From the IMG/VR virus record IMGVR_UViG_3300001335_000583, positions 14,362 to 78,361 of that record: 64,000 nt of DNA, one strand, 5' to 3'. The DNA is from a virus (taxonomy: Duplodnaviria > Caudoviricetes). A program made the position numbers and the translations under genes. Within the stretch, counting starts at the first letter, position 1. Every line of letters begins with the position of its first letter. This document shows, piece after piece, positions 1-64,000 of this stretch. Under the pieces are notes generated by a model. That model had not been told where the DNA came from, ran no database searches, and was given only the letters and a program-made list of their open reading frames with translations.

Positions 1-3000
1 GTCCCGAGGACAAGGTTAGTAACAGTTTTAATATCTAGGTACAGGACCTGGATACCTCTTTTGACTACCTGAGAATTTACTCTATACACAGGACTAGTCT
101 AGAGGCTACTCCCACTGTTTTAAAAGTGGTAGACTTGTTTATTGATGACGGAACTACTTCTTTATCCTACATGGATTCTGGTATTACAGGAAGCACTATA
201 GATCCTGCCCAGTTCCTCTTTATAGGAGGGGAAACTATTGTAGCAGGTACATTGACCCATAAAGATAACACCTTGTTTTTGGGTGATATTACTTTAAGCA
301 GGAAGACAGTACCATCTTCTGTAAGAGACGCTTTAGAGGGAGGAACTATCACCTGGTCTGTAAACAATCCTAACAGGGCTTTCGAGATACCTACCTCCAA
401 GAATTACTATTCTTATGATAATAGCCTGAACTCAGGACATGAGTTTATCAGTACTTTTAAATACCTGGACTGGTACAGGTTTGGGATACAGTTCCAGCAT
501 TACACGGGTAAATGGTCAGAAACCTTATGGGTTAATGATGACCAGAATACACGGCCTGTACGAACTGAACTGGTTGAAAATGTTCTTTATCCCGCACTCT
601 CTTAGATCAGGATAAAACTTACACAAGCTTCTTATACATTTAGTAACAATGCCCAGATAGAGCTTTTAGTGGAACAGGGTTACATTCGTGCAAGAGGGGT
701 TATCTGTTTCCCTACCCTCACAGACAGGGAAGTTGTGGCCCAGGGTGTACTGGCTCCAACCGTTTATAACGTGCAAGACAGGGCTGGTAACTCCCCCTTT
801 TCATAGTCTTCCTGGTTTTTCAGGCCTAATTCTCCTTTTGATTATACCGCGGCTATGGCTGGATCAGGAGACTGGGCTGATTGGTATAATCCATCAATAG
901 ACAGTATCAATTCAAAAGCAGGGATGTGGACTAACGATGTAGTCGTTCAGGGAGATCTTGTAAACGAGGGAGCCTGGGCAGAGTTTAGACACAACTATCC
1001 CATTCCTGATAACCACCAGAGAAATGCAGAGATTCAGTGTATAATGAATCCCCCGGACAATCCTTATACAGATGGGTTCACTGCCGCGGAGCTAACTCTT
1101 TACACTTCTTCTAACGCGGAGTATTTCTATGTGGATCAATCCATTGTAACATTCCATTCCCCTGATATAGAGTTTGATGACAGGGTCAGGGACTTAGCTA
1201 CTTCCAATCTAAAACTTCGTATTGTAGGGATGGCACCTTTTTCAGCCAATGCTTCAGATTTGGATATTATCACTTCTACCCAGCAGAACTCTTATGTAAA
1301 GCGTCCTCAGACTAAACCTATAGGCTTTTACAAGGAACTCATAGGAAGTCAAAATCTTTCTTAGTTTGGATGGAGAGGTATGCTTACAGGAGCTTTCTGG
1401 TTGGATGAACTCTCCAACTATAAATCTACAGGGATGAATGAAGATATGAATACTTTCGGATTCATGGTATATCCCTGGCATCGTAGTGGTTCCCTTAATA
1501 ACTACGGAGTACCTTTAGCAGATGCTACACGCAGTGCCATGCTGGATAAAAAGAAAATGTCTAACCTCAGGTATTCCTTTAATTCCTATTATTATTATGC
1601 TTCAGATGTATGGTATGCTTAGATTGATGATGTGGAACACTATGAATATTTAGAAAAAAGGGGTATATCTGGTGTAACTATTTTTGACTCTGACCAGGTG
1701 TCCATGATAAAGGTACCTGCTCCTCAAAACTCCCCTTTAAGTGATATTAATTATTACGGGAATGTAGATAAACTGGTTAATGTAGGTATGACCACTCCCG
1801 AGAAGAAACTAGGCTATCCCATTGTAACCACTGGTTTCTATAAGATAGAAGCTGATTCAGCGGGTGGCTACCATACTCTCTTTTCAGGAGATCCTATCTC
1901 CGTGGATAATGAAGCAAATCCTTTTGTCATTAGTGAATTGACTAATGATACTTACGGTACAGAACCTGTACACATGAAATACAAGTCAACAGCTCATGCC
2001 GTGATAGCTTTAAATTATACCATAAATGCTACCCAAGCCGGTAGTGCCCAAAGGGTACTTCCTACTGTTACAGAGATAGATGGGCATATTCTGCGGCATG
2101 CCAATCCTGTATAGTCACCTCCAACAGGTAATAGGCCCTTCTGGGATAAAGATACTCACGTAATTTCACAGGATGTCATATCTGCTCCTTACATTGTAGA
2201 GCCTCCTTCTATCTTGGGAGGAAGCAATGGTAGGTTAAGATATGGATTTCTCTGGCTGGCTGAATTATACAACGATACTATAACCAACAGGTTTGGCGGG
2301 TAGACCCAGGAAGCTTTTGAAAACAACTTGTGGTTACCTGGGGGAGAACCAGTAAGTCTATTAGATGAAGAGGGTTTTTCTAAATCTTCCATCACGGTGG
2401 ATTACACTTTGGGAGATACTTTTTACCAGAGGTATGATTGTCTTAAAACCTATCCTTTTACTTTAGAGGACACCAACAGCGTGGTAGACATCGCTTCTTT
2501 CATGTGTGAAACCAGGATTAATATGGATGGAAGGTATGACAGGAACAGGGGATAGATTAGTAACTTGGTCATGACTCCTGAGAATTTCAACAAGATGAAT
2601 CCTGTATACTCACAGTCTGATAACTTTTTTAATTACAAAACCCTGAACTACAACAGGTTTTCTTTGGATACTTTTCCCAATACAGTAACCTGGAGTAAGT
2701 CCAAAACTTCAGGAGATCTTATAGATACCTGGACCAACATCAACGTGGTGTCTGTACTAGACATGGATGGGGACAAGGGAAATGTAGTAGCTCTTAGAAG
2801 ATTTAACAACGAGATCTTTTGTTTCCAGGAGACAGGGGTAAGCAGGATTCTTTTTAACTCCAGGGTACAGGTTCCTACCTCAGATGGTACACCCATTGAA
2901 ATATCCAATAACTACAAGGTGGATGGAAAAATATACGTCTCGGAAGATATTGGATGCAAGAATAAATGGTCTATCGTGACTACCCAACAGGGGATCTATT

Positions 3001-3710
3001 TCATTGATAACAACACGGATTCTATTTATATTTTCAACGGGTAGAACATAGAGAATGTCTCGGATGCTTATGGGTTCAGAACTTTCCTGCAGGACAACAA
3101 TAGTGCGGAGGTATGGGATAGTTTCAACTTTGATAATTTTATCAGTTTCAAGGATAAAAAGAACAGGGATATTTACTTTATAAACAGTGAATACTGCCTG
3201 GGATATTCAGAAATTTTGAAACAGTTTACATCCTTTTACAGTTATGAAAAGGTTCCATTAATGTTTAATAATGGAAGCAGGTGGTTCTCTTTAAAGGATG
3301 GCAAGATCTGGGAACATGGGGCCGGGCATTACAATCTCTTCTATGATGAAATCAAACCCTATTCTATCACCCTGATTGCCAATCCTGACATAGATAAGGA
3401 TAAAACATTCAGCACGGTATAGTTTAAAGCTGATAGCTACATGGGAGACACCTACCTACCTAATGAAACTTTCAACCATTTCTCTATATGGAATGAGTAT
3501 CAGGAAGGGTCAGTAGACTTAAACACACGAAGGGGTTATCCTTCCAGCCTGAAAAAGAAGTTTAGGTATTGGAATATCAACATACCCAGGGATAGAGCCA
3601 ACTTCAGGGACAGGATTAGAAATCCCTGGGCTTTTATAAAGTTGGAGAATACAGACCCGGGAGTATATAAAACACAGTTACACGACGTGGTTTTACAGTA
3701 TTTTATTTAA
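1..3710 (+). CDS. Tail stabilisation / muzzle-like virion protein (5'-truncated; in-frame TAG read as Gln)
   Basis: Track ORFs 126-605, 855-1364, 1380-1622, 1632-2114, 2328-2555, 2565-3044, 3216-3422 and 3441-3710 share one frame, and all but the last end in TAG. The frame is open from nt 3 to TAA at 3708-3710. crAss-type motifs: FDYLRIYSIHRTS, SPFS(TAG)SSWFFRP, RYDRNRG(TAG)ISNL, KKKFRYWNINIPRD, DRIRNPW. Confidence 0.85.
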
Positions 3711-3713
3711 TTC

Positions 3714-3751
3714 GTTAGGGTGAGTAAGTACTTTTATCTGCTCACCCTAAC
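3714..3751 (+). terminator. Hairpin after the stabilisation gene
   Basis: Inverted repeat GTTAGGGTGAG (3714-3724) / CTCACCCTAAC (3741-3751); weak U-tract. Confidence 0.55.
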
Positions 3752-3790
3752 TGATTTATATAATCCATTGTAAATGTAATTAATATTACA

Positions 3791-3798
3791 TATTTTTG
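3791..3798 (+). promoter_or_regulatory. Possible Bacteroidota -7 promoter element
   Basis: TATTTTTG matches TAnnTTTG about 20 nt upstream of ATG 3820; no clean -33 TTTG. Confidence 0.35.
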
Positions 3799-3819
3799 AT
3801 ACTAAATACTTAATTGGCT

Positions 3820-5685
3820 ATGACAAATAAAAAAGTTAAGAGAAGGAGTAAAGTTCCTTTTAATATATATGCCGGAGGAGGTTGGGCTGGCTTGACTGGT
3901 GCTCAAAAAGGAGGTGTTATTTCCGGAGGTATAGGAGTAGTAACCAATGCCTTGAAACAGGCTTAGATTGCAGACACTACCGGCATTGAGAGCAGTATAT
4001 CCCAGCAAAACAATTCTGTAGTAGAGGCAAACAGTAATGAATCTCTTTTAGACGAATGGGCAAACTATTCTAATCTGGATAGAGTCAAAGAGAAAGATCT
4101 GAGAATGGGAAGTGTAGGAGGAGGAATGCTTTCAGGTGCTGGGACAGGGGCTGCAGCTGGAGCTGCATTAGGCCCTATAGGAGCACTTGCAGGTGCAGGG
4201 ATTGGAGCGGCTGTTTCTGGCATAGGCAGTCTTATTGGGAGAAAAAGGGCTAATAATAAAGCACAAGATCTTAATAAAGATGTAGAAGCAGCCAATTTAA
4301 GGAGATTATCTGGGTTTCAAAATAAGGCTATGGGTATTGACAAGATGAATGATTAGAATCTCATGGCTGGTTATTTTGTAGAAGGGGGAGATTTAAATAA
4401 TGGAGTTTCCTTCATTGATGAAGGAGGTACACATGAACAGAATCCTTTACGGGGAGTACCTATGGGTATGGGAGAAAATGGTAAACCCAACCTGGTAGAA
4501 GAGGGTGAAGTAAAATTCAAAGACTACATTTTTAGCAATAGATTATATGCAGATAAAGAGACTTTAGAGGCTACGGGCCTGGGCAATAAATATGCTAATC
4601 ATAGTTTTGCTAAAATAGCAGAGAGCCTTTCCAAAGAATCCAGAGAAAGACCCAATGACCCCATCAGTAAAAGAGGTCTTTTGGACAATATGACTAAATT
4701 AACCCAAGTACAAGAACAGTATAAGATGAAGACAAACAAGAACAATAAATCCAACCAGTTTGCCTGGGGAGACATGCTCCCAATGAGAAGTATAGATGGT
4801 AAAGTACCTGGATATCCTGATTATATGGGAGGAGTAGTAGGAGGCTTTGCATGGCCTGGATATGGGGATAAAACTCCCAACTTAACTTCTATGAATACGG
4901 AATTAGATACTACCTTAGATACAAATAAGCTCAATGCTAAGGTAGAAGATAATGAGCAGTATGTTGAAGGTAATAGCTCTTCTGGATAGGGGCTCAATGC
5001 AAGTATGTTAAGATACGCCCCTGTTGTAGGTTCTGGTATAGGAGTCCTTACAGATATATTCGGAGTAACTAATAAACCAGATTATAGAAATGCTGATATG
5101 GCTTTGGGATCTTATAAGCCTGTATCAGCTCAACCTTTGGGAGATTACATGTCTTACAATCCTTTAGACAGGGATTATTATACGAACAAACTCAACAAGC
5201 AATCTGCATCTACAAGAGACACTATCATCAATACCTCCGGGGGAAACAGGGCTACTGCCATGGCTGGATTACTTTCTGCAGACAGGAATAGTCAGGATGC
5301 TATGGGAGATCTGTTCAGAAGGGCAGAAGAGTTTAATTTAGGGTAGAAGGAAAAGGTAAAAACCTTTAACAGGGGAACCAACCAGTATAACTCCGAGAGT
5401 GCTTTAAGGGCAGACTCTATTAACAACCAGATGAGAATGGATGCGAGCAGGACTTCTGCTACGCTGAGAGACAGGGAAAAAGAGAGAACTGATTCAGCCA
5501 GGTCTGTTAATCTGACCAACTTCTTTGATAACCTGGGAGGTATAGGAAAAGAATCAGCCACCAAAGAGATGATTAACTCTAATCCTGCCTATTACTACGA
5601 GTGGATTCGTAATAAAATGGGATACAAAGGGGAGGGTGAAAATCAGGCCTACGGAGGTAATTTAAAAACTAAAAAAAGACGTTGA
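3820..5685 (+). CDS. Virion cargo/ejected-type protein with Gly/Ala-rich hydrophobic segment (TAG read-through, 621 aa)
   Basis: ATG 3820 is in frame with track ORFs 4105, 4363, 5005 and 5431, joined across TAGs and ending at TGA 5683-5685. crAss motifs DEGGTHEQNP..GV..G..LVEEGE and MLRYAPVVGS. Confidence 0.75.
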
Positions 5686-5686
5686 T

Positions 5687-7417
5687 ATGGCTACAGTGAT
5701 AGGAAGTAAATTTCAACCATTTACATATCAGGAGTTACTGGCTCCTGTAGAAACAGCTACTACAGCTCACATGGATCTGGAGAATCAATTTGGACAGGTC
5801 CAGGCAGAATCAGGATTGCTTGAAAATTTAATTAATCCTGAAAGAGACGTCTATGCTTCTTAGTTGTATTCTAATTACAATAAAGATCTGCACGATCGAA
5901 TAAATATTTTATCCAAGGAGGGTCTTAATCCTACCAGTAGGAAACAATTAATGGAGATGAAAGGGAGGTATTCCAAGGAGATTGTACCTATTCAAAGTGC
6001 TTACCAGAGAAGACAGGATATACTGAAACAACAGGAAGATTAGTTCAAAAAAGATCCTACTACTCTATTAGATAAAAGAGCAGAAGACTTTAGTTTAGAT
6101 GAGTTAATCAAGAATCCTAATTCTACTTATAGTGCTTATTCAGGAGCAGTTTTAACCCAACAAGTAGCACAGGGAGCAAAGCAACTGGCTACTTAGATGC
6201 GTAATAATCCTACCAAATGGGAGAGTATTTTAGGGGGACAGTATTTTCAAGCCATTAAACAGAGGGGGTTCAGGCCTCAGGATATAGTACAGGCTTTAGC
6301 CAGTAATCCTGATGCAGCCCCTGAATTGACTGGTCTGGTAGAACAAACTATAGAGAGTTCTGGAATAAAGAATTGGGGAGATGAGAATACTATACAAAGA
6401 GCCTACGAGTTTGCTCAACAAGGATTGTGGGAAGCTGTGGGAGAAGAAAAAGATGATATACTCCAAGACAGAGGTTATGTGAGTCCCTATGATTTATGGA
6501 AAGCAAATAAAGGCGAGGAACCTGCAGAGATGGACTTGCCTTTTACCTTAATCCCGTAGACAACTGTGGATAAAGATGCTATTAAAGGGTTAGATCCGTA
6601 GAAACTGGAATAGGACATGGCTTTTGTAGATAAAATTATGAGTCGCCCTGAGTTTTTAAATACAGAAGGAAACTTTTCAGAAACTGATCCTGATGATCCT
6701 ACCTTTCAAATCCTGGAAGGAACAAAACCTGTTTCTTATGGTTAGGATGATCCTACTATAGCTCGCAGAGAAAAGGAGTGGGAGAAACAAAGGAAAGATT
6801 TCTTTATAGGACAGGATATGCCTAATAAAGAAAACACCCAGGTACATTCTGAACATTTAAGACAATTGATGGGATAGTACGGAGTGAATAACCCATCCGA
6901 ATTAAGAGATGCTATTATGGATATGTCGCAAAGAGGGGCTTATGTACAGAGTCATTATCAGTTTGAAAAGACTGACAATGAGCTGGCCTATGATAAACTT
7001 TTAGATAGGATAAATAGCTATGGAGCAGTAAATGGTAACACTGGAGTATTTAAAGTCAGGAAAGATGGTAGTAGGGAAAGAAAGTCCTTAAATCAAAAAG
7101 ATGTAGAAGAACTATTCACTGCAAAAGAAAATGGCAGGCTTACTATACTTCACAATACTAATACCAACAGGTATGAATTTGTAAGGGATGGCAGTACTTA
7201 TTCTTTCGATGTTAATGTAGTAGACCCCAGTGGAACTATCAATCAAAGATTACAAGTAGATAAAGATTTATCAAGGCTTATGGAAGAGAATAAAAACAAT
7301 CTGCCTGCATACAGGCAACTATCTGCCTTATATACAAACAATGCTTTACAGATGAATAAACTCTTTGGTTCACTGTTAAATGACTTTTCTAAAAAACAAG
7401 GAATTTCAGGAGAATAA
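5687..7417 (+). CDS. Conserved crAss-like virion/cargo protein (TAG read-through, 576 aa)
   Basis: Starts MATVIGSKFQPFTYQELLAP; I read the frame through the gaps and found only TAG interruptions; ends TAA 7415-7417. Confidence 0.75.
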
Positions 7418-7419
7418 TT

Positions 7420-10400
7420 ATGACAAACGAAAATAAAATAGCAGATCCTTCAAAAGAAGGAATAGGGGGGATTCGAGGTTTAAAGGTAGATAAAACCCAG
7501 CAAACTATAGATAGTATCGCGAATAAACTTCTTTAGCTGAACTTACCAAATGAAGCTGCTTTTAAAAACTTTAAAGAGGCTTCTATTTTAAATACTCCTA
7601 ACAAGAGGTATGTAGGAACCCCCGGATTAGGAGAAAGTGGGTTAGACTATGATATAACTCAGGAACAACAACTTCTTAATTTAGATAATACCCGTGGAGA
7701 ATTACAACCCTGGTACACACAAATTAGAAATGGTGTGGCTAAAGGGGCTGTACTGGCAGGGACTACTTTTGCAGATGGTTTCGGGGGTACTCTTATGGGA
7801 GCTTTAAATGTGCTGGGAAATATGGATGAAATTGCTCAAAGTGATAATTCCCTGAGGGAATTAGGTGATCAGTTCATAAACAATCCTTTTAGTACAACTA
7901 TGCAGGCCATCAATGATAAAGCTGAAGAGTTGTTGCCAAATTATTATACAGAGGCAGAGCAAACTTAGCCCTGGTGGAACCATGTATTTACTTCTAACTT
8001 TTTGGGAGATAAGTTCCTTAAAAACTTCGGGTTTGTAGTAGGGGCTGCTTACAGTGCCAAGGCTACAGCAGGGCTTGCAGCCAAAGCCATGAACCTTAAA
8101 AATGTTAGAAATGCTTTTAAAGGAGCTGTCACAACTGCTTCAGGGAGATTATTAAACAGTGGGGATGAAATCTACCAAGCCTATAGATCCGGAGATGCCT
8201 TTATTGACGGTGCCAAGCTTATGGATGATATGGGCAAAGCTGCAAAGAAGTTAAAAAATGCAGAGTGGGGACTTAAAACGATAGGATCTGTCAATGCAGC
8301 TATGGGAGAAGGCAGGATTGAAGCTATTGGTAATTCCAAAGAATGGTCTGAACTACAACATGCTCACGCGGAGGATAAGTTAAAAACAGATATAGACAGT
8401 CTTGAATCTCAACTTTATCAGGAACATCCAGAGTGGTTTCAGACTGTGGTAACACCTGAAGGAGATGTAGATGTGAGGTTAAATCACCCGGAAGGAGTGG
8501 CTGAATGGGAAAGAAGAAAAAGTGAAGTAGAGACAAATCATAACAAGACTTTAGAGGAGATCTCCAAGCAAAGAGCTTCTATGGCTAACTCTATGTTTCT
8601 GATGAACACGGGGCTTCTTTCTGCAAGTAACATGTGGCAGTTTGGAAGGTTTATTTCGGGTGGATATAACTCAGGCAGGATAGCTAAAAACCTGGTTACA
8701 GGTTCTTTAAAAGATGGCTACAAAGCTTCTGGCAAAGAGGCTAATAAAGCCTTGTTAAAAGCTGTATCCAATCCTTTTATGGAAGCACAGGAGGAGATGT
8801 CCCAGGCTTTAATTTCAGAAGCTACAGGGATGAAATCAGCTGCTGCAGTTAATAGTTTTCATGGAGCCAAGATTGATCCAGAAGCAGAAGAAGAAACTAT
8901 AGGATGGTTAAATGCTTTAAAGGATGGTTTTTCCAATACTTACGGGGATGTTCATGCCTGGGAAGAGGGTTTACTGGGATTTTTAACAGGCTCCATAGGT
9001 ATGCCTGGTGTTAAGACCAAGACTAATGCACAGGGAAAACAGGGTAAAGCCCTGACACTCCAGGGAGAGCTTTGGGACAATCTAAAAGAGTCCAAACAAC
9101 TCAGGGAAGAGGCTAAAACAGTAGCAGAGGCTCTGAATGAAAGAGTACAGTCTCCCGAATTTGTCAACTACTACCAGGGTATGATACGACACAATAAGTA
9201 TCAGAAAGATATGGATAAGTTCCTGGAAGAAGGAAACAACTTCGAGTTTAAAAACTCCCAGCACTCCCAGATGCTTTCTGATATCGTGATGTTTGAAAAG
9301 GCAGGAAGGATAGAAGATTTATATGATATTATACAGGAAGCGGGCAGTGTCACCAATGAAGATGCTTAGCAGATCAGGGAACAGGCTGTAGTTAAAGGTA
9401 TAAACAAAGAGATCTTTGCAGATAAAACAGACGAGCAGGTTATTGACCATGTAAAGAAACAGGCCGAAGAGTTGAAGGAGAAAGTAGAGCTTTATCAAAA
9501 GGTCTCTTCTGATTTAAAAAGCGTGTATGGGGAAGATCTTTCTGAAGAGTTTCTGGAAGAGATGACCTGGATGACTACCCAGCAACAGGATTGGGAAAAG
9601 AGGTTTAAATCCCTTTATGAAGATGTCAGTAAAGATCTGGATGATGTCATTATTAAGAATAAGAATCTTAAAATAGGAAGATTAAACTCCCTCAGTCCCA
9701 AGCAACTGCTGGATAATATGGCCAGGGAAGATGTTTTGAAAGTCCTGGATGGGGAGAGAATACGTCTTGAACAAGACAAGGATAAATCTGTTCGGAACAG
9801 ACAACTCTATCAAAACCTGGAAGATATGGTCAATATCTTTCAAGCCAGGGGTCAGATGATTGATAAGTTTCAACAACTATCCAAGAATCCAGGGGTGTTT
9901 ACCCAACAAACTCAGGACAGGATAAAGCAGATTATTGAGCAAAAAGCCCAGGAATAGATTGATAACACCGCGTCTACTTTGGAAGGAGTTACCACTGTTG
10001 CAGAGGTAAGGAATGGACTGAGAGATCTTGATGAGAAGGTCCGGGTAAAAGTAGTGGATAAGTTAAAAAAGAGTGAGAACCCCAACCTGGCTACTGTGTT
10101 TAAAAACTATGAGGATCTGGAGACAATGCAGTCTGGTGTAGAGGACTATGTTTTAAGAACAGAGGGGTCTCAGGGATTAGAAGATGCCAAAGAGGTTCTG
10201 GACCAAGCTATCGGGACTAATGAGTCTGTAGAAGACGTACAAGCTGCAGTACAAGCAACAATCAAACAGTACCAGGAAGTTATATCTCAAGAGAAGAAAA
10301 AGGGTGCAGATAGTACAGAGATGAAAAGAGATGTAATCTGGATGGAAGAGTCTGTACAACATCTCACTACCATGCTGGAAAGATACAAACGGAACATCCA

Positions 10401-13400
10401 GTCTGAAAGTGTGAATAAGCCAGATCCTACTCCCTCCTCTCAACAGCCTAAAAACAGGGGAGAAGAGTAGAAGTAGAGTGACTCTGAAGCACCCAGCCTA
10501 TTTTCTCAATTTGCAGAAGATGAAGGGGAACCTGGAAAAGAAGCTTGGGAAAAAGAGGAAAAACCTTTGGTTTCTACTCCTGCAGAGACAGACCCTGTAT
10601 TAGCTCCTTTTATACAGGCAAAATCAGAAGAACTGGAAAAAATAGCTGCTGGAAAGAATATTCCGGAAGAGTTATCTGATAAAAAGCCTACAGAAGATTT
10701 AAATAAACAGAGAGAAGAGATTGAGAGAAAGAGAAAAGAGGAATTAAACAGCATTATTGTTAATACAAATAACGAGGGAAAAACTAAATCATTATCTGAA
10801 TTTAATGATGGAGATTATATTGTAAATACAGACAATGGTAAAGAGTATGAAGTTATTAACAAAAGTAATACAAAGGTAAAACTTAGACCAATTGATACAA
10901 ATTTTCAGGAAATACATGATTCTGATGGGGGGAATTTTATTTTAAAACCTATAAATACAGATAAAGAACAAGCTGAGAAAATCAACGAGAAGTATGATTT
11001 AGAATTAGCAGAGCTGAATAAAGTAAGCAAAACTACAGAAGCTCCAAATGCAGAGTAGAGGAGTTATCAGGAAATAGCAAAAAGAACTTTGCAATCAAGG
11101 CAGGCTCCACCTGTGGCAGAAAGCAGTGAACAACCTGATTTGAAACCTATCGAAGATGCCCAGAAACAAGCAGTAGAAGGTCTTAGAAGTTTTATTGCCA
11201 CCAAGTATGACTATAATCTTCTGAAAGACCCTGCTTTAAGGCAAAAAAGCAAGTACCAGATTCAGGACAAACAGACAGGAGAGTGGATAACTCCCCCCAA
11301 CGTGAAGTTTGTAGATGATCTGGGAGCCTTTGATTTTGTAGATGATGGACGTTTGGAAAAAGTTGTTTCTCAAAATCCCCAGACTGCCATAAAATACGTG
11401 GTTACTAACGATGAAAACTTCAGGGATAACACTGGGAATCCTCATGTACTTTTAGCCATAGAGGTAACTGAAGATATGAAGAAATCCGGGGAGATTGCTT
11501 TCCAGATTTTTGAAGGATCTGATGGTAAACAGTACCAGGCTGTAGGGGCATTATGGCCTCAAAAGACTGAAGACAATGACTTTGTACCTGAATCTGTAGC
11601 ACAGTACAATATTATTAAGAAGAAGTTACAGAAAGAGTATAACCAGACGGAAGGGGCTCCTAAATTCTACGTGTCTCCCTCTTTTAATAATCAGGTGAAA
11701 CATATTTACAGTGGCAGGATGGTTAATTCCCAGGAAGGGGAGATGCCTGCAGAGAAACCTTTGAAAGAGTTGGTTAAGGATTCAAATGCTCCTTTACACC
11801 TGGGATTCTATTACAGTCCTGTCAACTTCAAAACTCCTACATTGGGAGAAAATGCTAAAGTTGCATAGCCTAATATGAATAATTCCAACCCCAGGGAAGG
11901 CTCTGTATGGATTATGACCCAGGGAGCAGATGGGGTGTATTATCCCAAAGCTTTAACAGTTAAGAGGTTTAATGCAGATGAATTTGACTTGAAGCAAAAA
12001 GCTGATTCTCCTATAGTTCAAGAGTTGCTTCAACACTTGGAAATCCTGAGTGACCCAACCAAAGGAAAGTATGAGAGATCCTTGGCTAAATTTGCTATTG
12101 AAGACATCCTTCATTTTGATAAAGAGGGAACCAGACTATTATTTGTAGAAGGTTCTGATGTAGTATCCCTTTCAGGAATGGAGAATAATATAGGACAAGG
12201 CCTTGATCCCAAGCAAAAAGCTCAGGTGCTTTTAGGCAAACTGCATGATCTGAATCTGAGGTTTCAGATACAACCCTCCAGGATTACAGAGTCCAGGTAC
12301 AAACAACAGTTACTTGATTCTGATATACTTACCACCAACCTGGCTCAACTGCAAAATGTAAATGCCAGCTTTGATATGTATTACCATAATGCCGATGGTA
12401 CTCCTGTTATTACACAAAAGGAGACTACCACAGGGCACAGGGGTAAAACAGGTATCCAGTCTCATTTAAATAAACAGGCTGTATTGTTCGAGGGGAAACA
12501 GTATCATATTACAGAAGGGGGCCAGGTAGTCCGGGGAGATAAAGAAATAACTGACTCTGCTTTAAAAGAGTATATCCTATTTATGTCCAGGTTGCAGGCT
12601 ATTGATTCTGAGCAAAAACCCAACCCGGATTATACACACAAGGGAATAAGTTTGTATCTTTATACCAACGCCAAAGGGGAAGAAATAGGAGTTGTTTCTG
12701 ATGGAGGAACTCTTAACTCTAAACCTCTCAAAGGCCAAAAGTTACAAGAAAAGAAAGCAACTATGAAGAAACAAACGGAACAAACAGAGAAAGAAATCAC
12801 CCTGAGTGCCAAAGCTAACACGGAAGGACAAAGTTTATTTGAACTTTTAGGATTATCTATTGAAAATGATAATAATGAAAGGAGCAGACAAGACATTCAT
12901 GATGACTCTGTTTTACATGGAGCAGTAAACGGTTTTAATGTTAAGAAGTCTGAAAAATCTTATGAAACTGCTGTTGACCTGAGAGGTGAGCGTTATAGGG
13001 GTAAAGTACCTCTTGATAAGGAGGGGCAACATTTCCAATTTAAGGAAGATGTAGAAGGAGGATCAATATACCATGCTGGGGTAACATTGTATGATAGGCA
13101 ACGTGGTGCTGGAATGGGATATGTAGCATATAGTGTAAAGGTTGGAAATGATTCTAACCTGACAGATGCCCAGATATATGATATATTAAATAATAATTTA
13201 ACAACTGCCATAAGTGGTATGACAGATTCTAAAGGGCAGATGAGAACCGATGCATCATTAAAATCTATTGAAAAAAGTAAAGTGTTATCCCCGAAAGAAA
13301 GCACTGCTCAAGAAGAGACAGAAGGCAGCTTATTTTCAAGTATTCCAGAGGAGTCTTCTGCAGAAGAGGCACAGACTCCAGTACTGCAGACACCTTCTAA

Positions 13401-13653
13401 AACTCCTAAGGCAGAGGAGAAGTCCAGGGAAGAGTTAAACAAGGCAAAGAATCAGGTAACTTTCCGTTCACTTATGTTTTCTTCTCCAGCTAATAAGGCT
13501 AAGGTGCAAGAAGCTATGAGTAAGGTAGGGGGAGGTTTACCGGGGTTAATAGCCTTTATTAATAATCCTGCTAACAGTTTACCCAGTGTAGAGAGTATAA
13601 ATAGTCAGGAAGCTTTTGACAGTTTGTTAAACACCATTATAGACTGTAGATAA
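7420..13653 (+). CDS. Giant virion (cargo / RNAP-associated) protein (TAG read-through, 2077 aa)
   Basis: Track ORFs 7735, 8002, 9472, 9979, 10567, 11089 and 11875 are in frame with ATG 7420 and separated by TAGs; ends TAA 13651-13653. Motifs RGELQPWY..I.NGVAKG and (TAG)PWWNHVFTSNFLGDKFLKNFGF. Confidence 0.8.
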
Positions 13654-13665
13654 GCCAAACAGATA

Positions 13666-13706
13666 AAAAAAATAAGGGGAGTGATTAATTTCACTCCCCT
13701 TTTTTA
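13666..13706. terminator. Bidirectional intrinsic terminator
   Basis: AAGGGGAGTGA-TTAATT-TCACTCCCCTT, with an A-tract on the left and a T-tract on the right, between convergent giant genes. Confidence 0.85.
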
Positions 13707-16700
13707 TTACTTGTTAAACATGGTAAACATGTAATCTTCTTCTGTAATATCCTTTACTTTCCTTGCCTAACCAAGAATAGGCATTAGTCTCATCAGGTTA
13801 ACCCAATATTCATTCTATCCCTTGTACCTGCCTCCCTCTATCTCGTTAAAGATACTAGTGATGTTCAGCAGGTTTATAAGATTATCAGCCTGTTTCACTG
13901 CAGGCATGGGGGTCTAAACCAGGGTCAGCCAGTTTTTAATAAAATCTGTCCATGGAACAGAGACTCCCACTTCCACCTTTAGCCTTTTTAACTGGTATAA
14001 AAGCATCCTTTCTGCCCACTTGCCTTTCCTGTCCTTTTCCGGGCCAGCCAGTGCCAGTAACATTTTTAACACGGCAAATATACCTATCTCTGTCAGGGAT
14101 CTTTTCAGGTTGGCTTTTTCATGAGGATTAAGCTGCTTCCAGTGCGTGGCCATTTCAAACTTAGCCCGCACCAGGTCTTTTACCAGGTTCTGGGTAAATC
14201 TCCAGGCTGTATTGTAATAACCTTCCCTGTATTGACCCAGCTAAGCATCGTAATAAGTACCTGCAAGTCTCCTGCTGAAGTGTCCTACCATCCACTGCCT
14301 GAACTGCATAGCCAGTCTGGCTAATACATACTGGTGTACTGCCCCCTTATCCTCCGCATTAAATGCCCCGTTAAGAGCCTGATTCACCTTACCTATTTTA
14401 AACCTTAACTGGGTAATGGTATCATCGGTAAGTTCACTTCCATCCAGGTTCCTCACTCCCTCTTTAAGCTTTAACCTTCCTCCCAGATTTTTACCATCCA
14501 CGATGTGTTTCTCTACTTCAAATGCTTCAAACAGGGACATGACTTGTCCTCTCCTATCCTTTACCTTGTAGTTATTTAAAAGAGCCAGCATAGTCCTGTT
14601 GTGCAGGTAATGTTCTCCAGCCCTGTTTAAAAAAAATAGAGTACTGTTTCCAAAGATCCTGGCTAGTTTACTTTTATAGTAGTTTTGTCTCCTTAACTCC
14701 GCATAAAAATCCTCAAGGGAATCAAATTTTTCACTCAACAAGGCCAGCTTACTGGATACTTTTGTAGAGTTCAGTTCTGCCAAAGCTTCGGGAATTAAAG
14801 CAAAGTAGTTTTTAGTGCCCACGATAAAGTCTTTGGCAGTGTAATATTCCCCACCAGCAGCTTCTATCAAGGCCTGTACATCTCCCACTATGACGTTGCC
14901 TATACCAGAGAAAAGGTTCACCCCAAGGTTGATCACGCTGGACATGTGTTTCAAAGTATCCCCTGTTTTGGCAGTATTAACACTGGTTCCTTTAATATTT
15001 GTTCCCTCATTTTTATACTTGCCATAGATGACCTGGGTGTAATAGTCATTTAGCCTGGCTCCTATAGCAGTTTTTGCACCTTCTTCTGTATACTTCTTAC
15101 TGAAGGTTTTATTCATAATTTTGAAAAACTCTACCACTTTATGATCTCCAGACATTTGCTGAACCTTTCTCTCTTGCACCAGATCCCTGGTTAATTCAAG
15201 GGCATCTATAATCTTGTTTAGCTAAAAATAGTTCGTAGCCATACCTGAATAGGCAACCAGGGAAGAGGTAAAGTCTGTACTGAGCATATCCATATCCTTT
15301 AAAGGAGAGGTGTAATACACCGGTAATTTCTATACATCTTTTCCTGCAAAATCTCTCATAACAGTCTTGTATTCATCCGTCAGGTTAAAGCCATCTTCTT
15401 CAGTAAGCATGGCTCCAAAGTCTACATCATCCTCCCTGCGCATGAACTTTTCCTTTATATTTTCCACCACGATCTTGGCAGCTTTTTTAGGATCATTCAG
15501 GTTACCCGTAACTGCTTCCATCATGTCCTTTCTAATCTGGACAGCATTATATAACCCTACATATCTTTGAGGCAAGAAAGAGTCCATAGCAGCTTTAATC
15601 CGGATCATATTGTCATAATACTCTCTCTATACGGGGTTGAGTTTACCAATAACCTCTTTTTTGTATAGAACTGGATCTGGAAGTATCTCTACTCTTCCTT
15701 CCTTCTTATCCACAACTACAGCTTTGGTTCTGGAAGCTTCCCAACCCTGCATCCTAACCATGATGGTATACCCATCTGTGGTATTCTTTTTGATCTGTTT
15801 TTTAAACTCTGCCTTCTCTTTCTCGAAGCGAATAAAATCTATATCACTGATGATCCTGCCGGTAAGGTTCCCATTCTCATCTCTTTCATACATGAAGTTG
15901 GTATCTTCACCACTTCTGCTTAACTTGTTGTGGTGGCCCCTAATTTCATACAAGAGATCTTCCAGGACAGCACCCCTGTTTGCATTGGCTGTCTTTACCA
16001 CCTTATCTACCAGAGATAACATGGGGTCAGAAGCATCTCCCAAAGAACTTAACCACCTGTCTGCAATACCTATATCTTTCATGGCCATATCCATGATCAG
16101 TTCCAGGGTAACTTTTTGACCTTTATCCTTTCCTACCTGTATGATCTTATCCTCTCCCCAGTACAGTTTCAAAAAGTTAAAAACCGTGTTAAACCTGTTA
16201 CTTCTATACTGGTTCTATACATCAGAGATAGTCCTGTCCAAATCCGCAGCCAGTGCACTTATTTTAGCGGCATCTTCCGTGGTTAAATCTATCTCTCCCC
16301 TTTGTTGCATCTTATCTATGATGGATAGATTTTTAATGATAGGGGCATACCCATCTGTAAACTCCTTGATACCCCTTAGAATCTGACTCATGCGGGATAT
16401 TTTAGAGAGGTCTGAGTTGGACCTTCCATCCTGTGAGGGATCTGTCAGAGTTTTAAACTGTTGATTCAGGCTGTCTATAACTTCTGTAGCATCTTTAAGA
16501 AAAGATAACAAGCTCAGGTTATACTGCTTCTTATCTGCAGTGTTTTGCAAGTTTTTAACAAGGGCTACCTCTTTGGCAGTAAACTGCTTGTTCTTACTTC
16601 TCAGCTATGCTATTTTAAGTCTCCTGCTAACCAATTCTAAGGCATCTCTAGAGAGTTTCTCCAGGTTGGTGATGTCTTGCCCCACCTTGTATAACTTAGA

Positions 16701-17738
16701 GGCCTTAGTGAGCTAATTTCCATCAAACAGGGGCAAGATAGATTCATCCATAACAGCACTTGCTAACCTGGCAAATCCCTAGTTGGCTTCATTGATAGCT
16801 TCGTCTATATCAGTAACCTGTAACTACCCAAAAATTCTTTTAACCCTGTCCCATAACCTGCCTATAAGATTCTTTCTCTCTTTATTAACACCCTGGTTGA
16901 TTATCTGCCTGGCCAACATTTTACCTGCAGCCTCTTTTTGCATGAGTAAAGTGTTTCCATTATATAGCTTAAAATAAGAATCATACTGTTCTCCCAGTAC
17001 TTCTCTCTGTATTTCCTCTCCCTGTAAAGAATCTACCAACCTTTTAACCAGGGGTTCTCTCATAAGACCTTCTATGATTAAATGACTGAACTCTTCAGGA
17101 AAAGCCTCTTCTCCCCTTTGCCCTTTAGCAATCTGTATGATCTTTCTCAATCCCTCTGCTGTAGTTTCTGCATTTAAAGGATCAAACACGCCATCATGGG
17201 TGGGGTTATTAATAACTTCCGCGTCAAACCCCAACCTTTTCATAATGTTTCTCAGCCTGTTATTCAGGTTATTTTTGAACATTAATTCATTAGGAACTTC
17301 TGAGTTAACGGGAGTTTTGTAATCCACCTGGATACCATACTTTCCTATGTTCTTATGAATAGAAGCTACCAGTGTCGGGTTGTTCTGATTAAAGTCATTT
17401 ACCCTCCCAATGATTTCATCAAAAGAGTTGTACTCCACGGGGTTATTGTTACTGTTAACAGCCCCTATATCTCTTTTCTATGCTAAAAGAGACGTTTTAC
17501 CCTGAACAATATTTTCAATATTCAAAGCTTTATTAAGTGACTCCAGGGTAGGTTCGCCATTTTCATCTCTTTGAATGCCTTGTAAAGTCTCCACATACTC
17601 GGGTATTTGAGTTATAGCCCAAAGGTATTTAGACTCTTCTCTGCTTCCTGTAAAAGAGAGTAAGTCCCGAAATAACTTACTCTCTACTTCTTTTCCACCT
17701 ACCTTCACGGTAGGTATATAAATGCAACTATTTCCCAT
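13707..17738 (-). CDS. Giant virion protein downstream of RNAP (TAG read-through, 1343 aa) with a degenerate zincin-like motif
   Basis: Track ORFs 17478, 16824, 16215, 15627, 15330, 14241 and 13914 share a frame. The gaps I read contain only TAG. Start MGNSCIYIP..ESKLF.DLL, end TAA 13707-13709. Confidence 0.8.
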
Positions 17739-17739
17739 A

Positions 17740-20700
17740 TCAACATATCTTTTCTAATATTTTTTCCAACCTGTTTCTAACTTCTTTATCTGTCTGATGA
17801 CTTAACTCCTGTTGTACCAGCTCTGCATACTTTTGCTTGACCATCTCTTTGTTTCCTTCCTGTTGTATTTGCTTTAACTCAACAGCATCGGTAGGACTGA
17901 GTATATCATTTACCACCCAGTTAAAATCAGCAATTTTCTCCTGATTGGAGTATCCATCCCCTTCCTGACTTTTAGCAGGTATAGCCTCTGCCTCTTCTGT
18001 CTCGAAGATGTAGCTATCTACAGAGGTAACCATATCCTCACTATTGACATTACCATCATACTCCAGGAAGTTGTTTGGATTTCCCAATACACCGCCCTTA
18101 ACCATTTTATAGACTACTTCATCCCTGTTGTTGCTATAGACTTCATATAAATTATCCCTGTACCAGATCATGGGAGTGTATTGAATACCTTCCATATCTT
18201 CCTTGATAATAATGTTTCTAATGCCTGCCCGGGTTTTAGTCACAGGAATATGAATGTAATTAGTGTCATTTGCATGCCTGTGGTTTATGCTGATTTTATT
18301 AGTCTCGGGCAATACAGGAACTAACCTGGGATCTTTTGCATGATTTCTTCTGAACATGTGTAAGAAGTTGGTAAAGTTAAATTCCAGATCCCTGTAATCA
18401 GTATCCCTGATAGCATCAATGTATCCCTGTACAGCAGCTTTAACTTCAGAGGAAGCCAGGTGAGTAAAGGATTTAGGGCTAAAACCAAAACCACTTCTTA
18501 ACACGTTATAGAAGAAAAGATCTATACCTACCTGCCTGGTTTCTGGATTTTCTATCAGGGTAGTCCAGGCATCTTTAATTCTCCCCTGCATATCTGCAGT
18601 AAACCCACCTGTCTTAGCTTCCAGGGTAGGCACAGGCACCCTGTTGTTGCTGGGCACTGTAACAATAATATTGATCAGGTCATTGTCTATAACTCCCTGT
18701 GCTTTCTCTTTAAACTTCAGGGGGAATTTCTTAATCAACCGGTCTCTCTCCTCTTTACTCGTGTTAAATACAGGGGCTTTGGTAATTACCTAACCATTTA
18801 CAAGCTCTTCCGAAGCAGTAGTTAACTTGTATAAAACAAAGTCGTTTACAAGCTTGTTGATGATTTTACTATCTAAGGGAGCTTTAACGGTATCCCTAAG
18901 TGTTTGCAACACCATGGTAAAAGCCGTGTTGTAATGAGGAAAATACTGCTTAAAAAACAGCCTTGAAGCTCCCTGTTCTCCTATGGTAGTAGAGTAAAAA
19001 GCCTTTAGAATGGGAGAATTTTCCAACATGGTTAAGACTTCTCCTGCATCAAAAGAGCCTCCCTCTGCCATATCTTTGATAAACTTCTCGAACCTGTGTT
19101 CCAGTACCAGTGTATCTGCAACTAATGGACCAGGGCTATTACTGGAAGAGTTGAACTTGGTCACAAAGGTGAGATTATTCAAGTCCCTGCTCAGGTTCAA
19201 AAGCCTTTTAAGCAACAGGGCTGTCTGGGCCTGAAAGGTAGTATCCAGCAATCCTTTGGATAACTCTTCTGCCAGAGCCTTTTTGGTAAAAGGTTGTTGA
19301 GTCAATCCCTGTTCCAGATCATCTGCATTTACACTCAACCCCTCTAAAACAGTGTCAATGATATCTTCAGCAGAAGTGTAACCTTCGTTATTTCTCCTGA
19401 AATATTCATCTGTAATTTTTTCAATAATAGGTTGAGTCATAAGCAAAGCTATACTATCTTCATCAAATCCCAATCTGGCTAACACCATAGATGGGCCTGC
19501 AGTAAGGATATTTAAATTCAGATAGTTTAACACGGGATCTTTAACAGCATCTACAGAAGCTGCCAGGAAGCTGGCTATTCTTTTACTGAGAAAATTACCA
19601 TTCTTATCTGCAATAGGGTCTATCTTTGCTCTTTTCGCACTGTTAATCTCTCTTCCGTCAAAGGTAAACTCGTTATCCCCAGGGTAGAGGTACATCTCCT
19701 GCATGGATATAAAACCATGGCTCACGTTGTTATTGGCAAAGATACCAATCAACTTGGCAGCAGTCATGTTCTGTCGGAAAAGATAGGTCTGTGAACTGGG
19801 ATGTAAAATACTCATTTCTGTTCCCTTGCCTTCTACCTTCTTTAATTCATCTAAAGACATCTGGGAGAGCTGTTCATAAAAGTAAGACGGGTTGGATTTT
19901 ACAATGTTGATAATCCTGGCACTCTTTTTTAAAGTATCAAAAGATCCCGGGTTAAACATCTTACTCATGGTATCAGGACGGGTCAGCACTTCCCATTGTA
20001 TGTCAAAAATCCTGTTGTTCCTGCCGGCTTTGTTCATTACCAGGGGATTCCCCTGATCATCTTTTTTGATCTTCTTTTCAGAGAACCTGACCGAGGTGTA
20101 CTTAGTCTTGTTATTATTATAAAAATTATAGATAGCATCTCCCAGGGTACCTTTTTCAAAATCTGTTTTACCCTGTTGCATCTCTGCTATAACTTCATAA
20201 GCCTGTGTTTTGAAAGTATCCCTGTTAACCTATTCTGGTTTATTCTTTAAAATATCTGCTACAAGAATAGTTGCGTTGATTTTTTCTTCTTTATAAAACT
20301 CCTTAACTATAGCATATACTTTATCTATGTCAAAGTCAGAACCAGACAAAAGAGTGATTTCCCTGGGCAACATGATAGATTCTCCACTGGCCCTGGGCAT
20401 GAATCCTTTAATTTTCATGGGAAACATGGAGTACTTATCTTCCGTGGGAATCCTGTATCCAATAGATTTAAGCTATTCTTCATTAAGAATACCTGCTTTT
20501 ACAGCCTCTTCCACGGTCATTAAAGTACCATCCGGCTTTGTTAAAGCCTGTTGCATGGCTTCAGAAGGCATGGGCATGTATACTTCAAAATAGGCTACAG
20601 AGTGCTGATTATTTTTTATATAGTCAGCATAAGCCGCATCTACATTGGTTCCTTCAGGAACTTTTTTAGCAAATTCTACTTTGGTTTTAAGCAGTTTTCC

Positions 20701-23700
20701 TTTAGAATCTCTCCATCTGATCTGTAAATCTTCACTTAACCCAAAGCTGGATAACTGTACCAGGGGTCCCCCAGCTATTTTCTGCTTGTTAATCCTGCTT
20801 TTAATGATGGAATTTATTAGTTGCTGAATCCTAACAGAGTGGATAGGATCACTAAGAGGGATAACAAAATCTCCATTCTCTATAGATACAGCCCTGATCA
20901 GGTCTGCTCCATACCTCTGATCCTTTCTCATGGCATCAATCAGTAGTTTGGATATGGCTTCCCTCTGTTTTACAGGATCAGAATCTTCCAGTTTAAGATC
21001 CTCTACTAAAGTATCAAAACTTTCCTGAATATTATCTGCTATAAGATTTTGGTACTCCTTGATTAAAGGTCTCAATGTTTCATCCTGTACATCACTGATA
21101 GATAAGATCCTGTTCTGCGTACCCATCAAAGACATCTCATCCCTGAAGTGGTCAGGAACTTCCTGCTGTATAGCATAGTCTTTAAAGGGAATGTTATGTA
21201 CAAAATTATTATTGTAGATATCACTTGCATTGGCAGTATCTTCAGAATGGTTTTCATTGTAGTAGGTATTTCTTTCCAACCTCTCTATAATCTCACCCAC
21301 GCTGTTTAAATCATTAACATCAATACTGCCTTGCAACCCGGATTTAACAGCAGATTCAAACTGGACAGTATCTATCCCTTTGCCATTATAGATTCCTTTA
21401 TTCAGGATGGTTCCTTCTTTTTCACCCTCTACAGCTTTTCTTAAAAACTTGTTATCCCTGTAAACCTTGCCATCCCTGACTACTTCCCTTCCATTATAAG
21501 CAGAGCTTTCCATGAATTCAAATATAGCAGTCAGCTTGTTGGGTTTGTTCCCCCCTCTCATAAGGGCATCTGCTAAAATAAGCAAATGTTCACTATTCTT
21601 ATTTTGCACAGGAACCTTGATCCTGCTCATAGCAGAAGCCCCTGTACTTTTACCTATCTGGGAATATACAAAAGGTTTCAAAGGTTGCCATAGTACTCCC
21701 AGATCATCCAGATCAAAGTTTCCCTGGGTGATTCTGTCATAAGCCTCTTCCATGGTACTGTCCCATCTGCCTGCCATACCTGCCTTTTTCCTGTAAGAAG
21801 TGGGAGAAGAATATCCCTGGGCATCTGTCACATTGACCTTTTCAAAAGAGATCAAGATCAAATCCATCATCTTCTTGAATTCATCCTTTTGACCTGCTGG
21901 AATTTGACTCATTCTCTCTTGAAAGACCTGTCGTATGTTCTCGATAATATCTGATTTAATCAGTTCATCCTTGAGATAAATGGTTCTTTCTATGCCATCT
22001 GCAGAATACTTATTTCCCTTGTTATCCACGACAGATGTATTTGATCTTAAACCAGGGGAGTGTACCTGTGCAAACCTCTTTTGAAAATCTGTAATACCAT
22101 CATAGTAAGCCAGATCTGTTACAGACAGCTAAATTATATTGATAGAGGCGAACATATCGTTCCATACATACTCCTCCATGGCTTTGTCTATCTCCTCTTT
22201 GGTATTTCCTACCTGATTCAGGTATTTAAATCGTGTCTTTTCTACATTCTCTTTTTTCTTTGTTTCAGGATCTACAGACAGGACATGATAAGTTTCTGTT
22301 TCATAAAGTCCCAACCCTTCCAAAGCTGCTATCTCCTTGGCAACTTGAGCATCCATATAGGTATAAAGAGACTGCTCCAGGGCCTGGTTTAAAGTACTTT
22401 CAAAGATAGGTTCTGTTTTTAACCCTTGTTCTTTTAAAGCTTGCTCTTCTTGAGATAAAACCCTGTTATCCCCGTTAATTTTAGAGATAATCATCTAACC
22501 TAAAGGAGTCCCTGTTAAAAGTTCCTGGTTTAACCCCGGTAAGAAATTAAACTACATTCCCCTGGATTTAAACCTGAACTGTCCATTTTGAACCAGATCA
22601 GAAAGGTTCGGGGGTTTTCCCTCTTTGAGTTTATCTATAACATCTTGATTAAGGGCAATGTCTTCCTCGCTGATATTGTAGTTCTTAATGGCTTTAAAGT
22701 CCCCTTTGGCTGCCATCTCCAATACAGTTTTGATACGCATGATCTCCTGATCAAATACATTTTTAAGACCGTGTATTATATCCTCTTTGTACTTGGTAGA
22801 AGCGTATCTTTTAAACTTGATGAATTCAGAGGAGGGCTTATCTGACAATATAGGAACCCTGTACCAGGCATATTTTTTATTCTTCTGGTCATAAAAGTAC
22901 TCTCTAAGCATGGACAGGGCGTAAAAAGCAGGGCTTAACTCCTTATAAACAGTCTTGTTAAAAGAGAGTTGTACCTTATGCTATAGTTCCCTTCTTAAAT
23001 TAGGGGTACTGTCTAAAAGTTGTAACCATTCATTTTTCCAGACATTTCCGTCTTTGAAAAATCTGTATTGTCTGAATTCTTTCTGGAGATAATCCTTGAA
23101 TTTATTCTCATTTTTCAGGGAATCACTCAGGTTTCTCAGCAGGCCCCCCATGTAAGAGGGAGTTACAAAAGAGTAGTACATCTTGCCCCCCTCATACGTG
23201 GAGGACTCTATAAAACTCGTTACAAAAGGAGACAGTATGTCTACAATCCTACGATAGTTTTGATAGACATTACCAGCGGTTTCTTCCTTATCCATAGGAT
23301 TATAATCCTTCCTGTTAACATTGTTTAACAGGGTATCTGCTATATGAGTGGCTTGATTTAATAAAGCCTGTACATTGGTTGTACTGATATTTCTTTTCTT
23401 ATGATCTCCCTGCAGGGCATCCTTTAAGATTTTCTGATCTACACGAACTCCCAAATCATTTAAAAGAGATACTATCTTGGGAATATTCTTATCAATGGCT
23501 TTCTTAAAAGACTCGGTAGTTCTGAAATTATCCAGCAAATCTTTATTTATCCCCAAAATCTCTCCCTTTAGGGTCTGTACTTTAACCCTGTTTACCTGCC
23601 CCTTACCTTGTACAATATCTAAGGTCTGGATAAGAGTTTTAACAGCCCCTATCTTGAAATCAGAAACAATATCATCCAGCATCTGTTTAGAGGCCTCTTT

Positions 23701-25611
23701 GGTATTTATAATCTATGTATCAAAAGAGATGCTGCCATCCTGATTCACTCTTTTAACCACGGTGGCATACATGGTAAAATCTTTCCTGAAGTTCTGATAA
23801 AACTGACTTCTCAGGGGCTCCTTTTTAATGGTATCCAGTATAGTGTTAAGCCACGGATTAGAGCCTTTTCTTTCTTCCAGTATACTCTCCATCTCTTCAA
23901 TAGATTCTGCATCTTTAACCCACTCCAGGATACTGTTTACAGCTATTCCTGCATCTACAAAGGTTTTAAAGCCAAATCCATATTTATCCAATACAGGATT
24001 TCCATCCTGATCTATAACTGCCAGAGTTTCAAATACTCTTCGTATCTCACGGCTTAGACTGTTTTTTACAGAGACATGCCTGGCCTCTACTTTAACAGGG
24101 CCCCTGTCTTTATTTTCATTCTCATCAGTTTCATTCTGTTGATGCAGATCTTCAAATTCCAAGGTCTTGATATCTTCTAAATCCTTGGCAGTAACATAAT
24201 CTAAACCCAGTCCTTCCAAAGAGATCAACATGGAGTAACCCACCTCTTGTAAAGCTTGCCAATTTTCAGCAGCTACACTGAGTTTTTGCAAAGCTTCAAA
24301 ATCCTCGATATCAGTTCTGTTTTCAGGACTGTAAAATGTTTCCTTTATATAGTTAAAGAAATCCTGTATCCCTATAGTCTCTATAATCTCTGTCCTGCTC
24401 TTGGTAGTAAAGTTTTCAGGATACTTATCCCCAAAGTAATATTGACTCTTCGCGGGATCTCTTTGCAATTCATTAAGCATGTGAGAGATCTGTTTCATCA
24501 TGTAGTTACCCAGGAAGGACCTCTCTTCTGCAGTCAAGGCTTTGTTGGCTCCATATAAGGAGTTTCCTTGAGCTTCAATATTTTTATCTGTATTTTCTAC
24601 CGACTCTTCCGTTTTAGGAGAAGAAGCAGAGGTAGTTTTTGTATAAACATCTCTAATGGCTTGTTTCCCTTGTTCATTTATCCCTCTGGTACCAATACCA
24701 GCAAAATTTTTAGTTAATGTAGGAGTACTAGTTTCAATAAAGGCGTTGTTTTGCCAGGTGAACCACTTACCTTGAATTTGATCAAATACATATACAGGCT
24801 TATTTTCTGCAATAGCCATGTGTACTGCCCATCCAGTACCTCCATTCACTTTGTTATCCGTGATAGAACTTATAGCAAAAACTGCGTCAGAGTTTTTAAC
24901 CTGCCACCAGTTTCTTCTAAGTAAATTATCTACATATTCTTTAGATGTAGGAAATTTTCTGCCTAAAGTTTTATTAGCAGCATTTAGTTTTTCATCGGCC
25001 TCATTTTTAAGACTAACAGGAATAGCAGTATTACCACTTGGAGTTTTAAATCCTTCAAAATAGTAATGCTTATTATTTACCATTCCAAATTCTTTACCTA
25101 TTTTATCCCACACGGTGTCTGCCCCTATAGCTCCTCCAGAATGATTTGTATAATCTTTTACGGAGTTGTCTTGACCTGTGCTTTGGGATTGTAACGGGCC
25201 AACAGAGTTTGTTCCTAATTTAGGTTCAGCCACTCTTACCAGATATTGCCCAGATGTATTTGACTCATACATGATAACAGCGTCCTTACCAAAGTCCTTG
25301 ATGGCTTCATTCTTTACAGCGGTAGCTACATTTTCACTCAAGGAAGTTTCAGCCAGGTTTTTATAATCTCTTTCCCAGACTGTTTGGGCATCTTTTAAAG
25401 TCTTTTGAGAAGAAAAAAGATTAGCAGTAGGGCTACTTATCTTAAAATAGTTATTTAAATGGGCTATAAAATTCTAATCCTTAGGGTCATAATCCTCCAC
25501 CCCCTTGGTATCATACCACACTTTAATGGCATTCTCCATTATCCCTGAAGAAGCCTTGTATTTATCCTGTAAATTCTTAAAGTCTTCACTACTAGTTACA
25601 ACACAAACCAT
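17740..25611 (-). CDS. Virion-packaged multisubunit-type RNA polymerase (crAss-like; TAG read-through, 2623 aa)
   Basis: ATG 25611; track ORFs 23713, 22981, 22552, 22129, 20473, 20230, 18790 and 17740 are in frame with TAG-only gaps; TGA at 17740. Catalytic GSDFDIDK (DFDIDK at 20320-20337), IGYRIPTEDKYS, DFQKRFAQVHSPG, NNVSHG, DAVKDP. Confidence 0.9.
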
Positions 25612-25730
25612 AGTATTTTATTTTTTCTTGATTATACAATTAATACGCTAAAGTAAGTATTTATCTTTTAATGGGCAATATAATAAGTAGAATCGTTAGG
25701 ATGATGTAACAACCTTATTACTCACGGAAT

Positions 25731-25772
25731 AAAAAAAGGGGCAAGGGAAGATGTAACTCTTCTCCCTGCCCC
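25731..25772 (-). terminator. Intrinsic terminator ending the early operon
   Basis: GC-rich hairpin GGGGCAAGGGAAGA / TCTTCTCCCTGCCCC with an A7 tract on the + strand (U-tract on -). Confidence 0.75.
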
Positions 25773-25870
25773 AAAGGTATTACTGTATTAACCTGTATCG
25801 TGTTTCCTGTAATAGCAGATAATTATAGATTATCTCTTTACCCTGTCAATAGGAGTCAGGTAAGAGGGAT

Positions 25871-26110
25871 TTAATTAATTACTACAGCATTACAATCCAC
25901 TTTATTTATATTTTTTTCACCCATGTACCCTACAATTTCAAAAAAACTATCAATAGAAAGGTCTTCAACTTGGGCTATTTGGGGGTAGAAAAATACTTTA
26001 TTATACTCGTTAGCTCCATCATTACTTGCGTATATAACCGGAAAGTCTAAAATAGCGGGATTTTCCTTAACCATGTTATTTAAAGCATCTAAATAAGATT
26101 TTAATGTCAT
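25871..26110 (-). CDS. Hypothetical protein
   Basis: 79-aa ORF in a tightly packed - strand run. Confidence 0.6.
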   Translation of the reverse strand: MTLKSYLDALNNMVKENPAILDFPVIYASNDGANEYNKVFFYPQIAQVEDLSIDSFFEIVGYMGEKNINKVDCNAVVIN

Positions 26111-26115
26111 AACTT

Positions 26116-26385
26116 TTAATCTACAAGTTCTTTTAACTTTTCTTCCATAAATTTCTCAATCTCATCAAAAAACTCCCCATCCCACTCTCTGTTCTTGTTG
26201 AGTTTTTCAAATTCATCCGTGAGATCTTCTGCCAATTGCCACAGGGCACCCGTCCCATCACTACTTCGTAGCGTTTCAACCACTCCACCTGGATTATTGT
26301 TGATATCCCCAGTCATATAACTAACCACTTCGAAGTGAGTTTCCTGCCAACAGGGGAAACCATTGGGAAAATGTTTTTCTGTCAT
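26116..26385 (-). CDS. Hypothetical phage protein
   Basis: 89-aa ORF; ATGA overlap with the upstream gene. Confidence 0.65.
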   Translation of the reverse strand: MTEKHFPNGFPCWQETHFEVVSYMTGDINNNPGGVVETLRSSDGTGALWQLAEDLTDEFEKLNKNREWDGEFFDEIEKFMEEKLKELVD

Positions 26386-27053
26386 ATTAAATTCCAGTTA
26401 ATTCTTTTGCATTGTACTACTCTATCTGCAGAATATTTCTTATATAATTCATAACCAAGCATAACCCTTTTAATATAGTTATCTCTTAGTTCATCAAACA
26501 TTCCTTCAGGAGCAAGATTTAAAAAGCTTTGAAAGTTCAATAGAGCTTTGCTGGCCTCTTCAATATTCCTTTCCTTATAAGCATCCTCTCCAATACTTAA
26601 AAGTATCTGCTCGAAACTTACTTCACCAAGTTCAATGAACCTTTTCCAAGCACTTGCCCATTGTTCTTTTGGTTTTAAAGGAATACCCAAAGTAATACCA
26701 TTTACACGTACTTCAGCAGTCCCTTCGATGTCTTTAAAATCTACACTTCCTGAGATACTCCAACTGGTACTTCTATCAAATGTAGACATTCCAAACATCT
26801 CTCCTTTAAATACAAAAAACCTTCTTTTATCCCATTGACCATAAGCTCCGGAAGAATCAACATACCAGCTATGTTCATATCCTGTAACTTTAAACACGGA
26901 CCAAGAATGGCTTGTATAGAATTGAATAAATTCTTTACCAATAGCCCATTTACCTATTCTATCGTAGTTATCACTAAGCTCTTTCCAGGTATTATCTTCT
27001 TTTTCTTTTTTCAACTTTTCCAGTTGAGCTTCTAATTTTTGTATATCATTCAT
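26382..27053 (-). CDS. Hypothetical protein
   Basis: 223-aa ORF with ATG and operon spacing. Confidence 0.65.
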   Translation of the reverse strand: MNDIQKLEAQLEKLKKEKEDNTWKELSDNYDRIGKWAIGKEFIQFYTSHSWSVFKVTGYEHSWYVDSSGAYGQWDKRRFFVFKGEMFGMSTFDRSTSWSISGSVDFKDIEGTAEVRVNGITLGIPLKPKEQWASAWKRFIELGEVSFEQILLSIGEDAYKERNIEEASKALLNFQSFLNLAPEGMFDELRDNYIKRVMLGYELYKKYSADRVVQCKRINWNLI

Positions 27054-27074
27054 GAATAATCTTTTGTTAGCCCT

Positions 27075-27359
27075 TTATTCCGATTGAACTGTATTATCCC
27101 AAATCATTTCTACATCACTACCATCGCCTTTATATATCTCGATGGTAGGTTGATTTCCATTTTCAATGGGTTTCAGAAATTTTTCAGTATCATATAAAGG
27201 TTCGCATTGTCCTATTTCAATATCTGAATCTAATAGATCATATAAATCAGCAGGTGTTAAACCTTCTTTTAATTTTCGCCTTATCTTAAATAAAGCTTCT
27301 TCTGACCATATAGGTATTCTAAACCATATAGTAGCCTTGTAATCTAAATAGTTATCCAT
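27075..27359 (-). CDS. Hypothetical protein
   Basis: 94-aa ORF, 3 nt downstream of thyX. Confidence 0.6.
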   Translation of the reverse strand: MDNYLDYKATIWFRIPIWSEEALFKIRRKLKEGLTPADLYDLLDSDIEIGQCEPLYDTEKFLKPIENGNQPTIEIYKGDGSDVEMIWDNTVQSE

Positions 27360-27362
27360 AAA

Positions 27363-28508
27363 TTATACATTTTCAATTAAATATCTGTATTGTATCCAGC
27401 CGCGGAAATTATTACACCAACCATATTGAGAATAATCTCGTCTTGAAAACCCGTTAGATATACTAACAGTATATTCATTTTCAGACATGGCTCTGGCACA
27501 ATGCTCGAAGGGACTCATATGACCATTAACTAAAAGTTGATCATGTAACTGAATATCTTTTGCATAATCAATTGCACTATCAAAAGTTAGATAAGAAAGT
27601 CTGGCACACCTAGCTGTTGCTATCCATACTTTTACTCGTTCACCGTCTTGCCAAGACAGTACAGGAATTTTTAATTTACTACAAGTTTTTGTAAGTAACT
27701 TTGTATCAAATTGATCTCCAAAAGGTATATGCCATTCCCCAGCTTCTAACTCTTTAGGTTTACTCTCATTCATTGTATCCCACATGCTTTCAGCAAGAGC
27801 TTGAATATGAATTTCTGCCTGAGATTTATTAATAGACATCCTTTCCTCTATGGTATTTAAAGTTTTAGGAAAAGTACCAAGATTAGCATTTAATAAATCT
27901 TTCCATGATTTAAAAATTTCACCTTTGTATGTACATTGAGGACATCGAAGTTTAAAAAAGTTATCAAATTCTGTTGCAGTTACCAAAGCTGTATGCCACA
28001 TAAAAGGTTCCAAAAGACGGTTACAAAGTTGTTTGGTAACACCAAATCCATACAGAATAATAGCACTTGCTACTACCATGTCCTTGATCTTAAGCCACCA
28101 GCCAACAACGGTCAGAGGAGAATTAGAATTAAACAAGTCTGACACGTACCTGTCAAATAATTCAAGCATCTGACTTCTATCTTCATTCTCAAATCCTTCC
28201 AAGAACTGGGCTTTAATAGCTGAATGAATCTCTTCCCAAACATATTTTTTGTTGGGATCCAAGTACTCAGTACCCTGCATTCTTCTATGGTCCTTCTGCC
28301 AGGCAATGGGAATAAAAGGATCTTCCTCTACCATTTTTACCATCTTTTCAAAAGGAATAGCCCTACTAGATGCAGAGTTTCTGGAAAATACTCTATGTGT
28401 ATTTAACTCAGCCAGAATAAATCTTGGAAAGGTCAGGAGCATAGTTGTAATTCTATGCCCCTGTGGTGAAATACTATCTGCTACTATTTTTGCTTTAATT
28501 TTTTTCAT
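27363..28508 (-). CDS. thyX: FAD-dependent thymidylate synthase (phage ThyX-like)
   Basis: FPRFILAELNTHRVFSRNSASSRAIP, ARCARLSY, HMSPFEH. Confidence 0.8.
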   Translation of the reverse strand: MKKIKAKIVADSISPQGHRITTMLLTFPRFILAELNTHRVFSRNSASSRAIPFEKMVKMVEEDPFIPIAWQKDHRRMQGTEYLDPNKKYVWEEIHSAIKAQFLEGFENEDRSQMLELFDRYVSDLFNSNSPLTVVGWWLKIKDMVVASAIILYGFGVTKQLCNRLLEPFMWHTALVTATEFDNFFKLRCPQCTYKGEIFKSWKDLLNANLGTFPKTLNTIEERMSINKSQAEIHIQALAESMWDTMNESKPKELEAGEWHIPFGDQFDTKLLTKTCSKLKIPVLSWQDGERVKVWIATARCARLSYLTFDSAIDYAKDIQLHDQLLVNGHMSPFEHCARAMSENEYTVSISNGFSRRDYSQYGWCNNFRGWIQYRYLIENV

Positions 28509-28634
28509 ATTATTTTTATTTTTATTTCAATATTATTACCGCTTATATTTGATAAAATGTAACCAAGAGCACTCTATTTTTTCCTCATGCGCCTTGATTT
28601 CTTCTTATAATTGCGTTTACACTTGTTTATCATC

Positions 28635-29297
28635 CACAATACTTCTCATTATTTAATCAATACAATATAATCCTCCCCAACATATCTACCTATAAGGTCA
28701 AATGATATGCCTTTAGGTAAATATTGCTTTCTTAAATGCCTTACGACACCTTTAATACTCCTGATATGAGCAGTATTTGTGCTATGTGGATAATAAGTAT
28801 TAGTACTTGACCATGTTTTGGTTTCCTCATTATACACAAAATTGCCATTACTCTGTAACCACCATTTTATTTTACCCCCGTAAGGTTTTGAATGTATAGG
28901 GAATTTAGTTTTTTTACCACGTTTTATTGTGATTTTTCTATTTTGTTTAAAATTAGCTGGTGGTTTTGCGGTTAAATCAATACCTTGAAAATAATTATAT
29001 GATTCTTTATTATAAACAGACTTTAATCTATCTAAAACAAATTCAACTTTGCAGTTTTGAATTAAATAAATATCAAGCCAAGTTGGAGTATTCATAATTG
29101 GAATTTCACCATTTTTAAAGTCTTTTTCTTCACAATTCCATACCCTATCACCGATACATACAGTAAATCCATCAAAAAAAGTTAATTTCTGAGTATCAGC
29201 CCAATCTTTAAATTCTTTGTAATCTTTATAAGAATCTGTATAGGTTTTATCAATCTCTGCCATAATTATATGTTGTTTTATTCACAATACTTCTCAT
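28635..29297. repeat. 15-bp direct repeat CACAATACTTCTCAT (28635-28649 and 29283-29297)
   Basis: Exact match read directly from the sequence. Confidence 0.8.
28649..29263 (-). CDS. Hypothetical protein
   Basis: 204-aa ORF flanked by a 15-bp direct repeat. Confidence 0.65.
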   Translation of the reverse strand: MAEIDKTYTDSYKDYKEFKDWADTQKLTFFDGFTVCIGDRVWNCEEKDFKNGEIPIMNTPTWLDIYLIQNCKVEFVLDRLKSVYNKESYNYFQGIDLTAKPPANFKQNRKITIKRGKKTKFPIHSKPYGGKIKWWLQSNGNFVYNEETKTWSSTNTYYPHSTNTAHIRSIKGVVRHLRKQYLPKGISFDLIGRYVGEDYIVLIK

Positions 29298-29467
29298 CGT
29301 CCAGCAGCATCCCCGGTATCTTCATCCATCTTCTTCTCAAGTAGCACCTGTATAGCCACCTTAATAGCCTTCCCGATCTCCCTAGGTGTACAGGTTAAAT
29401 CGTTAGCAAATCCACGCCTCCAATAGTTGTAGGTGCGGCGAATCGTTAGTGCTTCGGTTGGGGTCAT
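29294..29467 (-). CDS. Small hypothetical protein
   Basis: Likely start MTPTEAL (ATG 29467, ATGA overlap with the upstream stop). Confidence 0.5.
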   Translation of the reverse strand: MTPTEALTIRRTYNYWRRGFANDLTCTPREIGKAIKVAIQVLLEKKMDEDTGDAAGR

Positions 29468-29844
29468 AGGTTTAGTTTTTCCTTTATCTGTCGCTCCACA
29501 TTGGATTTCGCCCAATATTCAGAGCGGGATGACTCAATCGCCTCCAATATCTGCTTCCGGCTGTAGACCGGTTTGTTTTCACTGATCCATGATTCAGCGG
29601 CCTCTACGGTGGAGAATACTTTTAGAATCTCGCCAAGATCGTTATTAAAGGAACCCCAAGATATTTTACGTAATTTATATGTCTTGGGATGTACAACGTA
29701 TACATATGCCCAGTCATAAAATACTTCCACACCATCCTCGGTGGTAAATAGCGGCTTTTTATCCACGATCTCCTCCTCCCAAAAGTCAGGGTTGTTCTCA
29801 ACTTCCCAAGCTGGTATTATATGTATATTATCCCCATAAAACAC
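29464..29844 (-). CDS. Hypothetical protein
   Basis: 126-aa ORF. Confidence 0.55.
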   Translation of the reverse strand: MFYGDNIHIIPAWEVENNPDFWEEEIVDKKPLFTTEDGVEVFYDWAYVYVVHPKTYKLRKISWGSFNNDLGEILKVFSTVEAAESWISENKPVYSRKQILEAIESSRSEYWAKSNVERQIKEKLNL

Positions 29845-29944
29845 ATAATTTCTTATTTTCTTGTCATACTCAAGAACTATCTCCCTGGCTATTCAATCCT
29901 TCGGCAGTCCGGGGTACCATTGTATTAATTTATAACTTTTATTA

Positions 29945-30889
29945 TCACTCATATCTTTCATAATATTTAAATTCTTTTATAATAAAATCTTCTGGTTTTG
30001 TTGTGAAATTAGCCGAGTGAACGGCATTGTTCATTATAACATTTATAGGTTCAGGGGATAACCCCGTTTTCATGATCCCGGTAAAATAACCGTCAATATA
30101 GAACTTGTACTTATCTGGGGATATTACAACAGCAAATTCATGTTCAGATTGAAGGTTCTTTGCTTTCAATTGTGTCCCAGAGCCATCAGTCGCATACTTC
30201 CCGTATTCAAATCCATAGTGCAGAGTATGCCCAAACTTTCCATTGTTTAAAAGTTCCATTATATCCACTTCAGGCGTGATAGCATCTTGGCCGATAAAAA
30301 CATAGTCTTCTGAATATCTTGCGTGATCATGGTCTTTTATTATTAATACTCTACTAATAGAATCATAACTATGCACTCTTCCCAAATATTGATTATATTG
30401 ATCATACACCCACATGTTAGGCGTGAGGTTATACATGGGTACTTCCATTAGATATAACTCATCAGGATTAACACCATATACTCGACACTTGAATCTTGTT
30501 TCACTAGGGCAGTATCTTTTTCTGAGCATCCAAAGTGCAGAAAAAGAGTTTTCAGGTACAATAGCTTTCCATACCCATGTGCCATAAGCAGGGAACATAT
30601 CGTGATATTCTACCCACCCTATCTTCCAGCTGCATTGTTGCCATCTGTCCCAATGAAACCTGTTCTCATCAGTGGCTTGCACTTTCAGATGTAGACCATC
30701 TTCTTTTATCTCAACACAGTCTTTTGAACAGTAACTGTGTCCAGCATAGAAATTATTTTCTACGATTGAGAATTGAGGATTGTCAAAGTTCTCTTTCCAG
30801 TCGGGGACTGGAGGAAACTGAATAGGTTTAATGCACTTCTGGAAGTGATTATACCTAAGTGCTAATAATCTATTTTGAATTGTTCTCAT
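29945..30889 (-). CDS. Glycoside hydrolase family 16-like protein with an internal insertion
   Basis: FSALWML and catalytic-type PEVDIME (ExDxxE); H.F.V....DKYKFYIDG. Confidence 0.65.
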   Translation of the reverse strand: MRTIQNRLLALRYNHFQKCIKPIQFPPVPDWKENFDNPQFSIVENNFYAGHSYCSKDCVEIKEDGLHLKVQATDENRFHWDRWQQCSWKIGWVEYHDMFPAYGTWVWKAIVPENSFSALWMLRKRYCPSETRFKCRVYGVNPDELYLMEVPMYNLTPNMWVYDQYNQYLGRVHSYDSISRVLIIKDHDHARYSEDYVFIGQDAITPEVDIMELLNNGKFGHTLHYGFEYGKYATDGSGTQLKAKNLQSEHEFAVVISPDKYKFYIDGYFTGIMKTGLSPEPINVIMNNAVHSANFTTKPEDFIIKEFKYYERYE

Positions 30890-31253
30890 TGTACCATTTA
30901 ATAAATTCCACTAGTGCAAGCCATACTGCTTTTATTTTAGTCCTTTTTGTATCTGTTAAATAAATCATAGGTTCCCATTTTGACAATCTGCTATTTCTTT
31001 GTTCTATATAAACAGTGTCTTTTATAATAATCATTCTAAAATAAAAATTATCTCCTGTCTTTAGAGGAGTACTTAAATTCTCAATCTTCTCCACAACTGG
31101 CATTAACCAATCCCAAGAAGAATCATAAGCAAGACAGTCTGCCTTATAGCACTCTGCTTCATGGTCAGGAATATACATTTGATCTTCTTTTTGAAAACCA
31201 CCCATAAACTCTGCTATGAGCTTATTTCCTTCAATTATTTCTTGTTCTTGCAT
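30870..31253 (-). CDS. Conserved phage hypothetical protein
   Basis: GNKLIAEFMG...YDSSWDWLMPVVEKIE motif; ends in TAG. Confidence 0.65.
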   Translation of the reverse strand: MQEQEIIEGNKLIAEFMGGFQKEDQMYIPDHEAECYKADCLAYDSSWDWLMPVVEKIENLSTPLKTGDNFYFRMIIIKDTVYIEQRNSRLSKWEPMIYLTDTKRTKIKAVWLALVEFIKWYNENNSK

Positions 31254-31588
31254 AACTCTGTTGCTTTTAAAATTGCTTCTTCAATTCCGTCAAATTCAAT
31301 ATCAATTCCTTCATTACCTGTAAAATTATCTTGAGATTGAAACCAAATTCCAGAATAATCAGAAAATATTTGAAACTCTAATGCTGGGTAATAAAAGCTA
31401 AGTTTTTTGAATAAAAATGACCATGCCTGTTGCCAGAGTGGGGCACCAAATGCTCTATTTCCTGCATCTACTTGATCTGGAATTACAATATTTTCTGTAT
31501 AATAACACCAATATCCAAAACATTCTTCATCAAACCCCAGCTCTTTTAGAGCTAAGGCTATTTCATACGTTACAAATTGATTTTTCAT
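31235..31588 (-). CDS. Hypothetical phage protein
   Basis: FVTYEIALALKELGFDEEC...APLWQQA motif. Confidence 0.65.
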   Translation of the reverse strand: MKNQFVTYEIALALKELGFDEECFGYWCYYTENIVIPDQVDAGNRAFGAPLWQQAWSFLFKKLSFYYPALEFQIFSDYSGIWFQSQDNFTGNEGIDIEFDGIEEAILKATELCKNKK

Positions 31589-32135
31589 TTATTAATTCTT
31601 TTATTTTGTGGTAACTAACAGGTTTATAGTCCCAAGCATCAACCCCAATATCATACCTGTAAGGGTGCGGGGGTACTTTATCTGTAGTGGTGCTATTTGG
31701 TCCTGAATGTACATGGCCATGCAGGTGGATATACCCACTTCTCCAGTACATGAGTGGGTAATGACACAGTAAGACAGGTTTGACATCTTTAGGTAAGATA
31801 TAGTACATATCCTGCACATCTGCAAAGATGGATTTAAATACTTCCCTGTCTAACCTGTTCTGATAGTCATGGTTTCCCAGGGTCAGGTATATCCTCCCAT
31901 TTAACCGACCCACTACGTGTTTTATCCAATCAATTTTACCTGTCCAGATCAAATCTCCCCCATGAAATACAATACCATCTTCAGGTACTACATCATTCCA
32001 GTTTTGAATTAATGCTTCATCATGTATCTTAATATCTCCCCAGGGTCTGGAACAAAATTCTAAGATATTAGCATGGTGGAAGTGTGTATCTGATGTAAAA
32101 AATATATTATCTATATTATCAGTCTTAAATATCAT
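31563..32135 (-). CDS. Calcineurin-like metallophosphoesterase
   Basis: FTSDTHFHH, HGGD, LGNHD, HLHGHVH, DIGVD. Confidence 0.85.
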   Translation of the reverse strand: MIFKTDNIDNIFFTSDTHFHHANILEFCSRPWGDIKIHDEALIQNWNDVVPEDGIVFHGGDLIWTGKIDWIKHVVGRLNGRIYLTLGNHDYQNRLDREVFKSIFADVQDMYYILPKDVKPVLLCHYPLMYWRSGYIHLHGHVHSGPNSTTTDKVPPHPYRYDIGVDAWDYKPVSYHKIKELINEKSICNV

Positions 32136-32307
32136 TTTTATCGTATTAATCTGGGTTTATCAAAAAAGAATTGAAACGTTAAAAGGGGTATATCAAAGGT
32201 GAGATACCTCCTTCCTTCATAGTTTTTACCTATTGCTACTGTAAATCCAAACTGAGTAGCTGTCCATACATAAAACATCCTGTTGCTTTTTAAAATTTTC
32301 ATAGCCT

Positions 32308-32934
32308 TCATATTGAATATTTTTTAACTAATTTTTGTATTTTTTCCTCTAATTCTATAAGGGATGAATCATTGTAAATAACTTCATTCCAGTCGTCATA
32401 CTGATCCAGGGCTGTTTCAGAAGCATGATCTAACAGGGGAATTCCCGGTCTTTCTATTCTAAACAGCAGACCTCCCCTGTCTATAACAGCTTTTGCTTCA
32501 TTGGGAAATCTGACATCAGTGATAATCCAGTTTATAGAGGGTGAGAATCGATAGTTTCTTATAACAGCATTAACCCAGATATTGGGATGAATCAGATTCC
32601 TGCCACACTCTGTTCCCAACAGTTGCATAAGCAGTCTGGGAGTTAATTCCTGTATAGCATAATTCATACTTATGGCTTCTTGTGCTTCTTTTTCAGTGTT
32701 GTATACTTTGCCTAAAAAATCTTCTTTGTATCTCACCCAGTCTATTCCTAAAGAGGTGTTCTTAAAGTCTATATCTTCCAGTTGCTCCCTGGTACAGCCT
32801 ATTAATAAACAAGTCATATCCTTCAGAGGGTCTGCAAACTTTTTAAACTCCCAGTTTCTTGAAGAGTAGTTTCTGATTATCTTGGCTACAGTATCTTTCC
32901 CACTTTGAGCCTTGCCGCTTATTCCTATTAACAT
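32308..32934 (-). CDS. Deoxynucleoside monophosphate kinase
   Basis: IGISGKAQSGKDT, KFADPLK, TPR.LMQ.LGTE.GR, ITDVRFPNE. Confidence 0.85.
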   Translation of the reverse strand: MLIGISGKAQSGKDTVAKIIRNYSSRNWEFKKFADPLKDMTCLLIGCTREQLEDIDFKNTSLGIDWVRYKEDFLGKVYNTEKEAQEAISMNYAIQELTPRLLMQLLGTECGRNLIHPNIWVNAVIRNYRFSPSINWIITDVRFPNEAKAVIDRGGLLFRIERPGIPLLDHASETALDQYDDWNEVIYNDSSLIELEEKIQKLVKKYSI

Positions 32935-32952
32935 TTTAATTATGATTTAAAT

Positions 32953-32987
32953 AAAAAATAAACCAGGGGAAGATTATATCCCCTGGT
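32953..32987 (-). terminator. Intrinsic terminator downstream of polA
   Basis: ACCAGGGGA-N8-TCCCCTGGT with an A-rich tract on the + strand. Confidence 0.7.
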
Positions 32988-32990
32988 GTT

Positions 32991-35012
32991 TTAATGAACC
33001 CAATACTCAGCTATCTCTGGGACAGCCTTTAGTCTCACATCTTTACAAAAGATAGCTCCTGCATCTTCCATGCACTTTTGAAGCCAGTCAGCTTCATCAT
33101 GTGCCAAGACATCGGGGGCTTCTACTAAATATTCATCATGTACAATATTAACTATCCACACTGCAAAGAGCAGGTTAGCTTCTATTAAATGATTGAAATA
33201 CTTGATACCTGCTATCTTGGTAATAATAGCTGATGTGCCCTGAACAGGGGCATTTAGTGAGTTCCTTTCATACCCACTTCTCTTCCTGAAAAACTCTCGT
33301 ACAGTTTGAACCATGGGATCATCCGGATCTTTGCTCTTAACATACCTGTACCTATCCCAAAATTCTGAATTAAACTGACCTTCTATGTCTTTTAATTCTT
33401 CCCAGTTGGGAATAAACATCTTGTGCCCCGTAATATCAGATATAAGGATATACCCCCTGTTCCACATATTTCTCTTGCACTGCTTGAAGTATTCATTGAT
33501 CTTGCTAAAACCACTGAGGTAAGACTTCTCTATATATAAGCCTTGTTCTACAGGAAGCGCGAGGTTCTTTGCTATGGTAGTGCCATTCCCGCCGTAATGG
33601 ATGGAAAATTTAGCCTTCTTAGCAAGGGCTCTGAGATCAGGCCTTTTCTTTTTAACCTCTTCTTCTGGGATACTATCTAGATCTTCAGGAAAACAGATTT
33701 TAGCTACAAAACTATGCCCATCCCTTTCCTCCTCTGTATCATTATAAAATTCAATCAGCTTGGGTTCTCGGGATAACTGGGTAAACACGTAGTCTTCCTG
33801 GGCGGTATAGTCACAATCAATAAGTACATGACCTTTTTTTGCAACAAAGCTGCTCCTGGTTTCATGGTCACTGGGCAGATTCTGGATATTAATATACTCC
33901 TCTTTGGTGTTTTTGTTCTTACCCCCGCAACTTAACCTGCCTGTATCCATCAACTGGTTAAAGTTGGTATGTATCCTTCCAGTCATGGGATTGATCTGTT
34001 TGAGAACATTCTCCCCATAGGTAGTTACGATCTTATACTTTTTAGTATAAGCCAGGTACAAGGGAGATATGTCTGACAAGTCCTTCTGTTTGTCTATAAC
34101 TTTAGCTTCTACAGACTTTTTATACAACCCTGTCCTTTTATCCTTCACCCTCAGATCAAAGCCCATATGCTCAAAAAGAGGGATCAGCTGTTTGGAACTG
34201 TTCCAGTTTAGTATGCAGACAGGGTCTGTATTAAACCCTGTAAAGAGATTTCCCTGGGCTTCTACGTAAGTATAAACCTTGAAAGAGGGATCTTCTTTAC
34301 TTTTATTAATGATCCATTCATTCAAGACCTTTTCTGCTTCAACCAGGTCTTCCTTATCCTTCTGCATCTTGTCTGACCACTTCTTCCTATCTAGCTTAAT
34401 ACCTGAATACTCTATGTAGGCCAGTACCTTTACAAACTCGTTTTCAATGGAAACAGCCGTAAGTAACCCTTTCTTTACTAGTTCAGGATGTTGTGCTTCC
34501 ATTAGTTTTTCCAGGTATTTAACATCCTCGCAACCATACATGATCACATCTTCAGACAGGCCTCTCTTCCCCCTCAAAGATTTATCCAACCCTACTCCCA
34601 GGTACTCCATGGTTAAACTGTCCAACCCCATAGACCTGTATCCAGGGGGATAACCCAACCAGAGCAGTTTCTCTGCCAGGTAGGTGTCATATACTCTTTT
34701 AAGAACAATCCTACAGTGATAAAAGAACTTTAAATCAAACTTGGCATTCTGTAACAAGAACAATTTATCTGATTCAAGCAAGGCTTTATACTTCTGTATA
34801 TCTACCGTTGTAGTATCTATAAATACCTGGAAGTCATAATTTCCCATCTGAACAGACACCAGGGTAGTGGTATAAACGTCAAATCCAGTAGTTTCCGTGT
34901 CTAGCCCTATGATGTCTAACCCCCAAAGCATCTCCAGTGATTTCTCAATGGAGATAACTTTGTAGGTGTCAGACTCATACAGGCGTGTTTGTTTTGTAAC
35001 TAAATATCTCAT
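32991..35012 (-). CDS. polA: DNA polymerase family A with 3'-5' exonuclease
   Basis: LDTETTG, QNAKFD, TGRLSC, NIQNLP, IDCDYTAQE, AKKAKFSIHYGG, NAPVQGT, VHDE. Confidence 0.9.
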   Translation of the reverse strand: MRYLVTKQTRLYESDTYKVISIEKSLEMLWGLDIIGLDTETTGFDVYTTTLVSVQMGNYDFQVFIDTTTVDIQKYKALLESDKLFLLQNAKFDLKFFYHCRIVLKRVYDTYLAEKLLWLGYPPGYRSMGLDSLTMEYLGVGLDKSLRGKRGLSEDVIMYGCEDVKYLEKLMEAQHPELVKKGLLTAVSIENEFVKVLAYIEYSGIKLDRKKWSDKMQKDKEDLVEAEKVLNEWIINKSKEDPSFKVYTYVEAQGNLFTGFNTDPVCILNWNSSKQLIPLFEHMGFDLRVKDKRTGLYKKSVEAKVIDKQKDLSDISPLYLAYTKKYKIVTTYGENVLKQINPMTGRIHTNFNQLMDTGRLSCGGKNKNTKEEYINIQNLPSDHETRSSFVAKKGHVLIDCDYTAQEDYVFTQLSREPKLIEFYNDTEEERDGHSFVAKICFPEDLDSIPEEEVKKKRPDLRALAKKAKFSIHYGGNGTTIAKNLALPVEQGLYIEKSYLSGFSKINEYFKQCKRNMWNRGYILISDITGHKMFIPNWEELKDIEGQFNSEFWDRYRYVKSKDPDDPMVQTVREFFRKRSGYERNSLNAPVQGTSAIITKIAGIKYFNHLIEANLLFAVWIVNIVHDEYLVEAPDVLAHDEADWLQKCMEDAGAIFCKDVRLKAVPEIAEYWVH

Positions 35013-35281
35013 TATTCAAAGGTTATGAAGCATCCACGCCCTTCTATAAAATTAATGAATTTGATTTTTGCATCTGCTTCTTTTAGGATTTCCCCTTCAG
35101 CCATCAAGGGCCCTCCTGCAGGATTTACGTATACTTTTTTATTCTCCGTGTATCCTGCTCCAAAGGTGGGAGTACTGGTTTTTAAAAGAAATGTCTTGCT
35201 CTCTTCTCCATCAACTTTACGGATCTTTTTAAGGTAGTTTTTTTCACCTCGTCTTGATCTCAAATGAATGGTGCTTTCCAT
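35012..35281 (-). CDS. Hypothetical protein
   Basis: 89-aa ORF with 1-nt stop/start overlaps on both sides. Confidence 0.65.
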   Translation of the reverse strand: MESTIHLRSRRGEKNYLKKIRKVDGEESKTFLLKTSTPTFGAGYTENKKVYVNPAGGPLMAEGEILKEADAKIKFINFIEGRGCFITFE

Positions 35282-35772
35282 TATTTTAAATAGGCTATCA
35301 ACGTGTCAAAATCCAATACATATTTATATTTCTGAAAGAATAAGCTTCCCAGTATCCCATGAATCTGCACACCAGATTCTTGCTTTACCACGCTGAAAGC
35401 ATTATCCAAATCATTTACATTAAAGTCTGTATTAAAATCTCTATCCTTGTAGGAAATGGTCATGTTACAGGTATCATTTTGAATCCTGTTACCCTCCATT
35501 CCAGTGGTTTCCCTTTTTACAGGAGATGTTCTATAGGATAAATTAGAAAGTACAGAAGAATTAATGTGAGAATCATTACTTCCTGTATCCAACAAGAAAT
35601 TAAGCTTATAACCCTTATTGTAAAAAGTTACAACTGGTAACTCCGTTAAATCCATCGCTTCTTTGAAAGATATATTGCAGATCTGTTTGCTTTTCTTTTT
35701 TGTATTTATATAAAATGTAAAGGACAAAATTGGCAGTAATACCGCCCCTATAATTAAAAGTTCAAGTGTCAT
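35281..35772 (-). CDS. Membrane-anchored retropepsin-like aspartic protease
   Basis: N-terminal hydrophobic helix; LNFLLDTGS and GILG motifs. Confidence 0.75.
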   Translation of the reverse strand: MTLELLIIGAVLLPILSFTFYINTKKKSKQICNISFKEAMDLTELPVVTFYNKGYKLNFLLDTGSNDSHINSSVLSNLSYRTSPVKRETTGMEGNRIQNDTCNMTISYKDRDFNTDFNVNDLDNAFSVVKQESGVQIHGILGSLFFQKYKYVLDFDTLIAYLK

Positions 35773-35792
35773 ATCTGTTTATTCAATGTTTA

Positions 35793-36281
35793 TTATTTAC
35801 CTGTAGAACCAAAACCCCCCCTGTTTTCATTACCTAGGCTACTTACTTCAATGAATTTAATCTTCGAGGTAAATAACCATTTCAGTTTTATCCACCAGGG
35901 AGCAAACTGGCTGGGCCTGATTCTAAACTGGGCTATCCTGGTTCCTTTCTCTATGACAGTATCTCTAAAGGGTATGGCAGAAAATAACCACTCATCTTCA
36001 TCCCCATGATAGGTATGATCTATCACTCCCATGCTGTTAGCCATCATGATACCATACTTGGGAAAAGTGGAACTTCTCGGGAGTATGTTGGCTTCAAAAT
36101 ATTTAGGAAGCTGCATGGCTATACCCAACGGGATTAATTCCGGGTAAGAAGTAACTTTTTGATGAAAAGAAGATGGCCCTTTCAATTTTAAGTTATCCCT
36201 GGTTTTTAAATCTACCCACTCCCCCTTTTCATGTTGACAAAGATCAAAAGGACTATCTATGGATTTTACTTTTATTTTCAT
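35793..36281 (-). CDS. dut: dUTPase
   Basis: PRSSTF, NSMGVID..Y.G, RIAQ, RGGFGSTG. Confidence 0.88.
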   Translation of the reverse strand: MKIKVKSIDSPFDLCQHEKGEWVDLKTRDNLKLKGPSSFHQKVTSYPELIPLGIAMQLPKYFEANILPRSSTFPKYGIMMANSMGVIDHTYHGDEDEWLFSAIPFRDTVIEKGTRIAQFRIRPSQFAPWWIKLKWLFTSKIKFIEVSSLGNENRGGFGSTGK

Positions 36282-36504
36282 TTTCTCTTAATAAGATTTG
36301 TTTGTAAATAGAATCATGTCTTATAATAGGTATAGAGTGAATACTGTCCATGTACAGTTCAACGCGTTGAAAACACAGGTCCACTTTGGGATCAACAGGT
36401 ACTTGTCGAGAAATCTGACAAGAGAGAATTATAAATACGCAAACTATGATGGTTATGACTTTTATCTTCATTATAAACATTTTGAATATCCACAATCCAG
36501 GCAC
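36253..36504 (-). CDS. Small putative lipoprotein
   Basis: Hydrophobic N-terminus with a lipobox-like ILSC; ends in TAG. Confidence 0.5.
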   Translation of the reverse strand: MPGLWIFKMFIMKIKVITIIVCVFIILSCQISRQVPVDPKVDLCFQRVELYMDSIHSIPIIRHDSIYKQILLRENENKSKIHR

Positions 36505-38993
36505 TTGTCACAACTTGCTTCCCTGATGAGCCTACCCCCACATTCAGGACAACTTTCACCATTAACCATTTCCTTGTCTACATATTTAGATAACACCCTG
36601 CACATGGCAGAAGAGAAAGAGGTAATGTTATCATTTATCTTCCTGGCAGTCTTGATAATAAACTTGATATCGGCACTATGCCTTAACAACATGGAGGTAT
36701 ATAAAGTACAGGCTTTTTCCTCTATATTAGAGGTAGACAGTTGTAAATCTGAGACATTGATATGCTCGGAATCAAAACTGTAATGACCTTTTTTAACTTT
36801 AGTGATCACTCCTTTATGCTGCTCAATATTGACAGGTTTCAGAGGTTCAAACGTGAAAATCTCGTAAGGTTTGCCATGCAATAGACCTACCAGCACTATA
36901 TACTGCTTACCTTTGGATTTAACCTGGTAATAATCAGCTTCAAGTACTTTAGGTCTTTTGTGAGCTTGCCTGCCCTCTTCAAGAACCTCCTCTGCCTGTT
37001 TAATGGCATTTAAGATGCCCTGCCGGCAGTTATCCCTGTAAATGGTAATCCCCTTGAGTCCCTTCTTCCATGCCTGCATGTACAGATCCGCCACGGTACT
37101 TTCCGTGGTATTCTCAGGTAGGTTTACAGTGGAACTGATGGCATGAGTGATAAACCTCTGCACCATACTTTGCGTTTCAATCCTGTCTGTATAAGATATT
37201 TCAGGAGCAGTAGACCCGTACCAGGGAGAAGCCTGGAATAAAACACCCAACTCCTTGGGGGTTAAAGTTTCCAGAAATTGTTTGGTATTACTGTAATTCT
37301 TTGTTTGACACCATCGTATAAACTGGGGGTGTAAAACTGCAAATTCCGTAAACTTCTCACCATTCTGATCTGTAAAATCCACCCTGTCATCTGGAGATGA
37401 TACCCTCCTCCTTCTCATATAATAAGGCATAAACACCGGCTCTATACCTGAAGATGTCTGGGACATGATGCTAACCGTGCCTGTAGGAGCCACTGTACTG
37501 AAAGAGAGGTTCCTCCTGCCAAATGCAGCCATTCTTTTATAGATAACGGGAAAACTCTCTTTGACAAAATCTGTCCAGGCATTGTCCTCTTCCTCTTCTT
37601 TACCCGGGAACATTCCCCTTGTTACGGCTAAATCTGTAGTTGCATCTAACTGGGCATTAAATATGATATACATCATCATCTCTGTAACATCTACATCTTC
37701 ACCACTTCCATATTTTAAACCAAGCATAGCTCTAGCATCTGCTAAACCAGTGAATCCTACTCCTATCCTTCTGTATCTAAAGGCAGTTCCCCTTATATCC
37801 ACCCATAATTTTTCTTCCACAAAGTCTTTGTCATTAGAAACTTTATTTAAAATACGGTCAATAGCTTCTATCTCCAGATCTACCAGATCATCCCCCAGGA
37901 CAATGGCTTCATAGGCTACTCTGTACAACTCTTCTGCATCCATGTAAACATCCTCTGTATAAGGATTGTGAATGAAAGAGGTTAAGTTCAAGTGCATCAA
38001 CCTGCAAGAGTCATAAGGCCCCAGTGGAATCTCCCCACAAGGATTAGTTGAAATGGCTTTAGCTTCCTCGTAAGTACCATCTGGAGAGTAGTCATGTATT
38101 CTGTCAATGAAAAGAATTCCTGGTTCTGCCGTGTTCCAGGCAGCATGAATTAACTGTTCCCACAACTTTTTGGCTTTTACCCTTTTGACCTGGGAAGTAG
38201 TTCCATCAACATGATGTACAGGAGTCAAGACATCATATTCAAAACTTTCAGGAGAGTCTGTTGTAAACTCTTTATCTACAGGCCACCTGAGCAGGTAATC
38301 TTCATCCTTCTCAACAGCTTGCATGAAGTCATCCCTGACTTTAAGAGAGATATTAGCTCCTGTTACCTTGGTTAAATCCTGCTTCATATTAATGAAATCA
38401 GGTGAATCAGGATGTCTTATATCCATGGTAAGCATGAGTGCTCCTCTCCTGCCATCCTGGGCTACCTCTTTGGTAATAGCCGAGTTTACCTCCATAAAAG
38501 AGGCTGGCCCTGTGGCAGTACCTGCAGCATTGTTTACCTTAGATCCCTTGGGCCTTAAATTGGACAAATCATACCCGACTCCTCCCCTTCTCTTCATCAG
38601 GTGGGCTTGTTGTGTCCGTGCTTCCATTATAGATGTATAACTATCCTCAGGACTGCCTATCACGAAGCAATTGCTTAAACTGGTAATACTATTAGTTCCT
38701 AAAGAAGCCATGATAGATCCCCCGGGAATGATGTATTTAAAGTTTTCAAACAGTTGATAGATATCCTGCTCAGTCAATTTTTTCCTGCTCTGGCCATACT
38801 CTGAAAGGTCTTGCCTGAACATCTCCGGTGTGTCCTTGATATCATATTTATCCTCTATACGGGCAAATTCCCTGGCCATCCTCATGTGCATGTCTGCAGG
38901 GGTTTTCTCTCCTGCTTCTTTCCAGGCATACTTGTTTTTCCAGGTAGTAGCAGCCAGCTCGTCCCCTTTAAAATATTCCAGTAGTTCTTTCAT
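36471..38993 (-). CDS. nrdJ: Class II (B12-dependent) ribonucleotide reductase
   Basis: PGGSI, SLSNCFV, RRGGVG, TNPCGEIPL, VAPTGTVS, QTSSGIEP, KGITIYRD; C-terminal CPECG...CLDCG Zn ribbon. Confidence 0.9.
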   Translation of the reverse strand: MKELLEYFKGDELAATTWKNKYAWKEAGEKTPADMHMRMAREFARIEDKYDIKDTPEMFRQDLSEYGQSRKKLTEQDIYQLFENFKYIIPGGSIMASLGTNSITSLSNCFVIGSPEDSYTSIMEARTQQAHLMKRRGGVGYDLSNLRPKGSKVNNAAGTATGPASFMEVNSAITKEVAQDGRRGALMLTMDIRHPDSPDFINMKQDLTKVTGANISLKVRDDFMQAVEKDEDYLLRWPVDKEFTTDSPESFEYDVLTPVHHVDGTTSQVKRVKAKKLWEQLIHAAWNTAEPGILFIDRIHDYSPDGTYEEAKAISTNPCGEIPLGPYDSCRLMHLNLTSFIHNPYTEDVYMDAEELYRVAYEAIVLGDDLVDLEIEAIDRILNKVSNDKDFVEEKLWVDIRGTAFRYRRIGVGFTGLADARAMLGLKYGSGEDVDVTEMMMYIIFNAQLDATTDLAVTRGMFPGKEEEEDNAWTDFVKESFPVIYKRMAAFGRRNLSFSTVAPTGTVSIMSQTSSGIEPVFMPYYMRRRRVSSPDDRVDFTDQNGEKFTEFAVLHPQFIRWCQTKNYSNTKQFLETLTPKELGVLFQASPWYGSTAPEISYTDRIETQSMVQRFITHAISSTVNLPENTTESTVADLYMQAWKKGLKGITIYRDNCRQGILNAIKQAEEVLEEGRQAHKRPKVLEADYYQVKSKGKQYIVLVGLLHGKPYEIFTFEPLKPVNIEQHKGVITKVKKGHYSFDSEHINVSDLQLSTSNIEEKACTLYTSMLLRHSADIKFIIKTARKINDNITSFSSAMCRVLSKYVDKEMVNGESCPECGGRLIREASCDKCLDCGYSKCL

Positions 38994-40036
38994 ACTTGTA
39001 TTAAATTATTTAAAGTCATCACTCCCTGGTTGGCATAAGCCTCGATGGGGTATTCATACTTCTCATTTTTAAGGTACCAATCCAACTCCTGCAAAAGAGT
39101 TCGCCATCCTTTGTGTTTAACTCCATCGGCACTTACCCAGTCTGAAACAGTCAGGTTATCCTTGAATTTCCACACCAAAGGAGTCAGGTTATACCTGTTA
39201 ACCACTATAAACATGAAGGGGTAGATTTTAAAATCCTTGTAATAGTCATCACTGGCTAGAATTTTGAAAAGGATGTAACTGTACAGGGTAGCCTGCAGGT
39301 CATATCTCCATTGCAAGAAGGATTCATCAAACTTGTATTCAGGTTTTCCAGTGGTTTTTAAATCACAGGGAATGATAATCTTCCTCTTATGGTCCACTAT
39401 AATCCTGTCAAACATGCACCTGACAGGTCTTACCAGGTTCTCATCTTTCTCCAGTAAAAATTTAAGCTGATAGAATCCCTCGATGTCTTCATTGAAAGGA
39501 TTGACAGATAAAAAATTTTTAGTGTAGGGGTGAGTTTTTAATGTATCCACGCAACTGGTTGCAGTGGTGTAATCCTGGGAAGATACTATCATTTTATCCC
39601 CCGAGAGAAAAAGTAGATCATAGTACTCTTTTCCCTTTTTAATGATGTCATTTATCCTGGTTTGAGGTAACCAGTTCGATGCGTATTTATTGGTATTTAT
39701 GATGTCCAGGAGCCCTTCTGAAGGGATTTTATCCAAACTCCTATGCTCCTGACCATACATGGCAAAACTATCCCTCACGATGGTTAAAACAGCATCAGAG
39801 ACAGATGGGAAATCTGCTACAAAATACTTTTCTTCTACCTTTTCTGGTTCAGTCAACAGGGTGTCTACAAGCCCCCCAAAACGTAAAGCCTCCGAGTCTT
39901 TCTTTTCCCAAAGAGTGGGCACCTTGGTGTGCCCCTCCCTGGCAAAAGTACTTAACGCGGAATAGCTTATAGCGGGATTACTCCTGTAGGTATTTTCATC
40001 TACCTGCCAGCTTAAATCGTATAAACTCTTCTTCAT
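38990..40036 (-). CDS. PD-(D/E)xK exonuclease (RecB / ExoVIII-like)
   Basis: ISYSALS, RCMFD, PCDLKTTG, YDLQATLY. Confidence 0.75.
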   Translation of the reverse strand: MKKSLYDLSWQVDENTYRSNPAISYSALSTFAREGHTKVPTLWEKKDSEALRFGGLVDTLLTEPEKVEEKYFVADFPSVSDAVLTIVRDSFAMYGQEHRSLDKIPSEGLLDIINTNKYASNWLPQTRINDIIKKGKEYYDLLFLSGDKMIVSSQDYTTATSCVDTLKTHPYTKNFLSVNPFNEDIEGFYQLKFLLEKDENLVRPVRCMFDRIIVDHKRKIIIPCDLKTTGKPEYKFDESFLQWRYDLQATLYSYILFKILASDDYYKDFKIYPFMFIVVNRYNLTPLVWKFKDNLTVSDWVSADGVKHKGWRTLLQELDWYLKNEKYEYPIEAYANQGVMTLNNLIQV

Positions 40037-40048
40037 ATATTTAATTTG

Positions 40049-40384
40049 TTAATGATCATCTTCTCCGGTTCTATCCGCGAATGTATCCATGTCTACCCCG
40101 TCAGATTCTATAACATCTTCACTGATAGAGATTTCATTATAAAGTAAATCCACGTAGGCACATACATGATAATGTAACACCTCCAACTGGGGTAAAACAG
40201 CTGAATCAAATTGATCTGCCCAGAATCTTTTTCTTACTTTTTTCTGTTCCTTTGTTAAATCTGAATAGACTAGTTCCTGCAGGGAGTCAAAATCCCTCTC
40301 CTCTATAAATAGATGAGCCAATCTTTGATCCCTCTCTGGCAAACATTTAAGAAGTCCTTCAATCACTCTTACTGGATTCTTCAT
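40049..40384 (-). CDS. Hypothetical protein
   Basis: 111-aa ORF within the operon. Confidence 0.6.
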   Translation of the reverse strand: MKNPVRVIEGLLKCLPERDQRLAHLFIEERDFDSLQELVYSDLTKEQKKVRKRFWADQFDSAVLPQLEVLHYHVCAYVDLLYNEISISEDVIESDGVDMDTFADRTGEDDH

Positions 40385-40848
40385 AGCTTCTGTATTAATT
40401 CAATAGACTCTACCATTTGTTTCACTGAATGTGGTTCATAGAAGCTATATATAAACCCGTCATCCCTGCTTTCCAGCATTTTTAAAAACATCTTCTTCTT
40501 GAGGGGGTAAGTGTCGTTCTCTTTCCCTTTTGCATCAAAATAGATACGATGATTTCCTTTTTCTACCAGAAAGTCAGGAGTATAAGTTATATCCCTAAGT
40601 GCTCTTACTTGCGGACTTAATGTTTTTTCAAATTTGCCTACCTTGATTTTTTTAGGGGCCATCACCTGGGTGTTTTCCAGCTTAATCCCTTTCCATAAAG
40701 CAATCCTTTCAGGCTCGTGGTAAAACTTCAATCCAGAATCTTTCAATTTCTTGTAACAAGAACATTCCAGGCGACTTCTAAACTTGATACCATCAAATTC
40801 AGTGGCAACGGCTCCTTTAATTTTCTTGTTGACAATCTTTTCCATCAA
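40381..40848 (-). CDS. PD-(D/E)xK endonuclease (DUF1064-like / resolvase-like)
   Basis: FDGIKFRSRLE, ITYTPDF, DAKG, YPLKKKMF. Confidence 0.7.
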   Translation of the reverse strand: MMEKIVNKKIKGAVATEFDGIKFRSRLECSCYKKLKDSGLKFYHEPERIALWKGIKLENTQVMAPKKIKVGKFEKTLSPQVRALRDITYTPDFLVEKGNHRIYFDAKGKENDTYPLKKKMFLKMLESRDDGFIYSFYEPHSVKQMVESIELIQKL

Positions 40849-41356
40849 CTTCCTCTATAATAGATTCATAATAGGCCAAAGCAGTTATAGCATCAGCATA
40901 ATCTCGAAATGCAGCAAAGTTTTTGAAAGATTGAATTCTGTCTTTTGGGACAGGTACGATGACATCATCCATTATAGTGGATATGCCGTAAATAGCAGGA
41001 CTTTTAGAGATGTGATTACCATAGAATTTATCCAGGTTAATGGCCATCTCTTTTAATATAAGATGCTTCACAGACGAGGGGGATATTTTATATAACTGTT
41101 TCAGGTATCTCATCACTTTTTCCTCACTCCAGTCCAACCTGACAGCCATGGATTTTACAGGATTTAGGAATAGATCTTTTTTAGGGGAGTCATCTTTTAC
41201 ATGAGATAGTATACCCATTTCTACCAAATCATATTCCAAGCCTTGGTGGGAGTAAGAAACACGTCTTTGAGTATCAGGATCTATAAAAGAAATTCTATTA
41301 ATTTCACCCTCTTCAAAGATTATGTCTGTCTTGTTTAATTTAAATTTTCTTGTCAT
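40817..41356 (-). CDS. Hypothetical protein
   Basis: 179-aa ORF within the operon. Confidence 0.6.
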   Translation of the reverse strand: MTRKFKLNKTDIIFEEGEINRISFIDPDTQRRVSYSHQGLEYDLVEMGILSHVKDDSPKKDLFLNPVKSMAVRLDWSEEKVMRYLKQLYKISPSSVKHLILKEMAINLDKFYGNHISKSPAIYGISTIMDDVIVPVPKDRIQSFKNFAAFRDYADAITALAYYESIIEEVDGKDCQQEN

Positions 41357-41371
41357 ACTTATATTTTTTAA

Positions 41372-42043
41372 TTAGTTTTCATAATACCAGCTTATGGTAG
41401 TATTATGATTATTTAAAAGAATTTGATTAATTTTCACGAAGGCATCACACTCGTAGTTCTGTCCTGTTCTTGCTGCATGGGCCGGGTGTTTGTATTTTAA
41501 AATGTAATTATGCTTTCCCAGGTAAGGGATAAAGGTGTGAGCAATACTCCCGAACAGAACATAGATGATACCTGTATTAATCTCCGAGAGTCTTTGTAAA
41601 AAACTGGTCATGAAAGATCTCCACAACATCGTGTGGCTACCTGTATAACCAGTCTCTACAGTAAGAGCTGAATTTATCATTAAACACCCCTGTCTGGCCC
41701 AAGTTTCCAGGCTATGGTCAAAAGTAATCTGGTTATGAGGCTTGGAAAAATCAACAGCACTCTCCTTTATCACCCTCAAAGAGGGGCTAATCTTAGCATC
41801 ATCTTCTACATAATTGCCAAACAGTACACCTGTAGCTATCCCTTTTTGGGGATAAGGATCTAGTCCTATCATAACTACTTTTAGTTCCGAGTAAGGACAA
41901 ATATGAAAAGCTTTGAATACTAAAGATTTGGGGGGAGAGATTTCTTTATGAGCATACTCATGTTCGAGTGTACCCATGATTTTTCTAAGTTCCTTGTAAC
42001 TGATTACTTTTTTCCAATCACCAAAATAATCAGAAATATCCAT
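41372..42043 (-). CDS. ung: Uracil-DNA glycosylase
   Basis: VFKAF..CPY..LKVVMIGLDPYP, ISPSL, WARQG.L.INSALTV, HPA. Confidence 0.85.
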   Translation of the reverse strand: MDISDYFGDWKKVISYKELRKIMGTLEHEYAHKEISPPKSLVFKAFHICPYSELKVVMIGLDPYPQKGIATGVLFGNYVEDDAKISPSLRVIKESAVDFSKPHNQITFDHSLETWARQGCLMINSALTVETGYTGSHTMLWRSFMTSFLQRLSEINTGIIYVLFGSIAHTFIPYLGKHNYILKYKHPAHAARTGQNYECDAFVKINQILLNNHNTTISWYYEN

Positions 42044-42744
42044 CAGGATACATTTAATATTTCATCTGCATGTGTTATTAAAAAGTTATTGATTTCATCA
42101 TCGTTAATACCTTTTACAGGAACAGAAGGGGTTTTGATCCAGCTATCCAGATCCTCTACCTCTATCTTAATCTCCTGGGTAGATAGAACGTGGGGGACAA
42201 CATGGCTTAGTATCATCTTGTGAATAGGATCGGTATTTTCTATAAAGACCCGGGGATGAAGAACTAGTTTCACGTCAGGATCACGTCTTGAAACTCCCCT
42301 TTCCAAGGTAATTCTCCCCATAAACGTGAAAATAAACTGGAAATCCTTGTTCAAGACCAGAGAGCTTCCCCCGTAATAAATACCCCCCTTGGAGGTAGTT
42401 ACCTGAGTCAATCTTACCTTCTGATCAGTAGTTAATAAAGAGGTCAATACACTCTGGTTTGTTCTTCTCGAAACTTTTTGTTGAACCCACAAGGGACACA
42501 TCAATCTTATAATATCTGGAGATGTGTCCAAGCTATCTAGTATATCCTGACGATTATACAAGATTACGGGAAGATAGAAATTTTCCAGTTCTTCCTTGCG
42601 CAGGCTTATATCCAGGTAACGATTGAAAAGTGTATTTTGTTGGAAATTTATCAACCTTCTATTCTCTACTACAGGCCCATACTCGTTGTGCTGGTAAGGA
42701 GCTGCTTCCAAGACATCTATTAAAGTTCTGCTTAAAGCCATCAC
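42043..42744 (-). CDS. Conserved crAss-like hypothetical protein
   Basis: 233-aa ORF translationally coupled to the E1-like gene (ATGA overlap); TSKGGIYYGG motif. Confidence 0.6.
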   Translation of the reverse strand: MMALSRTLIDVLEAAPYQHNEYGPVVENRRLINFQQNTLFNRYLDISLRKEELENFYLPVILYNRQDILDSLDTSPDIIRLMCPLWVQQKVSRRTNQSVLTSLLTTDQKVRLTQVTTSKGGIYYGGSSLVLNKDFQFIFTFMGRITLERGVSRRDPDVKLVLHPRVFIENTDPIHKMILSHVVPHVLSTQEIKIEVEDLDSWIKTPSVPVKGINDDEINNFLITHADEILNVS

Positions 42745-43919
42745 GCGATTGTTTTAAAGTACATAGTCTCCGCGTTGTATGTAGTATAGAAGGGAACATC
42801 CCTTGGAATGACAGGATCACACTGGTTGGCTATGAAGTTTACAAAGGCATTGACCATCACAGACCCGATCATATTGGCCATGAAAGTAGTCTGCTTGTAA
42901 CTACAAACAGTCTCTTCAGCTTCTTCATCTGTAAACAAGTGATTATCTGCATACTCTTTTATAGCCCTCTCGTCATCTCCTGCAATGGTAAACACCTGAA
43001 ACTCTTCTGCAGCAAGCCTTCCATCTATGAAAAGACATTTAGACTTGTTCTGGGCACATTTTATATACCTTGACCAGTTCTGAAAAAAGGTTTTCCTGGC
43101 TTCCATGTTATCAAAGCCACAAATCATCACATCGTAGGTAGGGCTGGTTGAAGTGTATTTTTCACTAAGGGCACTGACGTGATAATAGTTGGCAAATTGC
43201 ATCAGGTGACGAGCCAGACTAGCTGCTTTTTGTTCCTGTACATCTCCCATGCCGTACCACTGGCCTGACAAGTTTACCTCTTCTACTATATCATCATCAT
43301 ACATGATAAGTTGAAGAGGATTCATCCTAGCCAATAAAAAGGCTACATAACTCCCTATCCCTCCCAACCCAGCTAATAAAATTCTTTGTTCCTGAATCTT
43401 CCCATACCAGAGGGCACTGCTAAAACGACTTGTAGTCTCTTTCAGCAGGATACTCTCTGAATTGGGAGTTACTGTAAACTCTGGGGAATCTTCAGGATTA
43501 GAATTTTGTTGTTCCTCTTCTGCTTCCTCCTCTGTTTCCCCATCATCTGATTCATCCCGCCACAACTGGTCAACCTGCCTATCTATCCCGAAGAAGGCTT
43601 CATTTATAGAAGCAAGATAGGGCCTTGAATCTTCTTCAGAGTCATCAGCAGGCTCTTCTGAAGGAGTATCTAATCCTAAATCCTGCAAGATCTCATCCGT
43701 GTTTACCTCTACACTTGCAGTAGTTTCGACAGTTTCCTGGATTACCTCGGACTCTTCTTCAGAAACTTCAATAGATTCTGAAGGTGGTGGGGAAACAACT
43801 GCCCCGGATTCAAAAATATTTCTCAGATACTCACTGACATTTTCTGGTAGTAACGGGACACTTTCAGGTAAAGCTGTACTAATAAGGGGTGTCCTCATTG
43901 TATACGCATCATTATTCAT
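42741..43919 (-). CDS. E1-like / ThiF-family adenylating enzyme with acidic N-terminal extension
   Basis: ILLAGLGGIGS, YDDD.VE..NLSGQ, ICGFDNMEAR, FIDGRL, candidate Cys in TVCSYKQT. Likely start ATG 43919 (ATGA overlap). Confidence 0.85.
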   Translation of the reverse strand: MNNDAYTMRTPLISTALPESVPLLPENVSEYLRNIFESGAVVSPPPSESIEVSEEESEVIQETVETTASVEVNTDEILQDLGLDTPSEEPADDSEEDSRPYLASINEAFFGIDRQVDQLWRDESDDGETEEEAEEEQQNSNPEDSPEFTVTPNSESILLKETTSRFSSALWYGKIQEQRILLAGLGGIGSYVAFLLARMNPLQLIMYDDDIVEEVNLSGQWYGMGDVQEQKAASLARHLMQFANYYHVSALSEKYTSTSPTYDVMICGFDNMEARKTFFQNWSRYIKCAQNKSKCLFIDGRLAAEEFQVFTIAGDDERAIKEYADNHLFTDEEAEETVCSYKQTTFMANMIGSVMVNAFVNFIANQCDPVIPRDVPFYTTYNAETMYFKTIA

Positions 43920-45148
43920 AAAATATACAAACTTACGGTATCTATCAGACTTTCTGTATAAATATTGCAAGGCAGCTTTTTAAGCTCTTCCTTAACACCA
44001 AAAGCACACAGGGCAAGCATGGCATCTTCTCCATAACCCCATAAATTAGGGTCTATTGTAGTAGTAAGAATAAACTCCACATGACCTTCTGCCCACATCT
44101 TGTAATCACTCAGGGTTTCAAACCTACGTTGAAAAAGTTGCTCAGATTTTTTTACAAAGCTCTCCAGGTCAAAATCATCAGAAGCATGGGTTAAAACAGA
44201 CCCTGTTACAAGCTGCCTGACTACCTTTTTGATTATATCTTCATCAAAACGAACCACTCCGTAAGGAATACTAGTGTCTTCAAAAGGCTCTTCAAAGTCT
44301 TGTTCTGTTTGCTTTTGATACTTTTTAGAGTCTTTATAGGACATATCTACGAAGTCATCTTGAAAATCAAAATCAAAAGCTTTCTGTTTAAAAGCAGGAA
44401 TTTTGTAATTTTCAGTTATAAGAGAGTTTGAATTGTTTGGAAATAACGTCTTATTTTTAAATGTACTTTGCCTGTCTTTTAAAGTTCTGATCTCTTTGAT
44501 CCTGCCTTTTAATTCAGCGTGATCAAAATTGCCTTCAATGATGACATCCAGGTAAAACCATTCTATCACTTCCACCTCTTCTACCCTGTTCCTGGAAGCA
44601 TTTACCACACGATCAAAAAAGGAATGATATGAATAATCCTCTTTGATATCTTGCTTGGTAATAACCTTCCTGGTGATACCAGCCGTGTATTCCTTGTGAT
44701 TGTTCACAATAAGGGATACAAAGTGGTTTTGATCTGCTCCTTCCTGTCTCAGGGTATTTTGATCTGTCCCAGAGAAGAAAGTAGACATGGAGTTGTGGGA
44801 GTGAATCAGTCCCATGAAGACATTTTCATCCAGTAGCTCCGGGTTATAAGCCATGTAACCGGCCAGATCAGGAGATCTGCTAAATTCCGTGTAAGCCATG
44901 CTCCCAATATCCTGTAAAAAGATATCCAGAACTGTGACTATTAAAGGATTCTCTTTAGAATCAAACTCTCCCGAGATGGTATAGAACAGGGTTCCTGACC
45001 ACTCTACTTCATGTATCTGGTTACACAGGTAATCTATTTTTTGTTGTACAGTGCCGGGGATTATCAGATCATAATATTCGGATTGCTTGCTTAATTGGGG
45101 CAATATTTTCTCCGGGGTTTTCACCGCTTTCATCGTGAGTGTTTCCAT
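43916..45148 (-). CDS. JAB/MPN+ metallo-isopeptidase domain protein
   Basis: EWSG plus GLIHSHNSMSTFFSGTD (E...HxH-x7-S-xx-D). Confidence 0.8.
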   Translation of the reverse strand: METLTMKAVKTPEKILPQLSKQSEYYDLIIPGTVQQKIDYLCNQIHEVEWSGTLFYTISGEFDSKENPLIVTVLDIFLQDIGSMAYTEFSRSPDLAGYMAYNPELLDENVFMGLIHSHNSMSTFFSGTDQNTLRQEGADQNHFVSLIVNNHKEYTAGITRKVITKQDIKEDYSYHSFFDRVVNASRNRVEEVEVIEWFYLDVIIEGNFDHAELKGRIKEIRTLKDRQSTFKNKTLFPNNSNSLITENYKIPAFKQKAFDFDFQDDFVDMSYKDSKKYQKQTEQDFEEPFEDTSIPYGVVRFDEDIIKKVVRQLVTGSVLTHASDDFDLESFVKKSEQLFQRRFETLSDYKMWAEGHVEFILTTTIDPNLWGYGEDAMLALCAFGVKEELKKLPCNIYTESLIDTVSLYIL

Positions 45149-46239
45149 AATTTAAATTTATAATTGCTAAAATCTTCAACATTATTATTTCCAGGATGGC
45201 GGGATTTAACAGCAGGCTGTATTTGTCTGATTCTGAAATATCTGCATGTAACTCTAAAAAGACAGGTTGACCTTTAAAATCAAACAGGGGATGTTCACGG
45301 GGAACCCGTGAATAGTCTTGTATCTCTGATGCCAATTCGTAAAAACTGCTATTTTTAATAACACCTTTTACAAGCACACCATGTCCAAGTAAATCACCTT
45401 CATGCAACTTGTTGAGATTACACCATTCAATAAAACAGTTACTTACCAGTACCCAGAGATTCATGAAAGGAATCCCTATTCCATAACTGTGATTAAGATA
45501 ATTAAACTTTAAAACTTTTTTTTGTAAAAGATACCTTTCAAAATCTTTCATACGATACGAGCTGGCATAACCACCATAAGATAAATTCCACAGCATAGTA
45601 TACTTATTTATCTTACCTGTAGACAGGTTTGTTATAGCCTCTAACTTATGGTAAGGCCCTCCCGTGAGGGATTCTGTATGCACGAATTTATCCAGTTCAT
45701 AGCAAAATATCTGCCACCTGGTTTCATCATAATCTACTCGTAAATTTCTCGAAGTATTAGCAATAGGGCCGCGTCCTATACAGGGAGTTCTAAATACCCC
45801 GGGATCATCTTTTGATATACTGTTTACATGACTGTGTAGGTAATTTTGTTCCCAATGTAAATAAGAATACCTAGACCTGTTTAATTCAATTGCAACTAGT
45901 TCTCCATTACCCCTGAGGGATATTTTAGCCCACAATCCTTCTATATCAATACTTTTATTGTATTCATTAGTCACGGTGATATCACCAAATTGAACTAATA
46001 TGTAGGGAATAAAGTAATTACCCAGGTTAAAAATATGCTTCAAAGTCTTCTTCAGACAAGTCATCTAGTATCAAACGCGAGGATATGTTAAGAGCAGGAT
46101 ACATAGCCTCTTTTTCAATCACTTTTAACTCTACCTTTTCTTCCCCGTAATAGTCAGAAAAGATAGAGAGGACTTGCCGAGGCATCCTCAGCAAGTCTTC
46201 ATACATCTCGTTAAAAAGCTGTTCCCTATCTTTCTCCAT
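45069..46239 (-). CDS. E2-like (prokaryotic UBC-fold) protein, split by a +1 frameshift at 46027-46035
   Basis: ORFs 46027-46239 and 45069-46064 overlap at TAT-TTT-TAA-C. The C-part has YLHSHV...TPCIGRGPI (His cluster plus Cys at 45780-45782). It lies between the Ubl and JAB genes. Confidence 0.55.
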
Positions 46240-46251
46240 ACCTTTTTTTAT

Positions 46252-46869
46252 TTAAGAAAGGCAATCATCAATCATCTCGTCCAGTTCATCTTTTTCATAA
46301 GGAGAATCTATCCCTGGTTCAGAGATATCTCCTTTTAAAACACGACGGATAGGCTCTGTCTGCCGGGAAAAAAGATAATCATCTTCTTCCAATACATCCA
46401 ACAGCATGTCAAGAGCTTTAGCACAATCCCCATCCTTTGCCTGAGGTTCTGCTTCAGGCTCTTCTTCCAGGTTTTCCTCTATAAAGTCTTCCAGTTCCGT
46501 GCTGGATACCTGGGTATAATTACGACCAAAAGTACCCTTGATGGCATCTTCCAAACCTTCATTTTTAATGATGTTGTACAAGGCCTTGCGAGAAGTCATC
46601 CCGGAACGAATCTTCTTGTTAGTGGTTGAAAGAACAAACACCAGTTCGTTGGTGATACTTCCCTTGTAAGGGATATTGGTAGGGAGAATGGAATCATCCC
46701 TTTTCAGGTCTGTTTTAGACACACCTTCGTAAAAATCCATATCGGTGTAATCAATTCCCTGTGCATCCAGATCAGCTTTAAGTTCTCCCAAGGTAACAGC
46801 TGAAGACATGATCACCTTTTTGGCTTGTGCGTTTGTGGTTAAAACCACGGTAATTTTACGAGCTTCCAT
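46252..46869 (-). CDS. Ubiquitin-like (beta-grasp) protein fused to a C-terminal helical/acidic domain
   Basis: RKITVVL / KKVIMS / TLGELKADL / MDFYEG / ELVFVLS strand-helix pattern ending KKIRSG (Gly90), then a 115-aa extension. Confidence 0.6.
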   Translation of the reverse strand: MEARKITVVLTTNAQAKKVIMSSAVTLGELKADLDAQGIDYTDMDFYEGVSKTDLKRDDSILPTNIPYKGSITNELVFVLSTTNKKIRSGMTSRKALYNIIKNEGLEDAIKGTFGRNYTQVSSTELEDFIEENLEEEPEAEPQAKDGDCAKALDMLLDVLEEDDYLFSRQTEPIRRVLKGDISEPGIDSPYEKDELDEMIDDCLS

Positions 46870-46883
46870 AATTTTTTCTATTT

Positions 46884-47918
46884 TTAAAATGAATTATTGA
46901 TTTGTTTCTCTTTAATAAGGTGAGAAATAACCTTTTTTACTTTCTCTCTGTTAAAATTCTTACATAGATCTGAAGGATCTTTTGACTGGTACTCTTCCGG
47001 AATCTCTATCTGAATTAATCCAAACTCTATTGCCATTCCTTCTGCCAGTAATCTTCCATAATTGATGTCTGAATTAAAGTCGTTATCATACAGTACAAAT
47101 ACATTTTTAAAACGATCCTTTAATTCTTGTACCACATGTTGTTTAGGTAAGTAACTTTCTGCCTGTAGAGAGCAACTGGGTATGCCTGTATTCTCCCAGA
47201 CACACAAGGCATCTTTTCTGGAAGAGGCTATAACCAGGTTTTCTCCACTTTTAGGAAGTTGTTCCCATAGATCCCACACGCTGGAATCGTGTTTATTAGA
47301 CCATTTAAAAGTAGTGTTGAAAGGTTGATAAATTTTCAAAGTTGTATTATCATCCTTGTGTTCTACATACACATAAGCATGCCTGTCTGCAGGTATAATA
47401 AACTCTCTCCCCCGTTTTTTCACGATAACATGTGAAATAGCATGCACGTTTCCAAACTTTAACCAGGGAATAGAGATACCATACTCTTCCCAGTAAGCCA
47501 GGTCATGGGCTCTCCAGGGTCTTACCTTGACTTGTAGATCTACCTGCGAAGAGTAAACCTTTTTGTTTTGCCTGTATTGTGGTTTTTTAGTAAAAGTTGT
47601 TTCAGCTCCTGTTGAATTGGCAATCTTAAGGAGGTCTGCTGTTAGCCTCTCTACCACACTGGTAAAGGGTATCCCCCATAAGGCAGATAAAAGATCCATA
47701 GTACCACCAGATTCCCTGGTCCTGAAATCCCTGTAATGTAACTTTATCCCGTTGTTAGAGTAAATCCCGAAAGAGGGTTTTACATCTTTTCGCAAGGGAG
47801 AATTAATCAGGCAGGGGATGGTGTTAATTTCTAAGTAGTAAGCGAGTATTTGAAACTCACTTACTACATTGAGAATATCTTCCAGGGTAGTGCTACTATT
47901 GCCTTTACTAAAACCCAT
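46884..47918 (-). CDS. dnaG: DNA primase (DnaG-like)
   Basis: CLINSPLRKD.KPSF, YRDF, TOPRIM VLYDND. Confidence 0.8.
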   Translation of the reverse strand: MGFSKGNSSTTLEDILNVVSEFQILAYYLEINTIPCLINSPLRKDVKPSFGIYSNNGIKLHYRDFRTRESGGTMDLLSALWGIPFTSVVERLTADLLKIANSTGAETTFTKKPQYRQNKKVYSSQVDLQVKVRPWRAHDLAYWEEYGISIPWLKFGNVHAISHVIVKKRGREFIIPADRHAYVYVEHKDDNTTLKIYQPFNTTFKWSNKHDSSVWDLWEQLPKSGENLVIASSRKDALCVWENTGIPSCSLQAESYLPKQHVVQELKDRFKNVFVLYDNDFNSDINYGRLLAEGMAIEFGLIQIEIPEEYQSKDPSDLCKNFNREKVKKVISHLIKEKQINNSF

Positions 47919-47920
47919 GA

Positions 47921-48841
47921 TTAAGCTTTAAACCACTCGTCTGTAGCAGGAGCTGACGTAGCTGTTGCATCTTCCTTGGCAAACTCCGTGGGAGTTAAGG
48001 AAAACTCTTTCAATGGTTCTACACTAAACGTGGTGTGGCTGTAACCACCATTACTTTGTCTGTCCTTGATCTCTGCATCAATCTTGCTAAAATCACTGGT
48101 GTAATTTTTCAAAATTCTCTGCGTGTAGACATCCTGGTACATCTTGTTGTTCTCAGCAGTTTTCACGCCAAATACAACTTTAACCCTGTTGTTGGGCTGC
48201 AGGGTTACAACACTTTTCAACTCGCTGATGTCTCCATCAAAATAAGAGGCAACTCTATCCAGGCGAGCTTCTGCATCTGCAGGATTCTCGATAGTAATAA
48301 TTTCTCCTGTTTTGGAGTTCTTGTACTGACGTGCCGGAACATTCAGGTAAGCTTTCAAAAAGCCTGTCAACTCTTCTTCTCCAATGTAAGCAGGTCTGTA
48401 GTCTGCATCAATGTTGGCAGGGCCAGAAGCATACTGGGGGATTGTCTTATTTTTAGCCTCTTCAATAGTAGGCCAGGCACATTCCCCGTACTTGTCAATA
48501 ACCTGAACTTTGGTTTTATTCTTGTTGAAACGGTACTCCTTTTTAAGGAAAAAGGAAATCTTGCTGGTCATGTCAATCCCGTTGTTTTTTTCAGGATCAG
48601 TATGAACAATAAAATCCAACCGTATTTGAGGTTTTTCTTCCTCACCTACCTTACCTACTCCGAGGTATTCAGGTTCTTTGTCCAGAGTAGTGCCATACAG
48701 CTTTTCCAGCTCTGCCTTTGAGGGATTAACAGCCAATACTCCCACGGAAGCTACGCCGATATACCTCCTCATCGCCGCACCTTCTGTTGTTTCTGAACCA
48801 CTGGCAAAAGCCATGTACACTTTACTACTTGTTTTACTCAT
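47921..48841 (-). CDS. Putative single-stranded DNA-binding protein (crAss-type)
   Basis: YIGVASV.VLAVNP...EL, VQVIDKYG..AW; acidic/aromatic C-tail ATDEWFKA; located next to primase. Confidence 0.5.
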   Translation of the reverse strand: MSKTSSKVYMAFASGSETTEGAAMRRYIGVASVGVLAVNPSKAELEKLYGTTLDKEPEYLGVGKVGEEEKPQIRLDFIVHTDPEKNNGIDMTSKISFFLKKEYRFNKNKTKVQVIDKYGECAWPTIEEAKNKTIPQYASGPANIDADYRPAYIGEEELTGFLKAYLNVPARQYKNSKTGEIITIENPADAEARLDRVASYFDGDISELKSVVTLQPNNRVKVVFGVKTAENNKMYQDVYTQRILKNYTSDFSKIDAEIKDRQSNGGYSHTTFSVEPLKEFSLTPTEFAKEDATATSAPATDEWFKA

Positions 48842-48906
48842 AACAAAATGAATTAATAAATTAATTAAATAAAAACGTTTTTATAAACAATTTGAGAATG
48901 AACTTC

Positions 48907-49224
48907 TTACACCCAAGGGGTTGACTCTTCTGCTTCTACTTCATTAAACAGTTCTTCAGGTATTTCTTCTGAAGCCTCTGCCAGTATGCCTTCTTCTTGT
49001 GTTTCTACTTCAGCAGGATTAGTACCATAAAGTACTTCCTTATAAGAACCTCCCGCGTAAGTATCCATTACTTCCGCGATCTTCTTGTACTGACCTTCTA
49101 TCTCTTTTCTCTCCGAGATGATTTTTTCCAACTTCTCATCAATCTTGTGCAACTTGTTGACTAAAGGATGTAAGCTTTTTTCCATCCTTTTCAAAGCGGC
49201 TATCTCCATTCTTCCTAAACTCAT
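48907..49224 (-). CDS. Hypothetical coiled-coil/acidic protein
   Basis: 105-aa ORF. Confidence 0.6.
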   Translation of the reverse strand: MSLGRMEIAALKRMEKSLHPLVNKLHKIDEKLEKIISERKEIEGQYKKIAEVMDTYAGGSYKEVLYGTNPAEVETQEEGILAEASEEIPEELFNEVEAEESTPWV

Positions 49225-49235
49225 AATTTCAATTT

Positions 49236-49517
49236 TTAAAAGATTTTTACTATTTGATTATTCTCTAAATTCGTGATATACTGAACCTCATACTCCCTGC
49301 TCTTTTCCTGTAAAATAAAATTAAAGACTTGATGTATATCCTGTACGGCAGAAGCCCCAGGTAGCACGCTTAATTGAATAAGGGCTTGTGCGAATTTTTC
49401 AGATAAAGATCTTTCCTTACCTTTTTCTACACAGAATTCTACTATTTCTTTGGCTTTTATTTCTAAAGGAATCTGGTTGGGATGTATTAAGTAATGGATT
49501 AGATCACTCTTCTCCAT
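49236..49517 (-). CDS. Hypothetical protein
   Basis: 93-aa ORF. Confidence 0.6.
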   Translation of the reverse strand: MEKSDLIHYLIHPNQIPLEIKAKEIVEFCVEKGKERSLSEKFAQALIQLSVLPGASAVQDIHQVFNFILQEKSREYEVQYITNLENNQIVKIF

Positions 49518-50220
49518 TATAATAGGCCATGGCTTTTTCCACGATCAACCCCAAATCATTTGGAATATACAGGCTGTCAAACATTCCTACCGGGGTTTTG
49601 GCAGGAAATTGCCCGTCATCATTGGTTACAAACTGCCTGATGGATTTTTTCTCACTCTCGTTAAAAGAAGATTTCCCGAAGAATACAATCTCGAATTTTC
49701 CCTCTGGACAAATGTATTGATCTACCATGTTTCCTGTCGATTTGTATCTGTAAGAGATGGAATCTCCATTTTTATCCTTGTACTCTTCGTAATGAGCCAT
49801 GCAGATGATGACTTTATTTTCAGGCATGTCATCAATGGCATCAAAGATAAGGCCCATGCCATAACCAATCTGTTTGGGTGTGTCCCACCCCCCTTTCATG
49901 GCATTCTTCATGTAAAAATCCTGGCTGATGTAGTTCAGATCATCTACTACAATGGTTTTGTAGGGGGATTGTCCAATCATCCTGATTGCTTCTGCTACTT
50001 CTTTGGCATCTTTTGTAATCAACCTGTTACCCTTGGTAATCTCTTTAAAGGTAGTAGAAACATACTTCTTGGCAGCTCCCCTAAAAGGAAGAGGCTTGTT
50101 GACACAACTGATCAAGTAAGTCTCCTTGGGATCAAGCCCTTTAATCTTCAACTCGGAAATTTCTCCCAACGAGGTAGACTTACCAAAACCTGACTTTGCT
50201 AATACTAAAATTTTAGCCAT
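49504..50220 (-). CDS. AAA-family ATPase (Sak4 / AAA_24-like)
   Basis: LAKSGFGKST, NKPLPF, IVVDD, KTPVGMF. Confidence 0.8.
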   Translation of the reverse strand: MAKILVLAKSGFGKSTSLGEISELKIKGLDPKETYLISCVNKPLPFRGAAKKYVSTTFKEITKGNRLITKDAKEVAEAIRMIGQSPYKTIVVDDLNYISQDFYMKNAMKGGWDTPKQIGYGMGLIFDAIDDMPENKVIICMAHYEEYKDKNGDSISYRYKSTGNMVDQYICPEGKFEIVFFGKSSFNESEKKSIRQFVTNDDGQFPAKTPVGMFDSLYIPNDLGLIVEKAMAYYNGEE

Positions 50221-51421
50221 ACTGTCTTTTAAATTTTAAAAGTTTCATTAATTTATTCTTAATACCACGGGCTTTTTTGATACTATAGATGAAAAATAGT
50301 CTTCCACCATTTCTAACTCTATCCAGCATCTTATAAGCCACATCCATACTTTCCCTGTCATTGGGCAGGGGTAACTCACGAAAGTAATTCACAGCCCCAT
50401 CAAAGAATAAGGGGCATACACTTCCCCCTCCTCCTTCCCTGCCTGCTATAATCTCCATAAACCTGATGTTATCCTTAAATTTCTGTATATCATAACCTTC
50501 ATACTCCCTGATACTGTGACGATAGGGACTGAAAAGACCCAAAATAACATCTGCATCCCTGGCTATGGTCTTGGCATCTCCAAACCCATCCAGGGTAGGC
50601 TTCAGCTTGTTAAGCTTCATGTTTTCATTGCTTTCCTGGGCCATAGCTTGCTGTATAACTCCTACAAGAATGTATTTGTACTTGTTACGAAGGGTTACGA
50701 AATATTCAGAAGATAACTTGATCATGGCATCCCTGACTGTTTTGCCATTTTCTGATGTTAACAAGGCCAGGTGATCCACTATAATAATAACATACTCGTT
50801 GGGATCATTAGGTTTATAGTAGTCATCTACAACTTCTTGATGCACTTCTCCTGTAATCTTATCTATGATATTGATTGTTTTGGTGTATTGCACCCCGTTG
50901 GCTTTAGCATACTCACGCATGAACTTGTAAATTCCAAAGGGGTTTTTAATGGAATCTATGAAGTCTACATGCGTTTCAAAGTATTTAAAATATTCCGCGT
51001 ACTCGTCACTTTCCAGGATGTCAATAATATCCTGTTCCAAAGGTTTTTCTGCAGATACACTCCTTAAATCTTTGGGACTAACCCTGATCTTTCCCTTGCT
51101 CAATATCCATAACAGGTGAGACATCATCTGTAGCTGTTTTTGCTCCTGACTCATCTCCAGGGTAAAATAGAATATCCTGACAGACAATTTATCAGAGTTA
51201 TGCATAGCAAACAGGATGGGATTATAGAGAAAGAGGTAATCTGTAATCTGGCTTTTACCCACCTTGGTATTGGCAGTAACTTGGTAATAGTTTTTTTGCT
51301 CTATCCCGGGAAGTTCCTCTTCAAACCTGGGTAAACCCAAGGGAATACAGTTTACGCCCCCTTCCTCTATAATTCTCTTCCAGTTCTTTATACTCTCGAT
51401 AGTTCTTTCATATAAAGCCAT
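50213..51421 (-). CDS. dnaB: Replicative helicase (DnaB-like)
   Basis: TANTKVGKS, FTLEMS, IIVDHL, IQQA, ARDADV.LGLFSP, IIAGREG. Confidence 0.8.
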   Translation of the reverse strand: MALYERTIESIKNWKRIIEEGGVNCIPLGLPRFEEELPGIEQKNYYQVTANTKVGKSQITDYLFLYNPILFAMHNSDKLSVRIFYFTLEMSQEQKQLQMMSHLLWILSKGKIRVSPKDLRSVSAEKPLEQDIIDILESDEYAEYFKYFETHVDFIDSIKNPFGIYKFMREYAKANGVQYTKTINIIDKITGEVHQEVVDDYYKPNDPNEYVIIIVDHLALLTSENGKTVRDAMIKLSSEYFVTLRNKYKYILVGVIQQAMAQESNENMKLNKLKPTLDGFGDAKTIARDADVILGLFSPYRHSIREYEGYDIQKFKDNIRFMEIIAGREGGGGSVCPLFFDGAVNYFRELPLPNDRESMDVAYKMLDRVRNGGRLFFIYSIKKARGIKNKLMKLLKFKRQYG

Positions 51422-51425
51422 ACTC

Positions 51426-52019
51426 TTATCTTAACGTGCTAGTCCAATCCTCACTTAACTCCTCTTCCTGTCCTGCATTTTCCAAGTAATTAGATAGTTC
51501 TGAAGTCTCTATCACTTTTACCGTGCCATCTTCATGTTGCTTCCTCTCATCCTTCCAGATAAAGTATTTTAAAACCCTCATGTAGGAATAGACACCGTTA
51601 AAGCCTGCTACATACTTTTTAGCTGCTTCCAGTATATCTTCTGAAGAGTAAGTATTCCCATACAGTTTAAAGAATTTCTTCAGCCTGAGAGTAATATCCC
51701 TCTTGTTCCCCCTCCAGTATTGAGAGGTGTTATCTTTCTTACCTTTAGGAAACACATCCATTAGTTTTACAGCCAAGTCTTCCACGACATCTTCTGGTAA
51801 ATGGTCTTTATCTGAATCCAATAGGATGTTAGCTACCACATCAGCCCATCGCTGGGTAACAAGCCATTCATTATTAAAGAGAACAAATACTTCCTTCTTA
51901 ACGAGCTCTTTAAATAAATCAGGTATGGCCACTCCTGTTTTTACCAGTAGTATGGCCAGGACTTCCTCTAATTTTAATCCCTGTTTTTTGCATTGTTCTT
52001 CATCAATGGTGTAAATCAT
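51426..52019 (-). CDS. Putative replication initiation / helicase-loader-like protein
   Basis: FPKGKK...YWRGN, YMRVLKYFIWK; sits between the two helicases. Confidence 0.45.
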   Translation of the reverse strand: MIYTIDEEQCKKQGLKLEEVLAILLVKTGVAIPDLFKELVKKEVFVLFNNEWLVTQRWADVVANILLDSDKDHLPEDVVEDLAVKLMDVFPKGKKDNTSQYWRGNKRDITLRLKKFFKLYGNTYSSEDILEAAKKYVAGFNGVYSYMRVLKYFIWKDERKQHEDGTVKVIETSELSNYLENAGQEEELSEDWTSTLR

Positions 52020-53242
52020 ACTGTTAAATCGTTAATGAAATAAATATACTTCTTATCAATCTCTTCCAGGATCTTCTCCAGGTACTCCTCGTCCCTGGTG
52101 TTTTCGTAATAAAAGATATACTGTTTTGGAGAATTAGAACGAAGTGTCCTGCCAAACTTTTGAATAAAGGATTTAACCTGCCCATCCAGTTGAATGATAA
52201 CCCCGGCATCAATATCTGTTAAATTTTGTCCTTCCTGTAGCATACCTACAGCAAACAGGGTATCAATCTTTTTGTCGTTAAATTTTTGGATAATTTCCAG
52301 GGAGTTTTTTTTCTCCGAGTGAATGGCAGTGCCTTTTCCTAGAGATTCAGCTTGTTCTATGCTTGAGCAAAAACAAATATATCTTTTGTCCTGTAATATA
52401 TGCAACAAAGGTAAAACTTTTGAGGTTTTTATATCCCCTAAAAACCGCTTCCTTACACTCCCTGTTTGTAACCATATGTTTTTTAAATATTCCTGTCTGG
52501 TGCGTAGATACTGGTCTTGGAAGTACCTAAACTGTTGAGATAAGTGGTCATATTTTTCTAATTCCGTGCAGGTTACCGTCAGTTTTAAATCTGGATAATT
52601 CGTCTTATCTTTTAAATAATTCCATCGATCTTTATAACTACAGGTGATATATTTCTGATTTCTTTTCAACCCCCTCTCCATGGTAAAAGTTACATCAGGA
52701 ATACTGTTATTTAACTCTAAAGGAATGAGATAAACTTTGGGAACAGGCAGCATGTCATTCTCGATGGCATGTGTTAATTTAATGTTAAATGTATGAAACT
52801 TGCCAAAGATCCTTTCCAGCTCTTCTAAAATATCTCTTTTAAAAGTGGCGGAAAGAATCAATACTTTTTTCGTGATGATACTCTTTAATACATCCAACCT
52901 GATCTCTGTACCACTGTGATGCCCCTCATCTAAAATCAACAGGTCATACCGGGTGTTTTTATAGTTCTTTAAAGAGGCATAGCACTCGATAGTTACATAT
53001 TCCCAGTGCTGCATGGCATCCCATTTTTTAAACTCCTCCAGCCAGTTGTTTTTATGAGCTGTCTCAGCTACAATAAGCAGGATTTTCAAAGGCTCTCCAT
53101 TTACATGAAGGGTTTTGATTATATCAATGGCTGCCTTGCTCTTACCTACTCCTGTAGCCCATTCTAATAAAAGATTAGCATGTTGAGTGGATAATTTGAT
53201 AGCTTTTTCTATTACGTCGTCTCTTTTTATTGTCTTTTTCAT
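52016..53242 (-). CDS. Superfamily 2 helicase (ResIII / SNF2-like)
   Basis: ATGVGKS, ILDEGHH, LSAT, MLQEG.N, QKFGRTLR. Confidence 0.85.
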   Translation of the reverse strand: MKKTIKRDDVIEKAIKLSTQHANLLLEWATGVGKSKAAIDIIKTLHVNGEPLKILLIVAETAHKNNWLEEFKKWDAMQHWEYVTIECYASLKNYKNTRYDLLILDEGHHSGTEIRLDVLKSIITKKVLILSATFKRDILEELERIFGKFHTFNIKLTHAIENDMLPVPKVYLIPLELNNSIPDVTFTMERGLKRNQKYITCSYKDRWNYLKDKTNYPDLKLTVTCTELEKYDHLSQQFRYFQDQYLRTRQEYLKNIWLQTGSVRKRFLGDIKTSKVLPLLHILQDKRYICFCSSIEQAESLGKGTAIHSEKKNSLEIIQKFNDKKIDTLFAVGMLQEGQNLTDIDAGVIIQLDGQVKSFIQKFGRTLRSNSPKQYIFYYENTRDEEYLEKILEEIDKKYIYFINDLTV

Positions 53243-53675
53243 ATCTTTTTACGATGTCTTTTACTTTATAGATGTAATCAGGATCTTCTGCATACCCCAG
53301 GTCTTCCAGAAAATGGTAATAACTGCCTGGGGGTTCATACTTGTATTGTATGTACTTTTTATAAGCTTGGATACTTTCTGTCCAATGGTCAAACTTGTAG
53401 AAATCTCCTTTATAACTATTATATAAGCCAAACAGGTTGTTATATTCCCTGTATATCCTGCTTTTAAAGTGCCCTGTTTCCAGTATAGCCTGGGCATATA
53501 CAATTTCAGGATGTAACACCTCGCAATGCAGCAAGGCATAGAACAGGGCATCTGAAGTGAACTCATCCAGTACCAGGGGAGTTTTAGGTACTTCCGTGGT
53601 TTCTGGTATGATAGTGTTCCCGACAGAAAAAGACAATAGTGTAAAGGTTATCAGTAATAATAGTAGTTTTTTCAT
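53175..53675 (-). CDS. Secreted glucosaminidase (GH73-like peptidoglycan hydrolase)
   Basis: Signal peptide; AQAILETG, NNLFG, GYAEDPDY. Confidence 0.8.
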   Translation of the reverse strand: MKKLLLLLITFTLLSFSVGNTIIPETTEVPKTPLVLDEFTSDALFYALLHCEVLHPEIVYAQAILETGHFKSRIYREYNNLFGLYNSYKGDFYKFDHWTESIQAYKKYIQYKYEPPGSYYHFLEDLGYAEDPDYIYKVKDIVKRYEKDNKKRRRNRKSYQIIHSTC

Positions 53676-53680
53676 TTTTA

Positions 53681-54213
53681 TTATTTTTTGGTTACAACCA
53701 CATATCTGATGTCATTAAATAATCGAGACATGGAGGTTTCTTGAAAATCAGCAGGTCTATTACTAATACAGAGCATGTCTGCCAAATAATTGTCATTTTC
53801 ATGATATTTTTCTTCAGAAATGTGACTATCTATATCCTTCAAAATAGCAGTAAGAGTTCTCCCGGAACTAATAAAATCATCTACAATAATGACTTTATAT
53901 CCATTTGTTAGACAGTCTCTAAATCCTTGCATGTTAGAACCATGTGCGCTTCCCCCTCTTTTCTGGACATAATTATCTTTACTGTATATCCCCATTTGTT
54001 ATAAAGGATATAGGCCACAGTAGCAGCTATAACAGCTTCTGAAGACCCCCTGGCAATTAGACATATTTTAGGAAGTATTACTTCTTTTCCGTACTGTTTA
54101 TGCAGAACTGAGGCAATACTTTCAGCATAAGAATTTACACGTGGAAAGTAAAGTCCTACAGGATAGTAGGGAATAACAGGATCTTTGTAAAATTTATATT
54201 TCCATCTTTTCAT
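53681..54213 (-). pseudogene. Type I phosphoribosyltransferase split by a frameshift
   Basis: N-part LIARGSS..VIAA..AYIL...RKEG. The C-part, in the -1 frame, reads SAHGS...VIIVDDFISSGRT (PRPP loop). The join falls at a G5 run (53952-53956). Confidence 0.7.
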
Positions 54214-54227
54214 TACATACAGATTAA

Positions 54228-54259
54228 AGGGGAGACATCTTTAACAAGACACCTCCCCT
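54228..54259 (-). terminator. Hairpin, possible terminator
   Basis: AGGGGAG...CTCCCCT inverted repeat between genes. Confidence 0.5.
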
Positions 54260-54284
54260 GATCATGAAAAAAGAAATCAATCAA

Positions 54285-54665
54285 TCAATCCGTCAAAATA
54301 TCCAGTTCATACCCTGTACCTTCCAGGTGTTCACAAATTCTCTGGCAATGTAGATGAACACGGGTTATCTCATTTGCTGTATCCCACTGTCTCTTTTTTA
54401 TCCACCTGGGGCATTCAGAGATAAAATGATCATAAGCCTCCTGATTCATGTTAATGATTTGAATCGCGGGAATACTCTCTTTACCATAGTGCAGGATGTT
54501 CTGGGTTTTTACCACTTTCTCACCATCCCCGTTGATAAATTTCTTATTTGGATGTAAATCCCGATTGGTAGTAACTACCCTGAAAATATCGGGTTTATCC
54601 CTTTTTACCAAGACATTACCTTCCAGGTAAACTTTTAATACCATCTTGTTCGCGCTGTTTGCCAT
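54285..54665 (-). CDS. Hypothetical protein
   Basis: Likely start MANSANK (ATG 54665). Confidence 0.6.
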   Translation of the reverse strand: MANSANKMVLKVYLEGNVLVKRDKPDIFRVVTTNRDLHPNKKFINGDGEKVVKTQNILHYGKESIPAIQIINMNQEAYDHFISECPRWIKKRQWDTANEITRVHLHCQRICEHLEGTGYELDILTD

Positions 54666-54845
54666 GATTTTAATTTTTAAAGATTGATTTTTTTGGTTTT
54701 TTCTCTCTTTCAAGTTTGTCCTCTACCTTGGTAGAATACATACTCAACATTACAGCAGGTACTCTGTCTTCGCTGCTGTAGACAAGTTTATACAACTTGC
54801 CTTCAACTTTTTTGATCATACATTTTATGGATTTTAATAAAGATG

Positions 54846-55175
54846 TGGAGGCGAGAGGAGTCGAACCTCTGTACACATAATATTCACGCGTAAACCTTTT
54901 ACATGCTTAGTATATTTGAATTCTTACCAGAATAGGCTAACTGGTTAGTTAGCTCCACCACCCTGTTTTTAAGGAACAGGGAAACCTATAAAACATCACT
55001 ACTATTATGTTCCAAGGTCAGTAGCCAACCTGAGCAAGGATTACGCAGTTAAGCGTACTTCCTGGCTGGGCTGTAAGTTAATTACGTTGCCGGTTAAAAA
55101 TAAGTACAAGGCTCTCCAGCACGTTGCATGAGTTTAATTTGCTACTAATTACGTGGCTAACACCAATGCGCCCCC
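54846..55175 (-). ncRNA. ssrA: tmRNA (330 nt) with tag peptide GNVINLQPSQEVRLTA*
   Basis: 5' GGGGGCG pairs with 3' CGCCTCC-A, giving a G3:U70 wobble. T-arm AGAGG-TTCGACT-CCTCT. Resume context TTTTTAACC-GGC; tag ORF at 55041-55091. Confidence 0.9.
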
Positions 55176-55185
55176 GTAGTAGTAA

Positions 55186-55389
55186 TTAATCCAGCAAATC
55201 ATCTGGATTAATATTGTGTTCTTCCAATAATTGATGAATTTTGTCCCAGGCTGGCTGATAGTCATAGTCGGTATGTTTAAATTCTCTCCAGCCATTATGA
55301 ACCAGCTCCCATATAAACAAGGCCATGTCGGTTGATTTAACCAGTCTTAAAATTTCCTTGGATTCTTTTGATTTAAATATAGCTCTCAT
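55186..55389 (-). CDS. Small hypothetical protein
   Basis: 67-aa ORF with plausible composition. Confidence 0.55.
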   Translation of the reverse strand: MRAIFKSKESKEILRLVKSTDMALFIWELVHNGWREFKHTDYDYQPAWDKIHQLLEEHNINPDDLLD

Positions 55390-55519
55390 TGAGTTTTAAG
55401 TTAATAACATGTGAAATAGAATAGTTAGGACAATGGGGCCATAATAAGCCACAAATGTCCTGACAATAAGTTTGTCTTGTTCAGGCATGATGTAATATTA
55501 AGAAATTGTTAAGTAAAGT

Positions 55520-55547
55520 AAAGACTCCGGATTGCTCCGGAGACTTT
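55520..55547 (-). terminator. GNRA-capped hairpin, probable terminator
   Basis: On the - strand: CTCCGGA-GCAA-TCCGGAG followed by TCTTTACTTTACTT. Confidence 0.6.
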
Positions 55548-55818
55548 GTGGAAGTTTTTGTAAAGTATATTCCCTCTTAGTCTCCTGATCTGTCGCATAA
55601 TCACAATTATGGATACAGCTCTTACTATGTTCCGCAAAGTCGAGGATGATGCGACGTATAATGTTCGCTCTTTCAACTATAAATAGTATGTATTCCAGGT
55701 ACTAAATTTCCATATCGGGTGCCCCTCTTAAATTACAGATTGTTTCAGTTATGTATAGAGATCCTGAGTATAAGAATCAATACAACTTTACAAAAAAAAA
55801 TGATCTAAGTTCTTCTAT

Positions 55819-56015
55819 TGTTTGAACTATGTTTGAACTGCAAAGATAATAAAATTCTCTAGATACAGTGAACTTGGAGGGACTCGAACCCCCAACCTCC
55901 TGATCCGTAGTCAGGTTTTAACCACATTTTATCAAGGTTTTATGCCTGTTTTATAGGCAATTTACACTACCTTTAGGCCATAAATATTTAAAATGTTTGA
56001 ACCATGTTTGAACCA
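55819..56015. mobile_element. attP-like site: 3' half of tRNA-Arg(ACG) core flanked by tandem arm-type repeats
   Basis: 55868-55915 on - reads CCTGA-CT-ACG-GA-TCAGG, then a T-arm and acceptor 3' strand; the 5' half is absent. TGTTTGAAC(T/C)(A/G) occurs twice at 55819-55840 and twice at 55994-56015. Confidence 0.8.
55839..55848 (-). promoter_or_regulatory. Bacteroidota -7 element TATCTTTGCA
   Basis: Matches TAnnTTTG; overlaps the left arm repeat; no clear -33 box. Confidence 0.45.
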
Positions 56016-56032
56016 ACTTTTTTGATACTTTC

Positions 56033-56332
56033 TCATAAAGAAAGTTCCGTATTTTCTGAAGAAGTCTGGGGAGCATTTACTTTCTTAATCTTAGTATTGT
56101 CATTTCTTGACCATGCTGAATTCAGAAAGAAGATACCCCGTTTCTTTTTCTTTAAGGGAGTAAAGTTGACACTATTACTGCCATACCATCTGATCATTAT
56201 GGCACAGGGTGATCTGTTAATCACTTGAGAAGCCATCATAAAAGCATAAGAGAGATTTTGGGGACATGCTTTAACTGCTTTATAAACTTCTTTTTCTTCT
56301 GCTCTGGTCCATGCGTCTTTTCTTGTTGTCAT
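56033..56332 (-). CDS. Small Myb/SANT-like (RsfA-type) DNA-binding protein
   Basis: RKDAWTRAEE...INRSPCAIMIRWY resembles the RQDAW...LNRT.AAC..RW pattern. Confidence 0.55.
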   Translation of the reverse strand: MTTRKDAWTRAEEKEVYKAVKACPQNLSYAFMMASQVINRSPCAIMIRWYGSNSVNFTPLKKKKRGIFFLNSAWSRNDNTKIKKVNAPQTSSENTELSL

Positions 56333-56337
56333 AAATA

Positions 56338-57618
56338 ATGAGTATTAAATTAATATTAAAGTCTTCTAAGATTTATGCAAATGGTAAATCTCCTGTCCTA
56401 CTTAGAGTTATCAAGGACAGGAAGGCTAAATATTTTAAAATTGGAGATGACAGGTATACCTTTGAAGCCAAACAATGGAGTGATGAATTCTCTCTTCTTA
56501 AAAGGGATAAGAGGCTTACTCCTGACTATGAAGATCTGAATGACTTCCTTAGCTCTAAATTCAAGCAAGCACAGGCTCTGATAGAAAAGTATGAAAAGAG
56601 TGGAAAGAGCTGGACCCTGGAGATGTTTGAAGCAGATTTCTTAAACTCCTTAAATACCTTATTAATTAAGGATTTTATACAGTTAAGGATTAAGGAAATT
56701 ACTAAATTAGGTAAGTATAAATCTGCGCAAATACTAAGTGAATTGCTAATACTGCTCCAAGCATTTTACTCAAATAGCTCTAAGTTAAGTGCTTCCAGTA
56801 TAGATTACAAGTTTATAGAGGCGTTTCATTACTATCTACATGCTGAACGTGGCAATAGTAATACCACGATAGGTATCTACCTCAGAGCTTTGAGATCTGT
56901 TCTAAATGAGGCAATTAACAGAGGAATTGGAAATAAAGATACCTACCCCTTTTCTAAAATGTACGGAGCTACCAAGGTTTTTAAAATCTCTCAGCTCAAG
57001 ACATCAAAGAAAAAGAAATACATTCCAAAGGAATATATCTTAAAATTGTACCATACACCATTTGATAAGCCCCATTTGAACTGGGCAAAGAACCTGTTCT
57101 TATTCTCATTCTTTGCAGGTGGCATTAACTTCAAGGACATGGCATATCTCACGGATAAAAACTTAAAGAAGCAGGTGACTGAGAATATTGAGATTGAATG
57201 TATCTGTTTTAATCGAAGTAAAACAAATGAATACATTCAAATACCTGTCTCTAAATATACCAGCGAGATCTTACAATGGGGTTATCTTAACAGTACAAAT
57301 AATAATAGGTATCTTTTGCCTATTATTTCCAATTTAAAAGTGAGTGGGGTAGCTCTTAATAATCATATATCACAAAAAAGAAAGAGACTCAACAATAATC
57401 TGAAGACTATTGCCAAATCTCTCTCTTTTCCCGAAGGATTGCTTAATATTACTACCTACTATGCCAGGCACTCTTATGCTACCACTCTTTTAAAGAAGGG
57501 AGCACAGGTTGAACTTATCAGGGAGGCACTGGGGCATAAAAACATCAAGACCACCCAGGATTACCTGGATAGCTTTGGGGATGAAACTTTATTAAGGTTT
57601 AATGAAGATATTTTGTAA
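56338..57618 (+). CDS. int: Tyrosine integrase (Bacteroidota type: arm-binding + SAM-like + catalytic domains)
   Basis: NGKSPVLLRV N-domain; NTTIGIYLRALRSVLN; GGINFKDMA; YYARHSYAT; ALGHKNIKTTQDY. Confidence 0.92.
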   Translation: MSIKLILKSSKIYANGKSPVLLRVIKDRKAKYFKIGDDRYTFEAKQWSDEFSLLKRDKRLTPDYEDLNDFLSSKFKQAQALIEKYEKSGKSWTLEMFEADFLNSLNTLLIKDFIQLRIKEITKLGKYKSAQILSELLILLQAFYSNSSKLSASSIDYKFIEAFHYYLHAERGNSNTTIGIYLRALRSVLNEAINRGIGNKDTYPFSKMYGATKVFKISQLKTSKKKKYIPKEYILKLYHTPFDKPHLNWAKNLFLFSFFAGGINFKDMAYLTDKNLKKQVTENIEIECICFNRSKTNEYIQIPVSKYTSEILQWGYLNSTNNNRYLLPIISNLKVSGVALNNHISQKRKRLNNNLKTIAKSLSFPEGLLNITTYYARHSYATTLLKKGAQVELIREALGHKNIKTTQDYLDSFGDETLLRFNEDIL

Positions 57619-57626
57619 AGTCAAGG

Positions 57627-57842
57627 TTATTTCTTTTTCTCGCTGGCTATAATAAGCAATACTCCAGGCAAGAAAGTAACTAACCCAACACCAATATCAT
57701 CGTTGGAGTCCTCTTTTTCCTCACCGCAATAAGGGCAAGGCAATTTCATAACACCAAATAAATCCAATAGCTGCTGTTTTGCTTCTATTGGTTCTATCAC
57801 TCTATCATAAAGTGAATCTAAAATTTGGTCTATTTTTTCCAT
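57627..57842 (-). CDS. Small hypothetical protein (CPYC, C-terminal hydrophobic stretch)
   Basis: 71-aa ORF convergent with the integrase. Confidence 0.45.
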   Translation of the reverse strand: MEKIDQILDSLYDRVIEPIEAKQQLLDLFGVMKLPCPYCGEEKEDSNDDIGVGLVTFLPGVLLIIASEKKK

Positions 57843-58020
57843 ATCGCTACTGTATTTATTTGTATTCCATTATAAAACAATCGGCGGGGAGATTTTTTTA
57901 GCCTTCCTGAATAGCTGTTTATGCGGGAGGTTATCCCCGCGACTTGCCGTCTCAAAACAAGTACCCACCAAAAGTTTAAACTTCGTCTATATCGGGAACA
58001 TCTTCTACCGTTCCGTATTT

Positions 58021-58263
58021 TCAGGGGTATATGTTTATGTGAAAATATGTACTACAATAATTGGGATATAGTGTCTTTTCATTTGCTGAATGTTTACCAC
58101 TAAAGACCTTCATTTCTGTGTGATCAAAAAAGTTCTTAATAAAATAATGTTTACCTTTTTCATAATCTTCTACTGTCTTATAAGCACAAAAACGCCACAT
58201 AACAATAGGTATAGATAATGCTTGTTCTTCTGCTAAATCATAGTATTTTCTCTTTTTGCTCAT
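58021..58263 (-). CDS. Hypothetical protein
   Basis: 80-aa ORF. Confidence 0.5.
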   Translation of the reverse strand: MSKKRKYYDLAEEQALSIPIVMWRFCAYKTVEDYEKGKHYFIKNFFDHTEMKVFSGKHSANEKTLYPNYCSTYFHINIYP

Positions 58264-58405
58264 TTTATTTCATTTTTAAGGTTCAACAAATTCCCAAGTC
58301 TACTTAACTTGAATCATTAGATTTATAAGTTTTTTTCAATCCATTTACCTAGATAATCCTTACTCTTGTATAAAGCTGAATCATGAGGATGTCTCCATAA
58401 TGAAA

Positions 58406-58909
58406 TTACCTCGTAAAGTAAAGTTTAATGGTGATAGTATTGTCTGAAGACACCTTTAAGTAATCAGAATAAATACTCATATCTGAATTACTTTCATTAT
58501 TGTGCGAACTGCATGGTAACAAAACTGTACCATATAAAGCTAACTTTTCATACTCAACCAACACATCAGTAATAGGTTTACCTTCATTGTATTTCTTTAC
58601 ATACTTTTCAATAAAAGCTTGTGAAGGCTTTGGTAAACTTAAACTTTCATCTGTTGTAGCAATGAGTTTCTTACCTTTTGGTGTGAAATTAGTTTTATTA
58701 CCGCATTTACAAATATCATTTGTTAGAGTAATATACCAATCACCAGTTTTAATCTCATCATCAGATAAGATGTAGAGATGTTGCATTTCTCCTCTTGGAA
58801 TATCTTTACCTCTCTGATTATATACTAATCTCTTAGTATCTTTATACATTCCAATTTCAGTTGCTTTTTCATTAGTAGGAAGCATAACCACTTTACTTCT
58901 TTTAAACAT
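58406..58909 (-). CDS. Hypothetical phage protein
   Basis: VVMLPT...QHLYILSDDEIK.GDW...KLIATTD.SL.LP.PSQ.FIEKY pattern. Confidence 0.65.
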   Translation of the reverse strand: MFKRSKVVMLPTNEKATEIGMYKDTKRLVYNQRGKDIPRGEMQHLYILSDDEIKTGDWYITLTNDICKCGNKTNFTPKGKKLIATTDESLSLPKPSQAFIEKYVKKYNEGKPITDVLVEYEKLALYGTVLLPCSSHNNESNSDMSIYSDYLKVSSDNTITIKLYFTR

Positions 58910-58948
58910 ATTCTATTTGTTTTTAAGATTAATTCTAAAAATATAGAT

Positions 58949-59209
58949 TTATAATATTCTTTTAATTGGAATAAAATAAGCACTATTTCCAAATTTACTT
59001 TCTACATCAAGAATAGCTTCCTCTTTAAACCATTCTTTTTCCATTAATTCTTGACTTTCGGGCCATTGAATAACTACATATCCATTAGCTGTTAGATCTA
59101 ATAAATTATTAACAGCATCTATTGAAGTTTCTTCTTCTATATTAAAATCACAGATTGCTTGTCCAATAACTTCTATTGCTAAATCAAAATTTGATTGTTC
59201 TTTAGACAT
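58949..59209 (-). CDS. Hypothetical protein
   Basis: 86-aa ORF with WPESQELME..WF..EAIL motif. Confidence 0.6.
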   Translation of the reverse strand: MSKEQSNFDLAIEVIGQAICDFNIEEETSIDAVNNLLDLTANGYVVIQWPESQELMEKEWFKEEAILDVESKFGNSAYFIPIKRIL

Positions 59210-59849
59210 AATATTTTGTTTTTAAGATTAATATTAGCAGGTAATCACTCCCGCTTGCACAATGTAGTTAAACCATTAAGTCTATTTAATCCACCTCAGC
59301 ATAATGCTCCGGGAACTACTACTATACTACTGTTACCAGTAGCAAGGCACAGGCTGTTTAGTATAGTTTCATTTACTTTTACCCCAATTCTGTCTTAGGA
59401 TAATACACCTATGCTGCCTCAATTAAGCCTTACGGCACAATGATTACTTAGATTATATACTGCCTGAATTGCTCGTAAGCATTCAATTTAAGAACTCCTT
59501 TATAACAGTTTCGTACTATGTCAACAGTATTTTCATCATTGCTTCATATTTCTCTACCAAGCTTTTGCAATGTCATTTATACACTTGGTATGATATATTA
59601 CTAAAAACTTTTGATTAGTTGCAACTTATACATTCACCATAAGGAAAGCTCTATTATAAACTTTATAAGGATTTACTTGCTAACCTTACATTCTTATAAT
59701 TTCAATATATAATCAAAAGAACCAGCTATGTTTGGTTTTTCATTACTCTCAACATAGTACAACAAGTAGACTCAATCCTACTCTCTTAATGTATTAGATG
59801 TACTATATAAGTAATTATTTAAACATGGTTTTAAATTATATAGAGAGTA

Positions 59850-60089
59850 TCAATAAATAGTAAGAAATACTATTAGTATTACTACAGTAATTATGAACAA
59901 AAGTATTGCTTTTTTCTGCATTTCACTGTAGATAATACTTAATCTTTGTAATTCATTAACATTCGAGTAAGCATTTTGCTCTAAAGCAGTAATGTTCTCT
60001 TTAATTAAGCCAGCCCATACACTTAAGACAGCACCAATAGCTGTCAATAGGAAGATAGTTATTAATAAGATATAGTATAAGACATTCAT
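59850..60089 (-). CDS. Small two-TM membrane protein
   Basis: Two hydrophobic segments in 79 aa. Confidence 0.55.
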   Translation of the reverse strand: MNVLYYILLITIFLLTAIGAVLSVWAGLIKENITALEQNAYSNVNELQRLSIIYSEMQKKAILLFIITVVILIVFLTIY

Positions 60090-60349
60090 AATTGATTGAT
60101 TTAAAGTTATTAATAGTAAAGTCCTTTTCTCAGTATTTTATAGCCAGTATGTTGTAACAAGATGGAATCATCTAACCTGGCTAATAGAGGTCTACACGTT
60201 TTATTTAAATTATAGGCTATTAAAAGAAACGTTATCAGTTGGTAATGATTAATCATTTGATTGGGGGTTAAAGGAGGATTAAAATAGCAGGAGGACAAGT
60301 TTTCAACGATTTTTAACTGTCTCTTTGTTACGTTCCTGTTATGTATATT

Positions 60350-60556
60350 TTATTTGTGAAACTTTGAATCACAACGGATGCAGTTAGATTCTTTATCAAA
60401 CCCATATAAAGATGAGTCTTCTTCACAAGAAAATCTATGGATACAACCAAGGTCTTCAAATCCTTTTATTACATCAGGATGTAGATATACCCTAAATTCA
60501 AGTCTGAGCCTCTTTGGGACTGGAACATCTCTGCGAAAGGTAAATAAATTATTCAT
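60350..60556 (-). CDS. Small hypothetical protein
   Basis: 68-aa ORF. Confidence 0.45.
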   Translation of the reverse strand: MNNLFTFRRDVPVPKRLRLEFRVYLHPDVIKGFEDLGCIHRFSCEEDSSLYGFDKESNCIRCDSKFHK

Positions 60557-60567
60557 ACTATTTAAAT

Positions 60568-60792
60568 TTAAGATTCAACTTCAACAGTACCAATCTTAGC
60601 TTCAGATTGATACTGGCAGAGAGGATGACCCATCTCGTCATACCAGCCATTAGCTTTAGCAAATTGATAGGATTTATTAATCTTATCTACTACTTTTTCA
60701 GCCTCTTCATAGGTTTTATGATAGGAAACTGGTTCAGGATGATATGGATGATCTGTCCAAACATGTACAGCTTCTACTACATATATTTTCAT
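60568..60792 (-). CDS. Small hypothetical protein
   Basis: Likely start MKIYVVE (ATG 60792). Confidence 0.55.
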   Translation of the reverse strand: MKIYVVEAVHVWTDHPYHPEPVSYHKTYEEAEKVVDKINKSYQFAKANGWYDEMGHPLCQYQSEAKIGTVEVES

Positions 60793-61117
60793 AACGGTAG
60801 GTTTTAAATAAGTAAAATATTTTATAATAATATATATTTGAGGTGAGCAGAGGGTAGGGGGGAAAGGATGGATAAGTGGGAGGGTTTTATTATCACCCAC
60901 AGTATCAAGCACTTAGCTAACATTTAATTGAACATATGTTCAATATAAAGATAAGCTAAAATTATACTTTTCCGACATTTAACCATTTAAACTATATGAA
61001 TTTAACCTAAATTTAACTCTAAGTAGTAGCCAGTAGCTTTAAAAAATACAGCTATACTATAAAGAGAAAGAGTAAGAGTAGAGTTACTTACTAACCCTAC
61101 TCCTACCCTATAACTTG

Positions 61118-61411
61118 TTACTCAACTTCTTGAGCTTTATAACAAGTCTTATCACCAGGCCTGTCCAGAGCCAAGATCTCTACCTTAGCAGGATCTACTG
61201 ACTCACCAATGCCTAACTTGCTGTCCCTGCCAAGAGGTACATACCTACTCCTACCTGACTTCATAGTGAAGCAGATACTTGGGCCAAACTCACCTCTTTC
61301 AACTACTGCAGCAGAAGCCACATTAGCTAAATCAGAAGCAGCCAATTTTTCACGCTTGGTAATGGTATAGCTTCCACCATACTCTTTACCTGAATTCAAA
61401 AATAAACTCAT
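61118..61411 (-). CDS. Small conserved crAss-like beta-rich early protein
   Basis: SICFTMKSG..RYVPL.RDS.L.IGESVD pattern. Confidence 0.65.
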   Translation of the reverse strand: MSLFLNSGKEYGGSYTITKREKLAASDLANVASAAVVERGEFGPSICFTMKSGRSRYVPLGRDSKLGIGESVDPAKVEILALDRPGDKTCYKAQEVE

Positions 61412-61982
61412 AATAAAACTATTTTAGGTTAATACTCAATTAATTAGCAGACAGTATTACTATATACACGCTGCAAAGAATGGAAAGGATGTTGTGTTGT
61501 TTTTAATTAAAAAGAATAAGACCCTGTCATTACAACAGAGTCTTATTTATCTAAGGCTACTATGGCATCTTATGAAAGTGCTTCCTGTAATAGCATAAAA
61601 TATACAGAGTACTTATCTATTTTATTTTTTATATATACAGGATCTGTTATTTCTGAGCCCTGTCAGTAACTGCTACAGTACTGAATGGGATGAGTTAACT
61701 GGTTAGGAGCATTATCTACTTGCACAACTTCATCTGTACTGAACATACAGAATAGCACACTATTACTCCTTTTAATGTCTCTAATTGCAACCCTTTTAGT
61801 TTTGGCTGCTAAAGCATTTTGATCTCTTTTCATGATAAATATTTTAATAGATTATACTCTCCAAACACATAGCTACAAGCAGTATAATAAGAAATATAAC
61901 TGCTTGTAAGATTAACTTTCTTTTACTCATAACATATCATTTTATTATACCGAAGAAAAGAGGGAATGTGGTGTTGTTTTTA

Positions 61983-62007
61983 AAAAGAAAAGCCCCACAA
62001 GGGGGCT
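61983..62007 (-). terminator. Intrinsic terminator
   Basis: On -: AGCCCC-CTTGT-GGGGCT-TTTCTTTTT directly after the stop at 62016. Confidence 0.7.
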
Positions 62008-62015
62008 GGATGCCC

Positions 62016-62360
62016 CTAGAATGGAGCATCCTCAGAGATGATAGCTACCAGGATTTCCTTGCCTTCCCTGGCTTTTCTCTGGATGAGCAGAGTGGTAGGA
62101 TCTATCTCTTCATTGTGTGCAACAGCCTGTTGAGTCTTGTAGCCCAGGCGTAGCCAGGTCTTGTAGGACTTGTTGTTGACTTGGAACTTCAGCAGGAGGG
62201 ACTTGTGCCTCTTGCCATCTTTTTCAAACTCTCTGATGCCACAGGTGGTTAGAGCCTGGATTTCCTTGGGTTGTAATGGGAAAGGGTTTCCTACATTTTC
62301 CCAAGAGATGTCTTCAATCAGGGTCAAGCCTGATGCGGTTACAAATGTTGCTGCTGCCAT
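62016..62360 (-). CDS. Small beta-rich early protein with an SSB-like C-terminal tip (EDAPF)
   Basis: 114-aa first gene of the - strand arm; strand pattern resembles 61118-61411. Confidence 0.6.
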   Translation of the reverse strand: MAAATFVTASGLTLIEDISWENVGNPFPLQPKEIQALTTCGIREFEKDGKRHKSLLLKFQVNNKSYKTWLRLGYKTQQAVAHNEEIDPTTLLIQRKAREGKEILVAIISEDAPF

Positions 62361-63161
62361 AGTATTTAGCCTCTAATGTTTAGACAGGTAATGGGCCAGA
62401 CCTGTTGGATTAATTGGAGGCGGGGGATATCCCCACTTCAAAAAAAGGACGGGGGTGTTGTGTTGTTTATAAAACACTCCCATGTACATAAAAAAATTTT
62501 GAAAAAAATTTTATAAACCACTCATGCAGATGAAAAAAAATCTCAGATAATCCCCTTCCTGTAAATGCAAAAAAAAATAGTGCGAGTAACTTTAAGATGT
62601 TTCCATATACAAAAAAAGTTACTCTCACTCCTAATTACTTTTAAAGGCTGTGCACCAAACTCAAGGGGAATTCTATATACTAAAAAAGTTTGCTGCACAG
62701 GTTGGTATGGATATTTTGGAGAAACAGGACACTTAGCATCCTTTATATTAATAAATTAAGAAATCTATTTATATTGTTAATAACTTTCCATTTATTCATT
62801 TGCATATGTTATTTTTTTTACATAATATTGCAGCATGTTAAAAGCATGCATTCTGTGGTATGCTTTTTCCTGAGACAAATAGTCAAAAGGTCCTTGAAAG
62901 ATTGGTCAGATTAGCACACCTACACAGATGCGAAAAGGTACAGGATAAAGTGCTCTAGGGATATTAAGGGGTTAGAAGTAGACGGGTCTGACTGCAACAT
63001 CAAGGATTTAGGTACATATAAGACTATCAAGTAGTTGAAGTTGTACTCAGTGAGGATGATACCTTGGTCGAGGACCCCTTGTATCCAGTAGTTATCTATT
63101 AAAAATCTAATATCTTATGTTTAAACCTTTTTAGTTTTAGTCTAGAGAGAGAGATAAAGGT

Positions 63162-63311
63162 ATGTCTTTTAGTAAAAAAGAGCTAGAGAAGTCCTTTAAT
63201 GCTGGTATGAAATATGGTATGGACTTCTGTTTGGCTATAGATGATGGAGGAGACCCCACAGAGCCTGATTTTAAAATATGGTACTAGAGGTATATTTCAT
63301 AGAGAAAGTAA
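63162..63311 (+). CDS. Small hypothetical protein (two in-frame TAGs, 49 aa)
   Basis: MSFSKKELEKSFNAG...DFKIWY(TAG)RYIS(TAG)RK-TAA. Confidence 0.45.
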
Positions 63312-63373
63312 TGCTAGAGCTTGTGAAAGTGTAACTACGACCCGGTAAGGTCGGGTCATTATTTTTAAATTCC

Positions 63374-63399
63374 AGCCCGGTTAGTCCCCGGGCTTTTTT
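63374..63399 (+). terminator. Intrinsic terminator
   Basis: AGCCCGG-N7-CCGGGCT followed by a T tract. Confidence 0.8.
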
Positions 63400-63464
63400 G
63401 TTTTAAGCCCCCTGATTGATTGTTTTTTATGATATAAAGGAATCACTTGACTCAGTGAAAAACC

Positions 63465-63474
63465 TGCAAAGGTA
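63465..63474 (-). promoter_or_regulatory. Leftward Bacteroidota -7 element TACCTTTGCA
   Basis: TAnnTTTG match back-to-back with the rightward tRNA promoter. Confidence 0.4.
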
Positions 63475-63515
63475 AGAAAATATTTTCATTTTATTTGAAA
63501 AAAAGTGTTAAAATG

Positions 63516-63547
63516 TTTGGTCATGTTAAATATTTTACATATCTTTG
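63516..63547 (+). promoter_or_regulatory. Bacteroidota sigma-A type promoter upstream of the tRNA cluster
   Basis: TTTG-N20-TATCTTTG, a full match to the -33/-7 consensus. Confidence 0.8.
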
Positions 63548-63641
63548 TGTCATGTTAACCTGAAATCATTCTCATGCACGATTTATAGTACATTGTTTTT
63601 GATATTTCAACATTAAGGATACTATTAAAAGTATCCCACAC

Positions 63642-63715
63642 GCTTCCTTAGCTCAACTGCATAGAGCATTGCCCTTCTAAGGCAAGGGTTACAGGTTGGA
63701 ATCCTGTAGGAAGCA
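63642..63715 (+). tRNA. tRNA-Arg(TCT)
   Basis: Acceptor GCTTCCT/AGGAAGC-A; anticodon arm TTGCC-CT-TCT-AA-GGCAA; T-arm ACAGG-TTGGAAT-CCTGT. Confidence 0.92.
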
Positions 63716-63746
63716 CTCATTCCCATACACACACAAAAATTATCTG

Positions 63747-63905
63747 ATGGATAAACCAGCATTGAAGGATGTGCACATTGTGCTTAAAGATGTAGAGATC
63801 CCTACCGAGTGGGATGATTTTAGTACAGAGACCCAGAAGTTAATTCTGATTCATTATCTAATTAGTAGTTTACATTCGGTGCAGATCAAAGTAATCATTT
63901 GTTAA
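63747..63905 (+). CDS. Small hypothetical protein between tRNAs
   Basis: ATG 63747 (the longer track start overlaps the tRNA); 52 aa. Confidence 0.45.
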   Translation: MDKPALKDVHIVLKDVEIPTEWDDFSTETQKLILIHYLISSLHSVQIKVIIC

Positions 63906-63918
63906 AACCCAGACACAC

Positions 63919-64000
63919 TGCCCCTTAGCATAATGGCCAATGCACCGGTCTCTAAAACCGTTATCCCCCTGAAGGAGGTTATGTGGGTTCGAATCCCACC
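63919..64000 (+). tRNA. Amber suppressor tRNA, anticodon CTA (3' end beyond the window)
   Basis: D-stem GCAT/ATGC; anticodon arm (C)CGGT-CT-CTA-AA-ACCG; 21-nt variable region; T-arm GTGGG-TTCGAAT-CCCAC; T1 start. Confidence 0.85.

Follow-up and report, generated by a model that had tools for sequence, protein, structure and literature searches.

A putative tRNA-Arg(ACG) integration module in a TAG-recoded, Steigviridae-like crAss phage

Described integration systems and crAss-like phages

Heterobivalent integrases of the lambda type (lambda, HP1, L5) act on attP sites with a POP' organization, and some of them target tRNA genes. The locus studied here shares with these systems an integrase that joins an arm-binding N-terminus to core-binding and catalytic domains, a core flanked by arm repeats and a tRNA 3' part of the gene-restoring kind, but it has Bacteroidota-type arm-binding (PF17293) and SAM-like (PF13102) domains, and the first Arg position is occupied by Asn family-wide. 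The integrases of the IntDOT and NBU1 IntN1 type, which we take to be represented by P0108, a widespread integrase of B. thetaiotaomicron, resemble the phage enzyme in domain build and conserved motifs (RxKT, YxARHS, GH and TTxxY are common to both) and have Bacteroidota hosts; NBU1 uses the 3' end of a tRNA gene. However, P0108 is only ~30% identical to the phage integrase, and enzymes of this type move conjugative or mobilisable elements, not phages.

Regarding recoded phages, the TAG-recoded and temperate Garnet and Topaz are known as prophages bounded by an integrase and a host tRNA gene; their code switch has been proposed to separate lysogeny from lysis, and the same study treats recoded crAss-like phages as virulent (bioRxiv 10.1101/2021.08.26.457843). 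Like the phage analysed here, Garnet and Topaz have late genes in which TAG is recoded to Gln and an integrase devoid of in-frame TAG, but they are 24-kb, non-crAss phages and were seen integrated.

The original prediction regarded Crassvirales as non-integrating, which is indeed the common view (PMC8375218, PMC10983915): cultured crAss-like phages do not integrate, the prototype being phage-plasmid-like (PMC8375218, PMC10983915), and cultured Steigviridae do not lysogenise (PMC8375218). It now needs qualification, however, since integrase modules have been reported in other families, being enriched in Intestiviridae and the Zeta group and rarely found in Steigviridae according to a recent survey (PMC13503771). 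That survey suggests that crAss-like genomes with integrases are temperate, as does a remark in PMC9980608, and its passages on integrase modules describe no attP, attB or host target. Compared with the integrase carriers it covers (PMC13503771), our phage stands out as Steigviridae-like and as linked to a non-gut host family. A module of this kind bears on the question of how crAss-like phages persist without lysogeny.

The phage, its attachment site and its integrase

The window, i.e., the whole stretch of DNA that was analysed, covers 64 kb of a 78-kb IMG/VR record that is ~77% complete. The major capsid protein is 70–73% identical over its full length to those of the phages cr111_1, cr128_1 and crAssBcn (73% to Lahndsivirus cr111_1) and matches phrog_11589 (E 5e-106), while the helicase/HKD, DnaB, primase, ThiF and UDG genes follow the order and strand seen in cr111_1 (Steigviridae, Lahndsivirus), with a tRNA-Arg and a second tRNA upstream. 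Likewise, the layout around the integrase agrees with cr111_1, with genes for glucosaminidase, PRTase, helicase and DnaB to the left, and small early ORFs plus tRNAs to the right. Translation under TAG=Q reveals giant ORFs (2,623 and 2,077 aa), whereas the entire early and replication region is free of in-frame TAG, so that the integrase shows no special avoidance of this codon. By these comparisons, its status as a TAG-recoded, Steigviridae-like crAss phage is confirmed. Of the temperate, recoded crAss-like phage first proposed, recoding and affiliation thus stand, while the temperate character is suggested by the module summarized in Table 1.

Table 1. Features of the proposed integration module (positions in the window).
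Feature	Position	Strand	Basis or remark
P' arm, two tandem 11-bp repeats (TGTTTGAACTA + TGTTTGAACTG)	55819..55840	+	candidate arm-type integrase sites
attP core, tRNA-Arg(ACG) 3' part, 49 nt	55868..55916	-	identical to host genes
Anticodon stem-loop in core (anticodon ACG at 55906-55908)	55899..55915	-	read from sequence
P arm, two tandem 11-bp repeats (TGTTTGAACCA twice)	55994..56015	+	motif scan
Small Myb/SANT-like DNA-binding protein, 99 aa	56033..56332	-	weak Pfam Myb_DNA-bind_6 match; divergent from integrase
Tyrosine integrase, 426 aa (arm-binding, SAM-like core-binding and catalytic domains)	56338..57618	+	Pfam, alignment

The core is an exact copy of the tRNA-Arg(ACG) 3' part that begins at position 26 and includes one base beyond the discriminator. 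Its minus strand (55869–55915) reads as an anticodon stem-loop (CCTGA-CTACGGA-TCAGG), a variable loop, a T arm, the acceptor 3' strand and the discriminator; it aligns to the Rfam tRNA model (27.2 bits) without a D arm, and ARAGORN called no tRNA there. A single copy exists, both in the window and in the whole record. The 48-bp tRNA 3' half noticed originally is real, and comparison with Bacteroidota genes even extends it, with 49/49 positions identical to complete tRNA-Arg(ACG) genes: identity to the host genes begins exactly at tRNA position 26, the anticodon-stem boundary, and ends one base past the discriminator. The stem arms CCTGA/TCAGG, which also form the anticodon stem of the tRNA-Met targets of relatives, may serve as inverted core-type sites around a 7-nt crossover region, the crossover position being placed there by this reading. 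Stretches of tRNA-Arg(ACG) that are 93–97% identical to the core are also found in corynephage and Streptomyces-phage records.

Among ~185,000 species genomes, the exact 47-nt core occurs in only 12, always within a complete tRNA-Arg(ACG) gene; 11 of these are Prolixibacteraceae/Mariniphaga-type Bacteroidales MAGs and the last one is a Cyclobacteriaceae MAG. Within the Prolixibacteraceae, the core is 100% identical in nine of 335 genomes and drops to 90–98% in the others. As had been anticipated, the core can thus serve to identify the host, and it provides a lead towards Prolixibacteraceae/Mariniphaga-type Bacteroidota of anoxic aquatic habitats, giving an uncultured crAss phage of environmental origin a host assignment based on sequence.

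The tandem pairs of TGTTTGAACYR reported on either side of the core were recovered by our motif scan: exact copies number four in 64 kb, all at attP (55819–55829, 55830–55840, 55994–56004 and 56005–56015). The P arm is separated from the core by 78 nt and shares the orientation of the P' pair; the second 9-mer of the latter stops 31 nt short of the discriminator position of the tRNA. Tandem TGTTTGAAC pairs are found nowhere else in the 78-kb phage genome and, across 2.1 Mb of retrieved loci, they are confined to this phage lineage, barring four matches with two mismatches (three in bacterial loci and one further in L162, a third member of the lineage), where about one is expected by chance. 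We propose that the full attP would span 55819–56015 and that its arm repeats are bound by the integrase. With phage genes on both flanks and identical junctions in assemblies from other samples (attP is identical in these independent assemblies), the site was rightly read as being in the unintegrated form.

The integrase also proved to be the arm-binding tyrosine integrase first described at ~420 bp, its ORF starting 422 bp from the core and having no in-frame stop. Its three domains occur in the order Arm-DNA-bind_5 (29.2 bits), Phage_int_SAM_5 (60.2 bits) and Phage_integrase (46.1 bits), all above the Pfam cut-offs, and PHROG integrase families match its product too. Residues K295, R377, H400 and Y409 are present and align to the XerC, XerA and IntI4 structures, while Arg-I is replaced by Asn and His-II by Tyr (Y374) in all 16 aligned family members, including widespread Bacteroides integrases. 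Every family-invariant residue being kept, the enzyme is, as judged by alignment, intact by the standard of its own family, even though the classical hexad is incomplete; the invariant R293 might act as a replacement. The integrase is the only plus-strand gene within a minus-strand block.

Between attP and the integrase lies the conserved Myb-like ORF, which is outside known excisionase families and whose atlas neighbours are phage “Myb2” clusters. In variant contigs, a stop-codon polymorphism extends it to 114 aa, so that it runs over the P pair. Its product is a candidate directionality factor or regulator. The small ORFs nearby include no recognisable HTH_17 excisionase, nor were accessory bending-protein sites or an excisionase identified at the module. 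Finally, the 24 small ORFs at 53–63 kb showed no recognisable HTH repressor, antirepressor or S24 peptidase, but many of them belong to no family and might conceal such a function.

A sister phage, integrated islands and the search for junctions

A second phage, L049, carries the module at the equivalent position, with the same gene order, TGTTTGAAC pairs and the very same spacing of 31 nt from the P' arm to the tRNA end. The two phages are 63% identical for the helicase, 73% for DnaB, 58% for the integrase and 40% for the Myb-like ORF, which sits at the equivalent place; the arm motif and its spacing are conserved, whereas the flanks are not. The core of L049 derives from tRNA-Met, starting one base inside the anticodon stem, and is found exactly in 25 of the 335 Prolixibacteraceae genomes. 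Since its location is shared by two phages in which replication genes and integrase have diverged to a like degree, the module would have been captured once, long ago, and then inherited with the phage. From these comparisons, the module is an inherited and maintained one, of a kind that integrates.

In our tree, the integrases of the two phages are sisters, nested inside a clade of bacterial islands. Their arm-binding domains are 62% identical, compared to 37–48% with island integrases, while the catalytic domain is about equally similar to L049 and to the islands; this conservation of the arm-binding domain within the phage pair fits the arm motif common to both phages. The nearest bacterial integrases (48–55% identity) have a tRNA-Met 3' fragment ~150–165 nt away, on the opposite strand, a topology equal to that of the window, and in one island (L016) a 52-nt direct repeat marks both ends, one copy lying inside a full tRNA-Met at the far end. 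These tRNA-Met islands of Prolixibacteraceae and other Bacteroidota (L016, L050–L053, L029, L064 and L066) resemble our module by the three integrase domains, the tRNA fragment upstream of the integrase and the CCTGA/TCAGG anticodon stem. They differ in being a few kb long, instead of a roughly 100-kb crAss phage, in targeting tRNA-Met instead of tRNA-Arg(ACG), in their shorter distance from core to integrase (~150 vs. ~420 nt) and in having an HTH_17 excisionase-type gene downstream of the integrase, but neither a Myb-like gene nor TGTTTGAAC pairs; arm repeats were looked for in L016 and nothing convincing emerged.

The attL/attR junctions and prophage copies that would have been expected from lysogens were not found in the contigs and genomes searched. 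The exact pattern of core plus P' arm had no match in IMG/VR or in JGI metagenome contigs, nor had that of P arm plus core in IMG/VR, but these scans also missed L013, a known contig with an identical attP, and constitute weak evidence, near-identical records being evidently hidden or absent in the data scanned. Exact-protein look-ups of the integrase and of its 67-aa neighbour returned solely contigs in the attP form or broken in or near the site. Two contig breaks inside the core in SRR1179181 were rejected as evidence of integration; they fit a co-assembled tRNA gene that shares 55876–55916 and differs at 55875. With the capsid protein as a query, the 335 Prolixibacteraceae genomes yielded no close prophage and three distant matches (27–37% identity), one of which is a 36-kb crAss-like contig without host flanks. 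In the nine Prolixibacteraceae genomes with an exact match, the core is invariably single and unoccupied. A single-protein scan of IMG/VR with the helicase found no relatives, while an alignment query found 88, all of them more distant crAss phages; none of the best 120 helicase relatives is on a contig longer than ~118 kb. As for CRISPR-type matches, comparing 20 kb of phage DNA with Prolixibacteraceae produced, in the best 150 matches listed, nothing beyond integrase homology and the tRNA core; the search scored two candidates per genome and could miss spacers.

Proposed mechanism, alternatives and significance

Taken together, the module is likely to function in site-specific integration for a TAG-recoded, Steigviridae-like crAss phage infecting Prolixibacteraceae, and the phage can very probably insert into the tRNA-Arg(ACG) gene of its host. 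After circularization of the genome, the integrase would bind both TGTTTGAAC pairs through its N-terminal arm-binding domain and, through the core-binding and catalytic ones, the inverted CCTGA/TCAGG arms of the anticodon stem. Strands would then be exchanged between attP and the host tRNA-Arg(ACG) gene, inside the 7-nt anticodon loop or close to it. As the part of that gene between the anticodon stem and the 3' end is present in the phage as an exact copy, the tRNA gene would be rebuilt at one junction, while the partial copy would come to lie at the other one, together with the integrase and the Myb-like gene. The Myb-like protein might act in excision or control, and integration would lead to stable lysogeny.

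The module might instead have been inherited without serving lysogeny any longer, either as a decaying relic or with an integrase kept, e.g., for multimer resolution, in a lytic or carrier-state phage. Junction, prophage and repressor are all missing from the results of our searches, cultured Steigviridae do not lysogenise (PMC8375218), and in L162 one perfect arm pair stands alone, no core resembling a tRNA being found within 900 nt, possibly a decayed site. Yet the core of a relic would drift, while ours matches host genes at every position and the different core of L049 is exact too. Moreover, both integrases are full length and keep all invariant residues in spite of their divergence, the arm motif and spacing have outlasted the flanks, and a multimer resolvase requires neither a tRNA-derived core nor arm sites. 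We therefore regard this alternative as unlikely.

The lone pair of L162 leaves room for a different role of the repeats, which could be operators for another DNA-binding protein of the phage, such as the Myb-like one, whose ORF overlaps the P pair in variant contigs, with the integrase acting on the core alone. This is improbable, however, as the pairs flank the core in both integrase-bearing phages at an identical P' spacing, are absent elsewhere in the genome and go along with an integrase endowed with an arm-binding domain, its most conserved part specifically between these two phages. Finally, that the integrase, the Myb-like gene and the att site form a small, self-moving passenger element, an option the original prediction had itself considered, is highly improbable: the nearest relatives of the integrase are small bacterial islands rather than phages, an integrase is missing within 10 kb of the helicase in all 88 more distant crAss relatives, as it is from the annotated 25 kb around the helicase of cr111_1, and the gene is alone on its strand, but the core is single, which implies no attL/attR pair around the module, no bounding direct repeats were found, the G+C content equals that of the neighbours, and L049 has the module at the same place.

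Within the favoured reading of a working integration module, the mechanism itself is textbook and lysogeny a predicted outcome, which tempers its value; what is new here are the host lead, the second phage with a tRNA-Met core and the integrated island relatives. Besides, integrase modules are extended to a Steigviridae-like branch, where they are rare according to the recent survey (PMC13503771). The system is fully specified, with an attP, an attB in named host genomes, an intact integrase and a sister phage that shares the arms but has another tRNA core, which makes integration directly testable. We lean slightly towards a lineage that is truly temperate and whose integrase was retargeted between tRNA-Met and tRNA-Arg(ACG) by a core swap, the arm and CCTGA/TCAGG stem sites being kept. 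If so, the two phages would provide a natural integrase pair for studying shifts in core specificity, and a crAss phage in which the split between lysogeny and lysis might follow the switch of genetic code.

Phage identity and anatomy of the attP region

The IMG/VR virus record (78,361 bases, linear) has an estimated completeness of 77%, and the window spans its bases 14362-78361. When TAG is read as Gln, the fragmented frames of window positions 1-25611 form giant ORFs, and from 26 to 61 kb the standard code gives open frames. A full-length comparison of the capsid protein, whose gene lies immediately before the window start, gives 70-73% identity to those of crAss phages cr111_1 and cr128_1 and of the crAssBcn isolates, and the replication block (helicase/HKD, DnaB, primase, ThiF etc.) matches cr111_1, classified in Steigviridae (Lahndsivirus), in both order and strand. 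From its reading frames, capsid and replication-block order, the phage is thus a TAG-recoded, Steigviridae-like crAss phage. A tRNA gene and a second, tRNA-like gene lie near the window end (see the table), and the second is probably the amber suppressor; this paired layout is like that of cr111_1, where a tRNA-Arg and a tRNA-Gln precede the early genes. A phage-encoded tmRNA, not called by ARAGORN, is located about 700 bp from attP. Directly upstream of the capsid ORF, in the record bases before the window (fetched locus L002, 3090-3734), is a GIY-YIG homing endonuclease gene with in-frame TAGs; the capsid genes of cr111_1 and cr128_1 are themselves split around GIY-YIG-type endonuclease genes.

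Each element of the integration module named in the original prediction was recovered, i.e., the tRNA fragment (Rfam), the tandem arm repeats (exact pattern count) and the three-domain integrase (domain matches). The fragment scores 27.2 bits with the Rfam tRNA model, its D arm being absent, and ARAGORN calls no tRNA gene there; this core is the sole copy in the window and in the whole record. Between attP and the integrase lies a Myb-like ORF of 99 aa, which in three other contigs has lost its stop codon through a two-base polymorphism (window 56032-56033), yielding a 114-aa form that overlaps the P arm pair. A small indel hotspot is also visible in the early region at 58423/58424, where one fetched locus (L014) has 37 extra bases and another (L013) diverges.

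Features of the integration module and RNA genes (window positions)
Feature	Position	Strand	Remarks
tRNA-Arg(ACG) 3' part (core)	55869-55915	-	anticodon stem-loop CCTGA-CTACGGA-TCAGG, variable loop, T arm, acceptor 3' strand, discriminator
Exact TGTTTGAACYR tandem pairs (P' and P)	55819-55840 and 55994-56015		four occurrences in 64 kb
Integrase ORF, 426 aa	56338-57618		Arm-DNA-bind_5, Phage_int_SAM_5, Phage_integrase domains
tmRNA	54843-55175	-	Rfam RF00023, 61.8 bits, above gathering score
tRNA-Arg(TCT)	63642-63716	+	first of the pair near window end
Second tRNA-like gene	63926-63999	+	37.4 bits; cut by window end

Predicted host target and integrated relatives

An exact scan for the 47-nt core across about 185,000 genomes (one per species) returned 12 loci, all inside complete tRNA-Arg(ACG) genes; 11 belong to Prolixibacteraceae, Mariniphaga or unclassified Bacteroidales MAGs and one to a Cyclobacteriaceae MAG. 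Once flanks are aligned, phage and host are identical over 49 nt (55868-55916), from tRNA position 26, which immediately precedes the anticodon stem, to one base after the discriminator, and unrelated outside this block. Among the 150 matches listed, the block is 100% identical in 9 of the 335 Prolixibacteraceae genomes and 98% in about a dozen, the others being mostly at 89-96%, with one longer match at 83%. Since exact matches are few and taxonomically restricted, the core points to a narrow host group, mostly Prolixibacteraceae/Mariniphaga, in line with the earlier proposal that it could identify the host. Each of the nine exact-match Prolixibacteraceae genomes has a single core copy, so that these sites are unoccupied. 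In one Prolixibacteraceae genome (G193:C1:819089-820153), about 10 tRNA-Arg(ACG)-like copies stand in tandem, some 113 nt apart. Another carries an island (L155, G269:C3, 15755-17236) that has three TGTACAA repeats, a distantly related integrase of the same build (27% identical) and, beside a host aldo/keto reductase gene, a partial tRNA-Arg(ACG) 3' fragment; this partial copy is the only one of the core in that genome, and the island indicates that another element targets the same tRNA.

The identical integrase protein is present on other contigs from three further samples, followed by relatives at 58% and then 55-48% identity. Those at 48-55% reside on bacterial chromosomes in small islands (integrase, HTH_17 gene, a few ORFs), which have a tRNA-Met 3' fragment on the opposite strand, 150-165 nt upstream of the integrase. 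A perfect 52-nt direct repeat marks both ends of one such island (L016), its distal copy falling inside the complete tRNA-Met. As this layout is the one predicted for the phage after integration, close relatives of the window integrase demonstrably integrate at tRNA genes. Island-type integrases (E < 1e-60) occur in 15 of the 335 Prolixibacteraceae genomes. In an alignment of 16 members, the window integrase retains every invariant residue (R293, K295, Y374, R377, H378, H400, Y409); family-wide, Asn occupies the classical Arg-I position and Tyr that of His-II.

A sister phage with a different tRNA core

The 58% relative (P0002) is encoded on a 12-kb contig from another run (L049), where the genes stand in the same order and identity to the window counterparts is 63% for the helicase, 73% for DnaB and 40% for the small Myb-like ORF. 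Its helicase-integrase interval has tandem TGTTTG(C/A)AC pairs at 8151-8170 and 8417-8436, between which the tRNA 3' fragment (8200-8246) is tRNA-Met(CAT), not Arg; this core is found exactly in 25 of the 335 Prolixibacteraceae genomes. Both phages have 31 nt between the P' pair and the tRNA end; between the P pair and the core there are 78 nt in the window and 171 nt in L049. The integrase tree places the two phage proteins as sisters (SH-aLRT 93) inside the island clade. Between the two, the arm-binding domains share 62% identity, vs. 37-48% with those of island integrases, which parallels the arm motif common to both phages, and the catalytic domains of the two are about 54-60% identical to those of same-clade island integrases. 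Both tRNA targets have the anticodon stem CCTGA/TCAGG with differing loops, suggesting a route to a new target: the stem sites would be retained and the tRNA fragment borne by the phage would supply the overlap. In L162, a third phage of this lineage (helicase 60%), a single perfect tandem pair, AGTTTGAACCC-TGTTTGAACCA, lies at 229-252, 230 nt from the contig end, and no tRNA-like core occurs within 900 nt of it.

Origin of the module and bearing on lysogeny

In at least four other samples, independently assembled contigs have the same junctions on both sides of the module, which tells against an assembly artefact and upholds the predicted phage-borne, unintegrated attP. A separate passenger element is argued against by the single core, the lack of direct repeats bounding the integrase/attP segment and a G+C of 0.34-0.35, as in neighbours. 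No integrase lies within 10 kb of the helicase in 88 more distant crAss loci (helicase at most 52% identical), nor in the annotated 25 kb around that of cr111_1. These data are best read as a single ancient capture of the module out of a host integrative element, followed by inheritance with the phage.

Junctions or prophage copies were sought and none found: exact-pattern scans, blind to records close to the window and hence a weak negative, gave no attL/attR sequence, no integrated close relative was found among 335 Prolixibacteraceae genomes searched with the capsid protein, and every contig bearing one of the best 120 helicase relatives was within the length of a crAss genome. Both SRR1179181 contigs are broken within the core: the right one begins at 55887, the position that k=31 would give for a shared block ending at 55916, and the left one stops at 55905 instead of 55897, pointing to a co-assembled tRNA gene differing at 55875; these breaks were therefore rejected as evidence of integration. 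Among the neighbouring small ORFs, none was recognised as a repressor, antirepressor or known excisionase, the conserved Myb-like ORF beside attP being the only candidate accessory protein. Binned in a Prolixibacteraceae MAG is also a 36-kb block (L042/L043; G008:C69, 35,982 bases) whose large ORFs share one strand and include a crAss-type capsid gene (28% identical), and which shows no visible host flanks or tRNAs. As far as sequence goes, the initial interpretation is supported, and we consider it likely that the integration module is functional and targets tRNA-Arg(ACG) of Prolixibacteraceae.

CrAss-like phages have been described as incapable of lysogeny or with very low rates (PMC8375218, PMC10983915). 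A study of stop-codon recoding took recoded crAss-like phages as virulent and reported recoded non-crAss prophages at tRNA genes (10.1101/2021.08.26.457843). Integrases have been remarked on in some crAss-like genomes (PMC9980608), and a 2026 mouse-gut survey reports that Intestiviridae and the Zeta group have annotated integrase, excisionase and repressor genes, and that such annotations are rare in Steigviridae (PMC13503771). The present system is valuable mainly for having a defined attP, attB and enzyme together with a natural retargeted sister, all ready for direct test.
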